Shown here piece after piece: positions 1 to 27,718 of a stretch of 27,718 nucleotides of DNA. The stretch covers positions 1 through 27,718 of IMG/VR virus record IMGVR_UViG_3300030095_004319. One strand, 5' to 3'. The notes under the pieces were generated by a model. That model was not told the DNA's origin. It worked only from the letters and a program-made list of their open reading frames with translations, and searched no databases. Numbering within the stretch: the stretch's first letter is position 1; each line of letters starts with the position of its first letter. Position numbers and translations under genes: made by a program. Origin of the DNA: a virus (lineage: Duplodnaviria; Caudoviricetes).

Positions 1-31
1 AATGCTATACACATTATTATAATTAGTTTTT

Positions 32-580
32 TCATTCTTTTATTTTAATTGTTATGTCGTGTGGCGCATATTCATTACCACCAAAATACGGGTATAAATA
101 ATACCTACGTACTAAACCCCAATTACCTTCAGGTCTTCTACGAACAAGTGTAGTATCATTATCTATTACTATTACATAATAAAATGTTTTTATATCAATA
201 GTAGCGTTATAAATTACATCTGTGTCTATAGTTCTTATTGTTGCAGCGCTATGCCTACCTTCTTCATGCCTCAACCAACAAAGCTCTAACTCGTTGTTTA
301 AATATCTCCAACCAAGACGTATAGAGTATTTTTGATGCCTAACGCCAAAATCACTCATACCATATATTTTGTTTACATCATGTTGGTTTTCTGCTATTTC
401 AGTTTCATATATAGCAGATTCATCTAGCATAAACTTAAATTCTATCTTTGAATTATCTGGGTGGTTTATAAAACTACCTGAGCTATGCTCGCCAGCTGGT
501 ATTGTGTAAACTCTAAAGCCAAGATCATCAACTTCTTTTGCGCATGAAACTAATAAAAGAAGTATCAAAAGTTTTTTCAT
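32..580 (-). CDS. Phage-encoded lipoprotein (182 aa), beta-rich, possibly concanavalin A/polysaccharide-lyase-like fold
   Basis: N-terminus MKKLLILLLLVS-C is a classic signal peptidase II lipobox, followed by AKEVDD. The start overlaps the upstream gene's stop (TAATG at 580). The fold assignment is inferred from the beta-strand pattern and the C-terminal YPYFGG motif. Confidence 0.8.
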   Translation of the reverse strand: MKKLLILLLLVSCAKEVDDLGFRVYTIPAGEHSSGSFINHPDNSKIEFKFMLDESAIYETEIAENQHDVNKIYGMSDFGVRHQKYSIRLGWRYLNNELELCWLRHEEGRHSAATIRTIDTDVIYNATIDIKTFYYVIVIDNDTTLVRRRPEGNWGLVRRYYLYPYFGGNEYAPHDITIKIKE

Positions 581-3500
581 TAAAACTTTTTCTTTTTAAA
601 AGTTTGTTTTTTAAATGGTTTTCTTAATGATTTTCTTGATTTAACAGCGTTTCTATATTCTTCTATTGCTTCATTTTGTATGCCTAAGTTATACTGACTC
701 CAACCTAAAAACATTAACGATCTTTGCCAAGCTTCGTTTTGGCTATTTAATGCTTGACCCAAATTCTTAGTTTTGTTATACAATCTATTAGCTGGTACAT
801 TAGTTAAAGCTTCAATATAATTAGTTACGGCTGACCATTGAGGATTATCGCTATCAAGCAGTTCCATTTCACCTATTATATTTTCATTATAATTTAATGT
901 TTTCTCTGCGTTAACTATTTTTCTTAACTTAATACCAAGTGGTGGTGAGAAATTTGCTAGTTCCATTATTACAGAGCTTTCATCAAAATTATAGTCTTTG
1001 TCTCTTTCTCTTGAAAATTTAATAGCCATGTTTTTTAAAGTTGCTACAGCAGCACCTAAAACACCAGATCCTCGCAATACAGAATCAATACTACCGCTAA
1101 GCATACGCTCTTGTTTACTTAATAATTTTTCATCTTCTGGATCATCATCAAACATCATAAAGAACAACGCTGATTGTAAGCCGTAGAATATCAAGTTTTG
1201 CACCGCAAAATAATATAATATTCTTGAAGAGTTAGATATATCACTTTGTAATAACGTTTTGTTAGGCGGTGTTATTCTTCTATTATACATGTCTAAAAAC
1301 GCTTTTTTACCTAACCTATTAAACTGAGATGTTACATTTTGAAAAGCTAATATCCATTTACCAGCGTCAGATGCTTGTTGTTGTGAAACCATATCAGGTC
1401 TTGCTGACTGTTGTGTTGCTTCTGATATTTCTTGAAAATCAGCAAATGCTCTTCTTTCAGCTTCAGCTTGACCTAAACCTTGTTTTTTATAAGTGTTTAC
1501 TCTATTTCTATAAAACAAAGCACCACCTGTTGCTATCGCAATGTTATCACCAATTTGTGTAGGCTTAAAACCTAGTTGTAATAATTTTCTTATTAAACTT
1601 CTTATAGGATATTCAGATTCGCTAATTTCAGAAGCAAGCTCAGCACCGTTAACATCTGTTCTAATACCACCACGTCTTTGCTTCATAAAGTCAGAGTTAA
1701 ATAACATAGACCAATCATTCCAGTATTGTTTTTGATTTGCAAAAACTTTAGCCGCTTGAAATATATTGTTATCAGCGTAGTTTATAAAATTAACTATAGA
1801 CATTTGCTGTAAAACTAATGATCTTATATTAAAGAACATGACAGTACCTACAGCAGCATTTACAAAATTAGTTAATGCGTTTACTATTGCATTTTGCCCT
1901 TTAGGTCTATTTTTACCTAATTTTATTCTATAAAGCATGTCTTCAAGAGCGTTTCTAACACCTTTACCGTAAGCAGCCTCTATTTTGTTTAAATTTTCTT
2001 GTGAAAATATTATGTCAGCGTTTTGTTGAAACTCTGCAAAAAACTCTGCTCTACCAACTCTATCAGTAGCATCTATCAAATCCATTTTTATATTAAATGC
2101 TTCCCAACCAACTGCTGGCGCAACATAATCAGATCGTTTAGATATTACGTTTAAAGCCTCGGCGTAGCTTAACAACCTAGCGTCGTTTTTAACTATGTTA
2201 GCTAAATTAGCTTGGTCTGTTTCACTTATACCAGGTATAGCGTGACCATGTTTGTCCCAAAGGTATACTCTTATAGCATCTTGATATGTAAAATCACCAT
2301 CAGGCGTTTTCTTTGTAAACATATCTTTAACGTCTTTGTATTGTTTGTTTAAAGATTTGTAATCACTAGCTATTGACTGTCTAGCAGTGTCATATTCTCT
2401 AAACGCTCTGTTAAGAGGTTTTATTAAAGCTTTTTCAAAAAAGTCTCTATGTGCATCACCTTTTTTTCCTTTGCCTATAAAGTTATACAACAACCCTACA
2501 AGATCTTCATGTGATGGCGGTATAAAGTATCTAAACTTACCTTTACTAGAACCACGCTTTCTAGCTTTAATTTCACTAAATCTTTTTCTTGATTCTATAC
2601 TAGTAACATCTTCTATTATATCATTAAACCGATCACTCATACCTTCACTAAAACTAACTTTAGCTTGTTGTATTTTTGATTTAACATCAAATTGATCTAG
2701 CATGTTTTTAACAGCTTGTACATTTTGTAACGCATCATCTGCAAAATAAAAGTCGTTGTAACCTTGAGCTGCTTTATCTGCTACCCACAATGCTTTTGCT
2801 TCTGCTGTAGAGTTACCTAGACCAGTTATATTTTCTATAGGTATATTTAAACCATTAGCTTTTAAAAAGTCAAATATAGCTTGTGCTGATACAGCTGGCC
2901 TAGCAGTTAGTACAAACATATTTTGTGGGCCAAACTTACCTTGCAGCTTTAGTGCTTTTTTAAATAAAGGCGCAACTTTACCTTTAACAACTTTGTTAAA
3001 CTCTGAAAAATCAAACACATAACCTTGGTCTTGCAAGTCTTGATATGTACTAGCGTACTGCTCAGCGTTTAACGTGCCTGTGTCTCCTTGTGGTGTTGTG
3101 TATTTAACTAGAGACTCACTTGTCGCTAGTGTATCATCAAAGTCTAATATAGTTATTCCTTTTGAAAAATTTGATGTTCTAGAGTTTATAGCAGCTTTAC
3201 TCATAGAAACATTTTTCTTTGCTAAAATAGAGTTATTTACAGCTTTTTTAAACTTCTGCATGTCTTTGTCACCTCTTATAACAAACCCAGATGTTTTAGC
3301 TATTTTTTTAGTATTAAGCTGAGCTTCTACGTTGATTCTAAATTTGTAACCTCTAAATACTTTGTTTTTATCACCGTCTTTGCCATTTTTATAAATACTA
3401 CCATTTGGCGTAAGACCAGCTTTAACGTCGGCTTCTGTAGCATTAGTTTTTGAACTTCCAACTAAAAAATTAGCTTTAACGCTATGCTCACCCTTAATAG

Positions 3501-6500
3501 AAGTAACACCTAAACTTTGCTCTGTTTGCAAAATATCTTTTCCCAAATAGTAAACGCCAGCGCCTTGACCTTCACGTATTGATGTTAGATAATAATTACC
3601 TTTTTTATTATATAAATATATAGATACAGAACCATTATCTTCTATATCAACATTAGAATCTGCTTTTATAGCGGCAAGAGTCATACCATCAACAGTTGAA
3701 TCTTCGTTGTTGTTCCATAAATTTCTTTTTCTACCATGAAATTTTGTATAAAAACGAAAACCATTATAAGGAGATACTTCTGGCAAAACAACATTGTCTA
3801 ATTTAGTTCCTTTAGGATAACCACCTATTTCTACAAGATACCTTTCAAGTCTTTTAACTGTTTTTGTTAGTACAGGCTTAATAAGTTTAGCTACTTTGTC
3901 TTGAATATTTTTTTCTATATTAGTATCACTAAATTCAAAATTACCTTTGCTATCGTAAGATTTTATGCTTATTTTACCAGCATTAACAGTGCCATCTACA
4001 GCAAACTTAACTTCCATAGAAATTTGTTGGCCATTTTTTAATTCAAACACTATGTCTGAGTTTTGAAAAACACCCCCTTTAAATATACCAGGTATTGGCT
4101 TTATATAAACATCAAACTCACCAATTTTGTGTCCAGGCGCTAACATACCAGCATTTACAAATAAATCTTTTACAGCTCTTTCGCCTACGTCGCCAAGAGT
4201 ACTTTCGCCTTTTATTTTAGGAATTAAGCCAAATACATTTTTTAAAGCCTTGTTTATCTGCGCTTCAGTACCAAAACCACCTTTTCTTCCCAATTCGTAA
4301 ATAGGATCTATTATAGCCTCTAAATAAGGTTTACCTTTGTATTTTAGCGTATATCTTTTTTTAGCAAAGTTTTCAAAGTTTTTTTGAGCCATAAGGAATA
4401 GTTCACTAAACTGATTTACAACATCTCCAGCTTCAATTCCTAAACTCATTGATATACTAGGATTAACATCAAGAATATCAGCTATTACTTGAACGTCGTT
4501 CTCTATTTGTTCTACATTTGTTATATCCTGAACATCCCTCATTCGCTCAACAATATCTAACTCTGCATTTAATATATTAATTGTAGCATCAAAACCAACT
4601 TTTTCAACTACAGCTTCTGCTAAAGCATCTTTTCTAGGGCCAAACGCAGATTCTTTAATAGTATAACCTAACACTTCCTGCATGTTTGTACCTCTAAAAA
4701 ACGCCATTATTTGCTCGTTGCTAGGTGTTTTTAGCTTAGTATTTAAGTTTGGTCCACTAGCAGGTTTAACATCTTTTCTTATTAAACCTTGCTCTTGTAA
4801 TTTTCTAACTTCTTTTACAGATGTTATCCTTTTAGAATCTACAAATATTTTTTTACCTTTTGGCACTCTTCTTTCTATTTGCACCCATCTATCAGCGCTT
4901 AATGTTATATGTAAAGAAGGTATATATTTTCTTAAAAACTTATTGTAATCTTGCTCTCTACCAAATACATCTTGTATTTCTTTTTTAAGCTCAACAATAA
5001 GAGCATCTTTTAATTGTGTTCTATATTTTTTTGATCTTATATCTGGAAGTTTTGTACCATATGTTTTTCTAACAGCTTGTTTTACTTTTTCAATTACTTC
5101 ACCAGTCAAATTAAGATCTTTTTTAATTTGAGACTCTAACTGCTCTGGAGTAAGCTCTTGCTCTTGTTCTTGAACATCATCAGCAATATCAAAACTTCTT
5201 CTACCAGTCTCTGATGGTTGATCTATTGTAGTTGTCTTTGGCTTAATAGCTAGTTCTTTTGCAGCTTCCATTTTACCAAATCTAATATCAGAAAATATTC
5301 TTTCAGCAAAGGTTATCGGTGCATCGCTTTTCTTTTTTCTTTTAGCTCCTGGGTCGTAATTTATAATCCTGTCATTAATTTCATCTAAAACTTTTGACCT
5401 AGCGTCAGGCAATGCTTTTTGCATTACTTGGTTGTATATAAGACCACCTGGCGCTAAGGCTTTACCTATTTCTTTGTTAAGTCTTGGGTCAGATAAAAAA
5501 GCTAAATAATCTTCTTTTGTTTTAACATTTTCAGGTATAAGATCGTTTATTTGATCTACAACACCTTTTGAAAAACTAGTGCTAGAAACTTTAACATCTT
5601 CTTCTGGCGGCCTTTGCATTACAACTTTTTGAGCCTCTATTTTTCTTTGAAAACTATCAACATAAGCTAAAACATCTGCAGCTGTTTTTAATTGAATATA
5701 CTCTGTATTTTTACCAAAAGGTGATAGTTGTTTTATCTTGTTAAATAAATCTCTAAAATAAAACAATATATTAGTATCACTCTCTTTTAAAAGCCCAGCG
5801 TTTTTCATTTCACCAATTATTTCTTTTAATTCATTTAAATCAAATTTACCGTCTTTTGTGTACTGAGTAATTCTTTTTTTGGCAAACTTATAAGCTTCAG
5901 AATCTTGATCTAAATCTTCAAGAAACTTAACTGTTTCTTCTACAGCTTTTTTATGTTTTTCTTGAACTTCACCGTCTTTTGAAACACCTACATCATTATC
6001 GTACATGTGACCAGCTTCGTGTATAGGTGAGTATGCCATAGCGCTTTTACCAACTCTTGATTTTGAGTTTGCTATGTTGTTATAAGCATTTTCATCTATT
6101 AATATTACTTCATTGTTTTCACGAATAAAAGTTCCGTTAGCACCAATAGTAGTGTTACCATTATCATCTTTTTTTGTTTCAAGACCTGCTACTAAATTAT
6201 CATATTTTTCAACAGTTATAGTGCCATTGTTTACAAGCTCGTTTAATCTAACTAAAGCATCGTCAAAAGTTAAGTATTCACCAGATTTAATTCCAGCCCC
6301 AACTATTGTGTTTTTAAACCTATGGTATTGATTTACAAAAAAAGCGTTTTGCGTGTCATTTTCTGCTTTTCCAACTATTTTATTATAATTTTTCTGTCTT
6401 TCTTCTAAAGGTTTATTTCTAAGCTCTTCGTTTCTAGACATTAAATTAGTATTTTCGTCTATTATTTCTTTAAGCTCTTCTTGCACAGCAGGGTCTTGAA

Positions 6501-8781
6501 ATTGATTTATACCTGTTCTAGCTCCTAACCTTCCTGCTTTTTCGTTATTTTTTCTTACTATTCTGCTGTTTTCAAAAACTTCATCTATGTCTTCTCTAGT
6601 CATGTCAGCAAAATCTAAAAAAGAATTAGCTTCTAGTATTTGCGCTTGCTCTAAAAGATCTTGTAATTGGTTTTCAAGAATTAACCTAGATTGATAATTT
6701 TCTGCCTTTTTAATTCTTTCATTAAGAGCAATTACTTTTTGTTTAATCTTTTCATGCTCGTTTATTTCATTTCTAGTTTTAAATTCATTACCTATAGCTC
6801 CATAAACATTACGACTCATTGAAGGTCCTTGTATTGCTAAAGTTGAAAACAACACGTTCATATTGAAATCAGCATCTATGCCTTTGATATAACTTATGTC
6901 AGTGTCTTTTAATACAACGTGGTCCATTATATTATGACCTATTTCAGTTATGGCTTCTTCTAAATATTCTATACCAACATTTTTGCCATACATAGCAAAA
7001 CCACGCATAGAGCTTTTAAAAGTTAATTCTGGAAAACCTGAAAATTGACCTAGTCTTTTCATTATACTTAAAGTACCTGCTTTTTCAGCTACAGCAGCAA
7101 TACTACCGTACATAACAGGGTTAAACGATTTTTGAAAACTGTTTAAATTTAAATGTCTACTAAGCCTGTCTCTCATTTGATATAAGTCTAAAAGCCTATT
7201 TTTGTCTTTAGTGTTGCTAATTTCTACTTCTATTTTAGGCAGCTGAATTTTAGCTCGTCTTTCCATTAACTCTAAACTACTAAGCTGACTACCTGTTTCA
7301 GTTCCAAAAAACAAAGTTGCAACGCCGTTACCAACTGTTTTAGCTGCTTTTTGACTTAAAGGTGTAACAGTTATTCCTCTCATTAATTGAACACCACTAG
7401 CTAGTCTATAAGCACCAGCCGCGGTCAAAGCAGTAAATATACTAAAAGCATTTTCCGCAAACAATTGCGTTGCAAACTCACCAACATTACTATCTTTACC
7501 AAAAAATTTTAAGTCTCTAAACTTTGGAGATATTGGATATACAGATTCTTTATGGTTTTTTAAACTTTCACCAACATTTATTATATCATTAAAAAGTTTG
7601 TCAGCTGGTTTAAAACCAAGTTCAGAAGCCAAACCAGGTATTACACTAGCTAAGTCGTTTATAGCAATATCTACAGCGTTTAAACGTACATTTTCAACAA
7701 AACCATACTCCGTAGCTAGTGCTGCTGCTTGTATTCTATAATCATTAACTAAATCAACTTTTTTGTTTAATTTTTTAGACCTAGACACCACGTCTTTATT
7801 AGCTGCATCTATAGCTTCAACATCATGTTTACTATAAAAACTTGAAATTAAATCAACTCTTTGTTCAAATAAGTTTGATATTTTTTTTAATTCTTTTTCG
7901 TCTTGAGTGTACGGTACTACGCCTCCTTCATAAACAAAAGCTAATTCTTCTATTTCATCCATTAACTTATCTAGCTTCGGTAGTAAAACTTTTCTATCTT
8001 TTTCGTAAGCAGAGTTTAAAGAGTTATAACTTTCAATATCTTTACCAAGCTTATCAGAGGCTTGCTTAACATAGCTGTTAATAACCTTTGAAGTTTGCGT
8101 AAGTCCTTCTTGTTTTAATTCGTTAGAAAGTTGCTCTTTTTGAAAACCTTTTCTAGAAAAATATGTTTGAAAAAAATTTTGATCAAAATCTTCTGCTAGT
8201 GTTCTAGTGGCTTTATCTTCTTTTATTGCTTTTTTAAATAAATTAATATATTTTTGATCACCATCAAATATTTCAAAAGCTCCAGTTTGAACATCTTCAA
8301 GAGCGCTTTGTTGTTCTTCGTCTGATAAATCTAAACCCCTAATGTATAATTCAGCTGCTCTTCTTTTTTCTAAATTTATAACACCTTCGCCTTTTGTTGG
8401 AAACAAACTTTTATCTTGTAAAAGATCCATGTTGAAGTCTTTGTTTTCAGAAAAACTAACATAATTGTCATACCTACCTTTACCTTGACTATCAAAATAA
8501 GCTTTTAAATCATCTTGCTCCGTAGCAGAATAACTTTTAACATCGTCTGTATAGTCGTCAAAAAACAAATTTTCAGGCCTATCTCTAAATTGTTTAAAAT
8601 TATTGTAAGTTGAACCACCAATCTCAACTCTTCGGTCTAAACTAAACGCAACATCGCCTAAAGATCCTATAACTTTAGGATCTTTAAAGTTAACGTTGTC
8701 TAGCAAGCTTGTTAACTCAGTTTTAAAATCTAAAATTTTAGTTTCTGAGTTATCAGCAAAATTAAATTGAGAGTCTGGCAT
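580..8781 (-). CDS. Giant putative virion ejection/cargo polyvalent protein (2733 aa) with zincin metallopeptidase, sigma-like, PD-(D/E)xK nuclease and HAD phosphatase modules
   Basis: Uninterrupted 8.2-kb ORF at the distal end of the tail genes, where podoviruses encode internal/ejection proteins. Motifs seen: HEAGH (aa 921-925), E..SD..EVK (aa 1534/1576/1590-1592), DFDDT..TAR..K..DD (aa 1880-2016), plus hydrophobic helices near both ends. Confidence 0.8.
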   Translation of the reverse strand: MPDSQFNFADNSETKILDFKTELTSLLDNVNFKDPKVIGSLGDVAFSLDRRVEIGGSTYNNFKQFRDRPENLFFDDYTDDVKSYSATEQDDLKAYFDSQGKGRYDNYVSFSENKDFNMDLLQDKSLFPTKGEGVINLEKRRAAELYIRGLDLSDEEQQSALEDVQTGAFEIFDGDQKYINLFKKAIKEDKATRTLAEDFDQNFFQTYFSRKGFQKEQLSNELKQEGLTQTSKVINSYVKQASDKLGKDIESYNSLNSAYEKDRKVLLPKLDKLMDEIEELAFVYEGGVVPYTQDEKELKKISNLFEQRVDLISSFYSKHDVEAIDAANKDVVSRSKKLNKKVDLVNDYRIQAAALATEYGFVENVRLNAVDIAINDLASVIPGLASELGFKPADKLFNDIINVGESLKNHKESVYPISPKFRDLKFFGKDSNVGEFATQLFAENAFSIFTALTAAGAYRLASGVQLMRGITVTPLSQKAAKTVGNGVATLFFGTETGSQLSSLELMERRAKIQLPKIEVEISNTKDKNRLLDLYQMRDRLSRHLNLNSFQKSFNPVMYGSIAAVAEKAGTLSIMKRLGQFSGFPELTFKSSMRGFAMYGKNVGIEYLEEAITEIGHNIMDHVVLKDTDISYIKGIDADFNMNVLFSTLAIQGPSMSRNVYGAIGNEFKTRNEINEHEKIKQKVIALNERIKKAENYQSRLILENQLQDLLEQAQILEANSFLDFADMTREDIDEVFENSRIVRKNNEKAGRLGARTGINQFQDPAVQEELKEIIDENTNLMSRNEELRNKPLEERQKNYNKIVGKAENDTQNAFFVNQYHRFKNTIVGAGIKSGEYLTFDDALVRLNELVNNGTITVEKYDNLVAGLETKKDDNGNTTIGANGTFIRENNEVILIDENAYNNIANSKSRVGKSAMAYSPIHEAGHMYDNDVGVSKDGEVQEKHKKAVEETVKFLEDLDQDSEAYKFAKKRITQYTKDGKFDLNELKEIIGEMKNAGLLKESDTNILFYFRDLFNKIKQLSPFGKNTEYIQLKTAADVLAYVDSFQRKIEAQKVVMQRPPEEDVKVSSTSFSKGVVDQINDLIPENVKTKEDYLAFLSDPRLNKEIGKALAPGGLIYNQVMQKALPDARSKVLDEINDRIINYDPGAKRKKKSDAPITFAERIFSDIRFGKMEAAKELAIKPKTTTIDQPSETGRRSFDIADDVQEQEQELTPEQLESQIKKDLNLTGEVIEKVKQAVRKTYGTKLPDIRSKKYRTQLKDALIVELKKEIQDVFGREQDYNKFLRKYIPSLHITLSADRWVQIERRVPKGKKIFVDSKRITSVKEVRKLQEQGLIRKDVKPASGPNLNTKLKTPSNEQIMAFFRGTNMQEVLGYTIKESAFGPRKDALAEAVVEKVGFDATINILNAELDIVERMRDVQDITNVEQIENDVQVIADILDVNPSISMSLGIEAGDVVNQFSELFLMAQKNFENFAKKRYTLKYKGKPYLEAIIDPIYELGRKGGFGTEAQINKALKNVFGLIPKIKGESTLGDVGERAVKDLFVNAGMLAPGHKIGEFDVYIKPIPGIFKGGVFQNSDIVFELKNGQQISMEVKFAVDGTVNAGKISIKSYDSKGNFEFSDTNIEKNIQDKVAKLIKPVLTKTVKRLERYLVEIGGYPKGTKLDNVVLPEVSPYNGFRFYTKFHGRKRNLWNNNEDSTVDGMTLAAIKADSNVDIEDNGSVSIYLYNKKGNYYLTSIREGQGAGVYYLGKDILQTEQSLGVTSIKGEHSVKANFLVGSSKTNATEADVKAGLTPNGSIYKNGKDGDKNKVFRGYKFRINVEAQLNTKKIAKTSGFVIRGDKDMQKFKKAVNNSILAKKNVSMSKAAINSRTSNFSKGITILDFDDTLATSESLVKYTTPQGDTGTLNAEQYASTYQDLQDQGYVFDFSEFNKVVKGKVAPLFKKALKLQGKFGPQNMFVLTARPAVSAQAIFDFLKANGLNIPIENITGLGNSTAEAKALWVADKAAQGYNDFYFADDALQNVQAVKNMLDQFDVKSKIQQAKVSFSEGMSDRFNDIIEDVTSIESRKRFSEIKARKRGSSKGKFRYFIPPSHEDLVGLLYNFIGKGKKGDAHRDFFEKALIKPLNRAFREYDTARQSIASDYKSLNKQYKDVKDMFTKKTPDGDFTYQDAIRVYLWDKHGHAIPGISETDQANLANIVKNDARLLSYAEALNVISKRSDYVAPAVGWEAFNIKMDLIDATDRVGRAEFFAEFQQNADIIFSQENLNKIEAAYGKGVRNALEDMLYRIKLGKNRPKGQNAIVNALTNFVNAAVGTVMFFNIRSLVLQQMSIVNFINYADNNIFQAAKVFANQKQYWNDWSMLFNSDFMKQRRGGIRTDVNGAELASEISESEYPIRSLIRKLLQLGFKPTQIGDNIAIATGGALFYRNRVNTYKKQGLGQAEAERRAFADFQEISEATQQSARPDMVSQQQASDAGKWILAFQNVTSQFNRLGKKAFLDMYNRRITPPNKTLLQSDISNSSRILYYFAVQNLIFYGLQSALFFMMFDDDPEDEKLLSKQERMLSGSIDSVLRGSGVLGAAVATLKNMAIKFSRERDKDYNFDESSVIMELANFSPPLGIKLRKIVNAEKTLNYNENIIGEMELLDSDNPQWSAVTNYIEALTNVPANRLYNKTKNLGQALNSQNEAWQRSLMFLGWSQYNLGIQNEAIEEYRNAVKSRKSLRKPFKKQTFKKKKF
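2690..3160 (-). other. HAD-superfamily phosphatase domain within the giant protein
   Basis: All four HAD motifs occur in order: ILDFDDTL (DxDxT, 3130-3144), VLTAR (T at 2905-2907), EAKALWV (K) and YFADDALQN (DD at 2734-2739). Confidence 0.85.
3220..4230 (-). other. PD-(D/E)xK restriction-endonuclease-like domain within the giant protein
   Basis: Helix GDVGERAVKDLF (E at 4180-4182), strand SDIVF (D at 4054-4056) and ISMEVK (E-x-K at 4006-4014) match the canonical motif order. Domain limits are approximate. Confidence 0.6.
5170..5560 (-). other. Possible sigma-70 region 2/3-like segment within the giant protein
   Basis: NYDP...ITFAERIFSDIRFG resembles sigma region 2.3-2.4 (FDP...FxTYAxxWIR). 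TTIDQP...SFDIADD resembles the region 3.2 pattern SLDxP...DxIxD. Divergent, by-eye match only. Confidence 0.35.
5780..6150 (-). other. Zincin-like metallopeptidase (MPTase-type) domain within the giant protein
   Basis: Strand pair ANGTF...VILID, then HEAGH (HExxH, 6007-6021), then a downstream helix NELKEIIGE that could supply the third Zn ligand. Confidence 0.7.
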
Positions 8782-8782
8782 A

Positions 8783-10213
8783 TTAATCTTTTTTAGGTCT
8801 TCTACTAAGGTTCATTAGTATTTGCTCTATAATATTTGGCTTTTCAACTTCTACATTAGCACTTTGTTTTTGGCTTTCAGTGTTTTTCATCAAACTTGGA
8901 TCCATTGTAAGGTTTAAAAATTCGTCCATGTTTAACATAAAACCAGAACCTCTGTTAAAAGCATCAGTTTCGCTACCACCGTTTAATAATCTTTTTACTT
9001 GGTCTAGACTTAAACCTGTAACTGGTTTTCCTTGTTTACCTGTTACTGAAATATCCGAGTATGACCATGTTTTATTTTGTTTATCAAAAGAAAATTTACG
9101 ATCTTCGCCAAAAGGCGCCATAAACTCGTTACCGCTTTTCAAGTTTTTTAACAACTCGTTAAACTGTGGCAATGCTATTGGTGTGCTAGGCGCTATATTA
9201 ACATAATTGTTTTTAGTAACAAACTGCTTGTAACTAACTACTGTTTTATCACCAATTGGCGGAAGTTGGCTATTATCTGTGTTAAAAGTAATATTTTCTT
9301 GTTCAAGAGTATTTGCATAGTAATTTACAGCAAACTGAGCGCTTTTATCACTATCATAATTTTCGTGCCCAGGTTGCACTAAAGCATCTACAATTTCGTT
9401 TTTTTCTTCAGGAGATTTATCTGCTAATTTAGGAAATAACTTATCAAACACTACTTCTTTTCTTAATTCATCTGCTACAGAACCATCTGTGTTTTCCATT
9501 AAGTCTGGAGTTGTTAATAAATTTGCAACTCTTATATTTCTATCTGTAGATATAAAATCGTATAAGCTAGATTTAATATCGTTTTTATTAAAACTAGGTG
9601 ACTGTCTTTGTTGTAGCACTTTAAAAACTTCTGCTTTTTCTTCATCACTCATGTTTGGTACAACGCCAAAAAAGTTTTTTATATCACCAGGTCTAACTTC
9701 TAATACCTCATTATTATTAGATGCTCCAGAATACAAAAAATACATGCCAGTACCATCATCTTGAAAGCCTATAGCCTCGTCATTTACGTAAGATTTAGCG
9801 TTTTTTAAAGACTGTGGGTTTGTAGCGTCTATATTTATGTTTTGTTCATTAGAAAATAAATCTATTAAAGGACTGTGATGAACTGCAAATTCTTTTTGAA
9901 ATTCTCCATATTTTTGAGCTTTATACTTAGCTTCGTCTAAAGTTTCTTCAGTAACGCTACTACTAAAATTTTTAATTTTACCATGAAAATGACCAGCAGC
10001 TTTTTCACCACCACTATGTATACCAATACTTTCAGTCAATTTTTTAATGTCTTTCAACAACTCTTTATTTACTTCTCTTTTAGCTGTAAAAAGACTCATC
10101 ATGTTGTTACCTTTCTGTATTTCTATTTGGGCTTGACCCGCATAGATATTAGTCATGTCTAACGTTTTTTCTAAAGTACCAGCTGTTGCTATTAGTGTTT
10201 TATCTGCTTTCAT
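8783..10213 (-). CDS. Hypothetical protein, putative internal virion/ejection protein (476 aa)
   Basis: Long ORF between the small Q/A-rich protein and the giant protein, i.e. the middle position of the usual three-gene ejection cluster. No catalytic motif recognised. Confidence 0.5.
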   Translation of the reverse strand: MKADKTLIATAGTLEKTLDMTNIYAGQAQIEIQKGNNMMSLFTAKREVNKELLKDIKKLTESIGIHSGGEKAAGHFHGKIKNFSSSVTEETLDEAKYKAQKYGEFQKEFAVHHSPLIDLFSNEQNINIDATNPQSLKNAKSYVNDEAIGFQDDGTGMYFLYSGASNNNEVLEVRPGDIKNFFGVVPNMSDEEKAEVFKVLQQRQSPSFNKNDIKSSLYDFISTDRNIRVANLLTTPDLMENTDGSVADELRKEVVFDKLFPKLADKSPEEKNEIVDALVQPGHENYDSDKSAQFAVNYYANTLEQENITFNTDNSQLPPIGDKTVVSYKQFVTKNNYVNIAPSTPIALPQFNELLKNLKSGNEFMAPFGEDRKFSFDKQNKTWSYSDISVTGKQGKPVTGLSLDQVKRLLNGGSETDAFNRGSGFMLNMDEFLNLTMDPSLMKNTESQKQSANVEVEKPNIIEQILMNLSRRPKKD

Positions 10214-10223
10214 ATTATTAATT

Positions 10224-10907
10224 TTAACCTAAGTCTTTTAAAAAATCTTGCACACTATCAGTTTGAAGCGCTTTCATATAGTTTTGACTAGCTTGTGACC
10301 TTAATTGATTAGCATATAAATTAGCTGATGCTTGGTTTGCGCCTGCTTGTCCTAAATTACCAGCGGCTTGGCCAGTAAGCGCTTGCTGTATACCTAACAA
10401 AGTAGATTGTCTACTAGCGTTCATACTTTGAAGCATTGCCTCACCTTTTCTTTCAGCAAGTTGAACTGATAAATTACCTTTAGCAGCGGCTAATCTATTT
10501 GCTCCTTCTTGTTTTGCTATATCAGCAGATATTTTTTGCGTTCTAAGCATGTTTTGATTTGCTAACGCTTGAGCTAAACTAGCAATACCACTAGAGCCAG
10601 CAGCGTCTCTTAGTGAAGAAAGTAAATTAACTTGAGATTGTTCAGCTCTTCTTGATGCAAACTCCGCTTGCTGTGTATTTACAGTAAGATCTTCAAAAGG
10701 ATTTTGTATGTTTTCATAAGGATTTATAAAAACCTGTTGTCTATATTTATCTTTTTCAATTTGCAAAAGTCTTTTTTGCTCATCAAACATTTTTTTATTT
10801 TCTTCGTATTGCTCTCTAGACATACTCTCCATAGACCTAGCCGATCTTCTTTGTGATCTTGAACTCATTACTGCCGAAAAAACTGTTGCTGCCGCTAACC
10901 AACTCAT
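10224..10907 (-). CDS. Putative small ejection/internal virion protein (227 aa)
   Basis: Hydrophobic N-terminal helix (MSWLAAATVFSAVMS), Q/A/S-rich coiled-coil body and a GSSGIASLAQAL segment. Composition and position match small podovirus ejection proteins such as T7 gp14 or P22 gp7 (analogy only). Confidence 0.6.
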   Translation of the reverse strand: MSWLAAATVFSAVMSSRSQRRSARSMESMSREQYEENKKMFDEQKRLLQIEKDKYRQQVFINPYENIQNPFEDLTVNTQQAEFASRRAEQSQVNLLSSLRDAAGSSGIASLAQALANQNMLRTQKISADIAKQEGANRLAAAKGNLSVQLAERKGEAMLQSMNASRQSTLLGIQQALTGQAAGNLGQAGANQASANLYANQLRSQASQNYMKALQTDSVQDFLKDLG

Positions 10908-10966
10908 ATTATTATTGTTTTTATTGTCATATATTTATTATTACACTTTTAACGTGCTTTTTACTA

Positions 10967-11341
10967 TTATACTACCTCAGAACCAACTGAAAACAGTTTA
11001 GCTTCAGTAGTGCTTGTGTTTTTCATTTTAACCTTAGCGTAATAGCCAGATACTCCAGAGGTGTTTACAACACCACTTTTAGCAAATAAAGCCATAGCAT
11101 TTGCAAAATCATTACCACTTACGCTAGTACCACCGTCATTAACTGTTATAATGTTAGTTGTGTTGTTAATAGCAGTTACAGTTCCTCTAAGCACTGGAAG
11201 ATTACTACTATTATTTTTGTCTATACCACTATCAGTACCTCCAGCGTCAAGCGCATTTACCTTACCCGCTGTATATATAGCGTCGCCTATACTTAATGAT
11301 TCGTTTATATTTCCGCTTAATGTTATTGTAAATGTTCCCAT
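10967..11341 (-). CDS. Tail-associated protein (124 aa), possibly the detached C-terminal piece of the muzzle protein
   Basis: Beta-rich, T/S/G-rich ORF ending SGVSGYYAKVKMKN...KLFSVGSE, which I recall as a C-terminal signature of tail stabilization proteins in this phage group. It ends in tandem stops TAA TAG TAA (10961-10969). Confidence 0.55.
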   Translation of the reverse strand: MGTFTITLSGNINESLSIGDAIYTAGKVNALDAGGTDSGIDKNNSSNLPVLRGTVTAINNTTNIITVNDGGTSVSGNDFANAMALFAKSGVVNTSGVSGYYAKVKMKNTSTTEAKLFSVGSEVV

Positions 11342-11347
11342 GTTATA

Positions 11348-12925
11348 TTAAGACCAGTTAGGGTCAATTGTTAAAAAGTTATCTAAATTTAAACTAACTA
11401 CTGTGTTTTCTGTAGGAAATTGATCTATGCTTAGCACAAAGCTTATATCAGCAACTCTACCTGCGTTTTCAAAAACCACTAATTGACCAGTTCTAGCTAC
11501 AGCGTCTTCGCTAATTACAGCCGTGCTACCACCACTACTAACAGTACTAACTGTGAGGTTTTCTAAGTTGGCACCACTTTTTACGGTAGTAACACCTTCG
11601 TACAAACCAACAACATTTCCAACGGCATCGTCAAGCTCTGTGTTAGTTAAAAGTGTTATAGTATCAGCAGTACTATTAGCATTTATTTTTTTATTTACAT
11701 CAGCAATTGTTAAAGCCGCAATATTTTCTTCATTTGGATTTGTTGTAGAGAATATTAAGCCTGTACCTTTTTGTATAATAGTAGCTCCAGCACCGATAAA
11801 ATTTAAAGTGCCTGAAGGCGTGCCACCTGGAACACCGCTTAGAGTTAAAGTAGTTCCAACAATATTAGCTACAGTTACAGTGTTAGATATACCTGTACCA
11901 GTTACAGTCATACCAAATACTATTTGGCTATTAGCTGCTGTTAAAGTTTGCCCTGTTCCTGTTGTACCACTAGCTATAGCCGCTGTTGTTCTAAGCTCAA
12001 AATCATTAACATCTATTTCTCTAGCCTTTTTAAATGCTTTAGTGTTTATTTTTGGTTGTAGCTCTACCACTGTGTTTTGACCAGACGTGCTTGAGTTGGC
12101 ACCAGTCACAGCTGATGATGATGGTTTTGCTGCGTGTGTACCAGTGTAAGCAGCATTAGCAGAAACACACGTAATAGTTACTGTAACATCGTTTACTTGG
12201 TTAAAAGTAAAAACACCTGCTAAAGAATCTGGTAAAACAGTTAAACTAGTGTTAGTAACGCTTAGCTGTAAAGAGTAAGAATCTAAAGACGCTGAGCTAG
12301 GTATTGTAAAGTTTGTTATTGAATTTTCTTCACTACCTATAGTTATAGCTCCTGATGTTGTAGAAGAAGCTGTAAAAGTATTAGATGTAAAATCGTAAGT
12401 GTGATTATCAGAATTTCTTTTTAAAAAAAACGAAAACTCTGAATTTTCAGTGCCATTAACCGTAAGGCTTCTTGTTTGTCCTCCAGCTGGAACATCAGAT
12501 GTGTCTAAAGCCACACCACTTATTTCTTTTATAACTGTGCTATTAACACCAACAGTTTCTCCAGAACCTATGCTTTCGTTAAAATGTATATCATTATATA
12601 TTGTATTAACACCAGCTTTAGCGCTAATTACAAAAACTTTTTGTGTTACTCTTTCTAAAGAATTTTCTGTAGTAGTACTTGTTATTATTAAATCACCGTT
12701 GTTAAAGTTAAACTTAAAATCAGGTGGTGTTGAATAATAAAAATTATCATTAGCAGTAAAAGTAATTGTGCATATTTCTTTCGCTACATCTTCAGTTGCA
12801 GATACAACACATCTTTGCGTAGATGAGTTAACAGTGGTAAGAGTAACACCAGAGCTAGCTACTACACTTACAGCATGATCTGTTTTTGTATTTGTTTTTA
12901 TATTTAATCCTAAATTTATTGCCAT
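11348..12925 (-). CDS. T/S/V-rich beta-sandwich structural protein (525 aa), tail-associated
   Basis: Starts 1 nt after the muzzle stop. Strong T/S/N/V/G enrichment with alternating beta patterns is typical of Ig-like or fibre appendage domains. Confidence 0.55.
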   Translation of the reverse strand: MAINLGLNIKTNTKTDHAVSVVASSGVTLTTVNSSTQRCVVSATEDVAKEICTITFTANDNFYYSTPPDFKFNFNNGDLIITSTTTENSLERVTQKVFVISAKAGVNTIYNDIHFNESIGSGETVGVNSTVIKEISGVALDTSDVPAGGQTRSLTVNGTENSEFSFFLKRNSDNHTYDFTSNTFTASSTTSGAITIGSEENSITNFTIPSSASLDSYSLQLSVTNTSLTVLPDSLAGVFTFNQVNDVTVTITCVSANAAYTGTHAAKPSSSAVTGANSSTSGQNTVVELQPKINTKAFKKAREIDVNDFELRTTAAIASGTTGTGQTLTAANSQIVFGMTVTGTGISNTVTVANIVGTTLTLSGVPGGTPSGTLNFIGAGATIIQKGTGLIFSTTNPNEENIAALTIADVNKKINANSTADTITLLTNTELDDAVGNVVGLYEGVTTVKSGANLENLTVSTVSSGGSTAVISEDAVARTGQLVVFENAGRVADISFVLSIDQFPTENTVVSLNLDNFLTIDPNWS

Positions 12926-12926
12926 A

Positions 12927-15900
12927 TTATGATGATGCTGTATTACTTGTTATTATACCTAAGCCTTGTACATTAAAATCACTAGTGTCTATATTACTAG
13001 CTGTGATAGCGTCTCCTTTTATATAGTTATACCACTTGTCATCTTTTTCTAAAAACTCGTTAATAGAACCTGATTGAGTTGGTGTTGTTATAGTTTCTGC
13101 AAACCAACCTGTTTTAGCATTGATGTTGTAAACGTCAGCATCTGATCCATCAGACGTAACATCTAACAAGTCTACTTTACCTTGAGTTCCTTCGTAAATT
13201 ATATTTTTAAATCTTTTGTTTTCATAAGGGTTTGTATTAAAAACAACTTCTACGTAAGGTTGAGTAGTAGCTCCGTAAAAATTACACCTTGTTTCGTTTG
13301 AGTGGTGTTTATAAAGCTCACCATCGTTAAACGTGTAGTAATTGTTATTAAAGCTTATACCATCTTGCATTGCGGTGAAAGATTTAAAGCTTGACCAACC
13401 TTTTGTGTTTTCATTAAAACTAATAACATAATCAGTCGCACCGTCAATTTTTATATTATATTCGTTTTTTCTACTATCATAACTACCAATTAAAGCCGTT
13501 GAAGCAGGTAGTTCATCTTTAAAAAAGTCAGATAAACCATATTGTGATATAGGCGTTAAACCGTCCATTGACAACCTAAGCACAACACCTCTTTGTTTGT
13601 CTGTGAAGTAAGATCTATGTGATTGCGAAGCAAAAGATCTTGGGTCCTTAGATATACCATACTCGCCTGTGTAAGGTATTGTTTGTCCTAAAACGTTTTT
13701 ATTTGCAACTAACTGTGGATTGCCATCAGCATTAAACACAGCATCTTTATTTGCAAGTATTTTTAAAACTTTATCTTCGCACAGTACTAAAAGATTAGAG
13801 TCTTTAGTATGTAGCTTTTGTATACTACCGTATGTTGGGTTAACGTCTTTAGTAATTTTTTCAGCTTGTATAAATTGATTTAAATTATTTACGTTGCTAG
13901 TAGAGTTATATATACCAGAAAATATTAAACCACTTACTCTATTGTCTTTTTTATACACTTCATCTAGCGTTGTTGAAGCAACTATACCTTTACCTAAAGT
14001 AGGCTTGTTAAATACATCTTTTATTCTGTTTGATTCAACACCGTTTTCAAAAGAATAACAATTAGAATATTTTAAATCCTGAGTAGTACCATGATCTTTT
14101 ATATCATAAAAATCACTAGCTTCGTAATATATGTCTAAGCCCTCTGTTGTTTTTGGCTCTGTTTCAAACACTGCTGGATTATCTGTTGTTAATTGAGTAC
14201 CTTCTTCTACAACATCACCTATAAACTGTATTACTCTACTAGTTCTACCATTCATTTTACCAGCTGTAGTTGTATTTCCAGGGCCTATTGGATCAAAAGA
14301 ACCAGAGTCACCTGGCAGCTTGTCTAACTCTATTATATATGTTAAACGCCTGTTACTACCTCTTAAAAATCTTTTTTCTTCATCTACTATAGAATCTTGA
14401 ACTATAGTGTTAGTGCTATTAATTTCTATTTCGTCAAAATCAGCAGTTCCGTTGTGAGTCTGTCTAGCTCTAAATCTCTTGTAAGTACCAGAGCTTGGAT
14501 CTCTTAAATCACCCCAAGTTATATTTTGTATACCGTCAGGATCATCAAAATACTGGTAATACGTAAAGTCATCACCAGGGAAAGGCGTGTGGTTATATCT
14601 TTTTACTTTTTTAAAGTCTATTATTTCAAACTCTTCACCAGTTGAGTCGTCGGTAAATTTAAACTTTGCACCTTTTTTAACACTATCAGATATACTTTTA
14701 AAAACATTAGAACTACTTGTCCAACCATCATTTTGCAAAGAACTTGCAACGCTAGACACATTACCCTGGTTTAAAGAAACGTATGGTATATCTTTTTCCA
14801 TACCTCCGTAAGAAAGTTCCATGTAAAACTTACCTACTTCTCTAAAAGCAGACCCATAAAGATAAACATCCGCGTCAACATCATCTTGTGTTGCCGTGTA
14901 TACACCTCTACCAAGTCTATTAAAATCATTTGTACCTCCGGTTGGGTTGTTACCAAAATTAGTACCGTCATTAGCAGCAAACTCTAACTTATTACCATTA
15001 GTTAAATCGTAATGAACAGCCCTGTGGTATAACGTGTAAAAACCATTTCCAGAACCAGAGGGCGATGGGTCATAGCTGGCGTCTCTTTGTATACCTATGT
15101 AAGACGTTTGGTCTATAAACCAATTACTACCGTAACTACCTGTTAACCCTAAATCATTATCTGAGCCTGCAACACCATACTTAAATAATCTTAAAAATTT
15201 CATATAAGCACCTTGCGAACCATAAACACTGTAGTCATCACTTCCTTGACTTTGAAACAAACCATAGCTGTATGAAAAAGCAGCATGCTTAAACGTACCA
15301 GGATTTGTTCCACTACCATTAATAAGAGTTTGCCCACCGCTTATACCAAGTATATTATCAGATATACCGACACCAACTTGACTACCAGTTTCTAGCTCTC
15401 CATCTACGTGGATAGTTGCTGTGGCTAAGCCTATTGGTATTACTTTGTATATGTTTTTACCTGATCCATCTGTTCCGTGGAAGTCATCTCCACTTGCAAA
15501 CCAGTTTCTAACCTCATAATAAAGAGTGTCGTTTGCTAAAAAGTTATTACTAAAAGGACCTGCGCTAGTGTAAGTAAGAAAGTTAGAGCTTTTTAAATCG
15601 TCCCAAACACCAACCGTAGCTGAGTCGTAGTTTCTATCTTGTATATCTATTACGTTTGAAGTTTCTAGTCCTTGCGTTTTGTTATTTCTGGTAGTAACAG
15701 TGCTTAAGTCTTGATAATCGTTTATAAAACAACCGTCTATTGCAACACCATCTTGCTTGTGAAAACTAGGTATGTTAGCTACTACTTGAGCTGTAAGGCT
15801 GTTAGTAGAATTTGCATAAACATTTGAAGTGATAAAAGAGTCTGAATTTACTTTTACAAAAAACCTAGCATCAAACTCAGGTTTGTTTTCTAGCTTTGAT

Positions 15901-18900
15901 GTAAAAAACTCTATTTTCACATTGCTTTCAATATCAGTACCATTTGAGGCTATTATAAAATCAATGTCACTTTCTATAAAAGGATTTTCAGTTTTTATTT
16001 GATAATGATCACTACCACCAAAATCAACTATCTCTATAGAATCTACGGTGTAGGTTTCAGAAACTTCATTAATATTGTTTTTAAATTTAAAAATTAAATT
16101 TTTTGCAAGTACTAGCTCAGACAAATTGTTATTTCCTTCTGTAACTATCCAAGAGTCTTTATTAAAAGATATGGTGTTTGAACCAATTAAAGGCCTAGTA
16201 TTAACGTTTTCAAATAAATCATTATTTATATTAGCAGAGTCACCACCCTCTCCAATGCTATTTATATTTGTTTTAACAAAATCTGGCGCATTGTTAGATA
16301 TATCTAAAATTTTATATATTGCCTCAGCACTATCAACTGCAACACCAGTATCACCATGACCTTTTTTTAATATTAAAAAATCATCTTCATCAACTTTATT
16401 TCTTTCTGATGAAGGAAATGAAAGCCAATAACCTCCATCACCTGATTTATATATTCTATCAAGAGCTATATTGTTGTAATCACTACTAGTTTCTTTTACA
16501 AAATATTTAAAGTGTGTAGCCCATGTTGGTGGATCACTTTTTATAGTAGATTTAATACAGTTTATAGATTTAGAATTGTTTTTCGGTACCGACACACTTG
16601 CCGTTTTACTTGTCAAAACAGGAGTTTCTCTACCATATTCATCCGCGTAAACAACGCCAAGCTTGTAATTTCTTATAGATTTTACAGACTCTCTATTATT
16701 TGTTATTATTTTTTTTAATGAAAAGTGGCTTATAGTACAAAGAAAACCAATTTCTCTTATTTGAAACATAAAATCTCTAACAGTTGGGCTATTAGAAAAA
16801 GTACTACCACCTGTGCTTCTATCTAAGTTTATAGCCATTACACCGTAGTAGTTTCCATCACCGGTTATTTGTTTAGCAAAATCACCATACTTACCGGTAG
16901 TGTTGTCTCCTGACATCAATGCTGGGCCTTCTAAAACAGCATTTACACCAGGAGTTTGTGACCAGTTACTTACTTTAAAACTATAGTAGTACTCAGCATC
17001 ATTTTCAAGACCTAAAGCAGTGTCTGTGTGTAGCTTTACATATTGAGCTATTCCTGTTCCGTCAACGTTAACAACACCAGCTGTTTTATCGTTAACACCT
17101 TTAGCATGCGTGAATTTAGTAGTATCAACAGGGGTAGTTGCGTAGCTGTCAAAATGCGAAGTCAAATGTCTATTGGGTAAAAGCTCAGGGCCTGTAAAAA
17201 CTCTATTATCTATATAAGCTTCTAAATTTACATTTTGATTTTCTAAATCATAACCTTGCTCGTAGTTTGCGTATACTATTCTATTACCTACTATCTCTTG
17301 TGCTAAGGCTTTTTTAGGCACATTATCCCATTGTCTTAATAATTGTTTTTCTTCTAATAAAGAATATATATTTTCTTTAGATATAACATATTTATTTTTC
17401 TTCCAATTAAAATCAATACTACTATCTTTTCTAACACTATCAACTTTATAAACTTCTGGGTTGTTAGACTCTGTATATAGTATGTCTACTTGAACTACGT
17501 CTTCTGGTATATCTTCAGGTATTATATTTGTTAATTCAATTTCTTTTATTCTGTTTACCATACCAGTGTTAAACGCATTTTCCGTGTCGTAAAAAAAATT
17601 ACTAGGTAAAAAAGCAGCTTGTGTAAATGGTGAAAAAGTAGAATACTCACCATCTATGTATTTAAATCTAGTTGCAAAAAATGAAAATTTATCTTTAAAC
17701 AAGTCAGTTTCTTCTTCAAAAAGAAATGTATTAAACACAGAATTACTTGAAACATTACTTTGTAAAACTTTAGCTTTGAATATTTTATTACCTTCTAAGC
17801 TTACAATTTTTATCCTTACATCAAAATCTATTGCGGTTGGGGTAGAACCTGCTTTTAAATGTATTACATCATTAACTAAAAAAGGATTTCTTCCAGGATT
17901 TATTTTTACTTCAATAAAATCACCTTCTAAAACACCGCTCATGTCTAACGCCTCTGTAGTTAGACTAACCAAAGGACTTCCGTCTACTTTAGTTCTTTGT
18001 TCTTTTATGTTTATGTCTGGGGAGTTTATTGGAGATTTTCTTATAACAGTAGTGTGGCTTTCATCTACTCTTTTACCTGTTGTTAGAGGGTAAAATGAAG
18101 ATCCATCTATATAAAGCTTTGTAGGCTTTCTTCTTCCCTCATCATCTGTTAATGTTCCAGCGATAGATCTTGATATAGATATTTTTTTAGGCTCAGAGTT
18201 GTTGTCTGTCCACATTAAAAAATCATCTACTATATTTACGCCAGTCACAGGATATTCTGGGTTAAAATTTAAAGGTCTTTTATTGTCTTTGTGTGTTATG
18301 TGTAACGTTAAATTTGTAATAGCAATAGGAACGCCACCAGGTGCTAAATCATCTATCTTATTTTCAAGAGTTAATACAGCGCCTGAAACAGTTAGTATTC
18401 TATTGTTTCTAACATATTCTTCACCGGTAGTAGCGTTAAAAACATTAACGTACATATTGGTTACCATATTTTTTTTATAAGCGTTTGTGTTTGGCAGTGT
18501 AATAGTTTGTGCTGTTACATCAAAAATAAGATCTGTACTACCAGTATCAAAAACAGCTAGATAACTATACATATCTGTAAACACGTTTGTTATAGCACTA
18601 CCATCGTATTTTAGTATTAAATCTTTACTAACCGTAGGCTGTGTGTCACTAGAGCTAAAGCTACTTGGATCAGTTTTAGGTCCTGCTACAAAATAATATA
18701 CGCAATTGTTTTTTTCTTCAGCAATTTTACCAACTATAGAACTACCTGTAGGTACAATATCACCAGAAACCAACGTGTTACCTTTAACACTTTGAACAGT
18801 TCCAACGTCATCACCTTCTGATGTTGAAACCTCAATGTTAAGCGCGTCTCTATATTGTCCATTAGGTACTAATCTTTCATCAAGGTCTTTATTCATTTTA

Positions 18901-18932
18901 CCCTGAAAAAAGCTATTCTTAATTTCCGGCAT
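12927..18932 (-). CDS. Tail stabilization / muzzle (nozzle) protein (2001 aa)
   Basis: N-terminal GKMNKDLDERLVPNGQYRDALNI, internal WTDN..EPKKI, GNRIVYANY and YKLGVVYADEYGRETPV, and a C-terminal beta-propeller-like block (YGSIQKL, GEYGISKDPRSFA, YFTDKQRGVVLRLS, GWSSFKSF). These are as recalled for crAss-related tail stabilization proteins. The gene follows the ring genes. Confidence 0.8.
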   Translation of the reverse strand: MPEIKNSFFQGKMNKDLDERLVPNGQYRDALNIEVSTSEGDDVGTVQSVKGNTLVSGDIVPTGSSIVGKIAEEKNNCVYYFVAGPKTDPSSFSSSDTQPTVSKDLILKYDGSAITNVFTDMYSYLAVFDTGSTDLIFDVTAQTITLPNTNAYKKNMVTNMYVNVFNATTGEEYVRNNRILTVSGAVLTLENKIDDLAPGGVPIAITNLTLHITHKDNKRPLNFNPEYPVTGVNIVDDFLMWTDNNSEPKKISISRSIAGTLTDDEGRRKPTKLYIDGSSFYPLTTGKRVDESHTTVIRKSPINSPDINIKEQRTKVDGSPLVSLTTEALDMSGVLEGDFIEVKINPGRNPFLVNDVIHLKAGSTPTAIDFDVRIKIVSLEGNKIFKAKVLQSNVSSNSVFNTFLFEEETDLFKDKFSFFATRFKYIDGEYSTFSPFTQAAFLPSNFFYDTENAFNTGMVNRIKEIELTNIIPEDIPEDVVQVDILYTESNNPEVYKVDSVRKDSSIDFNWKKNKYVISKENIYSLLEEKQLLRQWDNVPKKALAQEIVGNRIVYANYEQGYDLENQNVNLEAYIDNRVFTGPELLPNRHLTSHFDSYATTPVDTTKFTHAKGVNDKTAGVVNVDGTGIAQYVKLHTDTALGLENDAEYYYSFKVSNWSQTPGVNAVLEGPALMSGDNTTGKYGDFAKQITGDGNYYGVMAINLDRSTGGSTFSNSPTVRDFMFQIREIGFLCTISHFSLKKIITNNRESVKSIRNYKLGVVYADEYGRETPVLTSKTASVSVPKNNSKSINCIKSTIKSDPPTWATHFKYFVKETSSDYNNIALDRIYKSGDGGYWLSFPSSERNKVDEDDFLILKKGHGDTGVAVDSAEAIYKILDISNNAPDFVKTNINSIGEGGDSANINNDLFENVNTRPLIGSNTISFNKDSWIVTEGNNNLSELVLAKNLIFKFKNNINEVSETYTVDSIEIVDFGGSDHYQIKTENPFIESDIDFIIASNGTDIESNVKIEFFTSKLENKPEFDARFFVKVNSDSFITSNVYANSTNSLTAQVVANIPSFHKQDGVAIDGCFINDYQDLSTVTTRNNKTQGLETSNVIDIQDRNYDSATVGVWDDLKSSNFLTYTSAGPFSNNFLANDTLYYEVRNWFASGDDFHGTDGSGKNIYKVIPIGLATATIHVDGELETGSQVGVGISDNILGISGGQTLINGSGTNPGTFKHAAFSYSYGLFQSQGSDDYSVYGSQGAYMKFLRLFKYGVAGSDNDLGLTGSYGSNWFIDQTSYIGIQRDASYDPSPSGSGNGFYTLYHRAVHYDLTNGNKLEFAANDGTNFGNNPTGGTNDFNRLGRGVYTATQDDVDADVYLYGSAFREVGKFYMELSYGGMEKDIPYVSLNQGNVSSVASSLQNDGWTSSSNVFKSISDSVKKGAKFKFTDDSTGEEFEIIDFKKVKRYNHTPFPGDDFTYYQYFDDPDGIQNITWGDLRDPSSGTYKRFRARQTHNGTADFDEIEINSTNTIVQDSIVDEEKRFLRGSNRRLTYIIELDKLPGDSGSFDPIGPGNTTTAGKMNGRTSRVIQFIGDVVEEGTQLTTDNPAVFETEPKTTEGLDIYYEASDFYDIKDHGTTQDLKYSNCYSFENGVESNRIKDVFNKPTLGKGIVASTTLDEVYKKDNRVSGLIFSGIYNSTSNVNNLNQFIQAEKITKDVNPTYGSIQKLHTKDSNLLVLCEDKVLKILANKDAVFNADGNPQLVANKNVLGQTIPYTGEYGISKDPRSFASQSHRSYFTDKQRGVVLRLSMDGLTPISQYGLSDFFKDELPASTALIGSYDSRKNEYNIKIDGATDYVISFNENTKGWSSFKSFTAMQDGISFNNNYYTFNDGELYKHHSNETRCNFYGATTQPYVEVVFNTNPYENKRFKNIIYEGTQGKVDLLDVTSDGSDADVYNINAKTGWFAETITTPTQSGSINEFLEKDDKWYNYIKGDAITASNIDTSDFNVQGLGIITSNTASS

Positions 18933-18935
18933 ATA

Positions 18936-19802
18936 TTAGTGTTTTATCCACTTAGATTTACCTCTAAGTATTTGAGTTAATTCTTCTAATTTTATATTTG
19001 ATAGTCTAAGCTTTGCTTTTCTAACCTCAGCTCTTCTTTCTTTTCTAAATCTATTTACAATGTATTCTGGTACATTAGCTTTTGTAGACATAACAGCATA
19101 AGCTATGCTTTTATACATTGCTTCTTCAGCAAATTTATGTACTTGCATTTCCGCATCAGTACCTAAGCTATCGCTTATATATTCTAGTATTAAAGTCTTG
19201 CTAGATATATTAGAGCTAAAATGTATTTTACCAGCAAGCTCGTCTATATAAAAACTACCATTTGTCTGTGCGTGAGCAGGATCAATACCATATCTTTCTC
19301 CAATAACTAAATCGTAAGTTCCATCGTCATATTTGTCAACATTATCATTTGGAGTGTGTGATTTGTAAGCAGCCCAAGTATCTGATTCAGTATCAAAATC
19401 TAATTCATCACTATTTAAATTGTAAGTACCGTCAGCATTTTGTTTTATATTTTTAGGATTTGAAGTTTTAATAGCAGGATATAATACATGCTCTATACCA
19501 GCTGAATCACTCCAAGATAATTTTACATAATTTACATAGTCTTGCGGTAGCAACATTTGCAATGTAGCGGGTACTTCTATTTCATGTGCTTTTGTAGATT
19601 TAAAAGTATCAAACGATAATTCTTGTAAAGCTCTTTGCGCATGGAAAGCAACATCTACTTTGTTTATTTTTGGTATTATTTTACCCTCACCAACATAAGC
19701 AATTATAAATTGATCTATAACATTTTGCAAAGAAGTAAATTGGTAACCACCTAAAGTACCTGATTGATACTGGGCTTGAGTTTGATTGTCTAATAATCCC
19801 AT
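18936..19802 (-). CDS. Tail tubular / ring (adaptor) protein (288 aa)
   Basis: Helical N-terminus, LPQDYVNYVKLSW, IHFSS...LEYISD and a helical C-terminus. It lies directly before the muzzle gene. Confidence 0.65.
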   Translation of the reverse strand: MGLLDNQTQAQYQSGTLGGYQFTSLQNVIDQFIIAYVGEGKIIPKINKVDVAFHAQRALQELSFDTFKSTKAHEIEVPATLQMLLPQDYVNYVKLSWSDSAGIEHVLYPAIKTSNPKNIKQNADGTYNLNSDELDFDTESDTWAAYKSHTPNDNVDKYDDGTYDLVIGERYGIDPAHAQTNGSFYIDELAGKIHFSSNISSKTLILEYISDSLGTDAEMQVHKFAEEAMYKSIAYAVMSTKANVPEYIVNRFRKERRAEVRKAKLRLSNIKLEELTQILRGKSKWIKH

Positions 19803-19806
19803 TTAT

Positions 19807-20538
19807 TTATTGTTTTTCTTGTGAAATAATGTTAACTTCTTTATTGCTAGCAGCTGAAGCTAATTGATAGTCTTTCATAGATATACCAGCTAATTGTAGT
19901 ATTTTAATTACAAGCTCAGACTCTTCTGATTCGTGTAATTCAAAATTTTGTAAATCAGTAGCTCCAGAATTATGAACTGCTTTGTCATTAATAACTACAT
20001 AAGTCCATTTAACCGTAGTTGGTTTTTTAATGTAATTAACACTTGTATTACCTGTACTATAAGAAGATGCTGCTGGAAAAATTTTTATTTGAGATACACC
20101 AGCTGCAGTTGGGGCTTGATGAATAAATACTGGTCTTGAGTCTGTTGGAGCCGTTAAAGGTGAGTTTAAAATTAATTGAAGATTTTTTTTATCAATCTTT
20201 TCAACTACAGGATTAGACGTGGCAAGTGTAGAAAACACAGTTCCTAACCTATGTAAGTCACTAGGTAAAGTTAAAACACTACCACTAACACTACTAGGCG
20301 CAACTTTAAATTTTTCAAAAGCAGATATTTTTTCTTCTAGCATACCAACTATATCTGAGTATTCTGTTGAATTACCAGGTGTTCTTTTGAATTGATTTAT
20401 ATCATAAAAATATTGCTCAAATATTTCCATTTGTGCTTGGTTAGCAAACAAGTTAAACTCTTGAGGTGTTATATAACCTCTTTGTTCTTTGTTAGCTATT
20501 GCTAATACTTTTTGATACACCGTGTCTATTAATATCAT
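19807..20538 (-). CDS. Ring / head-tail connector protein (243 aa)
   Basis: ANKEQRGYITPQEFNLFANQAQ, LPSD, NYIKKP and ELHES..ELVIKIL follow the pattern recalled for crAss-like ring proteins. It lies between the capsid and tail genes. Confidence 0.65.
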   Translation of the reverse strand: MILIDTVYQKVLAIANKEQRGYITPQEFNLFANQAQMEIFEQYFYDINQFKRTPGNSTEYSDIVGMLEEKISAFEKFKVAPSSVSGSVLTLPSDLHRLGTVFSTLATSNPVVEKIDKKNLQLILNSPLTAPTDSRPVFIHQAPTAAGVSQIKIFPAASSYSTGNTSVNYIKKPTTVKWTYVVINDKAVHNSGATDLQNFELHESEESELVIKILQLAGISMKDYQLASAASNKEVNIISQEKQ

Positions 20539-20548
20539 ATTTCTTTAT

Positions 20549-20587
20549 TGTAGTTTGCGATCGCCCCGAAGAGCGACCGCTCCTACA
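20549..20587 (-). promoter_or_regulatory. GC-rich RNA hairpin with C(UUCG)G tetraloop and no U-tract
   Basis: Minus-strand RNA UGUAG-GA-GCGGUCGCUC-UUCG-GGGCGAUCGC-AAA-CUACA gives a 10-bp inner stem with two G-U pairs plus a 5-bp outer stem. Confidence 0.75.
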
Positions 20588-20593
20588 GTTTGA

Positions 20594-21412
20594 TTAATTT
20601 AATCGTTTTTCTATATTTGAATACACTTCCATGCCTTCGTCAGTTTTAAACCAAGCGGCTAAAGCTGAATATGGATGCTCATCAAAAGGTACGTTCATTA
20701 GCTTTCTATTATTAGAACTCCAAGTAAAAGTTCTTTGATCGCCAGACAAACTTATAATACCAAGCTCTGTAGCTTTAATACCAAAATTTCTAAGTTGAAC
20801 GTTGTCGTCAGTGGCTAATTCTAAGAATAATTGAGGGTTTCTTTTAGCAAATACAAGTAAATCACGTTTAAGCTCTTTAGAACTCATCTCTGATACTTTA
20901 GAGCCAATTTCTGCTCTCATAATTCCTTCAGCAATATCTATATCTAAGTCTCTAGCCATCATTAAAGCTTCTATTTCAAACTCAAGCATATCTAACTCGC
21001 TCTTAGCTTCTTTTTCCGCTTCGTATTCGTAAAATAAAACTCCAGAGTGTGGGTGGTATAGAGACATTAACTTTTGTAAAGTTTGTTTTTCTCTTGGAAC
21101 ATGAAGATACCCATTTCTAAAAATAATATGAGCTAATCTTTGATCACCAACCATTTCATCAACAAATGGAGTTTTTTGATTTTCAGTATGCTTTAATTCT
21201 CTTTCGTAACCTTTTTCTTCGTCAAACCAGTATATTCCAGATGATTTTATAGAATAACTTAAAGGTTTTCTTTGTCTTAGTAAGTAGTATATTCTATCTT
21301 TTACTTCCCACGTTGGTTTTTTAGGTTCAACTTTTTTAGGTTTTGGTGTTTCAACAACTGGTGTTTCAACAACAGGTACCTCTACCTTTTTTGTTTTTTG
21401 TTTTTTTGCCAT
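20594..21412 (-). CDS. Virion-associated protein downstream of MCP (272 aa), function unknown
   Basis: Intact ORF with a K/P/V/E-rich low-complexity N-terminus and a globular remainder. It occupies the post-MCP slot of the structural module. Confidence 0.6.
   Translation of the reverse strand: MAKKQKTKKVEVPVVETPVVETPKPKKVEPKKPTWEVKDRIYYLLRQRKPLSYSIKSSGIYWFDEEKGYERELKHTENQKTPFVDEMVGDQRLAHIIFRNGYLHVPREKQTLQKLMSLYHPHSGVLFYEYEAEKEAKSELDMLEFEIEALMMARDLDIDIAEGIMRAEIGSKVSEMSSKELKRDLLVFAKRNPQLFLELATDDNVQLRNFGIKATELGIISLSGDQRTFTWSSNNRKLMNVPFDEHPYSALAAWFKTDEGMEVYSNIEKRLN
21345..21374. repeat. 15-bp tandem repeat x2 encoding (P)VVET(P)
   Basis: ggtgtttcaacaact followed by ggtgtttcaacaaca (14/15 identical), in frame. 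Confidence 0.8.
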
Positions 21413-21436
21413 AATATAATATATAATAAAATTAAT

Positions 21437-21474
21437 AAAAAGAAAGGGGTTGGGGAATTACCCCCAACCTCTTT
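21437..21474 (-). terminator. Rho-independent terminator after the major capsid gene
   Basis: Minus-strand RNA AAAGA-GGUUGGGG-GUAAUU-CCCCAACC-CCUUUCUUUU forms an 8-bp GC-rich stem followed by a U-rich tract, about 15 nt after the MCP stop. Confidence 0.85.
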
Positions 21475-21488
21475 AAATAGTAAGTTGC

Positions 21489-23000
21489 TTATTTCATTAA
21501 CATGAAATTGTTAGCAGCTTGAGTAACTAGACATCTTTCAGATAAATAGTGAATTTGCATTGCATCTAAATCAGATGTAACAGCTCCAACTGAACCAGTA
21601 GTCCAAGTTTTCATTCTTCTATCATCTGTTTGAGAAGCTCTGTATCTAACATGTAAGAAAGGTCTTGTAAGATTCTTACCTAATGATTGATCGTAAACTG
21701 AAGATGTTCCAGCAGGTATAATAACCCCTCTAACAGCATCTGTAGTTCCTCTATCATTAATACCACCTCTTGTAGCTAGATCGTTTAAGTATCTAAAGTC
21801 AGACTTGTAGAAATCGTAAGATCCACGTCTGAAACCAGAGAAACCTAAGTTTAATGCCATATCTTCAGAGTTGTTGAATACACCGTAAGATGTACCACCA
21901 GCCCCGTAAGAATTCATTGCAGCTAACATATCGTCCATAGCTAAGCTAGTAGATCTGTTAACAAACATCATGTTTTCTTCAATAGCACCTTGCTTATCAA
22001 ACTCAGCTAAGATAGCGTCAAATTCAGCTAAATCAGTAGCAGCGTTAACACCAGTAACACCAGTAGTAACATTACCTCTATCTTCGATAGCAGCGAATAA
22101 ACCTTCAGTACCAGAGTTAGTTCCTAAACCAGCGTATCCAGTGTCATCAGTACCAGCAGCGTCAACGATATGAGATGTAGCAACGGTTTTCTCTGCTTCC
22201 ATCATTGTCATTTCTAAGTAATCAGTAAAACGAGATCTTGTCTCACCTTCTGCTTTTAAGTACCATAAGTAACCTGATTGACCAGCTTCTCCAGATATTT
22301 CTACCCATCCAATTTGTGAAGCGTCAGATCCTGAAATTTCATAGTAATCTTTCATAATGATCGGTTTGTTTGTAAAAGAAACGTGAGTTGGTTTTACAGC
22401 TTTTGCCGAGCCAGTATCTGTTGAGGTATAGCTACCTTGACCGTTAACTCCTTTCTTAAACTCAGAACCAATAACTAATAAAGTTGCAGCAGTTGCACCT
22501 GCAGTAGCTATTGAAGCATCATCATCAAAATGCTCAACAGTGTATGGTTGAGCTGTAATAGCTATACCATCAACTTTAGTTACATGAGCTCTTAAAACTC
22601 TACCAGCAACAGCTACTAAAACGATATCGTTTAATCTAACACCGTGGTTAGCTAAAGTAAATACGTTAGTAGATGAAGCATTATTTCCATCAATATCAGA
22701 AGTTACAGTAAATATAGAATCACCTGTACTTAAAGTTCCTTTAACTGATATATGTAGTCTACCTTGCTCTGTCCAAATAACTTGGTCAGAAGTCATAGCC
22801 TCTTCAGCTCCTACTTGTGCAAGAAATCCTGAGATAGTTCTGTTTCCAAAAACCTCAGCTTCTTTTTCCATAAGATCTGGTAAATATTGTTGCGCCCAAC
22901 CTTTAGTTGTAGCACTTGTAAAATCGATGTAGTTTGAATCTAGTGTTTGCTTCTGTGAAGCTGGTACACTGTTCAACTCACCTCCTGGTGTAATTGCCAT
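21489..23000 (-). CDS. Major capsid protein (503 aa)
   Basis: Follows portal and scaffold and is followed by a terminator. Motifs WTEQGRLH, IGSEFKKG, NKPIIMKDYYEISGSD, GTEGLFAAIEDRG and HYLSERCL..AANNF fit an HK97-fold MCP of Bacteroidota phages. Confidence 0.85.
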   Translation of the reverse strand: MAITPGGELNSVPASQKQTLDSNYIDFTSATTKGWAQQYLPDLMEKEAEVFGNRTISGFLAQVGAEEAMTSDQVIWTEQGRLHISVKGTLSTGDSIFTVTSDIDGNNASSTNVFTLANHGVRLNDIVLVAVAGRVLRAHVTKVDGIAITAQPYTVEHFDDDASIATAGATAATLLVIGSEFKKGVNGQGSYTSTDTGSAKAVKPTHVSFTNKPIIMKDYYEISGSDASQIGWVEISGEAGQSGYLWYLKAEGETRSRFTDYLEMTMMEAEKTVATSHIVDAAGTDDTGYAGLGTNSGTEGLFAAIEDRGNVTTGVTGVNAATDLAEFDAILAEFDKQGAIEENMMFVNRSTSLAMDDMLAAMNSYGAGGTSYGVFNNSEDMALNLGFSGFRRGSYDFYKSDFRYLNDLATRGGINDRGTTDAVRGVIIPAGTSSVYDQSLGKNLTRPFLHVRYRASQTDDRRMKTWTTGSVGAVTSDLDAMQIHYLSERCLVTQAANNFMLMK

Positions 23001-23021
23001 AATTTTGTAATTTTAAATTTA

Positions 23022-24221
23022 TTATTTATTTTTAATTTTAAACTTAAAATCATTTGAGTTGTCACCTAATACTTTCACTTTCATACCTCCAGCTTCAACT
23101 TCACCAAAAGCTTGTCTTGGGTTCATATCAACATTTTTAGCTTTAGCAATACTTTGTTTTAAAGCATCTGCCTTGCCTTGTTCGTAGAAGTGTTTTGCAA
23201 CAGCATCAGAGTTCATCGCTGTAAATAAAGATTTATGATAACCTTTAGCATCTGACATTTCATTATTTTCATTCAAGAACTTCTTGGTGAAATTAGTAAT
23301 ATCGCTTTGAGTTTCTTTTACTTCATTTGTGTTTTTAACATTAAACCTATACTTTTTATCTCCAACGTTGTATTCAAAACCTTTAAAGTTTTTATCGAAT
23401 AAATTGTCAGATTTTAATCTAAAAGCACTAGCTTGACGCTCAGCGGTTTTTTGACTCTCTTCTGATTCTTTGTTATATCTACTAAAAAAATCAACAGCTT
23501 TTTGTTGTTCTTGAGTCAACTTTGACCCAGCTTTTATTTCTTCATAGTATTTAGACTTTTGCCCGTCTAAGTGGCTTTTAGCGTTGGCAACTTGCTCTTT
23601 TAACGCTATTTTTTTCTTTTTAATATCTCTTGGTTCGTCTTCTTCTTCATTATATGAAAATGAGTCTTCCATTAAAAAACTAATTTCATCGTCTGTCAAG
23701 TGAGATTTTGTTTGTTTGTAGTACTCCCTAAGAATTGTTGTGTCATCATAGCTAGAATAATCTTGGTTAAGACGTACATAATCTTCTAGCGTACCACCAG
23801 TGTCTTTAATAAAATCTACAACTTTTTGTATATTTTCTGGTAATTCTTGTCCAGTTTGTTTAGAATTTAACATAGCTTCTTGAGCTTGCTCAGCTAAATC
23901 TTCTACTTTTTCTTCAATTTTTTCTTCAACAACTTCTTCAGTAACCTCTTCTAATACTGGAGTTTCTTGTGTTTCAGCTTCCGGTTGTACTTCTTCTTGT
24001 TTTTCTGTGGCGTTGGCATCTTCAACGAGCTCAACCACTCCGCTGTCGTCAGCGTTATCTTTTGTAACTTCTTCTGCAACTTCATCTCCTTTTGGTGTTA
24101 GTGGTTTATCTAAATTTACTTTGATGACATTGTCATCTTCATTTGTTTTTTTAAGATCAACTTTTACAACGCTGTCTTTAGCAGCCTTTTCGACTACTTT
24201 TTCTGTTTTCTTTTTTGCCAT
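23022..24221 (-). CDS. Putative capsid scaffolding protein (399 aa)
   Basis: Lies between portal and MCP. Very acidic, disordered E/V/Q-rich N-terminal third followed by a helical/coiled-coil region. No protease motif seen. Confidence 0.65.
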   Translation of the reverse strand: MAKKKTEKVVEKAAKDSVVKVDLKKTNEDDNVIKVNLDKPLTPKGDEVAEEVTKDNADDSGVVELVEDANATEKQEEVQPEAETQETPVLEEVTEEVVEEKIEEKVEDLAEQAQEAMLNSKQTGQELPENIQKVVDFIKDTGGTLEDYVRLNQDYSSYDDTTILREYYKQTKSHLTDDEISFLMEDSFSYNEEEDEPRDIKKKKIALKEQVANAKSHLDGQKSKYYEEIKAGSKLTQEQQKAVDFFSRYNKESEESQKTAERQASAFRLKSDNLFDKNFKGFEYNVGDKKYRFNVKNTNEVKETQSDITNFTKKFLNENNEMSDAKGYHKSLFTAMNSDAVAKHFYEQGKADALKQSIAKAKNVDMNPRQAFGEVEAGGMKVKVLGDNSNDFKFKIKNK

Positions 24222-24249
24222 AATATAATATAATAATAATTAATAATTG

Positions 24250-26670
24250 TTATCTAGGATCAAAAGCACCTAAATTAAAACCTCCTCCTAATATATCATT
24301 ACCTGCAGACTCAAAGTTTTTAGGTGGTTTATCACCTTTTCTTTGGTCTATAAGTTCACTTTGTTGAGAAGCTTGTATTCTAGTTCTTTCGTCTTTACGA
24401 TCTTCTTTTTCTTTTTCTTTATTTTTTTGTGTTTTATCATCAACACCTTTAAGCTGCATATTCATTTGAAACTCTAATTGCATTAATTCTTTTTTGTGCT
24501 CAACTTCTTGCATCATACGTTGAGATTCTAGTTCAGCTTTAACTTGAGCTAACTGAGCGTCGTTAGCGTTAATAACTTGATTTTTTTGTACTTCGGCTTG
24601 AGCAGCAACCTGTTGAGCTTGTGCGTTTGCCTCTGCTTGGGCTTGTATATTTTCTTTAGATATTTGTTGATCTCTAGCTATTTTCTTTTTTCTACGTATT
24701 TTTAATAGTTGATTTGCTAGCTTTAAATTTTTAATTTCTCTAACATCTATAGCATCTTCAAGATCTATACTTTGCTGTGACAAAGCAACTTGTATGTTAT
24801 TTTCTAATAACATTTTTTCTTCTTCGTCCGGTTGTAACTCTATAAATATACCAAAATCGTATAAGTAAAGTTCTTTTAATTCTTCAAGCGTAGCAACGTT
24901 ATGAGCACCTATAGCATGTATAAAAGCATCTCTTGTTGGTGAGTACTCTATAATATCAGATATTCTAAGTGATAATTTTTCTGCTATTTCAGCAGTTAAA
25001 AACAAACCTGATTGTAATATATGTCTTGTAGCAGTGTTACTGTTTGCTGCAGCTAATTTTTGCACTCCAACTAAAGCATTTTTATCTGGCGTGCTACCAT
25101 CTCTAGCTTCGTTAAGTCCGGTAGTATCTCTAATCATCTGCATGTAATAGTTGTAATTGCCTATTAAAGCTTGTATTTTGTTACCACCACTACCACTTGT
25201 TATTTCTTGTATTGGCACTTTACCAGCATTAATATCACCATCACCAGTGTAAGATCTACCAATTACAGAACCTGTTTGGAAGAACATATTTAAAGCTTCT
25301 TGAGGGTTATAGTTTGTACCATTACCTAAATCAACTTCAGCTAAGCCATCAGCGTCTAAATAAACACCATCTGGTACCATACGCGACAATACTTGTTGCA
25401 ATTTTAAATGAGTAAGCTGTATCATATCAGCAAAACCAGTTATACGTCTTACTAAACTTTCTATTTTACCCTTATACATACGCGGTGCTACAATAGAGTA
25501 ATTCATTTTTACTTTATTAAAATCGCTTTTAGGTCTTAACATGTTTTTAGAAATCTCCCACTTTAATAATTTATTAGTACCTAATATTAAAGCACCTTCA
25601 TATAAAACTTCAATTGTTCTTTGTAGTCTTGTAAATTCACCTTCTTTACCAACAGGCGGATTAAAAGTATCATCTTTTTCTATTGCTTTATCTGCTCCAC
25701 TACCAACTTGTTTTACTTTGTAAACCTCGTTCATATATGTTTTATAATTAAAGTATAAAACTTGAACTTTATTATTGTCTATTTCTCTATATTGTGTTGA
25801 GCCTTGATTGTAATTAGTTTGATGATTTTTATTTTTAACTATATCTTCTAGATCTTCTTCAGTTAAAAAAGGAAATTGTTTAGCTAATTCATTTACAGGT
25901 ATTTTTTTAACTTCACCAACATAATACAAATCGTCAAAATAAGGTGATTCTGTGTAAGAATATACTAAATCTGCTGGGTCAACATATTCAACTGTAGCGC
26001 CTTCAGAAGTATTAAAGTTAGTTTTAACAGCACCTATTCCTAAAACTGTTAAATCATAATAAAACCTTTTTTTAATTAAATCGTAGTTGCTACCTTTCAT
26101 TAAAGCACCTAAAGCTTGTTCCTCTGCTAACTCAATAGACTGTTTGTAAGTTAGCTGCATGTGTAAAGCTAAGTCTTCTTTGCTTTCAGGTAATTCTTTT
26201 ATATTTGATTTTCTAGTATTTATACCAAACTGTGAACTATTAAAATCATGAAGCTCTTGTGTGTTCATATCTGAAAGAACATCTTGCATATATTGTGTTC
26301 TTTTCTGCACACTATAAGGATCTTGCGAATAAGCTTTTATATCATACATACGTTCAGCTATACCGTTTACAACTATATCTACAAATTTAGGTATAATAGG
26401 TACTGGTGTCCAATCTAAATTAAGATAAGATAAATCACCGTTTATAGACAATTCATCTTTATATTTTTTTACAGACTGCTCTCCTCTAGCGTATAATCTA
26501 AGATTGTGATAATTGTTTTTATTAGTAGTATATCGTGTTTGATTATAATCATTGTAAAACCACTCTGATTCTATTGCTTTAGCAACTTTCAAACCGTAAT
26601 CGTAACTAATCTTTTCTGCATCACTTACTACTTGACTAGGAAAATAACTTTTTATAACAGACTCTGCCAT
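24250..26670 (-). CDS. Portal protein (806 aa)
   Basis: Immediately downstream of the terminase. Motifs LDWTPVPIIPKFVDIVVNG, EYVDPADLVYS and TGLNEARDG, with a long Q/A/E-rich C-terminal coiled coil (P22-like barrel). Confidence 0.88.
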   Translation of the reverse strand: MAESVIKSYFPSQVVSDAEKISYDYGLKVAKAIESEWFYNDYNQTRYTTNKNNYHNLRLYARGEQSVKKYKDELSINGDLSYLNLDWTPVPIIPKFVDIVVNGIAERMYDIKAYSQDPYSVQKRTQYMQDVLSDMNTQELHDFNSSQFGINTRKSNIKELPESKEDLALHMQLTYKQSIELAEEQALGALMKGSNYDLIKKRFYYDLTVLGIGAVKTNFNTSEGATVEYVDPADLVYSYTESPYFDDLYYVGEVKKIPVNELAKQFPFLTEEDLEDIVKNKNHQTNYNQGSTQYREIDNNKVQVLYFNYKTYMNEVYKVKQVGSGADKAIEKDDTFNPPVGKEGEFTRLQRTIEVLYEGALILGTNKLLKWEISKNMLRPKSDFNKVKMNYSIVAPRMYKGKIESLVRRITGFADMIQLTHLKLQQVLSRMVPDGVYLDADGLAEVDLGNGTNYNPQEALNMFFQTGSVIGRSYTGDGDINAGKVPIQEITSGSGGNKIQALIGNYNYYMQMIRDTTGLNEARDGSTPDKNALVGVQKLAAANSNTATRHILQSGLFLTAEIAEKLSLRISDIIEYSPTRDAFIHAIGAHNVATLEELKELYLYDFGIFIELQPDEEEKMLLENNIQVALSQQSIDLEDAIDVREIKNLKLANQLLKIRRKKKIARDQQISKENIQAQAEANAQAQQVAAQAEVQKNQVINANDAQLAQVKAELESQRMMQEVEHKKELMQLEFQMNMQLKGVDDKTQKNKEKEKEDRKDERTRIQASQQSELIDQRKGDKPPKNFESAGNDILGGGFNLGAFDPR

Positions 26671-26672
26671 AT

Positions 26673-27716
26673 TTATTTTATTATTTTAGAATTATAACCA
26701 GTATTTTTGTACTTAGCTATGTTTATGTTTATTTTTTGTTTTTCTACTTTAGCGTTTGGCCTATACAAATGCCTATTGTTAGCCATTATAGCTAAACCAG
26801 AACTTATAGATGCATCATGCTTTGTTCTTTTGTTTATATCAAACTTAGCCCAGTCATTTAACAGCTCGTTAAAATAACAGTCACCAAACGACCCGTCTTG
26901 TTGCATACCAACGTGATCTTGTATATACATTTCAATTGCAGCGGCGTGAGCTTGTTTAATATCTTCACTTGAGTTTGGTATTCCACCAACTTCTTTTTCA
27001 GCTGTAGATAATTTGTTCCATATTTTATCTGGCCTATTCATGCTGTAACCTCTGTAACCACGTCTTCGTAAATAATACAATAGACGAGGTTTATTGTTCT
27101 CTGCAAGTAAAGGCATCCCATAAAATACTAATGCCATTAAAACGTCTTCAAAGAATATCTCTGCGGTTTGTGGTCTAGCTAAATACTCTAAAAAAAATGT
27201 ATTAGCCGGTGCGTCTTCCATACTAAACTTAGTTAGCCCGTGTAAAGCACCTTTAGAACCTACACCATCTACAGTTCCTGATATATCGTAACTGTCACAA
27301 CCAAAAGCACCCATGTGCTCATTGCCAGGCCATTTAACACCGTTTTTAGTTACAACTTTATTCTGTATGTTTGATGGTGGTACCCAACTTACTTTAAACC
27401 TACCTTTAGGGTCTGGGTAAAATATTACTTTTGAATCTTTAACCCCATTAACCCATTGAAAATTACCTTTAGTAATACCTAATGTTCTAGACATTTCTTC
27501 GTTGTAATCTATTTGCTCGTATAATTTAACAAGATTAAAAATAGAATTTTTAGTCTCATCTCTAAATGCGTGTTCAGTAGTTCTTGGAAACTGTCTGTAA
27601 AATTCGTTTAAAGCATCTTGATCACCTTTTAAACCGTCAGCTTCATTCTGCCAACTGTCTATAACTCCTATGTCTATTAATTCCCCATGTGGATCGAAGA
27701 CTTCATGATCCGGAGT
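26673..27716 (-). CDS. terL: Terminase large subunit, C-terminal (nuclease) part; 5' end lies outside the window
   Basis: The frame stays open from the window edge (TPDHEVFDPHGELIDIGVIDSWQNE...YRQFPRTTEHAFRDE...) into the ORF called at 27494, so that Met is internal. RNase H-like motifs GAFGCDSYD, LAENNKP and KHDASISSGLA are present, and the gene is adjacent to the portal. Confidence 0.9.
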   Translation of the reverse strand, partial: TPDHEVFDPHGELIDIGVIDSWQNEADGLKGDQDALNEFYRQFPRTTEHAFRDETKNSIFNLVKLYEQIDYNEEMSRTLGITKGNFQWVNGVKDSKVIFYPDPKGRFKVSWVPPSNIQNKVVTKNGVKWPGNEHMGAFGCDSYDISGTVDGVGSKGALHGLTKFSMEDAPANTFFLEYLARPQTAEIFFEDVLMALVFYGMPLLAENNKPRLLYYLRRRGYRGYSMNRPDKIWNKLSTAEKEVGGIPNSSEDIKQAHAAAIEMYIQDHVGMQQDGSFGDCYFNELLNDWAKFDINKRTKHDASISSGLAIMANNRHLYRPNAKVEKQKININIAKYKNTGYNSKIIK

Positions 27717-27718
27717 AT

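What the first reader, a model, noticed from the sequence alone, without database searches (positions are those of the whole stretch)
2641..5580. Recurring (S/N)-(F/M)-S-x-(G/A) linker marks the domain boundaries: candidate self-processing sites
Seen: TSFSKG (5563-5580, after the peptidase), ISMSLG (4438-4455, before the nuclease), VSMSKA (3193-3210, after the nuclease), SNFSKG (3157-3174, before HAD) and VSFSEG (2641-2658, after HAD). All five fall at inferred module junctions. Inference: they are cleavage sites for the protein's own metallopeptidase, releasing separate effectors after injection or during maturation, or they are junction signatures of module swapping.
Basis: partly seen in the sequence, partly recalled or inferred. 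Interest (0 to 1): 0.8.

Follow-up and report, generated by a model that had tools for sequence, protein, structure and literature searches.

The report
Self-cutting code in giant phage protein
A giant protein of an uncultured phage carries a short Phe/Met-Ser tag at the joints between its modules, and across 230 relatives the tag's variable letters follow the protein's own predicted zinc-protease domain more than the neighbouring sequence, so the tags are likely the long-predicted sites where such proteins cut themselves into separate enzymes, though no cutting has been shown.

Summary
All five hexamers are real, in frame, in a 2,733-aa protein ending the virion gene block of a Flavobacteriia-type podovirus. 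In this window alone the pattern is post hoc; homologues make the case. The family form is [VIL]-[KQNS]-F-S-[KRENQ]-[SDGT]. It sits at module joints (63/66, 201/251, 239/251), brackets modules inserted between domains but not inserts inside the HAD fold, and is kept at protein level only (codon sharing 289/570, expected 291). Key result: peptidase and C-terminal halves are shuffled (rho about 0), yet of 229 variable columns around the last site, the four that best fit the peptidase tree over the C-terminal tree are the motif's own variable positions. Best reading (0.68): sites for the embedded HExxH-E metallopeptidase, as predicted without sites by Iyer et al. 2017. Against: no cleavage data, no peptidase-free homologue as control, site 2 follows its flanks, N4 vRNAP stays whole; site 4 is lineage-specific. 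This scan noted similar linker motifs before on two other genomes; the tree test is new here.

The parts
580..8781 (-). Giant 2,733-aa multidomain protein, likely virion-packaged and ejected (polyvalent-type)
   Evidence: ORF; last large gene of a block with portal, terminase, capsid and muzzle homologues; the giant gene at the matching position in Cellulophaga phi18:3 is annotated structural by MS/MS
6205..8781 (-). N-terminal region aa 1-859, no family match; no motif enrichment in homologues
   Evidence: 1 of 133 breakpoints; 63 hits vs 80 shuffled
5608..6204 (-). Predicted zincin-like metallopeptidase, aa ~860-1058; HEAGH at 6007-6021 (aa 921-925), likely third zinc ligand E984 at 5830-5832
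   Evidence: Pfam Zn_peptidase E 1.7e-4, below cut-off; H, E/D, H in 230/230 and E in 229/230; strands before the HExxH helix and a later Glu helix in the model
5563..5580 (-). Site 1, TSFSKG (Ser1071), after the peptidase; the most degenerate site in the family
   Evidence: Ser invariant in 26-sequence alignment A2; [FYML]S 80/130 vs 0.41 random, S[KR][SATG] 79/130 vs 0.09
4474..5559 (-). Module 2, aa ~1075-1436; N-terminal part weakly resembles sigma-70 region 2 (lead only)
   Evidence: VIA Z 4.3 to sigma28, 65 aligned, rank 41; Atlas hit 0.91, Sigma70_r2 on 15% of members, recognition below threshold
4438..4455 (-). Site 2, ISMSLG (Ser1446), after module 2
   Evidence: [FYML]S in 63/66 homologues with this landmark vs 0.26 random
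3232..4434 (-). Module 3, aa ~1450-1850, predicted PD-(D/E)xK nuclease (SDIVFE...MEVK); a variable slot in homologues
   Evidence: best Foldseek hit HhaI endonuclease E 6e-3, prob 0.94; VIA Z 6.7, rmsd 5.6, 215 aligned; 7 similarity groups in this slot among 251 proteins
3193..3210 (-). Site 3, VSMSKA (Ser1861), between nuclease and HAD
   Evidence: [FYML]S within 45 aa before HAD in 201/251 vs 0.45 random; [FYM]S[KREQN] 161/251 vs 0.14
3157..3174 (-). Site 4, SNFSKG (Ser1873), abutting HAD strand 1; lineage-specific, weakest site
   Evidence: same position in 3 of 253; HAD fold aligns from about aa 1871
2692..3162 (-). HAD-superfamily phosphatase domain, aa ~1874-2030 (DFDDT ... FADD)
   Evidence: VIA Z 8.4, rmsd 2.8, 106 aligned to Nir2 C-terminal HAD-like domain, many HAD hits below
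2641..2658 (-). Site 5, VSFSEG (Ser2045), between HAD and C-terminal domain; the site whose letters track the peptidase
   Evidence: Ser in 179/181, Phe before it in 171/179
583..2628 (-). Conserved C-terminal domain, aa ~2052-2733, no family match; motif under-represented
   Evidence: 2,983 homologues among 8,000 candidates scored; 37 matrix hits vs 95 shuffled

Best explanation
The Phe/Met-Ser tags at the module joints are likely recognition and cleavage sites for the protein's own predicted zinc metallopeptidase, which would cut the likely capsid-packaged polyprotein into a sigma-like piece (~375 aa), a predicted nuclease (~415 aa), a predicted HAD phosphatase (~170-185 aa) and the C-terminal domain (~690 aa). 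Shown: the tags, their positions at joints, their protein-level conservation, and their co-variation with each other and with the peptidase region. Inferred: catalysis, that the peptidase reads roughly positions -3 to +2 around the serine, and that incoming modules adapt their linkers to the resident peptidase. Timing is not determined; I lean 60:40 to cutting after ejection into the host rather than inside the maturing head.
For: (1) Joints: [FYML]S in 63/66, 201/251 and 239/251 landmark windows vs 0.26, 0.45, 0.25 random. A matrix trained on site 5 alone finds 434 upstream site clusters vs 83 hits in shuffles in 250 proteins, more in longer proteins (3.3 vs 1.6), spaced mostly 150-250 or 350-450 aa. 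(2) Ten proteins with a module inserted between domains show the motif at or within about 45 aa of both ends; 14 inserts inside the HAD cap show none in the printed flanks. (3) No DNA repeat: 289/570 shared codons vs 290.6 expected; Ser as TCN in one site and AGY in the other in 121/206 site pairs. (4) Sites agree within a protein: site 2 vs 5 at -2, +1, +2 match 45, 35, 30 vs 30.5, 27.8, 16.4 permuted, control +4 5 vs 4.2 (n 57). (5) Peptidase identity is uncorrelated with HAD/C-terminal identity (rho -0.03 to 0.03, n 230), yet the four best of 229 variable columns for peptidase-tree over C-terminal-tree fit are offsets -2, +2, +1, -3. In 100 subsamples -2, +1, +2 are in the top five 100, 86, 97 times. 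The best-predicting 80-aa window is the one on HExxH (557/920; random 350; windows near or beyond the site 442-471). (6) H, E/D, H and a third Glu are kept in 229-230 of 230. (7) Matches the prediction of Iyer et al. 2017.
Against: No cleavage data exist, and no cultured phage matched the HAD/C-terminal part or the peptidase by tblastn. No full-length homologue lacking H[ED]xxH was found, so 'lose the peptidase, lose the motif' is untested; the four HDxxH proteins among 181, which may be weakened or dead enzymes, keep a motif (FSE or ESK). Windows just N-terminal of the peptidase predict site 5 nearly as well (513-532 vs 557). Site-2 letters are predicted better by their own flanks (74, 79) than by the peptidase (65; random 55; n 57). 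Offset -3 is unstable (top five in 26 of 100), and in the 88 locus-derived proteins alone ranks are 1, 9, 25, 14 of 217. The insertions are a handful of events, not 24. The peptidase fold was not confirmed by structure search. Recombinant N4 vRNAP, which carries an HExxH domain, showed no degradation (PMC13434306). The cultured elemoA gp89 has a homologous peptidase but no excess of this motif (4 vs 4.4).
Confidence: 0.68

Rival explanations
1. The tags are docking signals bound, but not cut, by the peptidase-like domain or the linked N-terminal region, for example to order modules during packaging or threading through the tail; the peptidase would act on host or cell-wall targets instead.
For: Explains co-variation equally well; pre-peptidase windows predict site 5 almost as well; HDxxH proteins keep motifs; N4 vRNAP stays whole; a peptidoglycan role is proposed for such domains in phi24B gp47 and phi14:2 gp65.
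Against: The signal peaks on the HExxH core and is stronger there at -2 and -3 than in the region before it (0.30, 0.20 vs 0.16, 0.11); absence from inserts inside HAD and depletion in the C-terminal domain fit avoidance of cutting.
Confidence: 0.15
2. The tags are cut by a separate protease (phage head-maturation or host protease), as with P1 Pro or T4 gp21.
For: Head proteases process capsid and internal proteins (PMC9024508); the contig is only 27.7 kb, so a protease gene elsewhere is possible.
Against: No motif excess in the other virion proteins (0 strict in 6,406 aa; 23 vs 17 and 23 vs 20 in homologous loci); the upstream gene predicts site 5 worse than the peptidase (156-158 vs 183 of 316, n 79); no protease family hit among the other 13 ORFs.
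Confidence: 0.08
3. The tags are scars or micro-homologies of DNA recombination that swaps modules.
For: Some insertion breakpoints fall inside or next to the motif.
Against: No excess codon identity between sites of one gene and mixed TCN/AGY serines; cannot explain tracking of a peptidase 1,100 aa away across shuffled halves. Micro-homology may still help swaps as a by-product.
Confidence: 0.04
4. The tags are ordinary structural caps of neighbouring domains or chance matches.
For: Post hoc in the single window; site 4 overlaps the HAD start; the Phe after HAD survives without the Ser in insertion-type proteins.
Against: The same tag precedes and follows unrelated modules and its letters follow the peptidase, not the adjacent domains.
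Confidence: 0.05

Closest known systems
Phage polyvalent proteins with zincin-like MPTase (Iyer et al. 2017, PMC5512222)
   Same: Large virion-locus multidomain protein, disparate enzymes, embedded HExxH-E peptidase, mosaic architecture; autoproteolytic release of units was predicted there.
   Different: The main text names no recognition motif ('linker' 0, 'interdomain' 0, 'cleavage site' only in a reference). No Pfam LPD domain scores here; sigma-like, HhaI-like and HAD cargo. Its FTP supplementary alignments were not seen.
Phage N4 virion RNA polymerase gp50 (PMC13434306)
   Same: Giant ejected protein with an HExxH zincin-like domain and beads-on-a-string layout.
   Different: Reported without degradation when recombinant; no polymerase here; no junction motif reported in the passages read.
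crAss-like virion RNAP block, phi14:2 gp65-gp67 (10.1101/2020.03.07.982082)
   Same: Related capsid/muzzle type; zincin domain proposed to cleave fused polyproteins.
   Different: Cleavage there also unproven; the DFDDT here belongs to a HAD fold, not the RNAP DFDxD site.
Head-maturation protease processing (P1 Pro, T4 gp21)
   Same: Short degenerate motif read by a phage protease (for P1; T4/phiKZ specificity recalled).
   Different: There the protease is separate and cuts several head proteins; here the motif is confined to one protein, downstream of its own peptidase.
RNA-virus polyproteins with embedded proteases
   Same: Works like: one chain, repeated degenerate sites at joints, embedded protease (analogy drawn in PMC5512222 section 34).
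   Different: Unrelated enzyme class, dsDNA phage, cleavage not shown.

Membership tests
Phage polyvalent proteins (Iyer 2017) | Large chain joining several biochemically disparate domains | tested here: met
   peptidase motif, nuclease-like and HAD folds in 2,733 aa
Phage polyvalent proteins (Iyer 2017) | Encoded with virion genes of a terminase-portal phage | tested here: met
   portal phrog_6547, terminase phrog_6681, structural PHROGs
Phage polyvalent proteins (Iyer 2017) | Domain mosaicism among homologues | tested here: met
Phage polyvalent proteins (Iyer 2017) | Named LPD or other listed hallmark domains | tested here: inconclusive
   no Pfam LPD hit; Atlas look-alike cluster with LPD23 on 18% of members
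Phage polyvalent proteins (Iyer 2017) | Packaged in the virion and delivered with the DNA | not testable with these tools
   only synteny with MS-annotated phi18:3 gp123
Zincin-like MPTase | HExxH helix plus downstream Glu helix | tested here: met
Zincin-like MPTase | Zincin fold by structure comparison | tested here: inconclusive
   no zincin among listed hits of a two-domain model; sub-threshold HMM hits
Self-processing polyprotein | Recurrent motif at module joints, absent inside folds | tested here: met
Self-processing polyprotein | Motif depends on the embedded protease (lost when it is lost) | tested here: inconclusive
   no peptidase-free full-length homologue found; co-variation supports dependence
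Self-processing polyprotein | Demonstrated cleavage at the motif | not testable with these tools
   needs biochemistry or N-terminomics
Head-maturation protease substrate | Same motif in other head proteins | tested here: not met
Recombination cassette junction | DNA-level similarity between junctions | tested here: not met

The most novel reading that the evidence does not exclude
These phages run a lineage-specific polyprotein code: each giant ejected protein carries its own protease with its own preferred site (FSK, FSE, FSQ, FSL, ESK), freely swapped effector modules rewrite their linker letters to fit the resident protease, and the chain is cut into separate anti-host enzymes after injection. 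That would be an RNA-virus-style processing scheme in dsDNA phages and a natural library of hundreds of matched protease-site pairs.
Probability: 0.5. Interest if true: 0.82.

Novelty: new variant of a known kind. Interest (0 to 1): 0.66.

Why it matters
Autoprocessing of phage polyvalent proteins by their metallopeptidase was predicted in 2017, but I found no sites or direct test in the nine literature searches run. This gives exact candidate sites, a specificity window (about -3 to +2 around the serine) and a swap experiment with a predicted result, so the question becomes directly testable with one expressed fragment. It also offers a way to cut unannotated giant phage proteins into their working modules, and bears on how very large proteins are delivered through a phage tail and then act at different targets.

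Tried and rejected
Single-protein locus search with the peptidase found nothing. No cultured phage matched the HAD/C-terminal part or the peptidase by tblastn. Giants at the matching position in Panino, phi38:1 and phi18:3 lack H[ED]xxH and show no motif excess (2 vs 1.9, 2 vs 1.7, 2 vs 2.0), but they are too distant to serve as a loss control. elemoA gp89 (homologous peptidase, E 7e-9) has no FS excess; an R-[FMQ]-Q triplet at three apparent joints is post hoc and not significant (3 vs 0.87, P 0.058). Exact-word motif discovery was blind even to the window's own motif. Blast-end breakpoints gave only a 3-fold enrichment (172/1,123 vs 5%) because ends are noisy; landmarks were used instead. 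Residue-level mutual information pointed to positions just before HExxH but is confounded by kinship and not claimed. Foldseek, VIA and PDB sequence search did not return a zincin for the peptidase; the domain was not folded alone. Pfam and NCBIfam named almost none of the swapped modules. DFDDT as an RNA-polymerase site was rejected on fold. No look-alike notes by place.
Full report
Context. The window is a whole 27.7-kb contig holding one strand of virion genes: terminase, portal, capsid-like, muzzle-like and other structural proteins. The capsid's closest cultured matches are phages of Maribacter, Flavobacterium and Cellulophaga at about 25-43% identity. The finding lies in the last large gene, 580-8781 (minus), 2,733 aa, with a single HExxH at aa 921. 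The gene at the matching position in phi18:3 is annotated structural from MS/MS, so virion packaging is inferred, not shown.

Observation. The strict pattern occurs 5 times against 0.24 in shuffles and never in 13 other ORFs, but it was fitted to the data; looser forms are only marginal, and an exact-word search with shuffled controls does not recover it. The single window therefore does not establish it.

Anatomy. N-terminal region (1-859); predicted zincin-like peptidase (HEAGH, E984; Pfam and NCBIfam hits below cut-off; strands then two helices in the model; fold search inconclusive); site 1; a module weakly like sigma-70 region 2 (lead only); site 2; a predicted PD-(D/E)xK nuclease nearest HhaI; sites 3 and 4; a HAD phosphatase fold; site 5; a conserved unnamed C-terminal domain. 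Sites 3 and 4 lie in an internal low-confidence linker and site 1 at the end of one; sites 2 and 5 are low-confidence too but near model ends.

Homologue set. The C-terminal domain found 2,983 proteins among 8,000 candidates scored, of which 120 were returned, plus 150 listed representatives of 2,436, 144 of them new, and loci from three scans. After removing near-duplicates 181 full-length proteins were used first, then 265 (new rows had to be at least 2,100 aa, start with Met and carry H[ED]xxH; none of that length lacked it; four shorter ones of 1,816-1,970 aa without it were left out unexamined). Tree tests used the 230 with HAD directly before site 5. Of the 181, 177 have HExxH and 4 HDxxH.

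Junction enrichment. At site 5 the Ser is kept in 179/181 and Phe precedes it in 171/179. With landmarks defined by profiles that exclude the motif, [FYML]S lies in 63/66 windows after module 2, 201/251 before HAD, 239/251 before the C-terminal domain and 80/130 after the peptidase, against 0.26, 0.45, 0.25 and 0.41 at random; module-2 landmarks were found in only 66 and 130 of 251 proteins. A matrix trained on site 5 alone finds 434 clusters upstream against 83 shuffled hits, rising with length and spaced at module size. Ten proteins with extra modules between domains show the motif at or near both ends, while ten 199-aa P-loop kinase inserts and four ~130-aa inserts inside the HAD cap show none; three further rows are ambiguous (read by eye; these are a few events, not independent ones). 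Site 4 is lineage-specific (3/253) and touches HAD strand 1.

Protein, not DNA. In 100 coding sequences, identical residues at two sites of one gene share a codon 289 times of 570 (expected 290.6), and the Ser switches between TCN and AGY in 121 of 206 site pairs; the window's five are TCA, AGT, AGT, TCA, AGT.

Co-variation. Within a protein the letters at different sites agree beyond permutation, e.g. HEGGH peptidases mostly with FSQ, HDxxH with FSE or ESK; permutation does not correct for kinship. The sharper test uses shuffling: peptidase identity is unrelated to HAD or C-terminal identity. Among 229 variable columns in the 340 aa around site 5, only 7 fit the peptidase tree better than the distal C-terminal tree, and the top four are offsets -2, +2, +1, -3 from the Ser. 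A nearest-neighbour version gives ranks 1, 2, 3, 6 of 217 and holds in subsamples except for -3, with weaker ranks in single-source subsets. Disjoint pairs with similar peptidase but dissimilar flanks (37) share motif letters at 0.61 and control columns at 0.39; pairs with similar flanks but unlike peptidase (71) give 0.50 and 0.61. Sliding 80-aa windows peak on HExxH (557/920) with the region before it close behind (513-532); the upstream gene does worse. Against: at site 2 local flanks predict better than the peptidase.

Mechanism. Shown: tags at joints, selected as peptide, tied to the peptidase region across recombined halves. Inferred: the peptidase binds about six residues around F-S and cuts, freeing sigma-like, nuclease and phosphatase units; new modules need and acquire matching tags; inserts inside a fold must not be cut. 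The bond cut and the timing are unknown. A non-cutting docking role remains the main rival; a separate protease and DNA scars fit poorly.

Literature. PMC5512222 (passages; sections 33 and 34 in full) predicts this processing but names no site; its FTP supplements were not seen and might show linkers. PMC13434306 (passages): recombinant N4 vRNAP with HExxH showed no degradation. 10.1101/2020.03.07.982082 (passages) and 10.64898/2026.04.10.717836 (passages) propose cleavage or peptidoglycan roles for such domains, untested; their supplements were not read. PMC9024508 (passages) for P1 head processing; PMC9503650 (passages), no linker. Nine searches listed no paper whose title or abstract start reports such sites; subscription journals are largely missing from that library. 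T4/phiKZ protease specificity and zincin pocket geometry are recalled, not from calls. Two earlier notes of this scan describe similar serine-centred linkers in other giant phage proteins; they are leads, not support.

Verdict. Real feature; likely self-processing sites of a polyvalent-type protein; a known predicted kind with a new, testable code. Interest 0.66.

Noticed in passing
window 4474-5559 (aa 1075-1436) and homologues: A module resembling sigma-70 region 2 follows the peptidase in at least 130 of 251 homologues; an injected sigma-like factor could redirect host RNA polymerase. Weak evidence only.
   Followed up: partly
P0033, P0066, P0072, L054, L078, L151 and others, inside the HAD domain: A 199-aa Zeta_toxin/AAA_33-like P-loop kinase is inserted in the HAD cap, giving a kinase-phosphatase pair reminiscent of polynucleotide kinase/phosphatase (recalled).
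   Followed up: partly
P0106, P0038, L032, L075, P0145, P0152: Peptidases with HDxxH in place of HExxH keep junction motifs of a shifted type (FSE, or ESK in L075/P0152); either active with changed specificity or recently dead.
   Followed up: partly
giant protein family, peptidase half vs HAD/C-terminal half: The two halves are essentially unlinked across 230 proteins (rho about 0), implying very frequent recombination within one gene.
   Followed up: partly
L169:3946-15030 (Flavobacterium phage elemoA gp89): Cultured phage with a homologous peptidase and R-[FMQ]-Q at aa 1683, 2079 and 2302, apparently at joints; post hoc, P 0.058.
   Followed up: partly
homologues, 50 aa before HAD: Two or more [FYML]S motifs occur in 99 of 253 proteins in this linker, often 12-16 aa apart, as in the window's sites 3 and 4.
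   Followed up: no
P0020 aa 21-149: One homologue has a phage lysozyme domain at its N-terminus, consistent with the N-terminal part acting at the cell envelope.
   Followed up: no
window 32-580: 182-aa ORF just downstream of the giant gene begins with a lipoprotein-like signal (MKKLLILLLLVSC), no family match.
   Followed up: no
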